A stretch of DNA of 64,000 nt from Candidatus Latescibacterota bacterium (GTDB lineage Bacteria; Latescibacterota; UBA2968; UBA8231), in contig OZ252098.1 of assembly GCA_965248355.1 (NCBI GenBank), positions 1,984,001 to 2,048,000 of the forward strand. Reading direction: 5' to 3'. The notes under the pieces are model-generated. The model was not told where the DNA came from, searched no databases, and was given only the letters and a program-made list of their open reading frames with translations. The position numbers were made by a program, and so were the translations under genes. Below are positions 1-64,000 of this stretch, one piece after another (within the stretch, counting starts at the first letter, position 1; the number at the start of each line of letters is the position of its first letter).

Positions 1-1
1 G

Positions 2-121
2 TACGAGAGCTACGACAGATCCGAGATTCGCAGGCAGGCCGAGGAGCGCTACGACTACCGCAGGGTGGCCGGCGAGCTGCATGCCCTCTACAAGGAGGTA
101 CTCGCCCGCCATGAGGCTTGA
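2..121 (+). CDS. Glycosyltransferase (GT4-like), C-terminal fragment; gene begins before the window
   Basis: Frame from nt 2 reads YESYDRSEIRRQAEERYDYRRVAGELHALYKEVLARHEA-TGA, a typical GT-B C-terminal helix; lies next to polysaccharide genes. Confidence 0.65.
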   Translation, partial: YESYDRSEIRRQAEERYDYRRVAGELHALYKEVLARHEA

Positions 122-282
122 GCCGGGTCTACGCCTGCCTCGAACGGATGACCGCTATCGGCCCGAGTCGGGCGGAGTATCCGATATGAAGAGTGCGTCG
201 GATCGACTCCCGGCATGTTCGCGCTGCCAGGTCGCAACGACGGATCCCGGAGGGGCGCCCGGCCCGGTGATCGGTCCGTCCG

Positions 283-1032
283 TCAGCCGGGCGGCCTCTC
301 CAGTTGCACCACCACCAGCCAGGCTTGGCGCTGGACGAGGGGGAGGCGCAAGAGGATCCCGTCGAGCCACTGCAGGACAGCGAGCAGCCCCCTGAACCCC
401 GGTACTCTCCGAAAGGGGACGGCCATCAGCGTGCAGAGAGCGTAGTAGCGAATGCGCGCTTCCTGGAAGTACCCGGCCAGCGTTCTCAGGTCGCGCGCCA
501 GGAGAGGGTGCTCGTCCTCGGAGCGCATCCTGGGCGTGAGCTTGCGGTAGAGATTGATCAGCAGGTTGTGCCCCATGGGCTCGAAGAACACGGCTCGGCC
601 TTCCGGCTTGAGTACACGGACCAGCTCCCGGCAGGCGGCATGCAGATCGAGGTGATGGAGGATGCCGCTTCCGCAGACGAGATCGAAGCGGTCATCGGGG
701 AAGGCCAGCGCCTCGGCGTTCATGACATGAAAGGAGAGCCGGTCTTCCAGCCCCCCTTCGCACGCCCGGGTGACGGCCTGCCGAATGCCCTTCCGGGAAA
801 GGTCGATACCGACGACTTCGGCTCCGAGGCGGGCCAGGGCAAAGGCGTGACTGCCCCTGCCGCACCCGTATTCGAGAACCCTCCGGCCGGCGCAGTCCCG
901 GTCGATCAGGCCGTGGTAGTGGCCTTTGGCGGCCGAGGCGACCTCGTAGAACTTGCCGGCGGGGGCCCGGATGTTGTCGGCGAAGGCCTGGTCGTGAAAC
1001 CGCGCCTCTCTCCGCAAGCGGGCGTCGCTCAT
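283..1032 (-). CDS. Class I SAM-dependent methyltransferase
   Basis: VLEYGCGRG motif I, FDLVCG, ILHHL and VLKPEGR motifs; ATG at 1032 overlaps the upstream stop (ATGA). Confidence 0.88.
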   Translation of the reverse strand: MSDARLRREARFHDQAFADNIRAPAGKFYEVASAAKGHYHGLIDRDCAGRRVLEYGCGRGSHAFALARLGAEVVGIDLSRKGIRQAVTRACEGGLEDRLSFHVMNAEALAFPDDRFDLVCGSGILHHLDLHAACRELVRVLKPEGRAVFFEPMGHNLLINLYRKLTPRMRSEDEHPLLARDLRTLAGYFQEARIRYYALCTLMAVPFRRVPGFRGLLAVLQWLDGILLRLPLVQRQAWLVVVQLERPPG

Positions 1033-2144
1033 GGGCTGCCGGAACTTAGGATGGTGTCGTAGAGACGCAGCAGCTTCTCCGCCTGGGTGTCCCAGTTGTA
1101 CGTGGTCAGCGCCGCGTCCCTCCCCCTTTCCCCCATGAGCCGCGCCGCCTCCGGATTCTCCCACAGGTAGCGCACCGCCTCCACGGCCTCCTCCTCCTTT
1201 TCCGGATCGACGCAGATCCCGCATTCGGCCCCTTCGACGATCCGGCGCAGGTTGGGAAAGTCGGCGCAGACCACGGGAAGGCCGAAGGCCATGTACTCGA
1301 AGATCTTGGTCAGCTCCTTGCGCCGGGTGTGCCGGCTGGGGGGAAAGAGGGCGAGGCCCGCGGTCCAGCTTTCTCGCAGGTAGTACGAGACGATGCGCTC
1401 GTGGGGCACGTGGCCCCCCACGCCTTCGAGGTGGAGGCGCGCCCCGTCGGTGCCAGCCTGCAGGTCAGCCGCCAGGCGCGGGTCGCACCGGCCCACGAGG
1501 AAGAGCTCGGCGTCGGGCAGGTGCTCCAGGAGCCGGGCGTGTCGGTGCGCCCCTCGGTAGGTCGTGACGTTGCCGGTATAGATGAGCCGCGGACTCCCGG
1601 CACGGGACCGGGAAGCGAGTTGGTCTTCGTCCAGGGTGGGGAACCGGACGTAGTTCAGAATCGCTTCGCCGCGGGGGAAGCGCTCGGCGTAGTATCGCTC
1701 CGCCAGGACGAGGTGGAAGTGCCGGCTGGCGCCCTCTTCGACCCAGGCAAGGGCCCCGGCGATCAAGGCGCGTATCCAGGAGGGCAGGTACTCCCGTTCC
1801 TGGAGGGCCGTGTGGTTGTCCTCGTGGATGTCATAGATCACGGGCTTTCCCAGCAGCCGCAACAGCAGGCCGGCGGGGATGAGCTCCGGGTCGTGGAAGT
1901 GATAGAGCTCGGCGGGCGTCGCCAGGGCCTTGAGAAAGGCGCGGCCGACTCCAAGGCTCATGCGCCTGAGCCTGTGGCCGCACCGCGGCAGGCCGCCGAC
2001 GCGGATGCCCTCGATCACCGCACCCTCCCCCGGGGCCAGGAGCACCACTTCGTGGCCGGCAGCGGCCAGGCTCATGCACTCCCGATGAAAGACGCGGTTG
2101 TCGAAAGGGTCGTGGACCGTCGTGAGGTGGACGATTCTGGACAC
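1029..2144 (-). CDS. Glycosyltransferase family 4
   Basis: HDPFDNRVFHRE, HFHDPEL, YDIHE and KIFEYMAFGLPVV motifs. Confidence 0.9.
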   Translation of the reverse strand: MSRIVHLTTVHDPFDNRVFHRECMSLAAAGHEVVLLAPGEGAVIEGIRVGGLPRCGHRLRRMSLGVGRAFLKALATPAELYHFHDPELIPAGLLLRLLGKPVIYDIHEDNHTALQEREYLPSWIRALIAGALAWVEEGASRHFHLVLAERYYAERFPRGEAILNYVRFPTLDEDQLASRSRAGSPRLIYTGNVTTYRGAHRHARLLEHLPDAELFLVGRCDPRLAADLQAGTDGARLHLEGVGGHVPHERIVSYYLRESWTAGLALFPPSRHTRRKELTKIFEYMAFGLPVVCADFPNLRRIVEGAECGICVDPEKEEEAVEAVRYLWENPEAARLMGERGRDAALTTYNWDTQAEKLLRLYDTILSSGSP

Positions 2145-2289
2145 CCTGTCTCACTACCCTGGGCCCCGAAGGGGTCGGAATGGAGCCGCAGCCAGCCCCC
2201 GGGGCGTTCCGAGACCCCGGGCCTGCGTCCCCCCGCGCTCCGGCAGGGAACCCTCTACCGGCGCACTCTCATGTGGAATCGCCTGACTC

Positions 2290-3468
2290 TCACGTGCTCT
2301 CCCTGCGCTCTTCGAGCCAGCGACGGTGAAGGTCACGCACGTAACCCACTCCCAAGGCATAGAAAACGAAGGCAAAGAGACTCAGCACGCCCGTCACCAG
2401 GACGATCACCATCCGCTGCGGCCTGGCCTTGATCTCGGGGGGCAGCGCCGGATCGAGGATCTGCACCGTGGACGTCGTGTTCTTGGCCTCGATGAGCGCC
2501 TCGGCCTCCTGCTGCAGCAGGAGCTGCAGCAGGGCCTTTTGCACCAGCACGTCCTTTTCCAGGGTCGCGAACTGCTGGGCCACTCCCGGGATCTGCTTCA
2601 GGGGCAGAAAGAGGTTCTCGTCCAGCTCCAACTGCAGGGTCTTCTTGGGCAGGTCGCCTCCTGCATCGAGCCCGTCCCGCAGGAACGCCATGGCCTCCTG
2701 ACGCAACAGGATCTCCTGCTGCAGCTTCTTCACTTTGCCGTGACTGGCGTCCAGCCCCGAGAGAATAAACCCCTGACGGCGGATCGCCAGCTCCATGGCC
2801 TCGGTCTGCATCCAGGCGGCGACCCGGATCACCGCCCGGGCCTGGTCCTGGATGGAGATGGCGTTGTACTCGGACTGGAACTCCTCCAGCTTCTCCATCT
2901 TTTCTAGGAGCTTGTTGTCCTCCTCCTTCAGAAGCCTGCGGATGAAGTCGAGGCGCTCGGAGGCGGTCTTCTGGGAGATCTGCTTGTTGGTGAGGTCCAG
3001 CAACTCGATGTAGAAAGTGGCCATGTCGGCGGCCCTCTGCGGATCCCGGTCGAGAACCGCAATGGCGATCGTGCCTTCTTCGGTCTTGTCCACAATCGTC
3101 TTGACCGCCAGGACCTCGATGGCATCGGTCATCGTCTCGACTTCGTAGAGCTGCAGCAGATCGAATCTCTCCACCATCTGCCGCCGTGTCCTCTGGCTCT
3201 TGAGGGTGGCGATGAAGATGTCGGCCGGCGTCCCCTTCTCGCCCAGGCGCAGGGTCGGGATCGGCAGGGCCGAGAGCAGATCGGAAAAACCGAACCCCTG
3301 CTTCTGCTCCTTGGGCGGCAGGATCTGCGCCCTCGCCTCGTACTCCTCCGGCACCAGAAAACTGAGGGCCCCGGCCAGCACGCACAGGGCCAGGGTGCCG
3401 CCAAGGATCAGGCCCCGGCCCGCGTACAGAGCGGCCAGGAGGTCGAGGAAATCCCTTTCTCTTTCCAT
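2290..3468 (-). CDS. Wzz/GumC-type polysaccharide co-polymerase (chain-length determinant)
   Basis: N- and C-terminal TM helices, coiled-coil periplasmic region, VQILDPALPP-x5-P proline motif; no kinase domain. Confidence 0.85.
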   Translation of the reverse strand: MERERDFLDLLAALYAGRGLILGGTLALCVLAGALSFLVPEEYEARAQILPPKEQKQGFGFSDLLSALPIPTLRLGEKGTPADIFIATLKSQRTRRQMVERFDLLQLYEVETMTDAIEVLAVKTIVDKTEEGTIAIAVLDRDPQRAADMATFYIELLDLTNKQISQKTASERLDFIRRLLKEEDNKLLEKMEKLEEFQSEYNAISIQDQARAVIRVAAWMQTEAMELAIRRQGFILSGLDASHGKVKKLQQEILLRQEAMAFLRDGLDAGGDLPKKTLQLELDENLFLPLKQIPGVAQQFATLEKDVLVQKALLQLLLQQEAEALIEAKNTTSTVQILDPALPPEIKARPQRMVIVLVTGVLSLFAFVFYALGVGYVRDLHRRWLEERREST

Positions 3469-3489
3469 CTTGGGAGTGCTCCTTGAGGG

Positions 3490-5262
3490 TTACTGGAGGG
3501 ATCGTACCAGGACCACGAGGGTCAGGGCCTCGGCGACGGTTCGCATCGTCCCCTGTGTGAATTCCCAGATATTGACTCGCTCCTTCTGCGGCACCCAGAT
3601 CTCGTCGCCGGCCTCGGCCACCAGATCGTTGTCCAGCTCCTCGCGGAGCCCGCTGCGCGCCCGGATGAGTCGGGCCCCTCCCCGGTTCGCGTCGTACGAG
3701 TATCCACCTGCCTTCTCCAGGTAGTAGCGGATGTCGCGCCCCTCCTCGTAGTCGATCAGGCCGGGCTTCCTCACCTGGCCACTGACGCTGATCGTGCGCC
3801 GCAGGGGTGGGATGTAGATGACGTCGCCGCTCTCGAGCGGGATGTTCTGCTCCTCGTCATTCTCCCTGAAGAGCCTCTCGAAATCGACGGCCACCCGAGC
3901 CTTCTCCTCGCGGCCCTTGGTCTTGAGATAGGCCCGGTCCTCGCCGCTCATGTCGGCCAGCCCCGTGACCCTGGACAGGCTCCGCAGCCGCTCCAGCTCC
4001 GGGTCGATCAGGCCGCGCAGCCGGGTGCGGATCACCTTGGCGCCGACCAGGGAGGCCTGCCCGGTCAGGCCGCCGGCCAGGGCCACCAGGTCCCTGACCC
4101 GGGTGACCCCCGGGACGATGCGGTAGCGGCCCCGGTACTTGACCTGACCATAGACCATCGCGGTGGGCATGTGCTGCCATTGCGCACGGGCGCGGATGAA
4201 GACCATGTCGTTGGGTTGCAGCGCGAAGTGGCGAATGTCCTCGTAGGAGAAACCCTTCTCCCCGGCCTGGTTGCTGCCCAACTCGATGATCTCCGCCTCC
4301 TCGGTCCCCTCCTTGAAGCGCGATAGCTCGACCCTGACCAGCGGCGCGGCGCGGCGCAGCCCCTTGGCCAGATTCACAAGGTCCTCGATGGTGTCCCCGG
4401 GCCGGTACTCCTTCTCGCCCTCCTGGTTGACCGCCCCGAAGACGAACATCCTCGTGTCCCGGTAGACCACGTTGACCACGTCCCCCATGCGCACGTAGGG
4501 GTTGAGGGCGATGTCCCCCGTGGAGTGGAACATGTCGAGATCGACGAAGTCGCCGGTGCCGTCCCGATGTATCAGCTGGATCGAACGCCGGGAGGTGGGC
4601 TGCTCGATGATCTGGCGCACACGGGTGACCTTCTTTCCGCCCACCTCGTCCTCAAAGGTCGTCCCCCGCAACTCGTCGGTGAAACCGCCGGCCCGCTGGA
4701 TCAGGTCCGAGACCCGGGTGGTGGGGTGGATGGTGTAGCTGCCCTCGTTCAGCACCGCGCCGGTGACATAGGCGGTGAAGAAGCGCATGCTCGCCAGGGT
4801 GAGGGTGATCTCCACCCCTGGGTACTTCTCCCCCGCCGCGCCGAGGATGCGTCTCTTCGCCTCGGCCAGGGACAGGCCCGAGACGTCGAAGGCGCCCACC
4901 GTGGGAATGAGGACGTTGCCCACCGGATCGACCTGCACCATGTAGGAGAGGTCGAACTCACCCCAGATATAGAGCTGCAGGACGTCGCCGGGACCGACGA
5001 TGTAGGTCTCCGGGTCGACCTCGCGGTCCTGGCTGATGCGCAGCTTCTCCACCTCCTCGCCGGTGGGCAGGCGGATCTTGCCGGAGACCAGGTCCTGCCC
5101 GAGCCCCGGCAGGTCGGCTCCGGGGATCTGCTGCAGTTCGGCTTCTTCCTCCGCGCCCTGCTCCACCAGCCTTTGCAGCTCTTCCTCGCCCTGAGGATGG
5201 GCAGGCCCCGCCAAGCCGTGAAGCATCAGAGCAAGAGCGAGGCCGAGAATCCTGGTCACCAT
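3490..5262 (-). CDS. Polysaccharide export protein with Poly_export and multiple SLBB domains (Wza/KpsD-like)
   Basis: Signal peptide, YIVGPGDVLQLYIWG, repeated V.G.V..PG and AGG SLBB motifs; GGAGG SD before ATG 5262. Confidence 0.88.
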   Translation of the reverse strand: MVTRILGLALALMLHGLAGPAHPQGEEELQRLVEQGAEEEAELQQIPGADLPGLGQDLVSGKIRLPTGEEVEKLRISQDREVDPETYIVGPGDVLQLYIWGEFDLSYMVQVDPVGNVLIPTVGAFDVSGLSLAEAKRRILGAAGEKYPGVEITLTLASMRFFTAYVTGAVLNEGSYTIHPTTRVSDLIQRAGGFTDELRGTTFEDEVGGKKVTRVRQIIEQPTSRRSIQLIHRDGTGDFVDLDMFHSTGDIALNPYVRMGDVVNVVYRDTRMFVFGAVNQEGEKEYRPGDTIEDLVNLAKGLRRAAPLVRVELSRFKEGTEEAEIIELGSNQAGEKGFSYEDIRHFALQPNDMVFIRARAQWQHMPTAMVYGQVKYRGRYRIVPGVTRVRDLVALAGGLTGQASLVGAKVIRTRLRGLIDPELERLRSLSRVTGLADMSGEDRAYLKTKGREEKARVAVDFERLFRENDEEQNIPLESGDVIYIPPLRRTISVSGQVRKPGLIDYEEGRDIRYYLEKAGGYSYDANRGGARLIRARSGLREELDNDLVAEAGDEIWVPQKERVNIWEFTQGTMRTVAEALTLVVLVRSLQ

Positions 5263-5473
5263 GCTTCCTCCTATCGCCGATTGATCGGCTTGGTTTGTAT
5301 CGTCCGGGGGCAGGGTTCCGCGTACCGGTCGACCGCAACGGAGGGCGGAACACCTCCCCTCCACGGTCCCGCAGCTTCAGAGGAGTCGAGCCCCGGCACG
5401 GCTCCTGGCCGGCTGGCCGCAGCTCCGGTGGGCGATCCTCTCACGGGGTGGCAGGCGGAGCGCGACCTCCGGC

Positions 5474-6406
5474 TCAGGGCTCGTACGGCGCGCCCGTGCG
5501 GCGCAGGGACCTGGTCACCGCAAGCTGCACCGTGATGTAGGCGCCCGGTCGGGGACGGCCGCGGGCGCTCAGGTCCCCGGCCGAATAGCCGGGCCGGGCG
5601 TCGGCGATGGTGCCCACGATCAGGTTGGCCTGCTCCACCGTGCAGTCGTAGCGGTCGGCGATGAGCGCCACCATGTCGATCCAGGCCGCCTTCACCGCCT
5701 CCTGCCAGTTGCCCCCCTGGCCGCTGGTGAGCCACTCCTCCCCGTCCTCGACGGGTCGGCTCTTCTCCACCACCGGGGCGTGGCACGGAAACCCCGGCGA
5801 CCGGTCCACCTTCAGGGTCACCGCCGAGTCGATCTCCACCCCGGTGCCGGTGAGCTCGCCGTCGCCCATGCGGGCGTGCACGTCGGTGAGCAGGAAGAGG
5901 CCGCCTCTCTTCTGGGCGCGGATGTGCACGGTGCTTCCCGGCTGGACCGAGTTGTAGTCCAGGTTGCCGCCCGTGTCGATCTCGTACGGGGCCACCGACT
6001 CCAGGCGCACGTAGCCGATCATGGGACGCGCGGGCACGACGAAGTCGGGCGGGAAGTGCACGAGCCCGTCGCGCACCGGGGCCACGCAGCGCATGCTGCC
6101 CCACAGGGGTCCGCCGTTTCGGTAGAACCCGTACGGCCCGACCTCGATGTCGATGATCTCCAGGGAGAGCCAGTCCCCGGCCTCGATCCCCTCCACGTAG
6201 AAGGGACCGCCCTGCCGGGCGTCGCGCTTCTCGCGGACCTCGAAGACCGCCCCCGGCATGAGGCTGTCCTGGTTCGAGTAGTCCTGGTCGTGGCCGCCCA
6301 CCGTCTCGACGACCACCGTCTCTCCGAGCTGCAGCCGGCCGCGGACCTGGCCGCGCTCCGGGTCGTCGGGGCCGGTGTAGAAGGGTGTGCGCGTGAACCG
6401 TCTCAT
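5474..6406 (-). CDS. Acetamidase/formamidase family protein
   Basis: GPFYVEGIEAGD, PMIG, GGNLD and DVHARMGDGELTGTGVE motifs. Confidence 0.85.
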   Translation of the reverse strand: MRRFTRTPFYTGPDDPERGQVRGRLQLGETVVVETVGGHDQDYSNQDSLMPGAVFEVREKRDARQGGPFYVEGIEAGDWLSLEIIDIEVGPYGFYRNGGPLWGSMRCVAPVRDGLVHFPPDFVVPARPMIGYVRLESVAPYEIDTGGNLDYNSVQPGSTVHIRAQKRGGLFLLTDVHARMGDGELTGTGVEIDSAVTLKVDRSPGFPCHAPVVEKSRPVEDGEEWLTSGQGGNWQEAVKAAWIDMVALIADRYDCTVEQANLIVGTIADARPGYSAGDLSARGRPRPGAYITVQLAVTRSLRRTGAPYEP

Positions 6407-6537
6407 GGGGCTGTCCCTGGTTCAGTCTTCAGTCCCGGCTGAGCGGACGGGTGCGAGCGGCGACCGCTGAGGCCGCCGTCCACCCATGCGAAACTCCGCA
6501 GGGACGGCCGCCAGGGCAAGGCGCCGTCCCCGGAGCG

Positions 6538-7539
6538 TCACCATGGAAGGGGGACATCCAGGTACCGGCTCAGATCCAGCGCCGCCCTCTGCTCCGGTTC
6601 TCCGAAGCGGATCCCCTCGCGGCGGTGCCGGTCCATGACGCGCTCCTCCACGTGCCCGGGGAGCAGCACCTCGTCGTATCCCGGCAGGGGGGCGAAGTTC
6701 TCGCGGATGGCGCGCACGTAGCGGTCCACCTCGCCGGTGAACGCCTCGCCGGGCAGGAGGCTGGCCACGTGGATGGCCAGGACCATGCCGCCGAGATTGG
6801 CCGCCGGCCAGCGCTCGGCGATCTCGTCCCCCTCCGGGAGCGTGACTCCGGCCAGGGCGCCGCCCATGAGGGTGGCCGCCGCCACCAGGCCCATGCTCTT
6901 GAAGAACGTGGCCGGCACCCTCTCGAGCAGGCCGGCCACCTGGTCGCGGCTTTCGCCGGAGACGGCGTGGGCCACCATGTCGAGGACGATGCCGGGCTCA
7001 TCGCCGGCGGGGATGGCGAAGGACATGGGAGGCGCCCCGGTCCAGCCCGCCGACGGCTTGGGATCCTGGCCCGGCTGGCCGCCGGAGCCGCGGTATCCCT
7101 GCACCGAGAAGCCGATGCACCCGGCCTCCATGCACAGGCGCGTGTAGTGGCCGGCCGACCCGTAGTGGCCGATGCCGCGGACGAGCCCGAGGCCGACGCC
7201 GGCGGACTTGGCCTTCTCGATGGCCTTGTCGGTGGCCAGCATGGAAGGCACGTACCCGAGGGATCCGTCGCCGTCGACGATGGCCGTGGTCGCCGTCTCG
7301 TGGGCGACCTGAATGCGGGGATCGGGGTTGAGGCGGCCCTCCCGGAAGTGGCGGCAGTACCCGGGGACGAAGCCGATGCCGTGGCTGCGCACGCCGCGCA
7401 GCTCCGAGTTGGTCAGCAGGCGCGCCGTCCGCGCCGCGTGCTCCCGGCTCTTCATCCCCGACTTGACCAGGCACTCGGTGAGGAAGGCCAGCTCGCGCTC
7501 CTCGGCGACCCGGACGTACTCCCCGGGCGGGCGGTTCAC
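6538..7539 (-). CDS. Ldh_2 (malate/L-lactate/ureidoglycolate dehydrogenase-like) oxidoreductase
   Basis: RGVRSHG, VDGDGSLG, HYGSAGHY and C-terminal VLLPG motifs; GTG at 7539 overlaps the upstream stop. Confidence 0.85.
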   Translation of the reverse strand: MNRPPGEYVRVAEERELAFLTECLVKSGMKSREHAARTARLLTNSELRGVRSHGIGFVPGYCRHFREGRLNPDPRIQVAHETATTAIVDGDGSLGYVPSMLATDKAIEKAKSAGVGLGLVRGIGHYGSAGHYTRLCMEAGCIGFSVQGYRGSGGQPGQDPKPSAGWTGAPPMSFAIPAGDEPGIVLDMVAHAVSGESRDQVAGLLERVPATFFKSMGLVAAATLMGGALAGVTLPEGDEIAERWPAANLGGMVLAIHVASLLPGEAFTGEVDRYVRAIRENFAPLPGYDEVLLPGHVEERVMDRHRREGIRFGEPEQRAALDLSRYLDVPLPW

Positions 7540-8342
7540 GAGCCGTCGCCGGCGAGGCGGCACAGCTGGGCGGCGGCCAGGGTCAGCACCTCGCGGTCGT
7601 CGCAGGCGTTGGCGTCCTTGCCCTCGAAGACGACCCCCAGGGTACCGTTGAAGCCGGCGGCGGCGAGGATGTCGACGATGCGGTCGTAGTCGAGCCACTC
7701 CTCGCGGCCGGAGTCGATCTTGTAGAACTTGGCGCGCACGTGGGAGGCGTGGTGCGCCGTCTGCTCCATGTACCGGTAGATGTCGTGGTCGGGGTCGGGC
7801 TCACCCCGGGTGCGCGCCGGCGAGCCCTCCCACTGGCCGGTGTCGAGGATGAAGGTGAAGTTGTCGCGCCCCACCTCGTCGAACAGCCTCAGGACCCCGT
7901 CTCCGGTGCACGGGTGGTTCTGCAGGCCCACGGCGACGCTGTGCGAGGCCGCGTAGTCGCAGCAGGCCTGGAAGCTCTCCACCTCCCGGCGCCCGGCGCC
8001 GGCGTCCTGAGGCGTGGAGCCGCAGAACACGCGCACCATGGGCGCGCCCAGGGCGACGGCCACGTCCACGTCCGTGCGCACCCGCTCGACCTTCTCCTGC
8101 AACTCGGCCTCGGTGCCCACGAAGTGCCCGCCCGTGGCCAGGTAGCCGATGCTCAGCCCCTTGCGCAGGCAGTTCATCTTGGTCTGGAGCAGGTATCCGG
8201 ACCCGTGCTCCTCGAAGCCGACGTCGCTGCGCAGGTCGATCACGTCGAGGCGCAGGTCGTAGGCCAGGTCGATGAAACTCTCGATGTCGGGGAAGCTGTT
8301 GCGGTCCTTGCCGAACATCGAAGCGTACAGACCTACCTTCAT
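7536..8342 (-). CDS. Sugar phosphate isomerase/epimerase (xylose isomerase-like TIM barrel)
   Basis: ALGAPMVRVF, LQNH, LDTG and DYDRIVDIL...FEG motifs. Confidence 0.8.
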   Translation of the reverse strand: MKVGLYASMFGKDRNSFPDIESFIDLAYDLRLDVIDLRSDVGFEEHGSGYLLQTKMNCLRKGLSIGYLATGGHFVGTEAELQEKVERVRTDVDVAVALGAPMVRVFCGSTPQDAGAGRREVESFQACCDYAASHSVAVGLQNHPCTGDGVLRLFDEVGRDNFTFILDTGQWEGSPARTRGEPDPDHDIYRYMEQTAHHASHVRAKFYKIDSGREEWLDYDRIVDILAAAGFNGTLGVVFEGKDANACDDREVLTLAAAQLCRLAGDGS

Positions 8343-8494
8343 TCCGGGTTCTCCTCCGAGATCGGTGTGGTGCAGTTCTCTTGGAACGGCGCCGGTGGAA
8401 ACAACGTCGCCGACATCGGGTAGACAAGAGGGGCCGGGGCGGACAGTTTTCCGGGCTCCACCGTCACCTACCCAGCAACCGAAGGCAGGTACCC

Positions 8495-9730
8495 ATGTCC
8501 TCCCACCGCATCACCGCCGTCGACGTCATCCCCATCTTCCCGAGGCTGGCCCGCCGCTACGCCGACCGCGTGGTCGACCTCTACGGCATCGACTGCCGCC
8601 TCCTGTTCCGGGTGGCCACCGATTCCGGACTCGTGGGCTGGGGGGACCATCGCGTCCGCCCCTGGTACACGCCGCCCGCCGACATGGGCCGGGAGCTCGT
8701 CGGCCGCGACCCCTTCGACTTCCTCAACGGCAACCTGTCCGGCGGCCTGAACACGGCGGCCTACGACCTGATGGGCAAGTGCCTGGAGGTGCCGGCCTGG
8801 AAGCTGATGGGGCCCAAGCGGCGGGACTGGGTGCCGGTGGCGGCGTGGACGAGACCCGCCTCGCCGGAGCACTTCGCCGCCGAGATCCAGAGGGCCGCCA
8901 GCCAGGGCTACCGGATCTTCAAGATCCACACCTGCAGCTACCACGATCTCTTCGAGCAGACGAAGGCGGCCGAGGCGGTGGCCCCCGAGGGCTTCCGCAT
9001 CCACTTCGACTTCAACCACAACCGCTCCCTCGGGGCGGTGCTGCCCATCGTGGCCGAGCTGGAGCGCAACCACCCCATCGTCGGCTACATCGAGGACCCG
9101 ATCCTCAAGGGCGACCTCGAGGGCTGGGCGGCCCTGCGCCGCAAGAGCCGCATCCCCATCATCATGCACGGCACGCCCCACGGCGGCGTGCTGGAGTACC
9201 GGCAGGACCAGGCCGACATCTACATGATCGGCGGCACCATGTACGAGACCATGACCACGGGCTGGGCCCTGGGCCGGGCCAACATCCAGGTGATCCTGCA
9301 GCACGAGTCGGGCACCCTGGGCAAGGCCATGGCCATGCACATGGCCGCCGTCCTGCCGAGCCACTCGGCCCACTCCATCAACCTCGACGACCAGTACGAG
9401 GAGGACGTGACCACCGGAACCATCCCCGTCGTCGAGGGATCTTCGCCCGTGCCGACCGGGATCGGCCTGGGGTACGACGTGGACGAGTCCGCCGTGGAGC
9501 GGATGGCGGCGCAGGCGCCGGCCGAGCCCGGCCGCTATCTCGGCGTCCTGCACATGCCCGGGGGCGCCACCTGGTACGGAAGGGGCTACGTCTCCCCGGG
9601 CAGCGTCACCGGCACCGAGGAGGCCGGCATCCGCGGCTTCCGTTCCGAGTTGTGGGAGGACGACGGCACTTCGGAGTTCGAGGAGATGTACGCCCGCGTG
9701 GAGAAGGAGGGACGGGTGCGGGCCTCCTGA
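8495..9730 (+). CDS. Mandelate racemase/muconate lactonizing (enolase superfamily) enzyme
   Basis: ATDSGLVGWG, AAYDLMGK..EVPAWKLMG, DFNH, EDP and PTGIGLG motifs. Confidence 0.88.
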   Translation: MSSHRITAVDVIPIFPRLARRYADRVVDLYGIDCRLLFRVATDSGLVGWGDHRVRPWYTPPADMGRELVGRDPFDFLNGNLSGGLNTAAYDLMGKCLEVPAWKLMGPKRRDWVPVAAWTRPASPEHFAAEIQRAASQGYRIFKIHTCSYHDLFEQTKAAEAVAPEGFRIHFDFNHNRSLGAVLPIVAELERNHPIVGYIEDPILKGDLEGWAALRRKSRIPIIMHGTPHGGVLEYRQDQADIYMIGGTMYETMTTGWALGRANIQVILQHESGTLGKAMAMHMAAVLPSHSAHSINLDDQYEEDVTTGTIPVVEGSSPVPTGIGLGYDVDESAVERMAAQAPAEPGRYLGVLHMPGGATWYGRGYVSPGSVTGTEEAGIRGFRSELWEDDGTSEFEEMYARVEKEGRVRAS

Positions 9731-9749
9731 GCCCCTGGAGGACCTCCGA

Positions 9750-10577
9750 TCAGCGGAGGCCGAAGACCTGCCGAGCCGTCTCCCCCAGCAGCCAGCGGCG
9801 GTCCTCGTCGGTGAGGAAGTCGAGGTGGCGCTGAAAGAGCTCCAGGGCGGGAGCGTACCCCGTGCTGCTGAGCACGCCCGGGAAGTTCGTCCCCCACATG
9901 ACCCGCCGGGGGCCGTAGGCGTCGAACAGCCTCCGGTAGAGATCGAAGGTGTCGCGGTGGGGGAAGGGTTCCTCCGAGCGGTGACCCTGGGGCGTGAACT
10001 TGACGTGGATGCGCTCGTAGCGGGCCAGTCCGACCACGTAGTCGAAGAGGCGCTCGTGCTCGGGGTCGTCGGCCCGGGGAACGCCGCCCACGTGGTCGAG
10101 GACGACCTTGACGCCGGGGAAGCGGGCCACGATCGGCTCCACCACCTCCAGGTGCGCGGCGGGGCCGTAGAGGGTGAAGTTGGCCCCCAGCTCCTCGGCC
10201 TTCCTCCACAAGGGATCCTGGTCCGGCGTCGCCCACAGGGACGGGTGCTCGACCCGTGACGCCAGGTGGATTCGCAGGCCGCAGAACCCATCCTCGCGCA
10301 CCAGCCTCTCGAAGACCTCCACCGCATCCGGCGCCTTCTGATCGATGAGCGCCGTACCCGCGAAGCGGCCCGGGAACCGCCGCAGGCCGTCGGCGACGTA
10401 GCGGTTGTCGTACAGGTACGGGATCGCCTGCACCATCACGGCCTGATCGACGCCGGCGGCGGCCATGTGCTCGTTGAGGAGCTCCACCGGCGCCGCCTCG
10501 CGGGGCTCGCGCCCTGCGGCCACGGGAAAGCGCTCCAGGTCCGCGCTCCAGACGTGCAGATGGCTGTCGACGATCAT
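9750..10577 (-). CDS. Amidohydrolase family protein (Amidohydro_2, lactonase-like)
   Basis: MIVDSHLHVW, VVLDHVG and RVMWGTNFP motifs; start taken at ATG 10577 inside a longer spurious ORF. Confidence 0.88.
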   Translation of the reverse strand: MIVDSHLHVWSADLERFPVAAGREPREAAPVELLNEHMAAAGVDQAVMVQAIPYLYDNRYVADGLRRFPGRFAGTALIDQKAPDAVEVFERLVREDGFCGLRIHLASRVEHPSLWATPDQDPLWRKAEELGANFTLYGPAAHLEVVEPIVARFPGVKVVLDHVGGVPRADDPEHERLFDYVVGLARYERIHVKFTPQGHRSEEPFPHRDTFDLYRRLFDAYGPRRVMWGTNFPGVLSSTGYAPALELFQRHLDFLTDEDRRWLLGETARQVFGLR

Positions 10578-10591
10578 CGGGCTCTCACCTC

Positions 10592-13072
10592 TCAGTGTGG
10601 GATGCGGTGCTGGTGGAGGCGGCGGTGGATCGCTTCCCGCGCCTCCAGGAAGGGCGACTCCAGGTAGGCCATGTGGTCGCCGCCGTGGTGGTGGGTGGCG
10701 CTGCCGGGCCGGTGCTGCCGGCTCTGGCCGCGGATGTACTGGAGGCAGCCATCGACCAGGGTGAGCATGTACTGGGCGGTGCTCTCGTCGAACATCCACC
10801 ACTCCCGGTCGCCGCAGGACAGGTAGACCGGGGAGGTGTGGGCCATGATGGCGCGGCCCCAGCCGTCGTGGTGAGGAACCCCCGTGTACCCGGGTCCGCC
10901 GCAGCGGGCGGCGATCCACGAGTTCCCCTTCACCTCCACCTTCGCCTCCACCCTCAGGGCGCGGGTGCCGCCGGCGTCGTCGGCCGAGGCCACCACGCGC
11001 CCCTCCTGCACGATCTGCAAGGTGTGGATCGGCACCACCGACTCGGCCCGCGCCTCGACCTCGACGGTGCCGCCGTTGCCCGGCAGGCGCAGGGTGTCGC
11101 CGATGTCGCAGCCGTCCACCTTCAGCCGCAGGAGAGGCCCGCCGCTGTGGAAGGTGCGGCCCCGGGCGACGTTGGCGCACCAGTTGTCGTAGGTGAAGGG
11201 CTCGTCCTCGGGGATGCGCACGTAGGTGCGGTAGAGCCCCACGGGCACCTCGTTCGACATCTTGTCGGTGCCCCCCACCAGGGGCAGACGGTAGCCGCAG
11301 TTGAGGTAGCGGTAGTACTCCTGGTGCTCGAAGGGGCCGTGGCGCAGCATCTCCACCGCGTCGGCGCGGCCCGTGGCGATCAGGGTCGCCGGCTCCCCGT
11401 TGGGATTGGGCAGGTGCGGGATCACCACCGTGCCGCCCTGGCCGCGGCACTGGTCGGCCCAGTCGGACATGGTCACCTCCAGGGTGCCGCCGATCTCGGC
11501 CTCGCCGGGCCCGTCCGAGCACCAGGGCATGACCGGCTCCTTGAGACCCCACAGGATCAGGTGCCCGAGGAAGTGCTGGCGGTTCTCCTGGGAGACGTAG
11601 ACCAGGCTCTCGCCGTCGCTGGAGACGCCGCCGGTGAACTCCTGGGCGTCGGTGAACAGGCTGCCCCACTGGGACTGGAGCATGTTGACCACGTCCAGGT
11701 CCTCGCCGTTGGCCTCCAGGTGGCTGCCCTGGGCGGAGAGGAAGTGGACGTGGGAATCGCCCGAGTACCAGCCCTCGCCGTTCATGTCCACCCAGCGCTC
11801 CAGGGTCAGCTCCAGCTCGGTCTGGCCGGGCCGGATCTCGACCTCCCGTCGAAGGGGCTCGTACTCGAAGCCCCGGGCCACGTCGACGATCACGCGGCCC
11901 CGCGGCAGCCAGCCCTGGCAGGTGCCGTCGGTGTAGGCGTAGGAGAGCTGCCCCAGGCGCACGTCTCCTCCCACGTCGATGTGCCAGCTGTCCATGTCGG
12001 AGTTGACGTGACCGTGGTGGCCGTGGGGGGCGTAGGCCACCCCCTCGGGAGAGCGAAAGTGGATTCGGCACGGCACCGGCCGGCCCGTCTGCCCGTCGAG
12101 GACCCGCGTGCGCACCCAGTTGCGGCCGTGGTCGATCATCTCCACGCGCACGCGGCCGTCGGCGCTGTCCGCCGACCCCCCTTCCAGCACGTCGCCCCAG
12201 CGGGCCTCGCCCACGGGCACCCCGTCCTGACTGACCCTCACCGTCGCCGACGGCGACGCCGCGATCTGCAGGCCCGCCGGGCTGCTGGACCGGTTCTGCG
12301 CCTCGCCCCAGCCCTTGCGGCCGGCGACGAACTCCTCCGGCGTCCGCCGCGACAGGGGGTAGGGATAGGTGGCCACGCCGCGGTCGACCTCGACCTCCAG
12401 GCCGAAGGGCCGGTCCGCCGCCTCGGCGTCGGTCAGGGTGATGCGCACGTCGCGCAGACCTTCGCGGCAGAGGGGAAACTCGTCGGCGTGCCCCAGGGTG
12501 ACGGCGCCCACGGCGAAGACCCGGTCCCCGGGTTCCACCTCGATGGCGTCCAGCTTTTGCTCGGGGTGGGGGTTCGTCCACACGTAGAGGGCGAAGTGCA
12601 CGTTGTTGGCGGCTGCCGTCTCGGTCTGCCGCCGGCCGGCCGCGTCCCAGCGGCCCTCCCAGCGCGGCAGCACCTCGTCCTTCTGGTCCGGGAAGGCGAC
12701 GAAGGGGCGGCCTCCATCGCCGGGCACGGTGCAGATCTCGAAGCGCTCCCGCTGCGGCACCGAGACCACCGCGCCGCCGTCCAGATGGAAGTAGTAGGTG
12801 GCCACGGTCTCCCCCGTAGGGGCGCCCTCGCGGATACGGGAGTCGGCCAGCCGGTGGGCGAAGAGGACGTGGCGCGCGCGGCGCCGGACCGGGATTCTCA
12901 GCCTCGACCCCCGGTGCCCCGCACCGAAGGCGATCAGGCAGGATCCGCCCCCGTTGCCCACCTGGAAGGGCAACCCCTGCCAGCATTGCTCCCCGGAGGG
13001 CACGGCCTCGCCGAAGAGATCGGCGCCGGCGTTGCAGTAGGAGGCCAGCTCCAGAGGCTCGTAGTCTTTCAT
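10592..13072 (-). CDS. CehA/McbA-family PHP-domain metallohydrolase with N-terminal beta-rich domains
   Basis: GWYSGDSHVH, QENRQHFLGHL, YYRYLNCGYRLPLVGGTD, GRTFHSGGP and AHTSPVY motifs. Confidence 0.82.
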   Translation of the reverse strand: MKDYEPLELASYCNAGADLFGEAVPSGEQCWQGLPFQVGNGGGSCLIAFGAGHRGSRLRIPVRRRARHVLFAHRLADSRIREGAPTGETVATYYFHLDGGAVVSVPQRERFEICTVPGDGGRPFVAFPDQKDEVLPRWEGRWDAAGRRQTETAAANNVHFALYVWTNPHPEQKLDAIEVEPGDRVFAVGAVTLGHADEFPLCREGLRDVRITLTDAEAADRPFGLEVEVDRGVATYPYPLSRRTPEEFVAGRKGWGEAQNRSSSPAGLQIAASPSATVRVSQDGVPVGEARWGDVLEGGSADSADGRVRVEMIDHGRNWVRTRVLDGQTGRPVPCRIHFRSPEGVAYAPHGHHGHVNSDMDSWHIDVGGDVRLGQLSYAYTDGTCQGWLPRGRVIVDVARGFEYEPLRREVEIRPGQTELELTLERWVDMNGEGWYSGDSHVHFLSAQGSHLEANGEDLDVVNMLQSQWGSLFTDAQEFTGGVSSDGESLVYVSQENRQHFLGHLILWGLKEPVMPWCSDGPGEAEIGGTLEVTMSDWADQCRGQGGTVVIPHLPNPNGEPATLIATGRADAVEMLRHGPFEHQEYYRYLNCGYRLPLVGGTDKMSNEVPVGLYRTYVRIPEDEPFTYDNWCANVARGRTFHSGGPLLRLKVDGCDIGDTLRLPGNGGTVEVEARAESVVPIHTLQIVQEGRVVASADDAGGTRALRVEAKVEVKGNSWIAARCGGPGYTGVPHHDGWGRAIMAHTSPVYLSCGDREWWMFDESTAQYMLTLVDGCLQYIRGQSRQHRPGSATHHHGGDHMAYLESPFLEAREAIHRRLHQHRIPH

Positions 13073-13185
13073 CACGGACCTTTCCCCGGCGGTCCGCTGC
13101 TGCGCGCCGGGCCGTTTTGCTACATTCCGGTTCACGTCCCGCCAAAGATAGGCTGCGCCGCACGCGCGGACAGAGAGGAGCACCC

Positions 13186-14532
13186 ATGCGCCCCACGCCG
13201 ACCCCGCTCGACGACGACGCCCTGCAGCGGTACCTGCGCCAGGGCTACATCACCCTGGACGCGGGCCTGTCCGCCGACTTCCACCGGGACCTGTTCGAGG
13301 AGGTGGACGGCCTCTTCGAGGCCGAGGGCAATCCCGGCAACAACATCCTGCCGCGGGTCCCCGCCATCCGCCGCGTCCTCGACAGCCCGCCCGTGAACGG
13401 CGCCCTGCAGAGCCTGCTGGGCGGCGACTACTACCTGCACGCCCACCGCTTCTGCCACTACCGCCAGCCCCGGAGCGAGGCCCAGCGGCTGCACAAGGAC
13501 AGCTGGTCGCGGCGCCACCACCGCACCCGCTGGTGCATGGCCTTTTACTACCCCCAGGACACCACCGGGGAGATGGGCCCCACGGGGGTCGTACCGGGGT
13601 CTCAGTACCTCAATTCGCCGCCCGACCCCGACGGCGAGGTCGCCCTGGCCGGCCGCGCCGGCACGGTGACCATCGTCCACTACGACCTCTGGCACCGCGG
13701 CCTGGCCAACACCAGCGACCGCAAGCGCTACATGCTCAAGTTCCTCTTCACGCGCCTCGACGAGCCGGCGGCCAACGGACGCGGGCCGGCCTCCTTCGAC
13801 GAGGAGGACCCGCGGGCTCCCCTGTGGCGCTCCATGTGGCGCTGGCACACGGGCCATGGCTCCCAGGCCGCGGGTGATCTCACCTCCGCGGAGGTGACGG
13901 GCCTGGCGGGTGATCTCGGCGCCGCGGACGAGACCCGGGCCCTGGACGCCGCCTACCGCCTGGGGGAGTCGGCGGATCTCGCCGCCGTCGAGGCCCTGCT
14001 CGGCGGCCTGCGTTCCGAGGATCCCGCGGTCCGACGCAACGCCGCCTACGGTCTGACGGCGGCGGGACGGGCCTCGGTCCCCGGCCTGGTCGAGTGCCTG
14101 GAGCACGGGGACGCCGGGCTGCGCGCGGCGGCCGTCGACTGCCTGGGCGATCTCGGCCGCGAGGCCGCCGAGGCGGAGCCCGCCGCCGCCGGGAGTCTGG
14201 AGGACGAGGACCTCGAGGTGCGGCGGCTCTCCGCCCACGCCCTGGGGACCATGGAGGCGGTCTCGGCGGTGCCGCGCCTGGCGCGGGCCTGCTCCGAGAA
14301 GGACGACTGGGTGGCCCGCAATGCCTCCCTGAGCCTGGCGCGCCTGGGCGCCGCCGCCGAGGAGGCCCTTCCGGCGCTGGACCGCGCCCTGGACCACGAC
14401 AACCGCTACGTGCGCGCCAACGCCCTCCGATGCCTGCAGCGCATCGACAGCGCCGGGGCCCGGGAGCTGCTCTACCACCACCTGGCCACCTCCCGCTGGT
14501 GCCCGATCACGGCCAGCGGCACCCCGTACTGA
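13186..14532 (+). CDS. Phytanoyl-CoA dioxygenase family (Fe/2OG) domain fused to HEAT repeats
   Basis: HKD...YYPQD...GPT..VPGS...LWHRG; C-terminal repeats VRRNAAYGL, VRRLSAHALG, VARNASLSLA; GAGGAG SD. Confidence 0.85.
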   Translation: MRPTPTPLDDDALQRYLRQGYITLDAGLSADFHRDLFEEVDGLFEAEGNPGNNILPRVPAIRRVLDSPPVNGALQSLLGGDYYLHAHRFCHYRQPRSEAQRLHKDSWSRRHHRTRWCMAFYYPQDTTGEMGPTGVVPGSQYLNSPPDPDGEVALAGRAGTVTIVHYDLWHRGLANTSDRKRYMLKFLFTRLDEPAANGRGPASFDEEDPRAPLWRSMWRWHTGHGSQAAGDLTSAEVTGLAGDLGAADETRALDAAYRLGESADLAAVEALLGGLRSEDPAVRRNAAYGLTAAGRASVPGLVECLEHGDAGLRAAAVDCLGDLGREAAEAEPAAAGSLEDEDLEVRRLSAHALGTMEAVSAVPRLARACSEKDDWVARNASLSLARLGAAAEEALPALDRALDHDNRYVRANALRCLQRIDSAGARELLYHHLATSRWCPITASGTPY

Positions 14533-14538
14533 GCCCCC

Positions 14539-15360
14539 GTGCTGCGCATCGAGACCCGGGTGGGATGCCGTCTATCCGGCCGGCGTGGAGGAGTGCCGGG
14601 GCATCGCCGCCGGGCTGGGATGGGACGAGGACCTCTACCTGGCGGCCCTCTGCCACCACCGACTGTCCGGCGAGCTGCCGCAGTGCACCCTCGTCGGCCG
14701 GCGGGAGAACGGATCCGTGTCCTTCGGCAAGACCGACGACATCGAGCGCCACCAGCTCGGGCTGAACCTGCTCGAGATCAGCCGTCCCGACGACGGCTAC
14801 GACCACGGCCACTTCCACTTCGCCGCCACGCCCTGGACGGTGGCGGGCGTGAACCGGCCCGGCCTGACCATGGGCATGACCGGCATCCCGGGACCGATGA
14901 AGGAGGAGGACGGCCTGTTCTCGCTGATGGCCCTGCACACGGTGCTGCCGGCCTGCGCGAACGTGGGCGAGGCCCTCGAGCACCTGCGGGCCCTGCCGGT
15001 GAACGCCTACGGTTTCAGTCTGATGCTCGGAGATGCGGAGGACGACAGGCCCCTCGGCCATACGAATCACGTCCTCGATGCGGACTTCGCCCGCCGCAAC
15101 CCTGCCCAGAGCCCCGCCATCGACGCCAACGGGCGGAGACGCCTCGACAACGCCTTGCGGCTGGCCCGGGAAGGCGCCGGCATCGACCGGATCCTGGCCG
15201 ACCGCTCGGCCGCGGGGGCCATCTGCCAGCGCGGGGAGGACGGCCTGCACACGGACTTCGCCGTGCTCTTCGAGCCGGTGGAGGGGCGCCTGCGCCTGTG
15301 GTCCGGCCCCCCGGCCGGAAGCGGCCGGTCACGTACTCCGTGGATCGCCTGCTGGCCTGA
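14539..15360 (+). pseudogene. Probable disrupted C45 family (acyl-CoA:6-APA acyltransferase-like, Ntn hydrolase) peptidase
   Basis: Core in the 14585 frame (EECRGIAAG, QCTL, GKTDD, AGVN..GL, HTNH); plausible start (MLRIETR) and stop (VTYSVDRLLA-TGA) lie in a different frame. Confidence 0.65.
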
Positions 15361-15373
15361 GACCCTTCCGGGG

Positions 15374-17368
15374 CTACTGCTCCACCCGGAGGAAGCCCCG
15401 AGGGTCGCGCAGGTTCTCCCACGAGGTCCGCACCCAGCCCTCGGGAACGGACCCCACGCGGACCCGGGCGTCCGCGAGCTCGCCCGCCAGCCTCGCCGTG
15501 CCTCCGGGCAGGTGCCCCACCGTGAGGGGCACTTCCGCCTCGACCGGGGTCCCTCGCGACGGCGCCTCGTCGACCAGCTCGCCATCGATCCACAGCTCGG
15601 CTCCCCTGTCGACGCGATAGACGCCGGCCACGTGGTGCCATCCCGGCTGCGGCCGGCGGTGGGCCCGCACCGAGACCGGTCCGGCGGCGCAGTTGACGAG
15701 GAAGGAGGCTCCCGGAAGGGAGCCCCCGAGGCCGCCGTTGTGGCCGCAGTCCATCCAGCGCAGCTGGAAGCGAGCGCCGCCGGCGGCCGTGTCCAGGCGC
15801 AGCACCTGTCCGTGGGAGCGGATCTCCCCCGACGGATCGTCCTCGCGCCAGGGCGCCATGTAGAGGAACCGGCCGTCGAAGGCGCCGCCGTTGAAGCCCC
15901 CGGGATTCGGCGGCGCCAGGTCGCTCCCGTCCCCCGCCTGCCAGGAGGCCGGGTCCTCGAAGGGGCGGGACGTGTCATAGCGCAGGGTGCGGGCGTGGAA
16001 CCCGAGTCCCGGATCCTCGCCCTCCCAGAAGGGGATGAAGTACACGAAGCGGCCGTCGAAGGCGGCGCCGTCGTACCCGCGGGTGCGCAGGCCGCCGACG
16101 CCGGACGCCTCGAAGGCCTGCCAGCTGGCGGGGTCGCCGAAGTGGGACTCGCTGTCGTAACGCACCACCGTGGAGTGGGCGTACGGCGTGAAGTAGATCC
16201 AGCGGCCGTCGAAGACGGCGCCGACGCACATGCCGAAGGGGCTCCCCGGCAGCCGGTCGGGGTCGAAGGCCTCCCAGGCGGCCGGGTCGTCGAAGGGACG
16301 GCGCGGATCGTGGCGCAGCACCGCGCCGCCGCTCAGGGGAGCGAAGTAGACGTGCCTCCCGTCATATAGGGCGCCGTCGTAGTTGCCGCAGTTCAGCCCG
16401 CCGGTGGCGCCGGCGTCGTAGACCGCCCAGCTGGCCTCGTCCCGGAAGGGATCGCTGGTGTCGTAGCGCAGCACCCGGCCGTCGGCGCCGGTCTCCTGGT
16501 GATAGCCGGGGGCGAAGTAGGCGTAGCGGCCGTCGAAGGCGCCGCCCTGGCTCGAGATCGCCCCGCCGGCGTCGCGGGCGGACCAGCTCGACGGATCGCC
16601 GAACTCGCCGGCCGTGTCGAAGCGCAGCACCCGCCGGTGCATGTCGGCGCCGTCGGTGCGCGGCACGTAGTAGACGTAGCGGCCGTCGAAGAGGGCGCCG
16701 TAGTAGCCCCGGGTGACCAGGCCCTCCGTGGCCCCCGCGTCGTACCCCTCCCAAGCGGACGGGTCGTCGAAGGGCCGGCGCGTGTCGTAGCGCAGGGCCT
16801 GGCCGTGGCGGCCCTCGTCGTTGCACTGGGGAGCGAAGTAGACGTGGCGCCCGTCGAAGACGGCGCCGAAGAACCCCCGGGTCCGGAGGCCGCCGGTGGA
16901 CCCGGCGTCGCGAGTGGCGAAGCCGGCCACCTCCTCGGCAAAGGCCCACTGGGCGGCGATCACCTGCACCGCCTCGGCCCGCACCTCGTCGGCGGCGAGC
17001 CAGCCCTCGACGACGAAGTCATCCCCGGGCGTCCGGGGGTCGGTCTCCCTGGCGCCGAACAGCGCGAAGTCGGAGAACCCCTCCATGTCGGCCGGGGCGG
17101 CGCCGAGGTCCAGGAACAGGAGGGCATCCCGTCCACGCTCCAGCCGCCGGGCTTCGATCCAGCCCTCGATCCGCCCGGCGGCCCCGTCTGCCGACAGCCG
17201 GTGCGGCAGCTCTCCGGCGGCGTCGCGCACCCGCAGCCCGGCCCCCGGGGCCTCTCGCGCGTCCCGGGGGAGGGTCAGGTCCACGCGGACCGGAAAGCGC
17301 TCGAGATCCCCGTGGACGCGGTCTCCGGCCACTCGCAGCCCGAGGGTCAGGGGTCTCACCGTAGCCAA
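15374..17368 (-). CDS. DUF2341-like domain + LamG/concanavalin-like domain interrupted by a 7-repeat FDGRY beta-propeller
   Basis: GDLERFPVRVDL...GWIE; seven GxxFDGRxxYxxP repeats; WHHVAGVY...LWIDG...GELADARV; start approximate (TTG 17368 with GGAG, or GTG 17359). Confidence 0.72.
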   Translation of the reverse strand: MATVRPLTLGLRVAGDRVHGDLERFPVRVDLTLPRDAREAPGAGLRVRDAAGELPHRLSADGAAGRIEGWIEARRLERGRDALLFLDLGAAPADMEGFSDFALFGARETDPRTPGDDFVVEGWLAADEVRAEAVQVIAAQWAFAEEVAGFATRDAGSTGGLRTRGFFGAVFDGRHVYFAPQCNDEGRHGQALRYDTRRPFDDPSAWEGYDAGATEGLVTRGYYGALFDGRYVYYVPRTDGADMHRRVLRFDTAGEFGDPSSWSARDAGGAISSQGGAFDGRYAYFAPGYHQETGADGRVLRYDTSDPFRDEASWAVYDAGATGGLNCGNYDGALYDGRHVYFAPLSGGAVLRHDPRRPFDDPAAWEAFDPDRLPGSPFGMCVGAVFDGRWIYFTPYAHSTVVRYDSESHFGDPASWQAFEASGVGGLRTRGYDGAAFDGRFVYFIPFWEGEDPGLGFHARTLRYDTSRPFEDPASWQAGDGSDLAPPNPGGFNGGAFDGRFLYMAPWREDDPSGEIRSHGQVLRLDTAAGGARFQLRWMDCGHNGGLGGSLPGASFLVNCAAGPVSVRAHRRPQPGWHHVAGVYRVDRGAELWIDGELVDEAPSRGTPVEAEVPLTVGHLPGGTARLAGELADARVRVGSVPEGWVRTSWENLRDPRGFLRVEQ
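15851..16877 (-). repeat. Seven intragenic 51-60 aa repeats (GxxFDGRxxYxxP ... LRYDT ... F.DP..W)
   Basis: Cores ccgtcgaa/ccgtcata at 15873, 16053, 16206, 16359, 16530, 16683 and 16851. Confidence 0.9.
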
Positions 17369-17421
17369 GGAGCGGCTCCACTGCGATCTGGATCGCCTGG
17401 CGGAAAAAGCGGGCCCACGGT

Positions 17422-18693
17422 CTAGGACCGCTGCTCCCGCACCGGCCCGTGCTGCAGGCGGGCGTAGAGGTCGGCCCACTCCCGGGAGCCGTCGTCGTCC
17501 CAGATCTCCAGCTTCACGCCCGGCTCCTGGGCGGGGTCGTTGCCGGCCTGACGGAAGTGCGGCCAGCACTGATGCTGCATGTTGGCGAAGTGCACGACGC
17601 GGCCACCCTCCCAGACCACGGAGAGGATGTGACGCGGCACCGGCAACCGGTGCGGGGGCTCCATGGCGTACCGGGCCAGGGCCTCCTCGTCGACCTCGAC
17701 GCCGAGGCCCGGGCCCTCGGGCACCCGCAGGTATCCGCCCCGGATGGTGAGGGGCTCGCGGAGCAGGTCGTCGGTGTAGTTGTTCATGCAGGTGATGGCC
17801 GGCCACTGGGCGAAGTTCAGCACCGAGCCGAGATGAGCGGCGAAAGCGGTCACCAGGCCGACGCCGACCATCTGCAGCCAGAAGGGCTTCTCGAACTCGG
17901 CGGCGAGCTGGCCCTGGCGCAGCGTCGCGGAGACGCCGCCGCCGATGACGAAGCCGTCGCACACCGCTTCGCGGACGGCCGTGGGGAAGGGGGGCGACCC
18001 GAAGTGGAGGGCGATCGGCCTGGCCACCTTGCGGCGCAGCTCCCGCTGGCCCTCCACGTCCCCCTGGTTGATGGGGCCCTCGTAGATGGAGACGCGCTCG
18101 TATCCGTCGAGCCGCTGCAGGACGGGGGCCGCGGTCCCCACGTTGAGGAGCATGCCGTTCCAGTCCAGGTCGAGCCGGTAGTGGCGGGGGGTGACGGCGC
18201 TGACGGCCTCCACCTGCTGGTAGACGTCGATCCATGGCCGGGTCTTGAACTTGTGGAAGATGTAGCCCCCGGCCACCGCGTCCCGGGCCTCCCCGGCCAG
18301 GTCCTCGGGGCTCATCTTGGTGTTCCACCAGGCGATGGGGCACCAGTCGCGCACCTTCGGCAGGTTGAACAGTCTGTAGGCGGGCACCTCCAGGGCCTTG
18401 CCGACCACGTCGTAGAGGGCCATCTGCAGACCGGCGCCCAGGCCGTCGTCGCCCAGCAGCTCGGCGGGGTTGCGGCCGCGCACGCCCTCCAACGACTCGT
18501 CGCTGACCTGTCCCCAGGTGTAGTGCGGCAGGGTCTCGCCGTAGCCGACGCTGCCGTCGTCGGTGGTGACGCGGACGATCTCGACGATCTGCCACTGCCA
18601 GACCAGCAGCGCGTTCCAGCGGCGCACGCGCTCGGTGAAGGGCACGCGCAGGGTGATGCGCTCGACCTCCTCGATGCGCAGGGGGGCGGGCAT
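17422..18693 (-). CDS. Mandelate racemase/muconate lactonizing (enolase superfamily) enzyme
   Basis: TTDDGSVGYGE, ALYDVVGKALEVPAY, KFK, DWN, EGP and PEGPGLGVEVDE motifs. Confidence 0.88.
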   Translation of the reverse strand: MPAPLRIEEVERITLRVPFTERVRRWNALLVWQWQIVEIVRVTTDDGSVGYGETLPHYTWGQVSDESLEGVRGRNPAELLGDDGLGAGLQMALYDVVGKALEVPAYRLFNLPKVRDWCPIAWWNTKMSPEDLAGEARDAVAGGYIFHKFKTRPWIDVYQQVEAVSAVTPRHYRLDLDWNGMLLNVGTAAPVLQRLDGYERVSIYEGPINQGDVEGQRELRRKVARPIALHFGSPPFPTAVREAVCDGFVIGGGVSATLRQGQLAAEFEKPFWLQMVGVGLVTAFAAHLGSVLNFAQWPAITCMNNYTDDLLREPLTIRGGYLRVPEGPGLGVEVDEEALARYAMEPPHRLPVPRHILSVVWEGGRVVHFANMQHQCWPHFRQAGNDPAQEPGVKLEIWDDDGSREWADLYARLQHGPVREQRS

Positions 18694-18840
18694 GGGACTC
18701 TCCGGGCTGAAGGGGTGGACGTCGATAGCTCCCGCCGAGGACCCGGCCGCCGGGGCGGCCGGTGGAGGGGCGCCTCGTCGGCCAAGGTACGGGGCTCCCG
18801 GCCCGGTCACAAGCGGATGCAGGGAGGCCGGTGGGACCGC

Positions 18841-18870
18841 TTGACGATCCTGAGCCACCCCACCTAACCT
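18841..18870 (+). promoter_or_regulatory. Putative sigma70 promoter of the mrp operon
   Basis: TTGACG-N18-TAACCT, about 80 nt upstream of the TTG at 18952. Confidence 0.5.
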
Positions 18871-18951
18871 TTTGTGGATTCTGCACCTCCGCAGATTCCT
18901 CGCCGCATCGCGCCGCCGCCTGCCGCAAGCACCGTCCCGCCGGAGTCGCCT

Positions 18952-19431
18952 TTGGTACGCGCCGTCAGCTTGGGGTTGGTCTCCTTCGTCGTCTGGCTTC
19001 TCTGGTCCGGCCACTACACCTCCCTGCTGCTGGCCTTGGGCGGGGTCTCCTGCCTGCTCGTCCTCTTCCTCACCCGTCGCATGGGCCTGCTCGATGAGGA
19101 GGGGGTGCCGGTCCACCTCACGCCGCGCCTCCTGCTCTACATACCCTGGCTGATCTGGGCCATCGTCCGGGCCAACCTCGACGTGGCCCTGCGCATCCTG
19201 AGCCCCCGTCTGCCCATCGCCCCGCGCCTTCTCCGGATCCGGCCGGGACAGCGGACGGCTCTGGGCCGCGCCATCTACGCCAACTCGATCACCCTGACGC
19301 CGGGAACCCTGACCTGTGATGCCGACGGTGAGGAGTTCACGGTCCACGCCCTGACGCAGGAGGCTGCCGACGACCTGGAGTCAGGCCTCATGGACCGCCG
19401 CGTCCGGCGTCTCGAAGGCGCGACGGACTGA
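18952..19431 (+). CDS. mrpE: Mrp/Mnh Na+/H+ antiporter subunit E
   Basis: WLLWSG, ANLDVA, YANSITLTPGT and VHAL motifs; TTG 18952 with GGAG SD preferred over GTG 18874. Confidence 0.92.
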   Translation: MVRAVSLGLVSFVVWLLWSGHYTSLLLALGGVSCLLVLFLTRRMGLLDEEGVPVHLTPRLLLYIPWLIWAIVRANLDVALRILSPRLPIAPRLLRIRPGQRTALGRAIYANSITLTPGTLTCDADGEEFTVHALTQEAADDLESGLMDRRVRRLEGATD

Positions 19432-19436
19432 GAGCC

Positions 19437-19712
19437 ATGTTTGCCGCCACCATGGCCGCCGTCCTGTTCACCATGCTGCTGGCCCTGGCGCGCACCGCCC
19501 TCGGTCCCACCGTGTACGACCGCGTCCTCGGGGCCAACATGTGCGGCACGAAGACGGTGCTGCTCATCGCCGTCCTCGGTTTCCTCACGGGCCGGCCCGA
19601 GTTCCTCGACCTGGCCCTGATCTACGTCTTCCTCAACTTCATCTCCACCGTGGCGATCCTGAAGTTCGTCCAGTACGGGAGCTTCGGACGCCGGCGGGTG
19701 AGCGGCCCCTGA
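19437..19712 (+). CDS. mrpF: Mrp antiporter subunit F
   Basis: GPTVYDRVL and DLALIY..LNFIST motifs. Confidence 0.92.
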   Translation: MFAATMAAVLFTMLLALARTALGPTVYDRVLGANMCGTKTVLLIAVLGFLTGRPEFLDLALIYVFLNFISTVAILKFVQYGSFGRRRVSGP

Positions 19713-19714
19713 CG

Positions 19715-20056
19715 ATGGACCTCATCGACCTGGCCAGCTGGGGACTGCTGATGGCGGGGGCCTTCTTCTGTGTCGTCGGAGGGATCGGGCTGCACCGGCT
19801 GCCCGACTTCTTCAGCCGCATGCACGGTGCGGGCCTCACCGACACCCTGGGGGCGGGGCTGGTGCTCGGGGGCCTGATGCTGCAGGCGGGGTGGACGCTG
19901 GTCCTGGTCAAGCTGGTCTTCGTCCTGGCCCTGCTCTGGGTGACCAGTCCCACGGCGGCTCACGCCATCGCCAAGGCGGCCCGCGAGGACGGGCTGGAGC
20001 CTTACACCGGGGAGGCCGAGCCGCACCGGTCCGGTCCGGAGGCCGACTCGCCGTGA
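19715..20056 (+). CDS. mrpG: Mrp antiporter subunit G
   Basis: RLPDFFSRMH..G..DTLG and TSPTAAHAIAKAA motifs. Confidence 0.92.
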   Translation: MDLIDLASWGLLMAGAFFCVVGGIGLHRLPDFFSRMHGAGLTDTLGAGLVLGGLMLQAGWTLVLVKLVFVLALLWVTSPTAAHAIAKAAREDGLEPYTGEAEPHRSGPEADSP

Positions 20057-20598
20057 CCTGGCTGATCGACCTGAGCCTGCTGCTCTTCCTGGCCGGCATC
20101 GCCGTGGCCGTGGCCCGCCTGCGGGACCTCTTCGCCGTGGTCGTCTTCATGGGCTTCTACAGCCTCGTCTCGGCCGCCCTGTTCACGGTGCTCGACGCCG
20201 TGGACGTGGCCTTCACCGAGGCCGCCGTCGGCGCCGGCGTCTCCACGGTGATCATGCTCGCCACGCTGCTGCTGACCACGAGGCAGGAGAAGCACGGCCA
20301 TCCGACGGTGGTGCCCTTCCTCGTGGTGGTGATCACCGGGGCCGCCCTGGTCTTCGCAACCCTCGACATGCCGCGCTACGGGGATCCCGGGGCTCCCATC
20401 CACGGACACGTGGCGCCGCGCTACATCGAGCGCTCGGGAGATGAGATCGGCGTGCCCAACATGGTCACCTCGGTGCTGGCCAGCTACCGGGGGTACGACA
20501 CCCTCGGCGAGCTGACCGTGATCTTCACCGCCGGCGTCGGTGTCCTGCTGCTCCTGGGCCGGAGCCGGCGGTCCCGGGGGGAGGAGGGCGCCCCGTGA
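20053..20598 (+). CDS. Mrp antiporter MrpB-related subunit (DUF4040 plus N-terminal MrpB part)
   Basis: AVDVAFTEAAVGAG and PNMVTSVLASYRGYDTLGE motifs; GTG overlaps the mrpG stop. Confidence 0.88.
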   Translation: MTWLIDLSLLLFLAGIAVAVARLRDLFAVVVFMGFYSLVSAALFTVLDAVDVAFTEAAVGAGVSTVIMLATLLLTTRQEKHGHPTVVPFLVVVITGAALVFATLDMPRYGDPGAPIHGHVAPRYIERSGDEIGVPNMVTSVLASYRGYDTLGELTVIFTAGVGVLLLLGRSRRSRGEEGAP

Positions 20599-21032
20599 GT
20601 CACCATCTCATCCTCCGCGTCGCGGCCAAGCTCCTCATCCCCTTCATCCTCCTCTTCGCCCTCTACGTGCAGTTCCACGGCGACTACGGCCCCGGAGGCG
20701 GGTTCCAGGCCGGCGTGATCTTCGCCGCCGCCTTCGTGCTCTACGCCCTCGTCTTCGGCGTCGAGGCCGCCCGCCGGATCGTTCCGGCCCGGCTGCTGGA
20801 GGCCGGCGTCGCCGGCGGCGTCCTGCTCTTCGCGGGCACCGGCCTGGCCGGCCTGCTCATGGGAGGCAACTTCCTCGACTACGGCGTCTTCGCGCCCGGC
20901 GATCCCGTGCGGGGCCAGCATCTCGGCATCCTGCTCGTCGAGCTCGGCGTGGGCGTTACGGTGGCCTCGGTGATGATCACCATCTTCGTCTGCTTCGCCG
21001 GACGGAAGGACGACCCGTGCACGTCGGCCTGA
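20595..21032 (+). CDS. mrpB: Mrp antiporter subunit B
   Basis: HGDYGPGGGFQAG and ELGVGVTV motifs. Confidence 0.92.
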   Translation: MSHHLILRVAAKLLIPFILLFALYVQFHGDYGPGGGFQAGVIFAAAFVLYALVFGVEAARRIVPARLLEAGVAGGVLLFAGTGLAGLLMGGNFLDYGVFAPGDPVRGQHLGILLVELGVGVTVASVMITIFVCFAGRKDDPCTSA

Positions 21033-21364
21033 TCAACTACTGGTCCGTCATCTTCCTGATGATGACCGGCTTCTACATCGTCATGTCGAGCCGCAACCTG
21101 ATCAAGAAGATGGTCGGCCTGAGCCTGTTCCAGACCTCCGTCTTCATCCTCTACATCACCATGGGCAAGATCGCCGGCGGGACGGCGCCGATCCTCGCCG
21201 AGCCGGGCGCCGCCTACTCCAATCCCCTCCCCCACGTGCTCATCCTCACCGCCATCGTCGTCGGCGTCGCCACGACCGCCCTGGGCCTGGCCCTCATCGT
21301 CCGCATCCAGGAGGCCTACGGCACGGTGGAGGAGGACGAGATCCACGCCGCCGACGCCGGGTGA
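21017..21364 (+). CDS. mrpC: Mrp antiporter subunit C
   Basis: NLIKK..GL and NPLPHVLILTAIVVG motifs. Confidence 0.92.
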   Translation: MHVGLINYWSVIFLMMTGFYIVMSSRNLIKKMVGLSLFQTSVFILYITMGKIAGGTAPILAEPGAAYSNPLPHVLILTAIVVGVATTALGLALIVRIQEAYGTVEEDEIHAADAG

Positions 21365-22848
21365 GCTTCTCCGACCAGCTGCCGATCCTGCAGATCGTCG
21401 TGCCCCTCGCGGCATCGCCGGTCTGCCTGCTCCTGCGCCGCCGGGCCTGGAGCTGGGGCCTGGCCCTGGCCGTGGGCTGGGCGAGTTTCGGCCTGTCGAT
21501 CCAGCTTCTCCACCGGGCCCTTGCGGAGGGCGTCATCGTCTACGCTCTCGGCAGCTGGGAGCCGCCCTGGGGGATCGAGTACCGCGTCGACGTCGTCAAC
21601 GCCTTCGTCATCCTCCTCGTGGCCCTGATCGGGGCCGTGGTCCTGCTCTACACGCCGCGCAGCCTGGCCGCCGAGCTGCACGATACCCGGGGCAACCTGT
21701 TCTACAGCGCCTACCTGCTCTGCCTCACGGGGCTCATGGGCATGGCCATCACCGGAGACGTCTTCAACCTCTTCGTCTTCCTGGAGATCTCCTCGCTCTC
21801 GAGCTACGCGCTGATCGCCCTGGGACGGGACCGGCGCGCCCTCAGCGCCTCCTTCCAGTACCTCGTCATGGGGACGGTGGGGGCCACCTTCTTCGTCATC
21901 GGCATCGGCCTCCTCTACATGATGACGGGCACCCTGAACATGGTCGATCTCGCCCAGCGTCTGCAGCCGGTGATGCACACGCGCACGGTGCTGGCCGCCT
22001 TCGCCTTCCTCACCGTCGGCATCGGCCTCAAGCTGGCCCTCTTCCCTCTGCACCTGTGGCTGCCCAATGCCTACGCCTATGCCCCCTCGGCGGTGACCGC
22101 CCTGCTCGCGGCCACGGCCACCAAGGTGTCGGTCTACGTCTTCCTGCGGTTCTACTACGGCATCTTCGGCACCGCCTTCGCGTTCGATATCCTGGGCGTG
22201 GACGCCCTGCTCGTCGCCCTGGGGCTGGCGGGCGTCCTGGTCGCCTCCCTGGTGGCCCTGTTCCAGAGCAACCTCAAGCGCCTGCTGGCCTGGTCCAGCA
22301 TCGCCCAGGTCGGCTACATGATGGTCGGCGTCGGGCTGGGCTCGGCCACGGGGCTGACGGCGACGCTCGTGCACCTGTTCAACCACGCCGTGACCAAGGG
22401 GGCCCTGTTCCTCGCCGTGGGCTGTATGGTGGCGCGCCTCGGCGCCTGTGAGCTCGAGGACCTGCGCGGCATCGGCCGGCGCATGCCGGTGACCACGGCG
22501 GCCGTCGTCCTCGGCGGGTTGAGCCTGATCGGGGTGCCCCTCACGGCGGGCTTCGTCAGCAAGTGGTACCTCGTGCTCGCCGCCCTCGAGCGCGGCTGGT
22601 GGCCGGTGGCGGTCCTCGTCCTGCTCGGCTCCCTGATCGCCGTCGCCTACGTGTGGCGGGTCGTGGAGACCGCCTACTTCCACCCCGCCGAAGGCCGGAC
22701 CGCCGACGCAGCCGAAGGGCCGGTCTCGATGCTGGTGCCCACCTGGATCCTCGTGGGCGCCACCCTCTGGTTCGGCGTCACCGCCGTCTTCACGGCCGGC
22801 GTCGCCCGCCGCGGGGCGGAGGTGCTCATGGGAGGCCTGGCGCCTTGA
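21361..22848 (+). CDS. mrpD: Mrp antiporter subunit D (first copy)
   Basis: WEPPWGIE, DVFNLFVFLEI, KLALFPLHLWLPNAY and NHAVTKGALFL motifs. Confidence 0.92.
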   Translation: MSFSDQLPILQIVVPLAASPVCLLLRRRAWSWGLALAVGWASFGLSIQLLHRALAEGVIVYALGSWEPPWGIEYRVDVVNAFVILLVALIGAVVLLYTPRSLAAELHDTRGNLFYSAYLLCLTGLMGMAITGDVFNLFVFLEISSLSSYALIALGRDRRALSASFQYLVMGTVGATFFVIGIGLLYMMTGTLNMVDLAQRLQPVMHTRTVLAAFAFLTVGIGLKLALFPLHLWLPNAYAYAPSAVTALLAATATKVSVYVFLRFYYGIFGTAFAFDILGVDALLVALGLAGVLVASLVALFQSNLKRLLAWSSIAQVGYMMVGVGLGSATGLTATLVHLFNHAVTKGALFLAVGCMVARLGACELEDLRGIGRRMPVTTAAVVLGGLSLIGVPLTAGFVSKWYLVLAALERGWWPVAVLVLLGSLIAVAYVWRVVETAYFHPAEGRTADAAEGPVSMLVPTWILVGATLWFGVTAVFTAGVARRGAEVLMGGLAP

Positions 22849-24338
22849 CCGCCGGGACGGCCATCCTGCTGGCCCTCCTGCTCCCGGTGGCCACGGGGGC
22901 CCTGGTGGCGCTGGCCGGGTCGCGCCCGAACCTCCGGGACGGCCTGAGCCTGGCCGCGGGGGCCGCCACCTTCGCGGCGGTCCTCACCCTGGTCCCCGTC
23001 GTGGGCGCCGGCCAGGTCCCGGAGGTGGTCCTGCTCGAGGTGATGCCGGGCCTCGATCTCGCCTTCCACGCCGAGCCTCTGGGCATGGTCTTCGCGCTCG
23101 TGGCCTCCGGGCTGTGGATCGTCACCAGCCTCTACGCCGTCGGCTACATGCGCGGCCACCACGAGAGCCATCAGACCCGGTTCTTCTTCTTCTTCGCCGT
23201 CGCCATCAGCGCCGCCCTGGGCGTGGCCTTCGCCCGCAACCTGCTGACCCTGTTCATCTTCTACGAGGTCCTCACCCTCTCCACCTATCCCCTGGTCACG
23301 CACGCGCGCACGGCCGAGGCCCGCGCCGGAGGCCGCCTCTACCTGGGGATCCTCATGGGCACCTCGATGGGCTTTCTGCTGCTGGCGGTGGTGTGGACCT
23401 ACGCCGCCGCCGGCACCCTCGACTTCGAGCCCGGGGGCATCCTGCGGGGCAAGGTCGACGGCCCCGCCCTCTACCTGCTCCTGGGGTTGTTCGCCTTCGG
23501 CACCGGCAAGGCGGCGATCATGCCCTTCCACCGCTGGCTGCCCGCGGCCATGGTGGCCCCGGCGCCGGTAAGCGCCCTGCTCCACGCCGTGGCCGTGGTC
23601 AAGGCGGGTGTGTTCACCATCCTCAAGCTCCTCGTCTATCTCTTCGGCCTCGACTACCTCGGCGAGACGGGGGCCAGCGTGTGGCTGATGTACGTGGCCG
23701 GGGCCACGGTGCTCCTGGCCTCCCTGGTGGCCATGACCCGGGACAACCTCAAGGCGAGGCTGGCCTACTCGACCGTGAGCCAGCTCTCCTACATCGTCCT
23801 GGGCGCGGCTCTGGCCACGCCGCTGGCGGTGGTGGGCGGGGCCATGCACATCGTCATGCACGCCTTCGGAAAGATCACCCTGTTCTTCTGCGCCGGCGCC
23901 ATCGACGTGGCCCTCCACAAGACCGAGATCAGCGACATGCGCGGCATCGGACGGCAGATGCCCTTCACCATGTCCGCCTTCCTCGTGGGGGCGTTGTGCG
24001 TCATCGGGCTGCCTCCGCTGGGCGGCCTGTGGAGCAAGTGGTACCTGTTCCTCGGGGCGCTGGAGGCCGGGCAGCTCGTCTTCGTCGCCGTGCTCATGGT
24101 CAGCTCCCTGCTCAACATCGCCTACCTGATTCCCATCCCGGTGCGCGCCTTCTTCGGCCGCCCCGGCGGCGCCGGGGCGGAAGGCACCGAGGAGGACGGC
24201 CGGGGTATCCAGGAGGCCCCGCTGCTGTGCGTCGCACCCCTCGTGCTCACCGCCCTGGGGTGCGTGGTGCTGTTCTTCTGGGCCGGGCCGATCCGCCGCT
24301 TCCTGGCCCCGCTCGCCCCCGGGCTGGCGGGAGACTGA
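22845..24338 (+). CDS. Mrp antiporter subunit D/A-like proton-conducting membrane subunit (second copy)
   Basis: FIFYE, KAAIMPFHRWLPAAMVAP, LHAVAVVKAG and HAFGKITLFFCAG motifs; TTG overlaps the upstream stop. Confidence 0.9.
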   Translation: MTAGTAILLALLLPVATGALVALAGSRPNLRDGLSLAAGAATFAAVLTLVPVVGAGQVPEVVLLEVMPGLDLAFHAEPLGMVFALVASGLWIVTSLYAVGYMRGHHESHQTRFFFFFAVAISAALGVAFARNLLTLFIFYEVLTLSTYPLVTHARTAEARAGGRLYLGILMGTSMGFLLLAVVWTYAAAGTLDFEPGGILRGKVDGPALYLLLGLFAFGTGKAAIMPFHRWLPAAMVAPAPVSALLHAVAVVKAGVFTILKLLVYLFGLDYLGETGASVWLMYVAGATVLLASLVAMTRDNLKARLAYSTVSQLSYIVLGAALATPLAVVGGAMHIVMHAFGKITLFFCAGAIDVALHKTEISDMRGIGRQMPFTMSAFLVGALCVIGLPPLGGLWSKWYLFLGALEAGQLVFVAVLMVSSLLNIAYLIPIPVRAFFGRPGGAGAEGTEEDGRGIQEAPLLCVAPLVLTALGCVVLFFWAGPIRRFLAPLAPGLAGD

Positions 24339-24341
24339 CCG

Positions 24342-24608
24342 ATGGCGGCCTCCGGCAAGCGCCACCTCTTCGACGAACCGCGAAACGTGAAGCGCATCAT
24401 CCGGCTGCTCTTCGCCTGCTGCGCCCTCCTTCTGCTGGTCGACTTCGCCATCCACGGCCACCTGAGCTTCCGGGAGGGCCTCTTCGACACCGAGGGCTGG
24501 TTCGGCTTCTACCCGGTCTACGGGTTCGTCGCCTGCGTGCTGCTGGTGCTGGCGGCGAAGCAGATGCGCAAGTTCCTCATGCGCGGCGAGGACCACTATG
24601 ACCGCTAG
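24342..24608 (+). CDS. Small two-TM membrane protein inside the mrp operon
   Basis: 88 aa, two hydrophobic helices, GFYPVYGFVACV..V..AK..R..L.R.EDHY; tightly packed between two D-type genes. Confidence 0.75.
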   Translation: MAASGKRHLFDEPRNVKRIIRLLFACCALLLLVDFAIHGHLSFREGLFDTEGWFGFYPVYGFVACVLLVLAAKQMRKFLMRGEDHYDR

Positions 24609-26313
24609 CCTCCACCCGGCCCTCATCCTGGTGGCGGGAGCCCTGGTGCTGCCCCTGCTGCGGGGGCGCTGGAGGGGCGCGGCGATGGTGGTCCTTCCCC
24701 TGGCGGGCTTCCTCAACCTCCTCGGGCTGGAGGCCGGGGCCGAGCTGCGGTTGACCCTGGCCGGGCTCGAGCTGCACGTGCTGCGCGTCGACCGGCTCAG
24801 CCTGGTCTTCGGATACCTGTTCCACCTGGCGGCCCTGGTGGGCGCCGTCTATGCCCTGCACCTGAAGGACTCCCTGCAGCCGACGACGGGGCTGATCTAC
24901 GCCGGCAGCGCCGTGGGGGCCGTCTTCGCCGGCGACCTGATCACCCTCTTCCTGTTCTGGGAGCTGCTGGCCGTCACCTCGGTCTTCCAGATCTGGGCCC
25001 GGAGGACCGACCGCGCCCTGGGGGCGGGGATGCGCTACCTCCTCGTCCACGTCACCTCCGGGCTGCTGTTGCTGGCCGGGGCCGCCCTGCGCTACCACGA
25101 GACCGGCTCTCTCGCCTTCGGGCCCACGGATCTCGAGGGAGCGGCGGCCTGGCTGCTGCTGCTGGCCTTCGGCGTCAAGTGCGCCTTTCCCCTGCTGCAC
25201 ACCTGGCTCGTGGACGCCTACCCGGAGGCGACGCCCACGGGCACCGTCTTCCTCTCGGCCTTCACCACCAAAGCCGCGGTCTACTGCCTGGCCCGCGGTT
25301 TCGCCGGCGCCGAGGTCCTGATCTGGGTCGGGGCGGTGATGACCCTCTTCCCCATCTTCTTCGCCGTCATCGAGAACGACCTGCGCCGGGTCCTCGGCTA
25401 CAGCATGATCAACCAGATCGGCTTCATGGTCGTCGGCGTCGGTCTCGGCGAGGGGCTGGGGGTCAACGGCGCCGTGGCCCACGCCTTCAACGACGTGTTC
25501 TTCAAGGGCGTGCTGTTCATGTCCATGGGAGCGGTCCTGCTGCGCACGGGACGCATCAACGGCTCCGACCTGGGGGGCCTCTACAAGTCGATGCCGTGGA
25601 CGGCGGGGTTCTGCATCGTGGGCGCCTCGTCGATCTCCGCCTTTCCTCTCTTCAGCGGCTTCGTCAGCAAGTCGATGGTGATGGCCGAGGCCGCCGACCA
25701 AGGGCATGTCCTGCTGTGGCTGATGCTGCTCTTCGCCTCGGCGGGGGTCTTCCATCACGCCGGCATCAAGATCCCCTTCTTCGCCTTCTTCTCCCACGAC
25801 GCCGGCATCCGCTGCCGGGAAGCTCCGCGGAACATGCTGGTCGCCATGGGCCTGGGGGCCGCCGTCTGCCTCTTCAACGGCATCTGGCCGGGGGTCCTCT
25901 ACGGCCTTCTGCCCCACCCCGTGGTGTTCTCCGACGGCACCGTGTACGACCCGTACACACCGGGCCACGTCCTGCACCAGATGCAGCTCCTGTTCTTCTC
26001 GGCCCTGGCCTTCGCCGCCCTCAAGCTGACCCACGTCTATCCGCCCGAGCTGCGCTCGGTGAACCTCGACGCGGACTGGCTCGGACGGAAGCTCCTGCCC
26101 TCAGCGGTCCGGAGACTGGAGGCCCTCGGCGCGCCGCTGGGCCGGGGATTCGCCGGCGCCGGCCGGAGCCTGGCGGCCTGGGCGATCGACTTCCTCCACG
26201 CCCATCACGGGCCCGCGGCCTGGGCGGGGCGGACCTGGCTCACCAGCACCTCCGTCCTGGTCGTGATGGGAGTCCTGGCGGGCTACCTGCTCTACGTCTA
26301 CCGGACGTTCTGA
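24598..26313 (+). CDS. Mrp antiporter subunit D-like (third copy)
   Basis: FLFWE, FPLLHTWLVDAYPEAT, LSAFTTK and FSGFVSKS motifs. Confidence 0.9.
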   Translation: MTASLHPALILVAGALVLPLLRGRWRGAAMVVLPLAGFLNLLGLEAGAELRLTLAGLELHVLRVDRLSLVFGYLFHLAALVGAVYALHLKDSLQPTTGLIYAGSAVGAVFAGDLITLFLFWELLAVTSVFQIWARRTDRALGAGMRYLLVHVTSGLLLLAGAALRYHETGSLAFGPTDLEGAAAWLLLLAFGVKCAFPLLHTWLVDAYPEATPTGTVFLSAFTTKAAVYCLARGFAGAEVLIWVGAVMTLFPIFFAVIENDLRRVLGYSMINQIGFMVVGVGLGEGLGVNGAVAHAFNDVFFKGVLFMSMGAVLLRTGRINGSDLGGLYKSMPWTAGFCIVGASSISAFPLFSGFVSKSMVMAEAADQGHVLLWLMLLFASAGVFHHAGIKIPFFAFFSHDAGIRCREAPRNMLVAMGLGAAVCLFNGIWPGVLYGLLPHPVVFSDGTVYDPYTPGHVLHQMQLLFFSALAFAALKLTHVYPPELRSVNLDADWLGRKLLPSAVRRLEALGAPLGRGFAGAGRSLAAWAIDFLHAHHGPAAWAGRTWLTSTSVLVVMGVLAGYLLYVYRTF

Positions 26314-26368
26314 AGGAATTCGGAAGGGCTCGGAGCCTGCGGGAGGCCGCGCCCCGATCCCGGGCGCC

Positions 26369-26872
26369 TCAGGCCTCGAGTCCGAGGGCCGCGACCACGG
26401 CCTCAGCCGCCTGGTCCGGGGTGCCGGAGATGTCCACTCTGACCGCGTCGAGGGGCGGCTCGAGAGCCTCGAACTGGCTGCGGAGCAGGCCGGCGGGCAT
26501 GTAGCGGTGCACGCGGTCCCGCAGGCGCCCCGCGATCAGCGCCTCGGCGCCGGAGAGGTGGACGAAGCGGACCCTCTCCCCCCGGCCCCCCCGCAGGATG
26601 GCCCGGTAGTCCTCCTTGAGGGCCGAGCAGCCGAGGACGCAGCTCTGGCCGGCATCGAGGCGCCGGCCGATCTCGTCGGACAGCCTCCGCAGCCAGGGCC
26701 AGCGGTCCTCGTCCCGCAGGGGGATGCCCGCGGCCATCCTGGCCACGTTGGCCTCGGGGTGGTAGTCGTCGCCGTCGAGGAAGGGCCAGCCGAGGCGCTC
26801 TTCGAGAAGGCGGCCCACCGTGGTCTTGCCGCTTCCGGTGACGCCCATCAGTACCACGGCTGCCGCCCTCAT
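26369..26872 (-). CDS. Gluconokinase (GntK/IdnK type)
   Basis: MGVTGSGKTT, DGDDYHP.AN, DEDRWPWL, CSALK and SQFEALEPP motifs. Confidence 0.92.
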   Translation of the reverse strand: MRAAAVVLMGVTGSGKTTVGRLLEERLGWPFLDGDDYHPEANVARMAAGIPLRDEDRWPWLRRLSDEIGRRLDAGQSCVLGCSALKEDYRAILRGGRGERVRFVHLSGAEALIAGRLRDRVHRYMPAGLLRSQFEALEPPLDAVRVDISGTPDQAAEAVVAALGLEA

Positions 26873-27001
26873 AGTCCTCGGCCCCGGCCGGCTTGCGGGA
26901 TCGGTCCGCTCCCTTGCGCAGCGCGGCGCCTCTCGAGCCGCTCTCGTGGCGCCAGGGGGGCCCAGTATACACATTTGCCCGCAGGGAATCCGAGAACCGC
27001 C

Positions 27002-27913
27002 ATGCCCGAGCTCCCCGATGTCCTGGCTTACCTGACCGCCCTCGAGGGCCGCATCGACGGCCTTGTGATCGAGGGGGTCCAGCTGCGCAGCCCCTTCCTG
27101 GTGCGCTCCGTCGAGCCCCGGCTCGAGGCCGCCGAGGGCCTGCGGGTGCTCGCCTTCCGCCGCCTCGGCAAGCGCATCGTGTGGGAGCTGGAGGACGAGC
27201 TGTTCCTCGTCTTCCACCTGATGATCGCCGGGCGCTTCCACTGGAAGAAGGCCGGCTCCCGGCCGGCGCGGAAGGTCGACCTGGCGGCCTTCCACTTCGA
27301 CGCGGGAACGCTGATGCTCACCGAGGCCGGCTCCCGCAAGCGGGCTTCGCTGCACGTGATCCGCGGCGCCGGCGGGCTGGCCGCCCACGACCCGGGCGGC
27401 CTGGAGGTGCTGGAGGCGGGCCTCGACGAGTTCGCCCGCATCCTTCGTCGCCGCAATCACACCCTCAAGCGGGCCCTCACCGACCCGAGGTTGTTCTCCG
27501 GCATCGGCAACGCCTACTCCGACGAGATCCTCCACGCCGCCGGCCTGTCGCCGGTGAAGTGGACCTCCCACCTCGCCGACGACGAGGTCGAGCGCCTGTA
27601 CGAGGCCGCCCGCTCGACTCTCGAGGAATGGTGCGCGCGCCTCCGGGCCGAGGCGGAGCGGGCCTTCCCGGAGAAGGTCACCGCCTTCCGACCCGAGATG
27701 GCCGTCCACGGCCGCTACGGCAAGCCCTGCCCCGCCTGCGGCACCGCCGTGCAGGAGATCGCCTACGCCTCGAAGGAGACCAACTACTGCCCGCGGTGCC
27801 AGACGGGGGGCCGGATGCTGGCCGACCGCCAGTTGTCCCGGATGCTGAAGGACGACTGGCCGCGGACGATCGAGGAGCTCGAGGCGCGGCTGGGCACCGC
27901 CGGCGAAGGCTAG
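27002..27913 (+). CDS. Fpg/Nei family DNA glycosylase/AP lyase
   Basis: N-terminal MPELPDV, GKR, HLMIAG, GIGNAYSDEIL and C4 zinc finger CPAC...CPRCQ. Confidence 0.92.
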   Translation: MPELPDVLAYLTALEGRIDGLVIEGVQLRSPFLVRSVEPRLEAAEGLRVLAFRRLGKRIVWELEDELFLVFHLMIAGRFHWKKAGSRPARKVDLAAFHFDAGTLMLTEAGSRKRASLHVIRGAGGLAAHDPGGLEVLEAGLDEFARILRRRNHTLKRALTDPRLFSGIGNAYSDEILHAAGLSPVKWTSHLADDEVERLYEAARSTLEEWCARLRAEAERAFPEKVTAFRPEMAVHGRYGKPCPACGTAVQEIAYASKETNYCPRCQTGGRMLADRQLSRMLKDDWPRTIEELEARLGTAGEG

Positions 27914-27916
27914 CCC

Positions 27917-28828
27917 GTGCCTTGCAGCGTCGACGTGGCCGGTCTCGGCATGGTCACGGTGGATCATCTCTACCGGGTCCCCGCCCTGCCCGCCTTCGGC
28001 GCCCCCCGTCGCGCCTCCGGCCACTCGCGCGCCTGTGGCGGTCCGGTGCCCAACGCCCTGGCCTGCCTGTCGCGCCTGGGGGCCTCGACACGCTTCGTCG
28101 GCAGGGTCGGCGACGACGAGGAAGGCGCCTTCGCGCGGTCCGAGCTGAGCCGCCACGGCGTCGACGTCTCCCGCCTGCGGGTGGCCCGCGGGCGGTCCCG
28201 CCTGGTCCTGGTGCTGGTCGAGGAGACCGGGGGCGAGCGCGCCTTCGTCTCCCGTCCGGAGTCCTTTCCACCGCTGGCCGGCGACGACCTCGAGCCGGAG
28301 GACGTGGCCGGCGCCCGCGTCCTGCACCTCGACGATGCCGACGACGCCGCGATCCGCGCCGCCCGCTGGGCGCGCGCCTCCGGGGCCGCCGTCGTCCTGG
28401 ACGGCACCTGGCAGAGCGAGCGTCTGGGGGAGCTGCTGCCCCTGGTCGACTACGCCGTCGTGAGCGAGTTCTTCGCCCGCCGCTGGCTGCCCGGCGCCGG
28501 CCGCTGGGAGGTGCTGCGGCGGCTGCGCGCCCTCGGGGCGGGGGTTGCCGTCCTCACCCGCGGCGAAGGCGGCGCCGCCGCCGAGGACGAAGCCGGCCGG
28601 GTGGAGTGCCCGGCGCCCTCGGTGGAGGTGGTCGACACCACCGGCGCCGGAGACGCCTTTCACGGGGGGTTCATCTTCGGGCTGCTCCAGGGCTGGCCGC
28701 TGGAGGAGACCCTGCGCTTCGCCTGCGCCACCGGGGCCCTGAACTGCCGCGCTCTCGGCGGCCAGGCCGGGCTTCCCCGCCGGGAGGAGGTGGAGGAGCT
28801 GCTGGACCGACCGGCCTCGGCCTCGTGA
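27917..28828 (+). CDS. PfkB/ribokinase family carbohydrate kinase
   Basis: GG.VPNA...SRLG, VGRVGDD and VVDTTGAGDAFHGG motifs. Confidence 0.92.
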   Translation: MPCSVDVAGLGMVTVDHLYRVPALPAFGAPRRASGHSRACGGPVPNALACLSRLGASTRFVGRVGDDEEGAFARSELSRHGVDVSRLRVARGRSRLVLVLVEETGGERAFVSRPESFPPLAGDDLEPEDVAGARVLHLDDADDAAIRAARWARASGAAVVLDGTWQSERLGELLPLVDYAVVSEFFARRWLPGAGRWEVLRRLRALGAGVAVLTRGEGGAAAEDEAGRVECPAPSVEVVDTTGAGDAFHGGFIFGLLQGWPLEETLRFACATGALNCRALGGQAGLPRREEVEELLDRPASAS

Positions 28829-29005
28829 CCGTCGCAAGGCCGAGGAAGAGCCCCGCCGCATCCGGTCTCAGGAACCGCCCGCGGCGACAGCCCGGAGGCT
28901 TTCGCGCCCTTCGCCGAGGCGGTATCCTGTTCTGCCTCCTGAAGGGCCGCCCGGGAAGGGGCACCACCTCCCGGCCCGCAGCCCCAACCGGGATGGAAAA
29001 GGCCG

Positions 29006-29953
29006 ATGGAACTCCCCGGATCCCAGCCTTTGCCGACCTGCCGCCGACTGCTCGCCGTGATTTTTGCGGCGGCCCTGGCCGCCCCGGCCGCGTGGGCCGT
29101 CGAGACCATCCCCCTGCAGCTGGTCCGAGCCCTTCCGGTGGAGGGCCTGGACAACGCCCATCCCTCGGGCCTGACGATCGTCGACGGGCAGCTCTACGCC
29201 GTCTCCGACCAGCACGATCACGCCGTCTGCCGGATCCGGCTGCGCCCGGACCGCGCCGTCCTCGAGCCCCACGTCACCTTCAACGCCCCCTGGTCCGGCG
29301 CCTGGGTCCTCTCGCTCGACTTCGAGGGTCTGGCCTACAAGGACGGCTTCTTCTTCCTGGTGAGCGAAGCCATCTTCCGGGTGCTGCGCGTCCACGAGAC
29401 CGGCACCGACCTGGCCTGGGTCATCCCCAGCGTCGAGGAGGCGGGCCTGGAGGCCGGTCTCTTCGGCGAGAAGAAGGCCCGCCTCGAGGGCCTGGCCCTG
29501 CTCGGCGGGGGCCGCCTCCTGCTGGCCGCCGAGCGCGCCCCCCGGGGCCTGGTGGAGGTCGTCGTCGGTCCCGGGGCGGGAGGCTCCGGCGAGGCGGCCG
29601 TCTCCGCCCACGCCTTCGACGAGTCCCTCCTCGAGCTGCCGGAACCGCTGCGGCCCGACTTCTCCGATCTGTTCTACGACGGGGAGGATCTCTACGCCCT
29701 GAGCCGCAACGCCGAGGCGGTGCTGCGCATCGAGTACGAGGCCGGCGAGCTCCGCGAGCTCGCCTTCTGGACCTTCGGCGAGGTCACCGGCGCCCCGGAG
29801 CACCGGTACCAGAATCAGCGCTCCGGCCGGGCCGAGGGCCTGTGCCTGGACGACGAGTACGTATACGTGGTGCTCGACAACAACGGCCGGGGCCGCGAGG
29901 CCGACCCCGAGGACATCCGGCCTCAGCTGTTCCTCTTCCGGCGGCCCCCCTGA
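29006..29953 (+). CDS. Secreted SdiA-regulated/phytase-like beta-propeller protein
   Basis: Signal peptide (AAWA), PSGL...AVSD, LDFEGL, LEGLA and AEGL...VLDNN repeats. Confidence 0.6.
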   Translation: MELPGSQPLPTCRRLLAVIFAAALAAPAAWAVETIPLQLVRALPVEGLDNAHPSGLTIVDGQLYAVSDQHDHAVCRIRLRPDRAVLEPHVTFNAPWSGAWVLSLDFEGLAYKDGFFFLVSEAIFRVLRVHETGTDLAWVIPSVEEAGLEAGLFGEKKARLEGLALLGGGRLLLAAERAPRGLVEVVVGPGAGGSGEAAVSAHAFDESLLELPEPLRPDFSDLFYDGEDLYALSRNAEAVLRIEYEAGELRELAFWTFGEVTGAPEHRYQNQRSGRAEGLCLDDEYVYVVLDNNGRGREADPEDIRPQLFLFRRPP

Positions 29954-29957
29954 CCGC

Positions 29958-30719
29958 CTAGGGGCCGAACCCGCTCGGGCCCTCGAAGCCGGCCGCCTCC
30001 GTGCCCAGACGCACGAAGGCCTCGGCGAACTCGCACCCCTTCATCCAGGCCGTGGACTGGGCCTCCAGGGCGCGGTACCGGGCCAGGGTCTCGTAGCGGT
30101 CGGGCAGGTCGGGCTGGGCCCTCAGATGTTCGAGGGCCTCCCGCTTGCGGGCCTGGGTCGGCCCGATGTCGACGAACAGGTTGGGAAGGAACCGGGCCAC
30201 CGGGGCGGTGCCCAGGGTGGTCTCGTAGAACGCCACCTGGGGCGCGGGGGAGGGCGGCTCGTCGAGCTCGAGGCCGGGCCGCGAGCAGTAGCGGCTGGCC
30301 CACACGACGGCCCGGGTGGTCTCCATGTGATCGGGGTGCAGGACATCGTCGATCCAGTGGCTCAGCACGAGGTCGGGCCGGTAGGCGCGGAACAGGGTCA
30401 GCAGCTTCTGCCGGCGGTCCTCATCGATCACGAGGGGGCTGTCCCCCCAGTCCAGACACTCGATCTCCGCGCCGAGGACCTGCGCCGCGGCGCGCATCTC
30501 CCGTCCCCGCTCCGCCTTCACCTCCTCCATGGAGGGCGCCGGTTGGCGCGCCCAGAGGGCGGGAGACTCGCACTTCTCGCCGTAGCTCAGGTCGTAGACC
30601 CGGACCTGGCTGCCCTTGTCCGTGAGCCGCGCGATGGTGCCCCCCGCCCGGGAGCAGAAGTCGGCGGCGTGGGCGCTGAAGACCAGCACCCGCCGTCCCT
30701 CTCGAATCATGTCGCTCAC
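29958..30719 (-). CDS. PIG-L/LmbE family metalloenzyme, GalB (4-oxalomesaconate hydratase)-like
   Basis: SAHAADF.SRAGG.IA, LSYGEKCES, HPDH and AEAF motifs; GAGGAGG SD. Confidence 0.8.
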   Translation of the reverse strand: MSDMIREGRRVLVFSAHAADFCSRAGGTIARLTDKGSQVRVYDLSYGEKCESPALWARQPAPSMEEVKAERGREMRAAAQVLGAEIECLDWGDSPLVIDEDRRQKLLTLFRAYRPDLVLSHWIDDVLHPDHMETTRAVVWASRYCSRPGLELDEPPSPAPQVAFYETTLGTAPVARFLPNLFVDIGPTQARKREALEHLRAQPDLPDRYETLARYRALEAQSTAWMKGCEFAEAFVRLGTEAAGFEGPSGFGP

Positions 30720-30785
30720 TCGTGCCTCCTCGGATGGGCCCTGCGGCCGTGGAGAGGGAGATTCAAGTCCTCCGGGCGGCGCCGA

Positions 30786-31934
30786 TCAACGCCGGGACTC
30801 CTCCCCGAGCACCGGGCGGGCTTCGTACCGCCCCCCCATGGCGCTCGGCTGGATGAGAGCGAAGGCCAGGTGGTTCACGAACATGCGGTTCGCCGCGCAG
30901 GGGTAGCGGGTGTTGAAGCCTGGGGGAGGTATCGTCGCGGTGACGCGCCCGTCGAGGACCAGGGCGGGGACCGGGCCGAAGCCTGTGCAGAGGGCGTTGC
31001 TTCCGGCGTAGCGGGTGATGTCGAAGAAGGAGTGGAACAGGGGATGACCCAGCTCGAGGAGCTGCCGTTCCACACGGCTGCCGTAACGACGGTCCAGCCC
31101 GGCCTCGCACAGGGCCAGCTGCCTCGAATCCATGATGCCGAGTCCTCCCCGCGCCAGGTACTCCACCATGGCCTCGAGGGACTCGACGTCGATGTACCCG
31201 AGATGGAGGACGGAGAACTCCCGCATCTCGCTTCGGTGAAGGATGTGCCGCTCCGGGCATCCGGCGAAACCGTGGATGGGATCGGGCTCGTCACCTATGC
31301 CTTCGATCAGAGCGCCGAAGCGCCCGAGCTTTTTCAGGTGGAACTCGATTTCGAGGGGGACTGGACCGGGAAGCTTGTGTCCGCCTCGAAGGAATGCGGC
31401 CGCTTCGATCTGAGCTCCCAAGGGCCTGCCGTAGGCGGGCAGGTGCAGCCAGGCCCGCTCGAGCTTTCCCGTGGCGGGGGCGATGACGGCCACGTTGCGG
31501 CGCCGCCGCTGCGCGTCCAGCTCGACCGGATCGGGGATCGGCAGGTCCGTCACCTGGTCCTTCCACATCACGCTGTCGGGCAGCGAGTCCGGCTCCCGCT
31601 CCCGGGGCTGCTTGATGTCGAGAGGCTGGATCGCCTCGGCCGCCGGTGGCGGCGTCTCCGGCAGCGGCGCCGGCGAGGCGTCGCCGGGATGGGCCAGGGC
31701 CGCCAGGGATGATTCCAATCCAAGCACGCGCCGAACCATCTCCCGCGACACGGGGACCGGCGCCCGCGGCTCGTGGCGCCGGACGGGCAGGGGTCGGTAA
31801 CGCCGGACGGCGGGGAGCCAGCTCTCCCGATCGACCTTCGGCGGCAGCAGCCACTCAAGGAGGCCGAGCACGACGAGGTGGATCAGGGCCGAGGCGAGAA
31901 GTGAGCCGAGCGCACGTCTGGCGGAGTGGCTCAT
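30786..31934 (-). CDS. Membrane-anchored hypothetical protein with Pro-rich linker and DUF4159-like C-terminal domain
   Basis: SALIHLVVL anchor, Pro-rich stretch, YLARGG and HPLFHSFFDI motifs. Confidence 0.55.
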   Translation of the reverse strand: MSHSARRALGSLLASALIHLVVLGLLEWLLPPKVDRESWLPAVRRYRPLPVRRHEPRAPVPVSREMVRRVLGLESSLAALAHPGDASPAPLPETPPPAAEAIQPLDIKQPREREPDSLPDSVMWKDQVTDLPIPDPVELDAQRRRRNVAVIAPATGKLERAWLHLPAYGRPLGAQIEAAAFLRGGHKLPGPVPLEIEFHLKKLGRFGALIEGIGDEPDPIHGFAGCPERHILHRSEMREFSVLHLGYIDVESLEAMVEYLARGGLGIMDSRQLALCEAGLDRRYGSRVERQLLELGHPLFHSFFDITRYAGSNALCTGFGPVPALVLDGRVTATIPPPGFNTRYPCAANRMFVNHLAFALIQPSAMGGRYEARPVLGEESRR

Positions 31935-32096
31935 GGATCAGCCGGCCTCAGGGGCGGCGATGGCGGCCCGATGGCGCCGAAGCCCTCTGCCGGGTCACAG
32001 GATCAGCCATCGTCAGAGAACGCGCCCGAACCCACAGCGGGGCCGGGCGATCCTGCTATCTTAGCCGATCCACCCCGATCCGTCCCAGGAGACCTC

Positions 32097-33329
32097 ATGC
32101 GCTTTGACCTGTTGTTGAGCGGCGGGCACGTCATCGACCCGGCCAACGGCATCGACGAAGGCCGCGACGTGGCCATCGCCGGGGGCCGCGTCGCCGCCGT
32201 GGACACCCTCATCCCGCCCGCCCAGGCGGCTCGCGTGATCGACGTGAAGGGCCTCTTCGTCACCCCCGGCCTGGTGGACATCCACGTCCACCTCTACGCC
32301 ACCGCCGGCAACCCCCAGGGATGGGCCGGCGACAACAGCGTCCTGCCCGACGGCTTCAGCTTCCGCGCCGGCACGACGACCATGGTCGACACCGGATCGG
32401 CCGGGTACCGCAACCTCCCCGACTTCCGCAACCGGGTCCTCGACCGCTTCCAGACGCGCACCTACGCCCTGGTGAACATCGTCGGCCTGGGCATGACCAT
32501 GATGTCGGCGGAGCAGAACGTCTTCGACATGGATCCGGAGGCCTGCGCCGGCGTGGCCCGGGAGCACGAGGACGTGGTGGTGGGCCTGAAGTGCGCCCAC
32601 TACATCCCCCCCGACTGGACCCAGGTGGACCGCGTCCTGCAGGCCGGCGAGCAGGCGGACCTGCCGGTCATGGTCGACTTCGGGTTCTTCAAGAGGGAGC
32701 GGCCGTACTACGAGCTGGTGGGACGCAAGCTGCGCCCCGGGGACATCTCCACCCACATGTACCGCGGTCCCGTGCCCTGCGTCGACGCCGACGGCCGGCT
32801 GCTCCCCTACCTGCCCGCCGCCCGCGAGCGGGGCGTGCGCTTCGACGTCGGCCACGGCGCCGGCAGCTTCTGCTTCCGCAACGCCATCCCCAGCGTGGAG
32901 CAGGGCTTCTGGCCGGACTCGATCTCCACCGACCTGCACCGCAGCAGCATGAACATGGGCATGCTCGACATGCCGACGACGATGTCGAAGTTCCTCGTCA
33001 TGGGCATGCCCCTGGCCGACGTGGTGCGGCTGTCGACGGTGGAGCCGGCCCGCGTCATCGGCCGCCCGGAGCACGGCACCCTGGCCGTGGGCGCCGCCGC
33101 CGACGTGGCCGTGCTGAGGCTGGACCAGGGGCGCTACGGGTACATGGATTCCTTCGACGGCCGGCTCACGGCGGACCGGCGCCTGTCCTGCGAGCTGACC
33201 CTCAAGGACGGCGAGGTCGTCTGGGACTGGAACGCCCGCTCCGGCACCGATTACCGGGAGCTGCCGCCGACCTGCGGCGTCCGCGACCAGGAAGAGCTGG
33301 TGATGCCCCCCGCCGGCCCGGCCTGCTAG
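32097..33329 (+). CDS. Amidohydrolase/dihydroorotase-like metallohydrolase
   Basis: VIDPANG, PGLVDIHVH, GTTTMVDTGS, FDVGHG.GSF, ISTDLH and G..ADVAV motifs. Confidence 0.88.
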   Translation: MRFDLLLSGGHVIDPANGIDEGRDVAIAGGRVAAVDTLIPPAQAARVIDVKGLFVTPGLVDIHVHLYATAGNPQGWAGDNSVLPDGFSFRAGTTTMVDTGSAGYRNLPDFRNRVLDRFQTRTYALVNIVGLGMTMMSAEQNVFDMDPEACAGVAREHEDVVVGLKCAHYIPPDWTQVDRVLQAGEQADLPVMVDFGFFKRERPYYELVGRKLRPGDISTHMYRGPVPCVDADGRLLPYLPAARERGVRFDVGHGAGSFCFRNAIPSVEQGFWPDSISTDLHRSSMNMGMLDMPTTMSKFLVMGMPLADVVRLSTVEPARVIGRPEHGTLAVGAAADVAVLRLDQGRYGYMDSFDGRLTADRRLSCELTLKDGEVVWDWNARSGTDYRELPPTCGVRDQEELVMPPAGPAC

Positions 33330-33333
33330 GGGC

Positions 33334-34191
33334 GTGTCCGGCCACCTCCTCGGCGCCCACGTGTCGATCGCCGGCGGTCTGCACCGGGCCTTCGACCGGG
33401 CCCTGCAGGCCACCTGCGACGCCATGCAGGTCTTCAACAAGGCGAACCACCAGTGGGCGGCGCGCGACCTCGAAGCCGGAGAGCTGGAGCTCTGGTTCGA
33501 GGCGATGATGGAGACGGGCATCCAGGCGGCCTGCTCGCACAACAGCTACCTGATCAACCTGGCGACGCCGGATGCGGAGCTGCGGGAGAAGTCCTACCGG
33601 TCCTTCCGGGACGAGGTGGAGCGCTGCCACGTGCTCGGCATCCCCCACCTCGTCTTCCATCCGGGCGCCCACATGGGCTCCGGCGTCGACGCGGGAGTGA
33701 CACGGATCGCAGCCGGCTGCAACCGCCTCTTCGACGAGTGGCCGGGCAGCGACGTCGTCCTCTGCCTGGAGACCACCGCCGGCACCGGCAGCCACCTCGG
33801 CGCCCGCTTCGAGGAGCTGGCCGCGATCATCGACCAGGTGGAGAACCAGGCGATGATGGGCGTGTGCCTGGACACCTGCCACGTCTTCGCCGCGGGCTAC
33901 GACCTGGCCGGCGCCGACGGCTACGCCGGCACCATGCGGCGCTTCACGGAGACCATCGGCCTGGAGAGGCTCAAGGTCCTGCACGTGAACGACAGCAAGA
34001 CCCCCCTGGGGTCGCGGCGGGACCGCCACGAGCACATCGGCGCCGGGTGCATCGGCCCCGAGGGGTTCCGCAACCTCCTCGCCGACCCGCGGCTGCGCGA
34101 GGTGCCCATGATCCTGGAGACGCCGAAGGGGCCGGATTTGGCCGAGGACGTGATCAACCTCGAGACCCTGCGGCGCCTGGCGGGAGAGTGA
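33334..34191 (+). CDS. nfo: Endonuclease IV
   Basis: GAHVSIAGG, HNSYLINL, FHPG.H, LETTAG, CLDTCH, HVNDS..DRH..IG and ILETP motifs. Confidence 0.95.
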   Translation: MSGHLLGAHVSIAGGLHRAFDRALQATCDAMQVFNKANHQWAARDLEAGELELWFEAMMETGIQAACSHNSYLINLATPDAELREKSYRSFRDEVERCHVLGIPHLVFHPGAHMGSGVDAGVTRIAAGCNRLFDEWPGSDVVLCLETTAGTGSHLGARFEELAAIIDQVENQAMMGVCLDTCHVFAAGYDLAGADGYAGTMRRFTETIGLERLKVLHVNDSKTPLGSRRDRHEHIGAGCIGPEGFRNLLADPRLREVPMILETPKGPDLAEDVINLETLRRLAGE

Positions 34192-34203
34192 TCCCCTCGA
34201 AGA

Positions 34204-34240
34204 ACGGAGGCCCCGGACCGCCGCGGCCCGGGGCCTCCGT
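34204..34240. terminator. Hairpin between the convergent nfo and sigma genes (probable terminator)
   Basis: Perfect 13-bp inverted repeat ACGGAGGCCCCGG / CCGGGGCCTCCGT with an 11-nt loop; no strong U tract. Confidence 0.6.
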
Positions 34241-34264
34241 CGAGAAGCCGTTCCGGGAAGGGCT

Positions 34265-35107
34265 TCAGTCCGCGATCTGCTCGAGGAACTGGTAGCGCTC
34301 GGGATCCCGCAGGCGGCTCAGGGCGCGCTCCTTCAACTGGCGCACGCGTTCCCGCGTGAGCCCCATGGACCCGCCGACCTGCTCCAGGGTCAGGGGCTCC
34401 TCGCCGTCGAGCCCGTAGTAGCAGCGCACGATGTAGCGCTCGCGGTCGTCGAGGGTGGCCAGCACGCCCTGGATCTGGGCCCGGGAGTCCTGCTCGGAGA
34501 CCGAATCGTCGGGCAGGCCGTTGGACTCGTCGGGGATGGTGCTCAGCAGGTTGCGGTCGTCGCCTTCCTCGAAGGTGCGGTCGAGGGAGGCCTCGGGCTT
34601 CGCCTTCAACATCGTCTCCAGCACCTCCGCCTCGGCCACGCCCAGCCTCTCGGCGATCTCGGCCACCGTCACGTCTCGTTGGTCGCCCCCGAGATGGTGG
34701 GTCGCCCTGGAGATGTCGCGCATCATGTTCTGGCGGGTCACGGGCACCCGCACGGTGCGCGTCTGGTCCGTGAGGGTCTGCATGATCGACTGGCGGATCC
34801 ACCAGACGGCGTAGGAGATGAACTTGAATCCGCGCTCGCCGTCGAAGCGGTCGGCCGCCTTCATCAGGCCCATGTTGCCGGCGCTGACCAGCTCGGCCAT
34901 GGTCAGACCCCGGTTCTGGTACTGGCGGGCCACGTCGACGACGAAGCGCAGGTTGGCCTGCACCAGCTCGTCCCGGGCTTCCATGTCCCCCCGGGTGATG
35001 CGCTCGGCCAGCTCGACCTCGCGCTCGCGCGACAGGGGCCGGGAGTCCTCGATGTCGTGGAAGTATCGACGGAGGATCTCGGCGTCCTCGTCGGTGTGGA
35101 TGACCAT
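34265..35107 (-). CDS. RNA polymerase sigma-70 factor, RpoD/SigA family, short form lacking region 1.1
   Basis: ANLRFVV.VARQYQNRG, FKFISYAVWWIRQSI and LTRERVRQL motifs; 280 aa; GAGGAG SD. Confidence 0.92.
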   Translation of the reverse strand: MVIHTDEDAEILRRYFHDIEDSRPLSREREVELAERITRGDMEARDELVQANLRFVVDVARQYQNRGLTMAELVSAGNMGLMKAADRFDGERGFKFISYAVWWIRQSIMQTLTDQTRTVRVPVTRQNMMRDISRATHHLGGDQRDVTVAEIAERLGVAEAEVLETMLKAKPEASLDRTFEEGDDRNLLSTIPDESNGLPDDSVSEQDSRAQIQGVLATLDDRERYIVRCYYGLDGEEPLTLEQVGGSMGLTRERVRQLKERALSRLRDPERYQFLEQIAD

Positions 35108-35247
35108 AGGGCTCCTCGTGGATGCAAGGGGACGGTCGGCCCCCGGGATTCGATAGAACATCCACATCCGCGGTGATTTCGCAACCGCCGGGCAGATCCG
35201 GCCTCCCACGCTTGCAGGCGGGGGAGGCGGTCCAACGCGGGCGCCGG

Positions 35248-36414
35248 TCAGGCGCGGCCGAGACGGCGGTCCTCGACCTGCAGCCACTCCTGGTAGGGGC
35301 GGGGCCTCTCCGCCGGCTCGTCGAGGCCGGCCGCCTCCCGCCAGGCCACCAGCGGGTGGCCCCGGTCGGCCTGGGGCAGCTCGACCTCCCGGCGGTGGGC
35401 ACCGGACTCGAAGATGCCCATGAGGATCTCCATCACGTGGCGGCCCTCGACGCCGCTGCACTCGTGGTCGCGGCCTTCGTCCAGGGCGCGCACGTACTCG
35501 TCGGCGTAGTTGTAGTCGGCCTCCGTGGACGGGCCCTCCGGGTCGTAGTGGTCGGGGAGGATGTTGTCCAAGCGCTGCCACTCGACGCCGGAGCCGGGGA
35601 CATCGTGCGGCGTCGGCAGCAGCCAGGCCGTGCGCATGTTCCAGAACAGGCGGCCTTCCTGGCCGTACACCTCCAGGCAGTACCCGGTGGAGTCGACCAC
35701 GGGGAAGCGGTGCTGCACGAGGACGCCGGTGACGCCGTGTCCCTCGCAGGGATCGAAGCGCAGATTGGCGGTCACGTGCTCGCCGGCCACGATGCCCATC
35801 CCCGAGGCGGCCGGGACCACGTCCTCGGGAGTGACGGGGCGTCCCCCCGTCAGCGCCGTGGCCTGCACGCCCCGGCAGTGACCGGCGAGGCCGATCATGT
35901 TGTTGAGCATGTGGGTGCCGATGTTCATCAGGCCGTACCCGGCGTAGTAGCCCTTGCAGCTGCCCAGGAGGAACCGGGGCGTGCCGATGGCGCCCTCGTC
36001 GAAGGCCTTCTTCAACGCCCGCATGGCCCCCCCGGTGCGCCCCTGGTGATGGACGGCGATGCGCACCCCTTTCCGGGCGGCCAGATCGATGACCCGGTCG
36101 GCCTCGTCCAGGGCCTGGCACATGGGCTTCTCCACGTCGATGGAGACCCCGTGCTCGAGCACGCCCATGGACAGCGGGTAGTGGAACTCCGTGCCCGTGG
36201 GGATGGCCACGATGTCCGGGGACTCCTGCTCGATCATGCGGTGGTAGTCGTCGTAACGCGCCGCCACGCTCAGCTCCGCGCCGAGCTCCTCGAGCCGCTC
36301 CGGCACGAGGTCGCAGAGGGCCACGACCTCGGTACGAGGATGCTGGAAATAGGCGCGTCCCGCCGCTCCGCCGCGGCCGCGGCACCCGAGGATGGCTACC
36401 CGGTAGGTCTTCAT
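35248..36414 (-). CDS. Gfo/Idh/MocA family oxidoreductase
   Basis: VAILGC, VVALCD, PDIV, EKPM and GTH motifs. Confidence 0.88.
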   Translation of the reverse strand: MKTYRVAILGCRGRGGAAGRAYFQHPRTEVVALCDLVPERLEELGAELSVAARYDDYHRMIEQESPDIVAIPTGTEFHYPLSMGVLEHGVSIDVEKPMCQALDEADRVIDLAARKGVRIAVHHQGRTGGAMRALKKAFDEGAIGTPRFLLGSCKGYYAGYGLMNIGTHMLNNMIGLAGHCRGVQATALTGGRPVTPEDVVPAASGMGIVAGEHVTANLRFDPCEGHGVTGVLVQHRFPVVDSTGYCLEVYGQEGRLFWNMRTAWLLPTPHDVPGSGVEWQRLDNILPDHYDPEGPSTEADYNYADEYVRALDEGRDHECSGVEGRHVMEILMGIFESGAHRREVELPQADRGHPLVAWREAAGLDEPAERPRPYQEWLQVEDRRLGRA

Positions 36415-36460
36415 GCTGTTCCCTTTCAACGACTGGGCGATCGCGGATGGACCGCCTGCG

Positions 36461-37201
36461 TTACGAGTCGAGGTCGTTCAGCTGGGCGCGGCGCCAGTAG
36501 GTCTTCAACTTGGACCGCACCCATTCGAGGGGCGTCAGAGTCAGCGCGTTGTAACCGCCCCAGGTCCAGCGCAGCGGCCACGAGCGGCGACGAATGAGGG
36601 GGCGGATGAGCTTCTCCCGCTCCCGGGTGACCAGAGGCAGGCGGTGGCTCAGCCGCGAGAGGGCGTGCTCGTAGGCGCCGGTGACGAGGTTGCGGGCGTG
36701 GCGGATCAGCTTCTCGGGCTGCATCACCGTCACCCGCGGGCAGAGCATGCCGCTTTCGCGCCGGACGAAGCGGCGGATCCACTCCTCCGGCACCTCGCCC
36801 CCGTGACGCTGCGCGGCTTCGCGGATCGTGTCGGGATTCATCACCGCATAGGTCCGGCAGATCAGCGGCCTCACCGCGTAAATCGTGCAGCCGCGGTCCG
36901 GCCCCAGGAAGGGGCAGCGCCGGGGCCGCTCCTCGGTGAAGGTCAGCAGCTCCCTCTGCCGTTCCTCGGGGAAGGTGGAGCGGACGTGATCGACGATATG
37001 GGCGTATTCCGCCCGGTAGAGGGGGAACATCGTCGCGTAGCCCTCCTCCATCTCCTCCTCGGTCAGCTCGCAGCACTCCCCGGAGTTGGCGCAGCAGGTG
37101 GAGGGCACCTGCTCGTAGAGAGCCTCGAGCTCCCTGGCAAGGGAATCGAGCTGCTCGCGGGAGAGGGCCTCCGTGGCCGGAGGAGGGGCCGATGCGCTCA
37201 T
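36461..37201 (-). CDS. YkgJ family cysteine-cluster protein
   Basis: CCANSGECC, CPFL and CTIYAVRPLICRTY motifs. Confidence 0.82.
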   Translation of the reverse strand: MSASAPPPATEALSREQLDSLARELEALYEQVPSTCCANSGECCELTEEEMEEGYATMFPLYRAEYAHIVDHVRSTFPEERQRELLTFTEERPRRCPFLGPDRGCTIYAVRPLICRTYAVMNPDTIREAAQRHGGEVPEEWIRRFVRRESGMLCPRVTVMQPEKLIRHARNLVTGAYEHALSRLSHRLPLVTREREKLIRPLIRRRSWPLRWTWGGYNALTLTPLEWVRSKLKTYWRRAQLNDLDS

Positions 37202-37265
37202 GTCGAGAAGATGTCTCAAGGGCGGAGCGGGGGCAAACCACCCCGGGCGGGAGCGCCGGCGCCGG

Positions 37266-37735
37266 TCACCGCCGGGGAATCCCCAGTTCTTCACACAGCA
37301 GCTGCTGCGCCCCCGCCCGGATGAGCCGCTCGCTCTCCGGGGCGATCATCCGGACGCTCGGGTAGACCTTGCAGGCCTGGTCGATCTCGTAGCCGCCACG
37401 CTCGTACTCGTCGGCCGTGGGCACGTACCCGATGCAGCCGTTGGCATAGCCGCAGAGCATCAGGGGCGCCCCGCACTCGCGCTCCAGGTCGAGCTGGTAA
37501 CGGACGAAGATCTCCCCCTCCATCCCCAGCAGGACGAGGGGGCCGAGCCGCAGGCCGTGTCTCGAAGGCCTGCGTCCCTGCGGGGCGGTCCAGGCCGGCC
37601 TCGTCGAGCCACTGCCGCGCCCAGAGGATCGTGGACGCCCGTGGCGCCCGAGCGGCGCCCCCAGTAGCCGCCCATGTGGATCCCGGCCGGCGGCGTGATA
37701 TCCTCCCGCGCCCAGCCGGCGCACAGCCCGGTCAT
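37266..37735 (-). pseudogene. Internally deleted neutral/alkaline ceramidase-like hydrolase remnant
   Basis: N-terminal motif DITPP.G..MGGY..R....GVHDPL in one frame and C-terminal GEIF...GYANG.IGYVPT..EY..GGYE in another, only about 60 nt apart. Confidence 0.75.
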
Positions 37736-38307
37736 CGCTCACGCTCCCAGCCGGATGGCAGCAGGATCAGGTCGACGCCGTCCGCCGCGGCGTCGTGCAG
37801 GGCCCGCAGATCCTCACTCCGCAACCGGATCGAAGGTGGACGGACGGGCCTCCAGACCTCGGCCGCGTACAACAGCAGTCCTTCGGAGAACAGCAGGGCG
37901 GCTTCTTTCGTGCCCTCGGAGACGAGGTAGTGCTCCCAGTCGAAGGACCCGGGTTCGATCCGGGCGAAGGGATCGGCCCGGCGATGGCGGCGCAGCCTGG
38001 CCGTCAGCCGCTGCCGAAGGGGGGTGCCCACGTCGACGGAGTCGGAGATGACGGGGCACTGGCGCAGAACGGCGGCGCCGTGCTGCAGCCGCAGCTGTCT
38101 CGCCGATCCGTCGAGGAGGAGGTAGGGGCGGTCCGCCTCCATCAGTTGCAGCCAGCCCCTGAGCGCCCCGTTGATGCGGCCGAGGTCTTCGGAAGCCTGG
38201 ACGCGGCCAGCGGGGTTCCAACCGAGGACGGCTGCCGCCGCCAGGACGGCGACGAGGCCGGATCCGGACCCCCAGCGGTCCCCGCGGAGGGGCGGTTCAG
38301 AAAGCGT
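37732..38307 (-). CDS. Secreted protein resembling a catalytically degenerate L,D-transpeptidase; start uncertain (ATG 38142 or in-frame ACG 38307)
   Basis: [14 protein letters not shown] resembles PYVIIDTRANLLLV of the neighbour; no HGT or HGC motif; in-frame hydrophobic leader upstream of 38142. Confidence 0.55.
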
Positions 38308-38929
38308 AGACCGGCCAGCCGGTCTGCACGCGCTCGAAGAGATAGCTCAGATCCTCGTCGCCCACGCGGACGCATCCGTGGGTGATGTTCCTGCCCAGAT
38401 TCGTCTCGTACAGCGTCCCGTGGATCATGTAATCGGGAAGGAAGTAGAGGGCGTAGCGGCCGAGAACTCCTCGCTGGAATCGGCGGCGGTCCTCGGCGAA
38501 GATCGGCACCTCCTCTTCCGACTCCAGGAAATGCCACGAGGGCCTCGTCCACAGCGGATCCTCGACCTTGCGCAGCACCCGGAAGCGGCCCGTGGGAGTG
38601 GCGAAGACCCACTTGTGCCAGGACTTTCGCCCCTCGAAGCGCCGGGCCGCACCGGTGGAGCACACCGCCCGGTGCTCCACCTGGTGGTCGGTGTCCCGCA
38701 CCAGGAGCAGATTGGCGCGCGTGTCGATTATCACGTAGGGCGTGGACATCCGGCCCTGGGAGGCCACGCGGGAAAGGAGGCTGCGATGCTCCCGGATCAG
38801 CCCGGCGGGCGATTCCCCTGTCCCGCCGAGAGCACCCCCGGTGGCACTCTCGGCCAAGGCGCGGCCCTGGAAGGCCGCCAGGACGACGAGGATCAACTCC
38901 AGGAGGGGGGTTCTGGCCTGAGGGGGCAT
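38297..38929 (-). CDS. L,D-transpeptidase (YkuD family)
   Basis: FATPTG.F, DPLW..P.W, LGRYAL and IHGT....LG...THGCVR catalytic motif; signal peptide; start approximate. Confidence 0.92.
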   Translation of the reverse strand: MPPQARTPLLELILVVLAAFQGRALAESATGGALGGTGESPAGLIREHRSLLSRVASQGRMSTPYVIIDTRANLLLVRDTDHQVEHRAVCSTGAARRFEGRKSWHKWVFATPTGRFRVLRKVEDPLWTRPSWHFLESEEEVPIFAEDRRRFQRGVLGRYALYFLPDYMIHGTLYETNLGRNITHGCVRVGDEDLSYLFERVQTGWPVYAF

Positions 38930-38933
38930 CCGC

Positions 38934-38975
38934 AAAAAAAAGGACGGCCGAAGAGGATCACCCTCTCCGGCCGTC
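38934..38975 (-). terminator. Rho-independent terminator after the lipoprotein gene
   Basis: GACGGCCGGAGAGG-GTGAT-CCTCTTCGGCCGTC followed by C and T8 on the minus strand. Confidence 0.88.
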
Positions 38976-39028
38976 GAGTTGCAGGGCACTCGACCCGAAG
39001 TCGAGGATCCCGGTGCGGCCTGGCTGGA

Positions 39029-39679
39029 CTACATGCCCATGCCGCGTTCGTACCAGGGCGTTCGCTCCTCGACCAGCTGGTGATACCGAGCCACGGCCTG
39101 GTCGATGCCCTCGCTGACGGCTTCGACCTTGCTCTTGGCGTCTCCGGCCTTGGAGGTGGCCATTTCGAAGTCCTCGCCGGAGACCGCGGCCCTCGCCGCG
39201 CCCAGGTCGGCGTCGGCGGCGTCGAGATCGGCGCCCAACTGCTCGATATCGGCCTCGGTCCCCTTGCCGGCCGGGGCCCCTTCCAGGCTGGCACGGACGC
39301 CCTGGATGGCCATGGAAGCGTCGGCGATGGCGGACTCGGCGTCCGCCATGGCTTGAGCCTTGGCGGCCTCGGCCGAGGAACGGGCCATGTCGGCCTTGGA
39401 CTTGGCGGAAGCGATCTGGGGGACCACCGATTCCCAGTCCTTGAACAGCATCTTCTCCGCCTCTGCGTCGAAGGCGGTCTTCGCGTCGTCGTAGGCCGAC
39501 TGGGCAGCGGACAGATCGCTGCCGGCGTACTTCCGGGCATCGGCGGCGTCAGCCGCGTCGAGGGCGGCCTTGGCGGCGTCGAGATCGGCCTGGGGCGGCT
39601 CACCCCCGCAGCCGATGAGGGCGACGACGGCGAACAGGCCCGCAGCCCGCAGGGTGAGAGACCGTGCTGCCCGCATCAT
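39029..39679 (-). CDS. Ala-rich helical lipoprotein (DUF4398-like)
   Basis: Lipobox LIGC, PP...LDAA.AAL..A..A.A..YA pattern, coiled-coil; GGAGG SD. Confidence 0.8.
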   Translation of the reverse strand: MMRAARSLTLRAAGLFAVVALIGCGGEPPQADLDAAKAALDAADAADARKYAGSDLSAAQSAYDDAKTAFDAEAEKMLFKDWESVVPQIASAKSKADMARSSAEAAKAQAMADAESAIADASMAIQGVRASLEGAPAGKGTEADIEQLGADLDAADADLGAARAAVSGEDFEMATSKAGDAKSKVEAVSEGIDQAVARYHQLVEERTPWYERGMGM

Positions 39680-39732
39680 GATAGCCTCCAGACCGTTTCG
39701 TTGCATGAGAGTTGTCGTAACTGACGGTCGGG

Positions 39733-39762
39733 AAACTACATATAGGCTCCCGCGATTGTCAA
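39733..39762 (-). promoter_or_regulatory. Putative strong sigma70 promoter of the lipoprotein gene
   Basis: Consensus TTGACA-N18-TAGTTT. Confidence 0.6.
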
Positions 39763-39783
39763 GCCAAAAGCCGGAACCGTCGT

Positions 39784-40068
39784 CTAGCCGTCGGTCGGCG
39801 TCGAGGCCATCCGTTGCCGGCCTCCCTCCACCTCGGATTCGGGTCGTTTTGGGCGCTCGCCAGCGGGCTCCGGGCGGGCCGAATCCTCCTGGCGTCTCTT
39901 CGCCAACTCCCTGCGGGCGGCTTCCATGCGGTCTCGAAGCTGCTCGCCCGAGCTTCGGGCACTCTCCAGTCGCGGCTCCAGGGCTCGGCGGTAGCGCAAG
40001 TAGTCGACGACGACCTGCGCGGCGATGAACAGACAGCCCACCGCGAGCAAGGCGGTTACCCATTCCAT
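39784..40068 (-). CDS. Small hypothetical protein, N-terminal TM plus coiled-coil
   Basis: 94 aa, hydrophobic N-terminus then a charged helix; 4 nt downstream of the preceding gene. Confidence 0.55.
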   Translation of the reverse strand: MEWVTALLAVGCLFIAAQVVVDYLRYRRALEPRLESARSSGEQLRDRMEAARRELAKRRQEDSARPEPAGERPKRPESEVEGGRQRMASTPTDG

Positions 40069-40072
40069 CGGT

Positions 40073-40288
40073 TTACCGGTCCTCCCACGCGTCGATCACC
40101 TCCGGCTCGCCGCCATCCTCGTCTTCACCCCCGTCATCACCCTCGTCGTACACCCAGCCGCAGGACCGGCACAGGGGACCTTCCCCCCTGGGAGAGCCGC
40201 ACTCCGGGCATCGCGCCTGCCGTGGAACCAGGTAGTAGACGACGACGACCACGATGAGAAGGGCGGCGAAGGCGGCTGAGACCAGCAC
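40073..40288 (-). CDS. Small membrane protein with CxxC-CxxC zinc ribbon and acidic tail
   Basis: TM helix, CPECG...CRSCG, DEGDDGGEDEDG. Confidence 0.6.
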   Translation of the reverse strand: MLVSAAFAALLIVVVVVYYLVPRQARCPECGSPRGEGPLCRSCGWVYDEGDDGGEDEDGGEPEVIDAWEDR

Positions 40289-40404
40289 GACGCGGGAATC
40301 ACTATTGGGTAGAGGCGGTCGGCCGCCGTCTCCGGGGAGGCGGGGACGGTCCGGCGGCGCGGAGGGATCCGGGATTTGACGGGAAGAACGGGGCGGGGGC
40401 GGTA

Positions 40405-40434
40405 AATATACCCGCGCGGCCCTCGGAGCGTCAA
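40405..40434 (-). promoter_or_regulatory. Putative sigma70 promoter for the two small genes
   Basis: TTGACG-N18-TATATT. Confidence 0.55.
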
Positions 40435-40468
40435 GCAGCAGACCGCCGCGGCCCCCGCAAGAGGCGTC

Positions 40469-41320
40469 TCAGGAGCGCCGACGACGACTGACTCTGCGGA
40501 TCTCGCGGCGCCGCCGCCAGCGGCTGGGCTTGAGACGCTGGCTGCGCCCCAGGGGGACCAGGATGGCGCCCTCCCGGGCCAGCTCCTCGAGGACATCGTT
40601 GAGCAGGTCGGGACGGTTTGTGGCCACGCCCTGCACCCCCATCTGGACCACGTCCCGCAGGACCACCTCCTCGTCCACGGTCCAGGTCCAGACCGTCAGT
40701 CCGCGCTTGCGCACCTCCTCGAAGAAGGCGGGGGTCAGCGTCGCGTGCCAGATGTTGAGGATGTTGGCGCCCAGGGAGAGGACCTCGCGGACCATGCGCC
40801 GGGCCCGCATCCGGGAGGGAGAGGTGGGCAGGTTGCCCACAAGCAGAGCCGTGGGAGCGGCCGGATCGATCGCCTTCACCCGCCGGAGGGTCTCGGAGGA
40901 AAACGACTGGATGACGACCTGGTCCGCCACGACCAGATCGTCCACGACGCGCAGGACCGCCTCGGCCAGGTGGTCGGCCTTGATCTCGATCACCACCAGG
41001 GCCCGGCGCCGCATCAGGTCGAGGACCTCGGCCAGGATCGGCACCTTCTGGCCGACGAACTCCGGGCCGAACCAGCCGCCGGCATCCGCCTCGCGGACCT
41101 GCTCCAGGGACATCTCGTGCACCGGCCCCTCGCGGTCGGTGGTGCGGTCCAGGAGCGGATCGTGGAACACGACGAGGGCGCCGTCTCGGGTGGAGCGCAC
41201 GTCGAGCTCCACGGCGTCCACCCCGACCTGGATGGCGCGCTCGAAGGCGGCCAGCGTGTTCTCCGGAGCCAGACCGGCGCCCGAGGCCCCGCGGTGGGCG
41301 ATGCGCACGGGATGAATCAT
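40469..41320 (-). CDS. Glycerophosphodiester phosphodiesterase
   Basis: IAHRGAS, PENTLAAF, ELDV..TRDG..VVFHD, EIK, SF, WTVD and TNRP motifs. Confidence 0.93.
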   Translation of the reverse strand: MIHPVRIAHRGASGAGLAPENTLAAFERAIQVGVDAVELDVRSTRDGALVVFHDPLLDRTTDREGPVHEMSLEQVREADAGGWFGPEFVGQKVPILAEVLDLMRRRALVVIEIKADHLAEAVLRVVDDLVVADQVVIQSFSSETLRRVKAIDPAAPTALLVGNLPTSPSRMRARRMVREVLSLGANILNIWHATLTPAFFEEVRKRGLTVWTWTVDEEVVLRDVVQMGVQGVATNRPDLLNDVLEELAREGAILVPLGRSQRLKPSRWRRRREIRRVSRRRRS

Positions 41321-41342
41321 CGCGCTCCCGGCCGGCCCCGGC

Positions 41343-42557
41343 CTAGGCGCCGAACTTGGCCAGGCGCCCGGCGTGGGCCAGGGCCAGAGCCATCAGTTCG
41401 GTGGACGGGATCCGTCCGAGGCTGCCGCCGGCGCAGCCCCGTTCGGTCATGCGGGTCCCGGCGACCGGGAACCCCGGCTCGCTGAGGATCAGGGTCGGCA
41501 CCGGGTGCCAGCTGTGGCGGCCCATGCGCGAGGGAGTCGAGTGGTCGCCGGTGACAACCAGGACCTCGGGCTCCAGGTCGAGAAGGCGGGGCAGGTGCCC
41601 GTCGACCTCCTCCAGCAGGGCCACCTTGCCATCGAAGTCGCCGTCCTCGCCGGCGCTGTCCGTCCTCTTGCTGTGGATGTAGTAAAAGTCCTCGGGCCCC
41701 GTCCGCCACCGCGCCGTCAGCAGGTCGAGCTGGGCGTCGAGCTGCCTGTCGCAGTCGGGTGTGTCCATGCCCACGGCGCGAGCGAGGCCGCGGTACATGG
41801 GGTAGCCTGCGAGGCCCACCGGATCGAGGCCGTAGACCTCCTGCATCGAAGGCAGCTCGGGGTACCGGCCGAAGCCCCGGATCAGCACCATGTTGGCCGG
41901 GCTCTGGCCGGCCAGGAACTCCCCGGCCCGGGCGACAAAGGAATCGGCCACCTCGACCATGCGCTCGTCCTCGCGGGAGGCCGCCCGCAGCGGCAGCGGC
42001 GCTCTCCCGGTCACCTGGGGGTCCGAGTCGCTGACCCCGTCGGAGAGCCCCTCACCGCGGAACAGGACCGCGGCCCGGTACTCCATCTCCGGGGCCACGG
42101 TCACCTCGACGCCGGGGATGTCGACCCCGGCGAGCAGGGCGCACAGCCGCCGGCAGGTCTCGGTGGGGATCCGCCCCGCCCGCCGGTCGGTGACCGCTCC
42201 GCTGGCGTCGACGGTGCAGAAGTTCAGGCGAGCCGCCACGTCTCCCGGACGGAAGTCGAGGCCCAGACCGAGGCAGGACAGGGCGCCGCGGCCGATCCTC
42301 CTGACCCACGGGTCGTACCCGAACAGGGCCAGGTGCGCCGGTCCGCTGCCCGGCGTGAACCCGGCGCCCAGAGGCGAATGGAGACCGCAGCTGGCGCGCC
42401 CGCACAACCGGTCGAGGTTGGGCAGCGAGGCGGTCTCCAGCTCGCTCAGGCCGGTCTCGGGGTGGGGCAGACCGCCGAGGCCGTCGACGACCAGCAGGAC
42501 GATGCGCGCCCCGGAGCCGGTCACGAACAGCTCCCGGGTGAGATCGGAGCTGATCAC
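41343..42557 (-). CDS. apgM: 2,3-bisphosphoglycerate-independent phosphoglycerate mutase (ApgM type)
   Basis: DGLGG, PGSGPAHLALFGYDP, DRRAGRI, TGDHSTP and HSWHPVP motifs. Confidence 0.92.
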   Translation of the reverse strand: MISSDLTRELFVTGSGARIVLLVVDGLGGLPHPETGLSELETASLPNLDRLCGRASCGLHSPLGAGFTPGSGPAHLALFGYDPWVRRIGRGALSCLGLGLDFRPGDVAARLNFCTVDASGAVTDRRAGRIPTETCRRLCALLAGVDIPGVEVTVAPEMEYRAAVLFRGEGLSDGVSDSDPQVTGRAPLPLRAASREDERMVEVADSFVARAGEFLAGQSPANMVLIRGFGRYPELPSMQEVYGLDPVGLAGYPMYRGLARAVGMDTPDCDRQLDAQLDLLTARWRTGPEDFYYIHSKRTDSAGEDGDFDGKVALLEEVDGHLPRLLDLEPEVLVVTGDHSTPSRMGRHSWHPVPTLILSEPGFPVAGTRMTERGCAGGSLGRIPSTELMALALAHAGRLAKFGA

Positions 42558-44290
42558 GGGGTCTCCGCGTCGAGCGCCGCCGAAGCCACACCCTCGGCCG
42601 GGCCGCCGGAGAGCTCGCACCCGGCCGCCGAAGCCATGTCGCGGATCACCATCTGCACCGTGCCCATCCCGTTGAAGGTGTCCTCCGACAGCTCGTAGGC
42701 CACGTCCAGGCGTTGCCCCGCTTCCAGGTCGCCGGCCAGGGACCCATGGCGCCACCACACGCCCGGCCGCACGCCTTCCGCCTTGAAGGCCACCTTGAGG
42801 TGCTCTCCCTCCTTGCCGACGCGGCTCCTGCTGTCCAGCTCGAGATCCCGCGTCAGGAACAGGGGCACCGGGTTTCCCTGGCCGAAGGGCTCCAGGCGGC
42901 GCAGGATTTCGACCGTGGCCATGTCGATGTCCGACGCCCGCAACTCCAGGTCGACGTCGAGATGGGCCTCGAGATCCGCCGGCGTCAGCTCGGCGCCGGC
43001 ATGATCGATCAGGCTCGCCCGGAACTCCTCGAAGGCCTCGGCGGGCAGGGAGAACCCGGCGGCGCCGGCGTGGCCCCCGTAGGTCGTCAGGAAGCGCGAG
43101 CAGTGGCGCAGGCCGTCGTTCATGTCGTAGGGGGGGATGCTGCGCGCCGATCCGACGTAGAGTCCGTTGCGCTGCACGTCGGTGAGGACCACGGCGGGCC
43201 TGTAGAACGTCTCCGCCAGGTTGCTGGCGATCAGGCCGATGACGCCGAGGTCCCACTCCTCGCCGAGGACGCAGAGCAGGCGCTCGCGCTCGAGCTGGTC
43301 CTCGGAGACCAGGGACCGGGCCTCCCTGACCCCCTCCTTCTGCAGTTGCTGCCGCCGGAGGTTGAGCTCGTTGAGCTGCCCGGCCAGCAGGCGGCCCTTC
43401 TCGTGGTCCTCGGCGCGCAGCAGGTCGAGAGCCAGGTCCGGCTTCTTCAGGCGGCCGGCGACGTTCAGGCGGGGGCCCAGGTAGAAGGCCAGGGCGGTGC
43501 TGTCGACCCGCCCGCGGGGGCAGCGGGCGGCGATGCGCAGTTCCTGCAGGCCGGGCCGGGCGCTGCGCTCGATGGCCTTGAGACCGTGGCGCACGAGCAC
43601 CCGGTTCTCGCCGAGGAGGGGGACCATGTCGGCCACCGTTCCGAGGGCGACGAGGTCGAGCAGATCGTTCAGGTAGCGGCGGCGCTCGCCGGACTCGAGA
43701 AGGGACTCGCTCAGTCGCTGTACGACCTTGAAGGTCACACCCACGCCGGCCAGACCCTTGAAGGGGTAGCCGCAGTCCCGGCGGTTGGGGTTGATGATGC
43801 TGTGCGCCGGCGGCAGCTCCTCGTTCTGCCGGTGGTGGTCGATGACGACCACGTCCAGGCCTTCGTCCCGGGCCAGCTCCAGGGCCTCGAAGGCGGAGAT
43901 GCCGTTGTCCACGGTCACCACGAGGTCGGCGCCGAGGCCCAGGGCCTTCTGCACCCCGGGCGGCTTCAGGCCGTAGCCGTCGGTGCGGCGGTCCGGGAGC
44001 AGGGCGTGGACCCTCGCGTTCACCCGCTCGAGGAAGTCGAGGAGCAGGGCCGTGCTGCTGATGCCGTCCACGTCGTAGTCCCCGTAGACGACGATCGTCT
44101 CGTCGCGGCGCGCGGCGCGCTCGATGCGCTCGGCGCCGCGGTCCAGGTCGGTGAGCAGCTCCGGACGGTGCAGCCCTTCCGGGCCCACGTCGAGATCGGC
44201 GAGGCGCAGCCCGCGGCTGGCGAGGAGGACATCGAGCAGGGCGCCGTATTCCCCCTCGTGGGCCAGACGCCACACCGGGTAGGTACGCAA
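42554..44290 (-). CDS. recJ: Single-stranded DNA exonuclease RecJ
   Basis: YGDYDVDG, TVDNGI, IDHH, LGTVAD, GPRLN.AGRL, GSARS, GGH..AAG and LEPFG.GNP motifs. Confidence 0.96.
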   Translation of the reverse strand: MRTYPVWRLAHEGEYGALLDVLLASRGLRLADLDVGPEGLHRPELLTDLDRGAERIERAARRDETIVVYGDYDVDGISSTALLLDFLERVNARVHALLPDRRTDGYGLKPPGVQKALGLGADLVVTVDNGISAFEALELARDEGLDVVVIDHHRQNEELPPAHSIINPNRRDCGYPFKGLAGVGVTFKVVQRLSESLLESGERRRYLNDLLDLVALGTVADMVPLLGENRVLVRHGLKAIERSARPGLQELRIAARCPRGRVDSTALAFYLGPRLNVAGRLKKPDLALDLLRAEDHEKGRLLAGQLNELNLRRQQLQKEGVREARSLVSEDQLERERLLCVLGEEWDLGVIGLIASNLAETFYRPAVVLTDVQRNGLYVGSARSIPPYDMNDGLRHCSRFLTTYGGHAGAAGFSLPAEAFEEFRASLIDHAGAELTPADLEAHLDVDLELRASDIDMATVEILRRLEPFGQGNPVPLFLTRDLELDSRSRVGKEGEHLKVAFKAEGVRPGVWWRHGSLAGDLEAGQRLDVAYELSEDTFNGMGTVQMVIRDMASAAGCELSGGPAEGVASAALDAETP

Positions 44291-44365
44291 GATGACTTCT
44301 GCGGTCGGGTCGGGAGGTAGAGAGCCCGTGACACCACGGACGCCCTCTGGGGGGGAGAGTTGGCC

Positions 44366-44393
44366 AATATAGCCGGGGCCCCGACTTGGTCAA
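44366..44393 (-). promoter_or_regulatory. Putative sigma70 promoter of the recJ-apgM-GDPD operon
   Basis: TTGACC-N16-TATATT. Confidence 0.45.
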
Positions 44394-44472
44394 GGTCCCC
44401 CTTGCGCCCCCCGGAGGCTTTGCCGCATCCGACCCCGGCTCTACCTTTGGCCGGGGTGACGGCCCTTTCGAG

Positions 44473-45816
44473 ATGATGAAGACGGACCCGGCCCGGGCCG
44501 AGGCGTTGCGCCTTCTGGACGAGGTCGAGGCAGGCCGCCGGCTCGCCCCCCTCCTCGAGAGCCTGGCGGGCCCCTTCGACGGGCGTGACCGCCGTTTCGT
44601 CCGCCAGCTCGCGGCGGGGGTACTGCAGTGGCGGGGCCGCCTCGACTGGATCCTGACGGCTTTCTCGAACCGTCCCCTCGACACCCTCTCCCCCGGAGTC
44701 CGCCAGATCCTGCGCCTCGGCGCCTATCAACTGCTATGGCTGGATCGGGTTCCCCCGGCCGCCGCCGTGAACACCGCCGTCGACCTGGCCCGCCAGCGCG
44801 GCCACCCGGGCTCGGCCGGCTTCGTGAACGCCGTCCTGAGGCGGGTGTCGGCGGAGGGCGCCCGCGTGGCCTACCCGAACCCCACCGACGATCCGGAGAA
44901 GTACCTGTCCGTGTACCATTCTCACCCGCGCTGGCTCGTGGGCCGCTGGCTGGCGCGCTGGGGACCGGCCCGCACCGAGGCCATGCTGCAGGCCAACAAC
45001 GAGCCGCCGCCGCTCTTCGTGCGTCCCGACCCGCGGTACGGGAGCGCCCACCGGCTCGTCGAGTCCCTGCCGGAGAGCCTGGGCGCCGCGGTCGTGGAAC
45101 TCCGCCCGGAGGCCTGCGAGCTCCGGCGGCCCGAGGGCTTCTTCGACTCGGAAGCCTTTCTCGAGGGGCGCTGCTTCGTGCAGGACCTCAACGCCGGACT
45201 GGCCGTGGAGCTGCTGGCGCCGCGGCCCGGGGATCGCGTCCTGGACGCCTGCGCCGCCCCTGGGGGCAAGGCCGTGCAACTCGCCCTCGCCGTCGACCCC
45301 GGCCGAGTCGCGGCGGGAGACCTGTCCCGGAGCCGTCTGCGGCGTCTGCGCGAGAACGCCGGCCGCCTGCGGCTGGGGGGGATTCGGGCCTTCGTCGGCG
45401 ACGCCGCCGCCGGAGCCCACCCGGAGGGCGTCTTCGATCGGGTCCTGGTGGACGCGCCCTGCAGCGGCACCGGCGTCCTGCGGCGTCAGCCGGAGGCGCG
45501 CTGGCGCAAGTCGGAGTCCGACCTGGCGCGGCAATCACACCGGCAGTCGGCCATTCTCGAGTCGGCCTTCCAGGCCCTGAGGCCCGGAGGCCGGCTCGTG
45601 TACAGCACCTGCTCCCTCGAGGACGAGGAGAACGACGCCGTCGTCGACCGCCTGCTGGCCCGCAGGGCCGACGCCCGCCTCGAGCCGGCCTCACAGCGGT
45701 TCCCCGGAGTGCCCTGGGCGGCGCGCACCGTTCAGACGCTTCCCGGCCGGGAGCCCGGGGACGGCGCCTTCGCCGCCCTGATCCGGAAGCTGGGCTCCCC
45801 GGGAAGGGTCCCGTGA
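44473..45816 (+). CDS. rsmB: 16S rRNA m5C967 methyltransferase RsmB/Sun
   Basis: NusB-like N-domain (LRLGAYQL, FVNAVLR), DACAAPGGK, DAPCSGTG and YSTCS motifs. Confidence 0.93.
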   Translation: MMKTDPARAEALRLLDEVEAGRRLAPLLESLAGPFDGRDRRFVRQLAAGVLQWRGRLDWILTAFSNRPLDTLSPGVRQILRLGAYQLLWLDRVPPAAAVNTAVDLARQRGHPGSAGFVNAVLRRVSAEGARVAYPNPTDDPEKYLSVYHSHPRWLVGRWLARWGPARTEAMLQANNEPPPLFVRPDPRYGSAHRLVESLPESLGAAVVELRPEACELRRPEGFFDSEAFLEGRCFVQDLNAGLAVELLAPRPGDRVLDACAAPGGKAVQLALAVDPGRVAAGDLSRSRLRRLRENAGRLRLGGIRAFVGDAAAGAHPEGVFDRVLVDAPCSGTGVLRRQPEARWRKSESDLARQSHRQSAILESAFQALRPGGRLVYSTCSLEDEENDAVVDRLLARRADARLEPASQRFPGVPWAARTVQTLPGREPGDGAFAALIRKLGSPGRVP

Positions 45817-46544
45817 AGCCGCTCCTGCGCACCCTGGGGACGGGCGCGGCCGTGGCCGGCGGGACCGCGTTCCTGTTCCTGGTAGCCCTCGATCACCTGA
45901 TCATGCCGCAGATCGTCCAGGTGCCCATGGTCACCGTGCCCGACGTGCGCGGCCGGACCGCGGAGGAGGCCCGCCGGCGCGTGGCCGGCGAGGGACTGCG
46001 TCTGGCCCTGCGGGACAGCGTGTTCTCGGAATCGGCGGCCATCGGCCGGATCGTGGACCAGGCGCCGCGGACCGGCGAGCGGATCAAGCGGGCCCGGCGG
46101 GTCTTCGTCGACGTCAGCCGAGGTCCGCGGCTCTACCCGGTGCCCGACGTCACGGGCGGCAGCGAACGGGAGGCGGGCCTGAAGATCCAGGGCGGCCAGT
46201 TGAGACCCGGCCCCGTCGAGTACGCCTCGTCCAGCAACTTTCCGGAAGGAGTGGTCATCCGGCAGCGCCCCGCCGCCGGCGAGCGCGTGGCCCGCGGATC
46301 GGTCGTGCATCTGGTGGTCAGCAGCGGCTCCCCCTCCTCCCCCAAGCGCGTCCCCGATCTGGTGGGCCTGTCGATCGCGGTCGTCGGGGACAGCCTGCGC
46401 AAGTACGAGATGACCCTCGGCGCCGTCCGTGAGCGAGCCGACCCGCTTCCGGCCGGTCAGGTGCTGTCCCAGACGCCCGAAAGAGGCGCCCGCGTCCCCC
46501 GCCACACGGCCGTCGAGGTGGTCGTGAGCGCCCAGCCCCCATGA
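45813..46544 (+). CDS. Membrane-anchored protein with three PASTA domains
   Basis: TM, then VPDVRG, VPDVTG and VPDLVG repeats, each with Q.P..G. Confidence 0.88.
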   Translation: MKPLLRTLGTGAAVAGGTAFLFLVALDHLIMPQIVQVPMVTVPDVRGRTAEEARRRVAGEGLRLALRDSVFSESAAIGRIVDQAPRTGERIKRARRVFVDVSRGPRLYPVPDVTGGSEREAGLKIQGGQLRPGPVEYASSSNFPEGVVIRQRPAAGERVARGSVVHLVVSSGSPSSPKRVPDLVGLSIAVVGDSLRKYEMTLGAVRERADPLPAGQVLSQTPERGARVPRHTAVEVVVSAQPP

Positions 46545-47200
46545 GCGGAATCTCCGTCGCCCCCTCTCTTCTGGCCGCCGACTTCGCGCGCCTCGAGACC
46601 GAGATCGAGCGTGTGGAGGCGGCCGGCGCCGACTTCCTGCACCTGGACATCATGGACGGGCACTTCGTCCCCAACCTCAGCTACGGCATTCCCGTGGTGG
46701 AGGCCGTGCGCCGGTGCACGCGCCTGCGCCTGGACACCCACCTGATGCTCTCCGACCCCGGCGCCTACCTGGAGGCCTTCGCCCGGGCCGGGGCCGACTC
46801 CCTCACCGTGCACGTGGAGATCGACGCCGATCCCGCCCGGCTGCTGGCCGAGATCGGCCGCCTCGGTCTCGGCCGGGGGCTGGCCGTCAACCCCGGCACG
46901 CCCGTGGACCCTCTGCTGCCGCACCTGGAGAGCCTGGACCTGATCCTCGTCATGTCCGTGGAGCCCGGCTTCGGCGGCCAGTCCTTCTTGCCCGGGGTGC
47001 TCGACAAGGTGCGCGCCTTGCGCGGGATCCTGGCCGGGCGCGGCCTGGAGGTGCCCATCGAGATCGACGGCGGCGTCGGTCCCGGCAACGCGGCCGACTG
47101 CCGCCGGGCGGGGGCCTCCTGGCTGGTGGCCGGGTCGTCCGTCTTCGGCGCTGCGGACCCGGCCGAGGCCATCCGCCGGATCCGCGGAGACGAGCGCTGA
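46541..47200 (+). CDS. rpe: Ribulose-phosphate 3-epimerase
   Basis: APSLLAADF, HLDIMDGHFVPN, MSVEPGFGGQ and IDGG motifs. Confidence 0.97.
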   Translation: MSGISVAPSLLAADFARLETEIERVEAAGADFLHLDIMDGHFVPNLSYGIPVVEAVRRCTRLRLDTHLMLSDPGAYLEAFARAGADSLTVHVEIDADPARLLAEIGRLGLGRGLAVNPGTPVDPLLPHLESLDLILVMSVEPGFGGQSFLPGVLDKVRALRGILAGRGLEVPIEIDGGVGPGNAADCRRAGASWLVAGSSVFGAADPAEAIRRIRGDER

Positions 47201-47246
47201 GCGACCCCCCTCTCCCGACCGGGCGACCCCGGCGGGAGCCGGGCCC

Positions 47247-48656
47247 TCAGGGGCGAGAGACCCGTGGGGTCGGCTCGCCCGCGGCAGGTTGCTCCCGCGG
47301 CTCCAACCGCATGGGCATGAGCAGGGCGCTGTGCCGGCCGTCCCGCACGTCGAAGTGGAGGGCCGGGAGGGCGCCGGTCCCGGGGCGGATCCGGATCTCA
47401 TCGCCGGCCTCGGCCAGGGCCGCCACGACCGTCTTCAGCAGATCGTGGTTGACCCCCACACGAAAGCGATCGGCCGCCGCAGGCGCCACCCGGACCGGGC
47501 AGGCCACCGCGTGGGTCCATTCAGGCTCCTCTGCATCCAGGTTCGGCGCGTCTTCCTCGACGCGGGAGAATCCCTGGTCCCGGCTCGTGCGCAGCGTGAG
47601 CCGGCTCTCCGTGCCCGACAGGCGTATCTCCACGAGGGGGTTGTAGATCCATCCCGGGCTCTCGACCCGGTGCCGGGGACTCAGGTACGGCTCGATCCCT
47701 TCCACGCACGCCATCAGCTCTGCGGCCTCCGCGACCACCGAGACGGATCCGGGCGGGTGAAGGCCCACGGCCTCCTCGTAGCGCAAGTAGGGGCCGGGGT
47801 GGATGGGGAACGTCGTGCTGACGCCGTCCCGCGTCTTCAGGGTGGCCTCCTCCTCGTCGATCACCAGTGTGGCTCCCTCCGCCTCCGGGACCGCCTCGGA
47901 GGCCACCGACTCCAGGACCACCGGGGCGGCCAGGGAGGCCAGACCCCGACTCGACCAGCTCAGAAGGCGTGCGCCGTCGCAGGCAACCATGCGGCCCCCC
48001 GCGTCCAGGCAGACGCACCGCAGGATGCGCCGGTGATCCCTGCCCTGAAAGCGGGCCAGGTGACGCAATCCGGTCAGGTCGGCGGCGGTCAGTTCGTAGC
48101 TCTGCGAGAAGCTTGACTCCGGCATGGCGATGATCTCCTTGTGCAGTCGTGATCGGGCTTTCTGCAGACGGCTGCGGACCGTCTCCGTCCTCAGGTCGAG
48201 CAGCAGGGCCGTCTGACGGTAGGAGTAGCCCTTCAGGTAGTGGTGGACGATCACGTCCCGGTGGGCGTCGCCGAGCCGCCCCAGGGCCTCTCGCAGGAGG
48301 CTGCGGATGCGCTTCTCCTCCCGTCCGTGCACCGGGGCCGCCGCCGACTCCACTTCGAACCGCTCGAGCAGGTCGAGTTGTGCGAGCCGGCGCCGATGCC
48401 ACATGCGCACGTGGTTGTCGGCGATCGACCGCAGCCAGGCGGGGAAGCGGCCGGGACTCCGCAACGTGGCCATCCCCTCCCAGGCCGCCAGGAAGACCTC
48501 CTGCAGCAGGTCCTCGGCCGTATCCCGGGAACCGAGCCTCGACGAGATCCGCGCCAGCAGCCAGCCCGCGTGCCCCTCCACCAGACGGCCGAAGACTTCG
48601 GCGTCTCCCGAGGTGGCCGCGGTCACCTGGTCCTTCTCATCCCGGTCCATGATCAC
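47247..48656 (-). CDS. ECF sigma factor fused to a DNA polymerase III beta-clamp-like (domains II+III) C-terminal region
   Basis: Sigma2 (AEDLLQEVFL.AW, F.AWL..IA.N), sigma4 (GYSY...A..L.....TVRSRL..AR..L), then DnaN-like R.IL, VACDGARL, GPYLRY, VGVN..LL and LLMPMRL. Confidence 0.85.
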   Translation of the reverse strand: MIMDRDEKDQVTAATSGDAEVFGRLVEGHAGWLLARISSRLGSRDTAEDLLQEVFLAAWEGMATLRSPGRFPAWLRSIADNHVRMWHRRRLAQLDLLERFEVESAAAPVHGREEKRIRSLLREALGRLGDAHRDVIVHHYLKGYSYRQTALLLDLRTETVRSRLQKARSRLHKEIIAMPESSFSQSYELTAADLTGLRHLARFQGRDHRRILRCVCLDAGGRMVACDGARLLSWSSRGLASLAAPVVLESVASEAVPEAEGATLVIDEEEATLKTRDGVSTTFPIHPGPYLRYEEAVGLHPPGSVSVVAEAAELMACVEGIEPYLSPRHRVESPGWIYNPLVEIRLSGTESRLTLRTSRDQGFSRVEEDAPNLDAEEPEWTHAVACPVRVAPAAADRFRVGVNHDLLKTVVAALAEAGDEIRIRPGTGALPALHFDVRDGRHSALLMPMRLEPREQPAAGEPTPRVSRP

Positions 48657-48800
48657 CCTGACAGTTGCGCGCCGGGCCTGGAGGTATCCCGGCCCCGGCG
48701 GGAATATCTCCGCCGGGCGCCCTCCGTGGCGGAACCGCCCCCCGCAGACTATATTTACTCCTTTTGCGGCAAGGGGTTACGGGCTCGGAGGCCCGCCGGT

Positions 48801-50147
48801 TTGTTCGAGAGACTGACAGAGCGTTTCGACGACGTCTTCCGCCAGTTGCGCGGTCAGGGCCGCATCACCGAGAAGGCCCTCGACCAGTCACTGCGCGAGA
48901 TCCGACGCGCCCTGCTCGAGGCCGACGTCAACTTCAAGGTGGCCAGGAGCTTCCTCGGGCGGGTCCGCGAACGGGCCCTCGGGCGCGAGGTCCTGCGCAG
49001 CCTGAGCCCGGGGCAGCAGGTCATCAAGGTCGTCCACGAGGAGCTCATCGCCCTCCTCGGCGGCACCGCGGCGCCCCTGGAGCTGGGGCCGCAGCCGCCG
49101 ACGGCGGTGCTCCTCGTCGGTCTGCAGGGCTGCGGCAAGACCACGGTGGCCGCCAAGCTGGCCCGTCACTTCAAGGAGCGCGGACGCCTCCCCTACCTGG
49201 TGGCGGCCGACACCTACCGGCCCGCCGCCGTCGAGCAGCTGCGCACTCTGGGGGCCGGCATCGAGGTCGGCGTCTTCGGCCCCGGCGAGGCCGGCTCCGA
49301 CGATCCCGTCGAGATCTGCCGCCTCGGAGTGGAGCAGGCGCGCCTGCGCAACCGCAGCATGGTCCTGCTCGACACCGCCGGCCGCCTGAGCATCGACGAG
49401 GAGATGATGGCCGAGCTGTCGGCCATCCGCGAGGCCGTACGGCCCCACGAGACCCTGTTCGTCGCCGACGCCATGCTCGGCCAGGACGCGGTGGAGACGG
49501 CGAGCCGCTTCCACGAGCGCATTCCCTTTCAGGGCGTGGTGTTGACCAAGATGGACTCCGACGCCCGCGGCGGCGCCGCCCTGTCGATCCGCGAGACCAC
49601 GGGCCAGCCGATCCGCTACGTCGGCACCGGGGAAACCCTCGAAGGGCTGGAGCCCTTCCATCCGGATCGCGTCGCCTCCCGCATCCTGGGGATGGGCGAC
49701 GTGCTGTCCCTGGTGGAGAAGGCGGAGCAGAGCATCGGCAGGGAGCAGGCCGCGGCCATGGAGGAGAAGCTGCGCAAGGAGTCCTTCACCTTCGAGGACT
49801 TCCAGCAGCAGTTGCGGGCGGTGCGCGACATGGGCCCGGTCGACCAGCTCCTGGGCCTGATCCCGGGTGCCGGCAAGACCCTGAAGGGAGCGAGCGTCGA
49901 CGACGGCGCCTTCAGCCAGACCGAGGCGATCATCAACTCCATGACCCTTCAGGAGCGCCGCCGTCCACAGATCCTCAACGGCAGCCGGCGGCGGCGGATC
50001 GCCCGCGGCAGCGGCACCTCGATCCAGGACGTGAACCGTCTCCTCAAGCAGTTCCACGCCATGCAGAAGATGTTGCGCCAGATGAGCCGGCCCGGACGCA
50101 AGGGACGGGGACGGATGTCCCTGCCCCTGTCCCTGCCGGGTACCTGA
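48801..50147 (+). CDS. ffh: Signal recognition particle protein Ffh
   Basis: ALLEADV, GLQGCGKTT, DTAGR, TKMD.DARGG, RILGMGD and RRRRIARGSG motifs; TTG start. Confidence 0.97.
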   Translation: MFERLTERFDDVFRQLRGQGRITEKALDQSLREIRRALLEADVNFKVARSFLGRVRERALGREVLRSLSPGQQVIKVVHEELIALLGGTAAPLELGPQPPTAVLLVGLQGCGKTTVAAKLARHFKERGRLPYLVAADTYRPAAVEQLRTLGAGIEVGVFGPGEAGSDDPVEICRLGVEQARLRNRSMVLLDTAGRLSIDEEMMAELSAIREAVRPHETLFVADAMLGQDAVETASRFHERIPFQGVVLTKMDSDARGGAALSIRETTGQPIRYVGTGETLEGLEPFHPDRVASRILGMGDVLSLVEKAEQSIGREQAAAMEEKLRKESFTFEDFQQQLRAVRDMGPVDQLLGLIPGAGKTLKGASVDDGAFSQTEAIINSMTLQERRRPQILNGSRRRRIARGSGTSIQDVNRLLKQFHAMQKMLRQMSRPGRKGRGRMSLPLSLPGT

Positions 50148-50188
50148 ACCCGCCGGATTTCCCCCACCTAGCCAGGAGCCATCGCCAC

Positions 50189-50593
50189 TTGGTCAAGCTT
50201 CGCCTCAAGCGAATGGGACGCAGGAAGCGCCCCTTCTACCGAATTGTCGCCATGACCGACAACCTGCCCGGTACCGGGCACGCCCTGCAGGAACTGGGCA
50301 CCTACGACCCCGTGCACGCGCGCTTCGAGGTCGACGAGGAGGCCGCCCTCGGCTGGCTGAACAAGGGCGCCCAGATGACGCCCACCGTCCACGATCTGCT
50401 GCGCAGCAAGGGCATCCTCGCCCGCTGGCGCGGCTTCGAGGGAGTGGAGCGCGAGGGCGCGCTGACCACCGACAAGCCCAATCGCCGCAAGAAACTCGGC
50501 GCCACGGCGGCCATCCCGGTGGAGAAAGAGGACGTCCCGGAGGGGTCGCCAGAGGCCGTGACGGATGAGGGCGAGGGGTCCGGGGAGGGATAG
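50189..50593 (+). CDS. rpsP: 30S ribosomal protein S16 with C-terminal extension
   Basis: VKLRLKRMG...PFYRIV, LGTYDP and WL.KGAQ.T.TV motifs; TTG start with AGGAG SD. Confidence 0.95.
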   Translation: MVKLRLKRMGRRKRPFYRIVAMTDNLPGTGHALQELGTYDPVHARFEVDEEAALGWLNKGAQMTPTVHDLLRSKGILARWRGFEGVEREGALTTDKPNRRKKLGATAAIPVEKEDVPEGSPEAVTDEGEGSGEG

Positions 50594-51134
50594 GGCCACG
50601 GACGGATCGGAGCCCGGCCGTGTCGCCGTCGGCTTCGCGGGGCGCGCCAAGGGGGTGCGCGGCGAGGTCGTCGTGGAACCCCTCACCTGGAACCCGGACC
50701 GGTTCGACGGGCTGCGCACCGTGCGGCTCGAGCGCAAGGGACAGGCGGACCTCGAGTTGCGCATCGAGAGGTGGCGCCCGGACCGCGGGGGGTTGCTGAT
50801 GAAGTTCGCCGGCGTCGACACCCCCGAGCAGGTGCGGGACGGCATCACGGGCGGATACCTGACGATTCCCAGGGATCGGGTCGCCCCGCCTCCCGATGGC
50901 CGCTACTTCGTCTTCGACGTGGTCGGCTGCCGGGTCTGGGATGACCTCGGCCGTCGTCTCGGCGAGGTGACCGAGGTGCTGCAGATGCCGGCCAGCGATG
51001 TCTTCGCGGTCCGGCTCGAGGACGGAGGCCAGTTCCTGCTGCCGGCGGTCCGCGATTTCGTGACCCGCATCGACGTGGACCACCGGCGGATCGAGGTTCA
51101 GGGCGTCGAGGAGCTGCTGGCGCCGGGAGGATGA
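50565..51134 (+). CDS. rimM: 16S rRNA processing protein RimM (start uncertain)
   Basis: GVRGEV, YF.FD.VGC.V, LGEV.EV and LLPAV..FV..ID motifs; synteny. Confidence 0.9.
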   Translation: MRARGPGRDRATDGSEPGRVAVGFAGRAKGVRGEVVVEPLTWNPDRFDGLRTVRLERKGQADLELRIERWRPDRGGLLMKFAGVDTPEQVRDGITGGYLTIPRDRVAPPPDGRYFVFDVVGCRVWDDLGRRLGEVTEVLQMPASDVFAVRLEDGGQFLLPAVRDFVTRIDVDHRRIEVQGVEELLAPGG

Positions 51135-51135
51135 G

Positions 51136-51909
51136 GTGAGGATCGACGTGGTGACCCTGTTTCCGGGGTTCTTCACCCAGCCCCTGGAAACCAGCATCCT
51201 GGGACGGGCGGTGGCCGGCGGACACCTGGAGGTCGCCGTGCACGACCTGCGGTCCTGGGCCACCGGCCGTCACCGCACCGTGGACGACGCGCCTTTCGGC
51301 GGAGGCGGCGGCATGCTGATCAAGCCCGAGCCCGTGGCCGCCTGCTGGGAGGACCTGCAGCTGGACCGCGGCCTGAGCATCTACCTCACCGCCGACGGCG
51401 AGCCCCTCGACCAGCAGCTGGCGGCGGAGCTGTCCCTGGAGCAGCACCTGGTGCTGCTCTGCGGCCACTACAAGGGGGTGGACGAACGCCTGCGCCAGCG
51501 CTTCATCGACCGCGAGCTGTCGATCGGCGACTACGTGCTCACCGGCGGGGAGCCGGCGGCCCTCGTGGTGATCGATGCCGTGACCCGGTTGCTGCCCGGT
51601 GTCCTCGGCGACTTCAGCTCGGCCATGGCCGACTCGTTCCACGACGGGCTGCTCGACTGTCCGTGGTACACGAGGCCCGCCGAGTTCGACGGCCAGCGCG
51701 TGCCCGAGGAGCTTCTCCGCGGGGACCACGGGCAGGTCGAGGCCTGGCGCCGCCGGCAGGCGCTTCGCCGCACCTTCGAGCGCCGCCCGGACCTGCTGCC
51801 GGCCGCGGACCTGGACGAGAGGGAGCTGCGGCTGGTCGAGGACTGGTCGAAAGAGCGAGAGGCCGGCAACGGCCGGCCCGAATCAACACTGGACAGAGAA
51901 AGGGTCTGA
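51136..51909 (+). CDS. trmD: tRNA (guanine37-N1)-methyltransferase
   Basis: TLFP, VDD.PFGGG.GM, CGHYKGVDER, SIGDYVLTGGE and YTRP motifs. Confidence 0.97.
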   Translation: MRIDVVTLFPGFFTQPLETSILGRAVAGGHLEVAVHDLRSWATGRHRTVDDAPFGGGGGMLIKPEPVAACWEDLQLDRGLSIYLTADGEPLDQQLAAELSLEQHLVLLCGHYKGVDERLRQRFIDRELSIGDYVLTGGEPAALVVIDAVTRLLPGVLGDFSSAMADSFHDGLLDCPWYTRPAEFDGQRVPEELLRGDHGQVEAWRRRQALRRTFERRPDLLPAADLDERELRLVEDWSKEREAGNGRPESTLDRERV

Positions 51910-52257
51910 ATGGACACTGGTATCCTGCGGGAGATCACCGCCGATCAGCTGCGCACCGATCTGCCGGAATTCCTGGCCGGGGACTCGCTGCGCATCCACG
52001 TGCGAGTCATCGAGGGAGAGAAGGAGCGCATCCAGGTCTTCGAGGGGGACGTCATCCAACGCAAGGGCAGCGGCATCCACGAGACCTTCACCGTGCGCAA
52101 GGTGAGCCAGGGCGTGGCCGTGGAGCGGATCTTTCCCCTCCACTCACCGCGCATCCTGAGGATCGAGCGCCTGCGGCGGGGCCGGGTGCGCCGGGCGCGC
52201 CTGTTCTACCTGCGCAACCGCAAGGGGCGCTCGGCCCGCATCCGGGAGAAGCGGTGA
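51910..52257 (+). CDS. rplS: 50S ribosomal protein L19
   Basis: [27 protein letters not shown] and [10 protein letters not shown] motifs. Confidence 0.97.
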
Positions 52258-52526
52258 AGGAGAGCCCGGTGTCCACCCCGCCCGCCCTGCCCTTCACCCG
52301 CAAGAACTGGATCCTCTTTCTCGTGGGGCTGGGCACCATCGCCCTCGGCTACGTGCTGCTCCGGATCCCGCCGGTCGACGGACCCCTGTCCCTCACCGTG
52401 GCCCCCCTCCTGCTGGTCGCCGGCTACTGTGTGATCCTGCCGGCGGCGATCCTGGTCAGGGACCGCGGTCCCGGCCGGGAGAACGCGGATGGGGAGGCCG
52501 CCGAGGCCGGGGAGCCGCGCCCATGA
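52254..52526 (+). CDS. DUF3098-like small membrane protein
   Basis: [11 protein letters not shown]...I.LGY.L and [10 protein letters not shown] motifs. Confidence 0.7.
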
Positions 52527-53347
52527 CCGCAACCGCCCTCCCCCACCCGGCCGACCTCTACAGCGGCGACCGCGTCGCCCGTCCGGTGGAGAGCCTGGAA
52601 TCCGTCGGCGGCGCCGGGCGTTCCTTCTTCCACGACCACGGATACCTGGCCATTCGCCGGGCCGTCTCCCGGGAGCGGGTCCGGGCGGCGTCGGCCGCGG
52701 TGGACGACCTGATCGACGGGGTCGATCCCGGATTCCGCGGCGTCCAGTTCGAGGCCGGCGGCGGCCGGCAACTGCCGCCGCGGCAGCGCCGGCGGCGGGT
52801 GCGCAAGCTGATGAGCTTCGTCGACTACCATCCGGCGCTGAAGGAGTTGAGCGAGGACCCGGCCCTTCTGAGCCTGGTCAGCGGCCTCATGGATGGCGAG
52901 ACACCGCAGATGTTCCAGGACATGGCCCTGCTCAAGCCTCCGGGGGGCCGGGAGAAACCCTGGCACCAGGACATGGCCTACTTCAACCTGCCGCTGCACA
53001 CCCCCGTCGTCGGTCTCTGGATCGCCCTCGACGAGGCGACCGTGGCCAACGGCGCCCTGCACGTCATCCCCGGCTCGCACCGCGAGGGTCCGAGCGATCA
53101 CTTCAACCGGCGCGACTGGCAGATCTGCGACACCGACGTGGCCACCGGCCGGGATCTGGTCGTGCCTCTGCCCCCGGGGGGCGCCCTCCTGTGGCACGGC
53201 CTGACCCACCACGGCAGTCCCGTCAACCACTCCCGCCGCCGCCGCCGGGCGTTGCAGTTCCACTACCGCCCCGCCTCGGCCGAAGAGACCACCGCCAAAG
53301 AGCGCATGCATGTCTTCGGCGGCGAGGTGCGCGGCGCCGAGTGCTGA
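52523..53347 (+). CDS. Phytanoyl-CoA dioxygenase family protein
   Basis: LLKPP, PWHQD, WIALD.AT..NGAL.VIPGSH and HHGS..N.S...RRA motifs. Confidence 0.92.
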   Translation: MTATALPHPADLYSGDRVARPVESLESVGGAGRSFFHDHGYLAIRRAVSRERVRAASAAVDDLIDGVDPGFRGVQFEAGGGRQLPPRQRRRRVRKLMSFVDYHPALKELSEDPALLSLVSGLMDGETPQMFQDMALLKPPGGREKPWHQDMAYFNLPLHTPVVGLWIALDEATVANGALHVIPGSHREGPSDHFNRRDWQICDTDVATGRDLVVPLPPGGALLWHGLTHHGSPVNHSRRRRRALQFHYRPASAEETTAKERMHVFGGEVRGAEC

Positions 53348-53414
53348 GCGGCAGCCTGGGGCGTACGGTGGCCTTCCTCGAGCGGCTCCCGGCGCCGCCG
53401 TCGGCGCGCCGAAC

Positions 53415-54920
53415 TCAGTCGCCGCCCGGACCGGCCGCAGCGGCTTCGGAGGTGGTCAGCAGGTCGAGCTGGTTCTCGGCCGCGGCGTCGGTCGACTCGC
53501 AGCCGGCGAAGGGGTGGCCGCCGCCGATGCAGTAGGTGCACAACTGCCCGGACCCGATGCCGAGGTGCTCGAAGGCCCGCATCATTCCCCGGGTGGAGAT
53601 GTAGACCACCGGCAGGCCCATCTTCTCGCTGATCTCCCGGGGCCCCCGTCCGCGGGCGATGAACTCCTCGCCCGCCGGAGGCGTGGGCGGCATGTCCACG
53701 CCGAACATGCAACCCCGCGGCACGCCGTCGCCGGGGATGATGCCGATGGGCGGGGTGTACGACGCCACATAGGCCTTCTTCACGCCCAGGTCGTCGTAGA
53801 GCAGGTTGCGGGCGCGGAGCAGGTTGTTGCCCCGCACGATGCTGTCGTCGATCAGCAGCACCGTCCGGCCCGACAGCCGCGGACCCAGCCCGGGCAGCAG
53901 ATGCAGGTTGTCATCGATCGACTGCTTGCGGTCCCGGGCGGTCGATCCCTGGAAGGCCCGCTCGCCGCGCATCTTGTAGAACACGGGCATGAAGGGCAGG
54001 CCGCGGATCTGGGCGTACGAGCGCGCCGCCACCTCCGGGCACCGCGGCAGGAAGGTGACCACGTCCACGTCGGACGGGCTGAACTCCTCCGCCAGGATCT
54101 GCCCCAGTCTCTCGCGGACCTGGCGGGCGGCGACGTGATTGATGATGGAGTCCACGTCGGAGATGTAGTTCCACTCGAAGAAGCAATGACTCGGCCGCGG
54201 ATCGACGAGGCTCTCCTTGGAGTACTCGCCCTCCGGCGTCAGGTAGTAGACCGACCCCGGGGCGAGATCCTCGATGTACTCGCCGCCGTTCTTCCGGAAG
54301 GCGATGTCCTCGGAGGCCACGCCGTACTTGCCGTCCTTCCAGCCGAGCACTCCCGGCTTGATCCCCGTGCGGTCGCGCAGCACGATCACGTCCCGCTTGC
54401 GCCAGTCGGCGATGGCCATCGTGTAGGCCCCCGGCACGCGGCGCAGAAAGGCCTGCTCGCCGTCGCGGCGGTAGAGGTAGAGGAGGGCCTCCGTGTCGCA
54501 GGTCGACTTCACCCGGGAGAGGTCGATACCGTCCAGGTAGCCGAAGTCTACCTGGCCGTTGTGGACGGCGGCCATCTGGCAGTCGCGGAACAGGATGTGG
54601 TTGCCGCGGTTCTCGACCTGCCCCCCGAGCACGTGCGGGTGGGCGTCGTCGAGGATCTCTTCCTTGCGGCCCTGGGTGGCGTAGCGCACGTGGGCCATGT
54701 AGGTGTGGTAGCTGGGGCTGGGGAAGATCTTGTGCAGGTCGGTGACGTCGAAGCGGTCCACGCCCCCGGCCCACTTGATGACGTCGATGCGGCCTTCGCC
54801 CACGGCGGCGATACCGGCCCCCTCGCGGCCCCGGTGCTGCAGGGATCGGATGAAGGAGTAGGCGTCGTGGAGGGTGTGGGCGACGCAGAATCCGCAGTTG
54901 TGGCGGATGGCGTCTTCCAT
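53415..54920 (-). CDS. purF: Amidophosphoribosyltransferase (divergent PurF)
   Basis: Short propeptide then CG, LQHRG, HVRYAT, HNG, DTE, CFFE..Y, IDDSIVRG, C.FGVDM and CTYC motifs. Confidence 0.82.
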   Translation of the reverse strand: MEDAIRHNCGFCVAHTLHDAYSFIRSLQHRGREGAGIAAVGEGRIDVIKWAGGVDRFDVTDLHKIFPSPSYHTYMAHVRYATQGRKEEILDDAHPHVLGGQVENRGNHILFRDCQMAAVHNGQVDFGYLDGIDLSRVKSTCDTEALLYLYRRDGEQAFLRRVPGAYTMAIADWRKRDVIVLRDRTGIKPGVLGWKDGKYGVASEDIAFRKNGGEYIEDLAPGSVYYLTPEGEYSKESLVDPRPSHCFFEWNYISDVDSIINHVAARQVRERLGQILAEEFSPSDVDVVTFLPRCPEVAARSYAQIRGLPFMPVFYKMRGERAFQGSTARDRKQSIDDNLHLLPGLGPRLSGRTVLLIDDSIVRGNNLLRARNLLYDDLGVKKAYVASYTPPIGIIPGDGVPRGCMFGVDMPPTPPAGEEFIARGRGPREISEKMGLPVVYISTRGMMRAFEHLGIGSGQLCTYCIGGGHPFAGCESTDAAAENQLDLLTTSEAAAAGPGGD

Positions 54921-55033
54921 CGAGCTAGCGCACCGGCCCGGATGCGCGGCTCAGGCCCGGGCCGCCGTACCTGTCAGCTGTCGTCATCAAGTCTCCACCC
55001 CTCGTCACGGTTCGCCGCCGAGAATATATGGCT

Positions 55034-55867
55034 TCATGGCCACCGGGTCTCGAAGGCGTCCCCGCCCTGCCCGTGGACCAGGTCCCCGTAGGCGCGCCAT
55101 CCGGCGATTTCCGCCTCGGTGGCCGCAGGGGCCCGAAGGGCGGCGAGGTTGGCCCGCAGATCGGCCACGGGGCCCGTCGACGTGAGCGCCACCTGAACGG
55201 CGTCGTGCTCCAGGGCGAAGCGGTAGCAGTCGGCGGCCGAGGGAACGGGTCCGGACCACCGGGGGTGGCCGGCCAGCAGCCCGCCCCAGCGCGTGCAGGT
55301 GAAGGCGACGACGGGGATGCGCCGCGCCAGGGCCGCGGGCAGCACGGCTTCCTCCGCCCCCCGGTGGGCCATGTTGTAGCGGTGCATGAGCACGTCGATG
55401 CGGCCGCTCTCGAGGAGGCGCCGCGCCAGGGGCCGGTTGTGCGCGGTGCCGCCTACGTAGCGGATGCGGCCCTCCGCCTTCCACCTGTGCAGCAGGCCGA
55501 CGACGCCGTCGTCGGCGAGCAGCCGGTCCAGGTCGTCTCCGGGATGGACGTACTCGGCGAAGAACAGGTCGACGGGATCCGCCGACAGACGCCCCTCCAC
55601 CTCTGAAAGATAGTCCTCCACCTCCGCGGGGTCCCGGCTCTCGGAGCCGGTGGCCCGGAAGACGTCCTTCCTGCGGCCGAGGGGTGCCAGGCCGTCCACC
55701 AGGCCGGTGAAGCCGAGGTTGTAGAAGAAGAACAGGTTGACCCCGGCCTCGAGGGCGGCCGGCACACAGCGAGGGTCCGTGCTCGGGTGGCCCGCCAGTC
55801 CAAGGCGGGAAGCGGGGCTGCCGTCCTCGCAGCGCAGGGGCCGGGCCGTCCCGGCGGGCGCCGTCAG
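55034..55867 (-). CDS. Aldo/keto reductase family protein (start uncertain; first standard start is GTG 55765)
   Basis: SRLGLAG in frame upstream of 55765, ALEAGVN.F, K.EGRIRYVG...H, RYN.AHR and CYRFAL motifs. Confidence 0.8.
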   Translation of the reverse strand: MTAPAGTARPLRCEDGSPASRLGLAGHPSTDPRCVPAALEAGVNLFFFYNLGFTGLVDGLAPLGRRKDVFRATGSESRDPAEVEDYLSEVEGRLSADPVDLFFAEYVHPGDDLDRLLADDGVVGLLHRWKAEGRIRYVGGTAHNRPLARRLLESGRIDVLMHRYNMAHRGAEEAVLPAALARRIPVVAFTCTRWGGLLAGHPRWSGPVPSAADCYRFALEHDAVQVALTSTGPVADLRANLAALRAPAATEAEIAGWRAYGDLVHGQGGDAFETRWP

Positions 55868-55892
55868 GGCTCCGCCACCCGGGCAAGGGTCG

Positions 55893-56231
55893 TCAGATCG
55901 CCGATTCGCCGGTCTCCCCGGTGCGGATGCGGACCACCTCGTCGACGGAGAGCACGAAGATCTTGCCGTCGCCGATGTGTCCCGTGCTGGCCGCTTCCTT
56001 CACCGCGTCCATGGACCGCTGGGCGATCGAGTCGGCGACGACCACGTCGATCTGCAGTTTGGGCGTGAAGTCGATGTTGTACTCGGAGCCGCGGTAGATC
56101 TCCTTGTGGCCCTTCTGCCGCCCGAATCCCTTCACCTCGCTCACCGTCATGCCCATCACGCCCAGATCGCTCAGGGCTTCCTTGACCCTCTCGAGCGCGT
56201 TGGGCCGAACGATGCATTTCAGCAGCTTCAT
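55893..56231 (-). CDS. glnK: Nitrogen regulatory protein P-II
   Basis: GMTVSEVKGFGRQKGH.EIYRG.EY and TG.IGDGKIF motifs; adjacent to amtB. Confidence 0.93.
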   Translation of the reverse strand: MKLLKCIVRPNALERVKEALSDLGVMGMTVSEVKGFGRQKGHKEIYRGSEYNIDFTPKLQIDVVVADSIAQRSMDAVKEAASTGHIGDGKIFVLSVDEVVRIRTGETGESAI

Positions 56232-56271
56232 GGCCTCCCTCCCTCCTTCCGGCGGTAAGACGGTGAACCCT

Positions 56272-57645
56272 TCAGACCTCCGAATAGTAGCCCTGCTCGT
56301 TGTGCAGGGAGATGTCCAGACCGCGGTCCTCCTCTTCCTCCTCGACGCGCAGGCCGATGACGGCATCGATGGCCTTGAGGATGACGAAGGACAGAACGGC
56401 GCAGTAGATGGTGGTGACGAGCACGCCCACGATCTGCGCCCATACCTGGCTGCCCATGGTGTGGGTCAGGCCGGCGGCGGTGCGGCCGAAGCCCTGGCCT
56501 CCGAGGGACTCGGCGGCGAAGACGCCCGTGAGAACGGCGCCGGCCATGCCGCCGATGCCGTGCACGCCGAAGACGTCGAGGGAGTCGTCGTAGCCGAGCC
56601 GCTGCTTCAGGCTGGTGGCGCCCCAGAAACACAGCACCCCGGCGGCGGCGCCGATGGCGATGGCGCCCAGGGGGCCGACGCTGCCCGAGGCCGGTGTGAT
56701 GGCCACCATGCCTCCCACCGCCCCGGTGACGATGCCGAGCACGCTCGCCTTGCCGTGCTTGATCCACTCCACCACCATCCACGCAACGGCGGCCGTGGCC
56801 GTGGCCACCTGGGTGACGAGCATGGCCATGCCCGCCACGCCGTCGGCGGCCAGGGCCGAACCGGCGTTGAAGCCGAACCAGCCGACCCACAGCATGGAGG
56901 CGCCGATAACGGTGATCACCAGGCTGTGGGGTGGGATGAGGGTGTCCGGATGGCCGCGCCGCCTGCCGATGACCACTGCGGCCACCAGAGCGGCGACGCC
57001 GGCGTTGATGTGGACCACGGTGCCGCCGGCGAAGTCGATGATGCCCCGGTCCCAGAAGAAGGCCCCGTCGCCGCTCCAGGTCATGTGGCAGATCGGCGCG
57101 TAGACCACGGTCGACCAGACCGCCATGAACAGCAGCATGGCCGAGAACTTCATGCGCTCGGCGAAGGCGCCGACGATCAGGGCCGGAGTGATGATGGCGA
57201 AGGTCAGCTGAAAGGTGACGAAGACCGTCTCGGGCACCGTGCCGGTGAGGGAGTCGATGCCGACGCCGCGCAGGAAGGCCTTGTCGAGGCCGCCCAGGAA
57301 GGAGGCGGCGTTGATGACCCCGGCCTCCATCCCCGAGGTGTCGAAGGCCAGGCTGTAGCCCCAGACCACCCAGATCAGGGTCACCACCGCGGCCAGCGTG
57401 AAGCACTGCATCAGCACCGAGAGCACGTTCTTCGTGCGCACCAGGCCGCCGTAGAACAGGGCCAGTCCGGGGATCGTCATGGAAAGCACGAGGGCCGTGG
57501 AGGTCAGCATCCAGGCCGTGTCTCCGGAGTCGAGGCCGTCCGCCCGGGCCGCCGCGGGGACCAGGAGCCAGGCGAGCGCGGCGCTCCAGAGGACCACCTG
57601 GCGGCGGCCTCGATGCCCGGCCTGCGATGAGGGATTTCCTGCCAT
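56272..57645 (-). CDS. amtB: Ammonium transporter
   Basis: GDTAWML, PGLALFYGG, FQLTFAIIT, DFAGGTVVH, GWFGFNAGS and DDSLDVFGVHG motifs. Confidence 0.97.
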   Translation of the reverse strand: MAGNPSSQAGHRGRRQVVLWSAALAWLLVPAAARADGLDSGDTAWMLTSTALVLSMTIPGLALFYGGLVRTKNVLSVLMQCFTLAAVVTLIWVVWGYSLAFDTSGMEAGVINAASFLGGLDKAFLRGVGIDSLTGTVPETVFVTFQLTFAIITPALIVGAFAERMKFSAMLLFMAVWSTVVYAPICHMTWSGDGAFFWDRGIIDFAGGTVVHINAGVAALVAAVVIGRRRGHPDTLIPPHSLVITVIGASMLWVGWFGFNAGSALAADGVAGMAMLVTQVATATAAVAWMVVEWIKHGKASVLGIVTGAVGGMVAITPASGSVGPLGAIAIGAAAGVLCFWGATSLKQRLGYDDSLDVFGVHGIGGMAGAVLTGVFAAESLGGQGFGRTAAGLTHTMGSQVWAQIVGVLVTTIYCAVLSFVILKAIDAVIGLRVEEEEEDRGLDISLHNEQGYYSEV

Positions 57646-57681
57646 GGTGCCCTTTCCGTTGGGTGCGATGGTGATTGTTCC

Positions 57682-59430
57682 CTACTCGTACAGCTCCACG
57701 GCCGTCTCGCCGCGGGCGAAGCGCTGCGCCGTGGCCGCCGCCGACTGGCTGCCGATCTGCCGGCGCGTGTCCGCCGCCCAGCGCGACAGCCCGACGAGCA
57801 GCTGGTTGCGGGCCGGGTGGCCGGCGCAGCGCTCCCACTCGTCGAAGACCGTGCGCAGGGTGTGCAGCAGGTTCCAGCCGTTGTCGTCGTTCAGGATGGC
57901 CCGGCCCAGCTCGCGCAGCAGGCGGTCGCCGTCGTGGCCGGCGCCCAGGTATTCCCGCGTCATGCGGCCGATGCGCCGCACCTGGATCGACTCGATGGCC
58001 TCCACGATGCGCTCCAGGGCGGCGTCCTCCTCCCCGGGGGCGGCTTCGGGACCGTCGGCCGCCTCCGCCTCGCCGAGCCGGCGCTGCGGGATGTTCAGCC
58101 AGCGGTCGTCGAAGAACTGCCAGGCCGCGTGGTACAGGGCCCGCCGCGCCGCTCCCGCCCCGGCGCGGCGGTTGACGGTGCGCACCGCCGAGGCCAGCGA
58201 CATCTCCCAGGCCAGGCCCCCCCACCCCGGGCTCATGCCCACGGGGGTGCGGGCCATGCGGTCGGCGGCGAGCATGACCATCGACGTGGCCAACTGCTCG
58301 ACGCCGGCCCCCTCCTTCAGGGCCCGGGTCACCGCGTCGAAGGCGGTGCGCACGTTGCCGCTCACCAGTCCCTCGACGAAGGCGGCCTCGTCGTAGTCGC
58401 CGGCGGCCTCGTCCGGGTCGTCGGGGATCGGCGTCTCCACGAACATCTCCATGGCCTCGCGCAGCAGGTCGCCGGGCACGCCCCGGCCGCGGCCGAGCAT
58501 CTTCGCCGCCGTGTTGCACACCAGCTCCTCGCCGATCTCCCAGCCGAACTCGTCGAGCAGCTCGATGAGGTAGCCCAGGTTCCTCAGGTTGTCGCGCATC
58601 CCGATGAAGTGGGGGGCCACGGCGCACTCGAAGAGCAGCGGCGTGATGTCCTCGTCGTGGCCGCCCTGGCCGCGGAGGGTGAGCAGGCACTTCTCGATCC
58701 CCTCCCACATCTTGTCCTCGGAGAAGTAGCGCACCCAGCCGGCGAGCTTGTCGTAGGGCACCGCCCCTTCGGAGGAGACCGGCGGCAGGGCCCGGGGCGG
58801 CGGCCGGTCGCCGGCGCGCCCCGAGGCGGCCGTGGCGGCCATCATCAGGGGGATGAGCCGCTCCTCCGGCTCGTAGCGCCGGGCCACGGCGAGGCCATTG
58901 ACGAACTGGGCCACCTCGTTGCCCGCCTCGCGGGCGTCGAGCTGGGTCGCCGCGTAGCGCCCCATGTGGCGCACGAGTCTCTCCAGGGTCTCGCGCTCGG
59001 AGACGCCGCGGGCCAGCAGGATGGCGATCGCCTTGGACAGGGTCCAGCTGTCGCCGTTGTTCAGGCCCTCCTCCAGCAGCAGGAAGTGGGCGTCGTCGCG
59101 CCTGGAGCCGCCGCTCTTGACGTTGACGTGGATCTCGCCGCCGCGCACCTCGACGGGATAGGTGTCCAGGTCGTCGCAGCCGCCGGTGAAGCAGCCGCCG
59201 CCGCCCAGGTCGTAGCTGTATCCGTGCCAGTCGCAGGTGAGCACGCCGTTGCGCACGATGCCGCGGGTGAGGGGGTAGCCCATGTGCGGACACTGGTTGT
59301 CGGTGGCGTAGTACCGGCCCTGGTGCTGGAAGAGGGCCACGCTGCGGCCCTCGACGCGGACCGCCTTCGGCCGCCCCTCGTCCACCTCATCCACGGAAGC
59401 AACCCTCGTGAAGTCTCCATTCGTGCTCAT
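57682..59430 (-). CDS. Rieske [2Fe-2S] domain protein with large helical C-terminal region (paralog 2)
   Basis: CPH...CDWH Rieske ligands in an N-terminal NirD-like domain; 582 aa; ATG overlaps the upstream stop. Confidence 0.88.
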   Translation of the reverse strand: MSTNGDFTRVASVDEVDEGRPKAVRVEGRSVALFQHQGRYYATDNQCPHMGYPLTRGIVRNGVLTCDWHGYSYDLGGGGCFTGGCDDLDTYPVEVRGGEIHVNVKSGGSRRDDAHFLLLEEGLNNGDSWTLSKAIAILLARGVSERETLERLVRHMGRYAATQLDAREAGNEVAQFVNGLAVARRYEPEERLIPLMMAATAASGRAGDRPPPRALPPVSSEGAVPYDKLAGWVRYFSEDKMWEGIEKCLLTLRGQGGHDEDITPLLFECAVAPHFIGMRDNLRNLGYLIELLDEFGWEIGEELVCNTAAKMLGRGRGVPGDLLREAMEMFVETPIPDDPDEAAGDYDEAAFVEGLVSGNVRTAFDAVTRALKEGAGVEQLATSMVMLAADRMARTPVGMSPGWGGLAWEMSLASAVRTVNRRAGAGAARRALYHAAWQFFDDRWLNIPQRRLGEAEAADGPEAAPGEEDAALERIVEAIESIQVRRIGRMTREYLGAGHDGDRLLRELGRAILNDDNGWNLLHTLRTVFDEWERCAGHPARNQLLVGLSRWAADTRRQIGSQSAAATAQRFARGETAVELYE

Positions 59431-61211
59431 GGCTGCGTCGGCTCCTCGTCGGCGAATACGTCGATGGTGGTGAGCCCCTCGGCGAAGCGCAGGGCCGTGG
59501 TCGTGGCGGCGCCACTGGCCTTGCTGGTGCGCACGTCGGTGGCGTACCTCGCCAGACCGGCCACCAGCTGGACCGCGGCCGGGTGCCCGGCGCCGAGGGC
59601 GGCGTCGGAGCCCCGGGTGCGGGCGAACTCGTCGACCACCGTGCACAGCGTCGGCAGCAGCCGGGCGCCGGTGTCGTTCCACAGGATGAGCACCCCCAGC
59701 CGGTGCAGCAGGAGATCGGCGTCGAAGCCGGCGGCCAGGTAGGCGGCGGCGCTCTCGCCGGCGGCGTGAACGTCGAGGGTCTGCACCCCCCTGGCCACCT
59801 CCTCGACGCCCTCCGCGGCCGAGGAGACCGCCAGCGGCGCGGCCTCCGGGGGAGGGGAGAGGGGCCGGGCGGGGATGTTGAGCCAGCGGTCGGCAAACAG
59901 ATGCCAGGCCGCGTGGAACAGCCCCATGGCGGCGACCCGGGGACCGCCGATGCGCAGCGCCGTGCGCAGCGACCGGGCCAGGTCGAGCTCCAGGGTGAGG
60001 CAGTTCCAGCCGGCGTCGACGTTGACCGGCGTGCGCGCCATGCGGTCGGCGGCCACCAGCAGGAAGGTGGTGATCAGGCGCTCGAGGGAGACCCCGGACC
60101 GCAGCACCCGGGCCAGGGAATCGAAGGACCGCTCCAGGTCGCCGCTCAGCAGGTCGGCGGCCAGGGCGTCCTCGTCGAACTCGAGCCCGTCCCCCGGCGA
60201 GTCGGACGCCTGGTCGATGACGCCGCCGAGGTCGCGCATCTTGCGGATGGCGTCGCGGCGGAACAGCTCCGGCTCGCCGCGGCCCTGGCCCACGGTGCGG
60301 GACCCGAGGTTGAGGACCAGCTCCGACGACGCGTCCCAGCCGAAGCGGTCCACGACCTCGGCCAGGCAGGCCAGGGTGACGAGGTTCTCGCCGAAGCCGA
60401 GGAACCCCGGCTGCGCGGCGCACTCGAAGAGCAGCGGCAGGATGCGCCCCGTGTCGCCGCGGGAGCGGGCCGTGAACAGGCAGCGCTCGATGCGGTTGGC
60501 CTGGCCGTTGCGCGAGAACACGCGCACCCAGTCGTCGATGCGCTCCCCGGTGACCGGCTCGGGCAGGGGCACCACCTGCAGCCTCGACGCCGCCCCCCCG
60601 GAAGCCGCGGTGGCCGCCGTGGCCAGACAGGCGAGGTGGTCGGCGCCCTCGTAGCGGTCGGCCACCGCCAGGCCGCCCACCAGCCGCGCCAGGTCGGCGC
60701 CCGCCTCGGAGCCGCCCGAGCTGGCCACGCGCCGGCCGAAGTGCCGCAGCACCACGGCGACGATCTCCTCCCGCGGCACCCCGCCCCGCGACAGCAGGGC
60801 CAGGGCCTTGGAGATCGTCCAGCGGTCGCCGTGCAGAAGCCCCTCGCGCAGCAGCTCGAGATGCACCTCCTTGCGCCGGTATCCCTCCTCCTCCACCTGG
60901 ATCCACACCTGGCCGCCGGCGCGGACCTCCACCGGAAAGACGGCCAGGTCGTCGCACATGTTGTTGAAGCAGCCGCCGGCCTCCAGGTCGAAGCGGCGGC
61001 CGTGCCAGTCGCAGGTGAGCACGCCGTTGCGAACGACCCCGCGCGTGAGGGGGTAGCCCATGTGGGGGCACTGGTTGTCCGTGGCGTAGATGCGCCCCCC
61101 CTCGTTGAAGAGGGCCACGCTGCGCCCCTCCTCGCCGAGGCGCACCGCCCTGGCCTGGCCGGGAGCGATCTCCCCCACCGCGGCCACCTGCATCCAGCCG
61201 TTCTCCGTCAT
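59427..61211 (-). CDS. Rieske [2Fe-2S] domain protein with large helical C-terminal region (paralog 1)
   Basis: CPH...CDWH; 594 aa; similar to the neighbour along its whole length. Confidence 0.88.
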   Translation of the reverse strand: MTENGWMQVAAVGEIAPGQARAVRLGEEGRSVALFNEGGRIYATDNQCPHMGYPLTRGVVRNGVLTCDWHGRRFDLEAGGCFNNMCDDLAVFPVEVRAGGQVWIQVEEEGYRRKEVHLELLREGLLHGDRWTISKALALLSRGGVPREEIVAVVLRHFGRRVASSGGSEAGADLARLVGGLAVADRYEGADHLACLATAATAASGGAASRLQVVPLPEPVTGERIDDWVRVFSRNGQANRIERCLFTARSRGDTGRILPLLFECAAQPGFLGFGENLVTLACLAEVVDRFGWDASSELVLNLGSRTVGQGRGEPELFRRDAIRKMRDLGGVIDQASDSPGDGLEFDEDALAADLLSGDLERSFDSLARVLRSGVSLERLITTFLLVAADRMARTPVNVDAGWNCLTLELDLARSLRTALRIGGPRVAAMGLFHAAWHLFADRWLNIPARPLSPPPEAAPLAVSSAAEGVEEVARGVQTLDVHAAGESAAAYLAAGFDADLLLHRLGVLILWNDTGARLLPTLCTVVDEFARTRGSDAALGAGHPAAVQLVAGLARYATDVRTSKASGAATTTALRFAEGLTTIDVFADEEPTQP

Positions 61212-61234
61212 TCTCTTCCTCTCCTCTTCTCCGG

Positions 61235-64000
61235 TCAGTGGGCGTCCAGCCAGGTCTCGCCGGTGCCCATTTCCACCACGATGGGAACGTCCATGGGAAT
61301 CGCTTCCTTCATCTCCCGGGCCACGACCTCCCGCACCTCCTCCTCCTCGTCGCGGTAGAGGTCGAAGAGCAGCTCGTCGTGCACCTGCAACAGCATCCTC
61401 GTCTTCCAGCCTCGCTCCACCTGCTGATGGTGGATGGCCACCATGGCGCGCTTGATCATGTCCGCCGCCGTGCCCTGGATCGGCGAGTTGATGGCGTTGC
61501 GCTCGGCGGCGGCGCGCACGGGCCGGTTGCGCGAGTGGATGTCCTTGAGATAGCGGCGGCGGCCGAGGAGGGTCTCCACGTACCCGTGCTCGCGGCAGAA
61601 CTCGATCGTCTCGTCCATGTAGCGGCGCACGCCGGGGTACTCGTCGAAGTACTGCTCGATGAACTGCTGCCCCAGCTTGCGCGGCAGGCCCAGCCGCTCG
61701 GACAGGCCGAAGGCGGAGATGCCGTAGATGATGCCGAAGTTCACCGTCTTCGCCTGGCGCCGCATCTCGTCGTCGACCATCTCCGGGGGCACCCCCCAGA
61801 TGCGCGAGGCCGTCACCGCGTGGATGTCCTCCCGCTCGCGGAAGGCCCGGTTCATGCGCTCGTCGCCGCAGATCTGGGCGATGATGCGCAGCTCGATCTG
61901 CGAGTAGTCGGCGGCCAGCAGGGTGTACTCCGGCCCGCCCGGCACGAAGGCCTTGCGGATCTCGCGCCCCTGCTCGGTGCGGATGGGGATGTTCTGGAGA
62001 TTCGGGCCGCTCGACTGCATGCGGCCGGTGGCGGCCACGGCCTGCTCGTAGTGGGTGTGGACGCGTCCGGTGCCGGGGAAGATCGCCCCCGGCAGCATGT
62101 CGAGGTAGGTCGACTTCAGCTTGGTGCACAGCCGGTGCTCGAGGATCCTGGCGGCGATCTCGTGCTCGTGGGAGAGGCGCGTGAGCACCATCTCGTCGGT
62201 CTTGTACTGCTTCGACTTCGAGGTGCGGCGGGCGTTGGGATCGAGCTGCAGCTTCTCGAAGAGGATGTTGCCGAGCTGCTGGGGCGAGTTGAGGTTGAAG
62301 GGCTCGCCCGCCAGCTCCTCGATGCGCCGCGCCGAGGACTCGATACGGGCCGCCAATTCGTCGGAGATCGTCTTGAGGATGGCGGGATCGACGCGGATGC
62401 CGGCGTGCTCCATGGCCGCCAGCACCGGGATCAGCGGCGCCTCGGCCTCCTCGTAGACCCGTTTCTGCCCCGACTCATCCAGCATGGGCTCCAGCTTGCG
62501 GCTCAGCTGCAGGGCCACGTCGGCGTCCTCCACGGCGTACGCGGTGAGCTCCTCGAGGGGCACGTCGCGCATGCTGCGCTGATCTTCGCCGCGCTCGCCG
62601 ATCAGGTCGGTGATGGGCACCGGCTTGTACCCGAGCAGAGCCTGCGACAGGTAGTCGAGAGAGCGGCGCAGGTCGGGCACGGCGAGGAAGGCGGCCACCA
62701 TGGTGTCGAAGAGATGGCCCCGGACCTCGATGCCGTGCCAGCGCAGGGCCACCAGGTCGAACTTGAGGTTGTGGCCGATCTTGGCCACCGACGGATCCTC
62801 GAGAACGGACCGCAGCTCCTCGAGGACGGCGCGGCCTTCCTCCTCGTCCTGCGGGAAGGGGACGTAGGCGCCCGCATGAGGGGTGTGGCTCACCGCCAGG
62901 CCGAGCAGCTCGCAGGTGCGCGGGTTGAGGCTCGTGGTCTCCAGATCGAGGGCGAAGGCGCCGGCCTGCCGCAGCTCGGCGATCAGGGCGGCGCGGCCGG
63001 CGGTGTCCTCGACGGTCCGGTAGTCGTGGTCCACGTCGGCGATGGAGCGGACCTCGTGGGGCTCCTCGACGCCGGCCATCATCCGCTGCACGCCGGCCTC
63101 GAAGTCGTCGCCGAAGAGGCGCTTGCCGAGAGCGTTGAACTCCAGCTCCGAGAACAGGCCGGTGAGGACCCTGTCGTCGGCGGGGCCCCGCTTGAGAGCC
63201 TCGATCTCCAGCTCCAAGGGCACCTCGGTCTCGATGGTCACCAGCCGCTTGGAGAGCAGGGCCTGGTCGGCGTGCTCCTGCAGGACCTGGCGGCGCTTGC
63301 CCTTGATCTCCTGCACGCGGTCGAGGAGCTGCTCCACGGTGCCGAAGTCGGCCACCAGCTTCTGGGCCGTCTTCTCGCCGATACCGGGCACGCCGGGCAC
63401 GTTGTCGATGGCGTCGCCCATGAGCCCGAAGAGGTCGGGGATCTGCTCGACGCGCTCGATCTTCCACTTGGCCCGCACCTCCTCCTCGCCCAGCAGCTCC
63501 GGGGGCCGGCCGGAACGGCCCGGGCGGTAGAGCAGGGTCCGGGGCGAGACGAGCTGGGCGAAGTCCTTGTCGGGGGTGACCATGTAGGTCGTCATGCCCG
63601 CCGTCTCGGCGCGGCGCGCCAGGGTCCCGATGACGTCGTCGGCCTCCCAGCCGTCGACGCGCACCACGGGGATGTTGAACCCCTCGAGGACGCGGAAGAC
63701 GTAGGGCATGGCCGTGCCCAGATCCTCGGGCATGCTCTCCCGCTGGGCCTTGTACTCGGCGAACTCCTCGTGCCGGTAGGTGGGCTCGCCGGTGTCGAAG
63801 ACGGCCGCCAGGTGGGTGGGCTCGAAGCGCTCCAGAAGCTCCAGCAGGGTGTTGGTGAAGACTAAGGGCGCCGAGGTGTTCATCCCCCGGGAGTTGGTCA
63901 CCGGGTTGTTGATGAGCGCGAAGTGGGCGCGGTAGGCCAGGGCGAGACCGTCGAGGAGGCAGAGCACCTTGCGGTCCTCGAGGTCGAGCTCGCCCGTGCG
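61235..64000 (-). CDS. polA: DNA polymerase I (5' end probably beyond the window)
   Basis: 5'-3' exo (LDG...YRA.FA, EADD, DKD, D..DN.PGV.GIG.KTA), 3'-5' exo (DLET) and pol motifs DYSQIELR, K.VNFG..YG, QVHDEL. Confidence 0.98.
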   Translation of the reverse strand, partial: RTGELDLEDRKVLCLLDGLALAYRAHFALINNPVTNSRGMNTSAPLVFTNTLLELLERFEPTHLAAVFDTGEPTYRHEEFAEYKAQRESMPEDLGTAMPYVFRVLEGFNIPVVRVDGWEADDVIGTLARRAETAGMTTYMVTPDKDFAQLVSPRTLLYRPGRSGRPPELLGEEEVRAKWKIERVEQIPDLFGLMGDAIDNVPGVPGIGEKTAQKLVADFGTVEQLLDRVQEIKGKRRQVLQEHADQALLSKRLVTIETEVPLELEIEALKRGPADDRVLTGLFSELEFNALGKRLFGDDFEAGVQRMMAGVEEPHEVRSIADVDHDYRTVEDTAGRAALIAELRQAGAFALDLETTSLNPRTCELLGLAVSHTPHAGAYVPFPQDEEEGRAVLEELRSVLEDPSVAKIGHNLKFDLVALRWHGIEVRGHLFDTMVAAFLAVPDLRRSLDYLSQALLGYKPVPITDLIGERGEDQRSMRDVPLEELTAYAVEDADVALQLSRKLEPMLDESGQKRVYEEAEAPLIPVLAAMEHAGIRVDPAILKTISDELAARIESSARRIEELAGEPFNLNSPQQLGNILFEKLQLDPNARRTSKSKQYKTDEMVLTRLSHEHEIAARILEHRLCTKLKSTYLDMLPGAIFPGTGRVHTHYEQAVAATGRMQSSGPNLQNIPIRTEQGREIRKAFVPGGPEYTLLAADYSQIELRIIAQICGDERMNRAFREREDIHAVTASRIWGVPPEMVDDEMRRQAKTVNFGIIYGISAFGLSERLGLPRKLGQQFIEQYFDEYPGVRRYMDETIEFCREHGYVETLLGRRRYLKDIHSRNRPVRAAAERNAINSPIQGTAADMIKRAMVAIHHQQVERGWKTRMLLQVHDELLFDLYRDEEEEVREVVAREMKEAIPMDVPIVVEMGTGETWLDAH

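Follow-up and report, generated by a model that had tools for sequence, protein, structure and literature searches.

An ECF sigma factor fused to a module derived from β-clamp domains II and III in Candidatus Latescibacterota

The window analyzed here is a 64,000-nucleotide stretch of a Candidatus Latescibacterota genome that encodes, on its minus strand, an ECF sigma factor fused in frame to a C-terminal module of ~270 residues homologous to domains II and III of the β sliding clamp, DnaN, as established by profile-profile and structural comparison. The parent open reading frame (47247..48656, minus strand) amounts to 469 residues counted from a GTG at 48656, and all fusion-protein residue numbers below follow this count. 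The ATG at 48650 is the likelier start, because the N-termini of homologues fall two codons downstream of the GTG. The gene is flanked by rpe (convergent) and ffh (divergent), and the locus contains the following features:

48663..48690, minus strand: ECF-type promoter, with the −35 element GGGATACCT (48690-48682) and the −10 element CAACT (48667-48663), 12 nt 5' of the ATG
47247..48650, minus strand: coding sequence of the ECF sigma/clamp-derived fusion protein, 467 residues, ATG at 48650, stop codon at 47247-47249 (open reading frame and homologue N-termini)
48387..48584, minus strand: sigma region 2, residues 25-90 (Pfam PF04542, Sigma70_r2, E 2.3e-13)
48357..48380, minus strand: QLDLLERF (Q93-F100), resembling a clamp-binding motif, at the start of the sigma2-sigma4 linker (conservation among 53 members)
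48144..48299, minus strand: sigma region 4, residues 120-171 (Pfam PF08281, Sigma70_r4_2, E 5.3e-10)
47763..48113, minus strand: DnaN domain II-like region, residues ~182-298 (profile and structure alignment; the II/III boundary is approximate)
47304..47762, minus strand: DnaN domain III-like region, residues ~299-451 (profile and structure alignment)
47250..47303, minus strand: variable C-terminal tail, residues 452-469, predicted to be disordered (pLDDT <50)

The residues that correspond to the peptide-binding pocket of real clamps are shared between the two clamp-like regions: R209, L212, and C226-L231 (a TDGxRL-type segment) lie in the domain II-like region, and N403 together with the terminal LLMPMRL lies in the domain III-like region, where the earlier note had correctly positioned MPMRL at 47304-47318. 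Family alignments also reveal conserved residues in the domain III-like region that are specific to this family, namely H329, W336, Y338, W380, and an RDQGF motif (R359/D360/G362/F363). The C-terminal tail differs in length across the family alignments, and contigs from two other runs carry other sequence in its place.

The N-terminal portion (residues 1-175) is a complete ECF sigma factor with both sigma2 and sigma4, as initially proposed and now borne out by PF04542, PF08281, and the NCBIfam model TIGR02937 (sigma70-ECF), which scores 82 bits against a cutoff of 42.9. Only region 2, region 4, and ECF models match, all inside residues 1-175; regions 1.1 and 3 are absent, and all NCBIfam subfamily models stay under their cutoffs for this protein. 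The extension after sigma4 comprises ~290 residues, well above the >50 residues that define an ECF extension, and just 8-10 residues separate the end of sigma4 from the start of the domain II-like region.

The relationship of the extension to DnaN emerges at the level of the family. The C-terminal part of the single sequence has no Pfam match and no PDB sequence match, and BLASTP against the DnaN of the same genome yields only short matches (E 0.13-0.3). Among 22 family members, weak Pfam matches were found to DNA_pol3_beta_3 (in 8) and DNA_pol3_beta_2 (in 7), with a best E of 7.1e-05. When the alignment of these 22 sequences (A3) was compared by hhalign with 30 DnaN sequences of the phylum, it matched DnaN residues 153-385 with a probability of 99.4% and an E of 1.8e-21. 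At E<=1, the A3 HMM retrieved 54 β-clamp sequences from the PDB (best 8xla, E 5.3e-13) and one unrelated protein with an E of 0.91, 55 in all. The DnaN II/III match that the earlier note expected is obtained with profiles and not by Pfam with the single sequence. All five motif pairs that had been matched to E. coli DnaN by eye were recovered column for column in the profile alignment (E. coli β/fusion: R152/R209, T172/C226, Y244/Y293, N320/N403, and M362-R365/M447-R450).

Structural comparison leads to the same assignment. A Foldseek search with the AF2 model returned β-clamp entries only, among the matches listed, at E values of ~1e-10, so the suggested monomer model does adopt the clamp fold. 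VIA-align superimposed model residues 182-451 on E. coli β residues 122-366 with a Z of 21-23 and an rmsd of 2.5-2.7 Å over ~230 residues. The structural match is confined to this span of E. coli β and domain I is absent, which, with the hhalign result, confirms the proposed architecture of an ECF sigma factor joined to domains II and III alone. The best ESM Atlas matches carry the name putative DNA polymerase III beta; at a score of 0.84, below the 0.9 level, they serve as leads only.

The fusion is widespread within part of the phylum. Matches were found in 67 of 168 Latescibacterota genomes, distributed over four families: f1 (31 of 75, plus the window's own genome), f2 (2 of 3), f3 (18 of 22), and f4 (15 of 31); there were none in the 36 genomes of ten other families. 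The sigma factor and clamp module are encoded full-length in one frame at 41 distinct loci. These counts, together with contigs from other studies that span the junction, exclude an assembly artefact. When 1.84 billion representatives were searched with a profile, 44 of the best 76 matches carried Sigma70 domains. A search for related loci with P0146 returned three, one of them already in the genome set (G038:C281) and labelled Latescibacterota by NCBI. Truncated copies of the fusion gene exist in some genomes (G108, G131). Stand-alone two-domain forms were considered as well, and most of the 22 short matches proved to be gene fragments: five of ten that were checked (P0148, P0161, P0174, P0177, and P0228) fall in 90% clusters with members of 433-466 residues. 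P0164 (284 residues, on contigs of up to 46.5 kb) and P0223 (317 residues, with a SEC-C tail) may be genuine stand-alone forms; when metagenomes were scanned for the context in which P0164 occurs, no relative turned up. RNA run X20 gives no evidence of expression, since it contains only small, chimeric-looking pieces.

PMC11139829 enumerates 18 pocket positions for the E. coli β clamp. By that enumeration, 16 of 18 positions have the same or a similar residue in the fusion family, both in the 22-member and in the 53-member set, and the two that vary are R246 and V344. In the 53-member set, for instance, N320 is unchanged in 49 sequences, M362 in 47, P363 in 52, and R176 in 41. The pocket motifs are therefore retained, as anticipated from the single sequence, although some of this conservation may be structural because pocket residues lie partly in the fold core. 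In the four helix regions that correspond to the channel lining of DnaN, the fusion family (41 sequences) has on average 4.2 K+R and 10.1 D+E, compared with 7.6 K+R and 7.2 D+E in 31 DnaN sequences, a net charge of about −6 per fusion module versus about 0 in DnaN. The AF2 model shows the second helix of domain II shortened to a loop. Residues I272/L273, the domain III side of the head-to-tail dimer interface with domain I, are aligned at a posterior of only 0.28-0.39, a mapping too uncertain to weigh. With domain I missing and the channel-lining helices acidic, the module has ceased to resemble a clamp that encircles DNA.

A second element, overlooked by the earlier note, lies in the sigma part. 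At the start of the sigma2-sigma4 linker, the sequence QLDLL represents a canonical clamp-binding motif. Of 53 members, 52 retain Q93 and 52 have L, F, W, I, Y, or M at the +3 position; distant members have QPALF or QPxLL. The strict consensus Q-phi-x-[L/M]-[F/L] is matched by 11 of the 53, including the protein described here, and a loosened clamp-binding consensus by 21. The genome's 18 other sigma-70-family paralogues all lack the motif. It could instead serve contacts with RNA polymerase or the promoter. In the AF2 predictions, a long helix ends in the motif, where pLDDT drops to 56 and subsequently to <50, and the models do not place it as an extended peptide in the pocket. A deeper AF2 model of the fusion protein (pLDDT 88.5, pTM 0.72) suggests that the sigma and clamp parts have a defined mutual arrangement.

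The genomic context varies between families. The earlier observation that no anti-sigma gene is adjacent holds beyond the rpe and ffh neighbours of this locus: anti-sigma Pfam families are absent from 58 neighbouring ORFs (>=120 aa) at 13 loci. The fusion gene also lies outside the dnaN-recF locus, as the single canonical dnaN is encoded separately beside recF. Upstream of the fusion gene, the promoter motif GGATACYT - 14-15 nt - C(A/G)(A/T)C is kept in all four families, and a relaxed form of the pattern occurs in 39 of 41 upstream regions of fusion loci. This conservation of an ECF-type promoter at its own gene implies that the fusion sigma factor probably transcribes from that promoter and is thus autoregulated. 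The strict pattern has just one other match in the 5.5 Mb genome, upstream of a gene for a CBM9_1+DUF5916 protein with a signal peptide.

In the genus g13, the promoter precedes a DUF5916 paralogue in 11 of 15 genomes with the fusion sigma gene, in 0 of 4 without it, and in 0 of 1 with a truncated copy. In one relative of the same genus (G165), a second copy of the promoter is found upstream of an ABC-2 permease gene instead, and in three genomes of this genus the orthologous CBM9/DUF5916 genes have no such promoter. In families f3 and f4, none of 11 DUF5916 loci carries the motif. A search of five f4 genomes with strict patterns recovered the gene's own promoter in four of them and gave no match in the fifth. 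A recurrent second match in f3, lying in what seems to be the start of a gene on the opposite strand, was taken as chance. Since the DUF5916 target lacks the promoter in f3, f4, and three genomes of the same genus, no conserved regulon points to a signal.

Several known systems share some of these features. ECF sigma factors with fused extensions are one-component signal transducers, and of their extensions, to our knowledge, just a few types are understood. According to bioRxiv 10.1101/2019.12.11.873521 and PMC8999054, the C-terminal extensions of ECF41/SigJ (SnoaL-like), ECF42 (TPR), and ECF238/CorE (Cys-rich) are thought to replace anti-sigma factors and to contact the core or the linker. 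The fusion protein resembles these groups in having a sigma2-sigma4 core followed directly by an extension of >50 residues, with no cognate anti-sigma gene nearby, and differs in that its extension derives from DnaN II+III and its candidate cis ligand is a clamp-binding-like motif. A clamp or DnaN extension was not found in the main texts of the two papers or in one supplementary file of the NAR version. Literature searches likewise found no description of the ECF sigma plus DnaN II+III architecture, in keeping with the earlier note, which knew of no characterised protein of this kind. Compared with DnaN itself, the module shares the fold of domains II and III and the pocket positions counted above, the TDGxRL loop and the C-terminal MPMR among them; unlike DnaN, it lacks domain I, has acidic channel helices, is fused to a sigma factor outside the dnaN-recF locus, and falls below Pfam thresholds. 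Clamps are also tied to transcription in phages. According to PMC7892883, the tails of T4 gp55 and gp33 bind the gp45 clamp in clamp-activated transcription, and according to PMC12867686, MuC of phage Mu has two clamp-binding motifs and binds the E. coli host clamp. The phage systems and the fusion have in common a promoter-specificity or activator protein tied to a clamp-type pocket via a short hydrophobic motif. In T4 and Mu the motif belongs to the transcription factor and the clamp is a ring of its own, loaded onto DNA, whereas the fusion has pocket and motif in one polypeptide encoded by a cellular genome and lacks support for ring formation.

The apparent loss of ring features and the retention of the hydrophobic pocket suggest to us that the module acts as a peptide receptor in monomeric form. 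With slightly more than even confidence, we regard the protein as a one-component ECF sigma factor in which this receptor, and not a DNA ring, regulates sigma activity; it appears to be an internal switch for gene expression of a kind not described before. The N-terminal 175 residues would act as an ordinary sigma2-linker-sigma4 unit that guides RNA polymerase to GGATACYT - 14-15 nt - C(A/G)(A/T)C promoters, putatively its own and, in f1, the family of this protein, also that of the secreted CBM9/DUF5916 protein. In the module, selection has preserved the hydrophobic pocket where real clamps receive clamp-binding motifs, and we infer that it still binds peptides, substituting for an anti-sigma factor in setting sigma activity. 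The most economical ligand would be the family's own Q-L-x-L linker motif, serving as an intramolecular latch that may lock sigma2 and sigma4 into an arrangement that either prevents or permits binding to the core. A putative signal, in the form of a competing peptide, protein, or small molecule in the pocket, would release the latch. The interpretation offered in the earlier note stands as to architecture, pocket, and missing anti-sigma gene, and its three options differ in support: a one-component sensor gated via the peptide pocket fits best, a trimeric ring that tethers sigma to DNA has no positive support, and a link between replication and transcription gains a lead from the linker motif.

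That lead could also be followed in another direction. Transcription might be coupled to replication if QLDLL bound the genuine DNA-loaded β clamp, with the pseudo-clamp competing for it or capturing clamp-binding motifs of replisome or repair proteins, so that sigma activity would report the replication state. The co-occurrence of a canonical clamp-binding motif with a conserved clamp-type pocket, the retention of one canonical dnaN beside recF, and the phage precedents cited above speak for such coupling. We consider it unlikely, however, as the candidate targets found (the secreted CBM9/DUF5916 protein and, in one relative, the ABC-2 permease) are not DNA-related and the linker motif is internal and predicted to be helical. 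In a related scheme, which seems to us distinctly improbable, the sigma factor would alternate between two states, masked and off on its own pseudo-clamp, or tethered and on at the replisome clamp loaded onto DNA, so that envelope genes would be transcribed in step with replication or clamp availability, in a cellular counterpart of phage clamp-activated transcription.

A true sliding clamp, in which three two-domain modules would form a six-domain, PCNA-like ring round DNA and tether sigma to it, appears very improbable. Two clamp domains per chain are indeed the arrangement of PCNA and gp45, and the fold matches clamp domains closely, but the DNA-facing helix regions are net acidic, the second helix of domain II is reduced to a loop, and loading would need a clamp loader, for which no dedicated gene lies nearby. 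A homotrimer prediction from three copies of module residues 1-276, with A3 as the alignment, reached 0.04 where the mark is 0.42, a value that says nothing for or against a ring. The clamp remnant might also be passive, merely stabilising, dimerising, or localising sigma, with the pocket kept for folding and regulation purely transcriptional. This agrees with the small and variable regulon, and the truncated copies, and neither a ligand nor a signal emerged from the analysis. We nevertheless strongly doubt it: surface-exposed pocket positions such as R152, R176, N320, and R365 (E. coli numbering) are kept down to ~25% identity, the family-specific linker motif is conserved too, and the full module is kept at 41 loci.

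Under the preferred reading of a monomeric receptor that regulates its own sigma factor, the extension is a remnant of a replication protein that has kept its peptide pocket, has apparently lost its ring-forming features, and shares a chain with a clamp-binding-like motif. Peptides and small molecules that bind the clamp pocket are known, and the pocket is a target for drugs. If pocket and motif form a latch, this would be a new way of gating a sigma factor and, as far as the literature searches show, the first re-use of the β-clamp pocket as a regulatory receptor. If the linker motif binds a real clamp instead, transcription-replication coupling would reach beyond phages T4 and Mu, its known cases so far, and include cellular sigma factors.

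The open frame that the earlier note had placed at 47247..48656 stands, but its GTG is probably not the start. Comparison of N-termini showed that all homologues, close and distant, begin at a Met two codons inside the GTG, and because of this the start of the sigma-clamp fusion is placed, on sequence comparison, at the ATG at 48650, which would give a protein of 467 aa (residue numbers here are counted from the GTG). The N-terminal 175 residues form a complete ECF sigma factor, as the earlier note had proposed. The fusion protein scores above the cutoff of NCBIfam TIGR02937 and under each model's own cutoff for the NCBIfam subfamily and equivalog models, and the closest sequences with a solved structure are CnrH and SigE. 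The genome carries exactly one copy of the fusion, together with one canonical three-domain dnaN that adjoins recF, away from the fusion gene. The features are as follows:

47247-48656 (-), open frame of the sigma-clamp fusion, 469 aa counted from the GTG
Residues 25-90, Sigma70_r2 (Pfam, E 2.3e-13)
Residues 120-171, Sigma70_r4_2 (Pfam, E 5.3e-10)
48690-48682 (-), -35 element of the fusion gene promoter
48667-48663 (-), -10 element of the same promoter, just 12 nt before the ATG
G000:C1:2451453 (+), second promoter copy in the same genome, outside the window (locus L052, ~2453-2480; gene L052:2485-5055)

The fusion gene stands alone between rpe (convergent) and ffh (divergent). Neighbourhoods vary between families, and no anti-sigma family was seen among 58 neighbouring ORFs of at least 120 aa at 13 fusion loci, as none had been reported next to the gene in the window. 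The start codon of ffh is apparently the TTG at 48798 (+), and a GC-rich hairpin with GGAGG directly upstream of it (48780-48800, +) was flagged as terminator-like by a scan. At locus L050 of a relative (G106), genes for other sigma factors, which bear long extensions with TPRs, lie on either side of the fusion gene. The window holds a second Sigma70_r2 match at ~34754-34966 (-), within a 731 aa open frame (G000:C1:2018754-2018966), and the sequence after its region 2 resembles the genome's own primary or group 2-3 type sigmas.

The relationship of the C-terminal part to DnaN had been proposed from a by-eye alignment. Searched alone, the C-terminal 293 residues matched nothing in Pfam or among PDB sequences, and BLASTP against the genome's own DnaN gave just two short matches (E 0.13 and 0.30); profile methods were therefore needed. 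We built an alignment of the module alone from 22 sequences (74% down to 29% identity to the query), comprising collected homologues and relatives out of whole genomes of the phylum. Compared by hhalign with 30 DnaN of the phylum, it matched over 217 columns (probability 99.4%, E 1.8e-21), spanning DnaN residues 153 to 385 of 386, and each of the five motif pairs seen by eye was reproduced by a profile alignment that included E. coli DnaN. An HMM of the same alignment found 55 PDB sequences at E<=1, of which 54 are beta sliding clamps (best E 5.3e-13) and the 55th (E 0.91) is unrelated to clamps. Pfam scans of the single members, the check suggested earlier, gave nothing for the window's protein itself and weak matches to DNA_pol3_beta_3 in 8/22 members and to DNA_pol3_beta_2 in 7/22. 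A whole-protein AF2 model (pLDDT 74.7) bore out the expected clamp fold: Foldseek returned beta-clamp entries only, among the matches listed, and VIA-align placed model residues 182-451 on E. coli beta 122-366 (Z 21-22.8; rmsd 2.5-2.7 Å over ~230 residues). The matched range corresponds to DnaN domains II and III. Domain I is without a counterpart, as had been thought, because sigma4 ends about ten residues ahead of the first strand.

The fusion is shared across several families of Latescibacterota. The module was found in 67/168 genomes of the phylum: 31/75 in f1 plus the window's own genome, which belongs to that family, 2/3 in f2, 18/22 in f3 and 15/31 in f4, and in 0/36 genomes of ten other families. 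The sigma part and the module share one open frame in 41 distinct loci, whose BLASTP matches to the full query run from residue <=25 to residue >=420 (two loci are cut by contig ends). Contigs from other studies span the junction at ~99% identity, one of 2756 bases over 47297-48800 and another over 47817-48800; with the 41 loci in one frame, these rule out an assembly artefact, which the earlier note had raised. In contigs from X8 and X4, 81 other bases stand in place of 47198-47297 (C-terminal tail and 3' spacer). Searching 1.84 billion representatives with a profile yielded 48 proteins at E<1e-30, beyond which the matches grade into ordinary DnaN. Among the 76 top matches, a Pfam scan found sigma domains in 44, about ten of DnaN type (seven three-domain, three partial) and 22 short proteins; for ten of these 22 the clusters were looked up, and five are gene fragments, because their 90% clusters also hold members of 433-466 aa. 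A two-domain clamp-like module without a sigma part occurs in P0184 and P0223 (C-terminal SEC-C motif), P0166 (Cys-rich N-terminus) and P0164 (284 aa), and the 284 aa stand-alone, SEC-C-tailed and N-terminal zinc-ribbon-like forms may be genuine architectures. Shortened relatives of 264-278 aa (P0020, P0021, P0023; G108:C1:5377343-5377603, G131:C1:2563681-2563887, G039:C471:3973-4425) combine the sigma part with no more than the module's first 70-86 residues (to module residue 159 in G039), and may be decayed copies. Public names of family members are 'hypothetical protein' or 'RNA polymerase sigma factor' only.

Upstream of the fusion gene, all four families carry a bipartite element, GGATAC(C/T)T, 14-15 nt, C(A/G)(A/T)C(T/A), with a spacing and -10 type usual for ECF promoters; a relaxed pattern was found in 39/41 upstream regions. 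In contigs from two other studies (X6 and X8), 17 extra bases are inserted after 48673 and duplicate the -35 segment. The strict pattern has two sites in the 5.5 Mb genome, against seven in a first-order simulated genome. Besides the fusion gene's own promoter, it occurs upstream of a CBM9_1/DUF5916 gene, near-identical through the -10 and further; the product (857 aa) starts with a signal-peptide-like segment and carries CBM9_1 and DUF5916 domains, and a literature search found no paper on DUF5916. Within genus g13, this promoter also precedes a DUF5916 paralogue located at a distance of 30-60 kb from the sigma gene; it does so in 11/15 genomes with the sigma gene, 0/4 without it and 0/1 with a truncated copy, although some negatives may reflect choice of the wrong paralogue. 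Three genomes in the same genus lack the site at their DUF5916 orthologues, and one of the three has a second site upstream of an ABC-2 permease, and no second site was found in f3 and f4. The link between the sigma promoter and DUF5916 is not general.

Directly after sigma region 2, at the start of the sigma2-sigma4 linker, lies a conserved R-R-R-x-x-Q-phi-x-Phi motif, which reads QLDLL then ERF in the window's protein. The Gln is kept in 52/53 members, as is a hydrophobic residue at +3, and the motif is found at that place in 0/18 other sigma-70-family paralogues of the genome. The clamp-binding motif (CBM), defined in the relevant section of a review (PMC11139829) as Q-phi-x-[L/M]-[F/L] or Q-phi-x-[L/M]-x-[F/L], is satisfied by 11/53 members, the window's protein with its QLDLL among them, and in loosened form by 21/53. 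In the most distant members the sequence is QPALF, QPPLF or QPxLL, which comes near to QPLLI, cited in that review as the motif of MutL. The motif may dock into the CBM pocket, which we infer and which the model does not predict, because AF2 renders it as the last stretch of a long helix, where confidence drops (pLDDT 56, then <50), and does so too in an improved model that drew on 53 sequences (pLDDT 88.5, pTM 0.72).

The pocket itself is largely kept, in agreement with the motifs first recognized by eye. The same section lists subsite I as R152, L155, T172, G174, H175, R176, L177, P242, R246, V247, V360 and M362, and subsite II as H175, N320, Y323, V344, M362, P363, M364 and R365. The same or a similar residue occupies 16/18 of these positions, both in the 22 members and in 53 members reaching down to ~25% identity; R246 and V344 vary. 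Representative positions in the larger set are:

E. coli N320: N in 49/53
E. coli M362: M in 47/53
E. coli P363: P in 52/53
E. coli R152: R in 42/53
E. coli R176: R in 41/53
E. coli Y323: Y or F in 46/53

Alongside this conservation, a passive domain seems improbable. The traits expected of a DNA-encircling ring are poorly developed or lacking: in the AF2 model a short loop is all that is left of domain II's second helix, and the four channel-lining helix regions average 4.2 Lys+Arg vs 10.1 Asp+Glu in 41 fusion sequences, against 7.6 vs 7.2 in the aligned columns of 31 DnaN. The dimer-interface residues contributed by domain III (I272, L273) are aligned with too little certainty to weigh either way (posterior 0.28-0.39). 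A true trimeric ring is very unlikely. Coupling of the sigma factor to the genuine clamp, or else to proteins of the replisome, has phage precedents, in T4 (gp45 with gp55/gp33, in the parts of PMC7892883 consulted) and in Mu, whose MuC is described in the text available of PMC12867686 as using the host clamp, by way of a pair of clamp-binding motifs, for late transcription; we regard such coupling as unlikely here.

Full-text searches on ECF sigma factors joined to a sliding clamp, DNA_pol3_beta or DnaN-like domain turned up no paper. In the main text, neither a preprint that reclassifies the ECFs nor a review devoted to non-canonical ECFs uses the words clamp, DnaN or polymerase III, and no match for clamp, DNA_pol3 or the family's one named accession was found in a supplementary file of the NAR version, beside which other tables may exist. 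Within the literature searched, including these portions of the ECF classification texts, no published description of the sigma-clamp architecture was found, consistent with the initial impression. ECF41, ECF42 and ECF238, as far as the sources at hand describe them, are likewise ECF sigma factors with a fused regulatory extension; unlike theirs, the extension in the window's protein is a clamp remnant. The simplest account, to which we give somewhat better than an even chance, is that this remnant survives as a peptide receptor, and on that account the chances are about equal that its ligand is the protein's own linker motif. The clamp remnant would then act as a regulatory peptide receptor fused to the sigma part.
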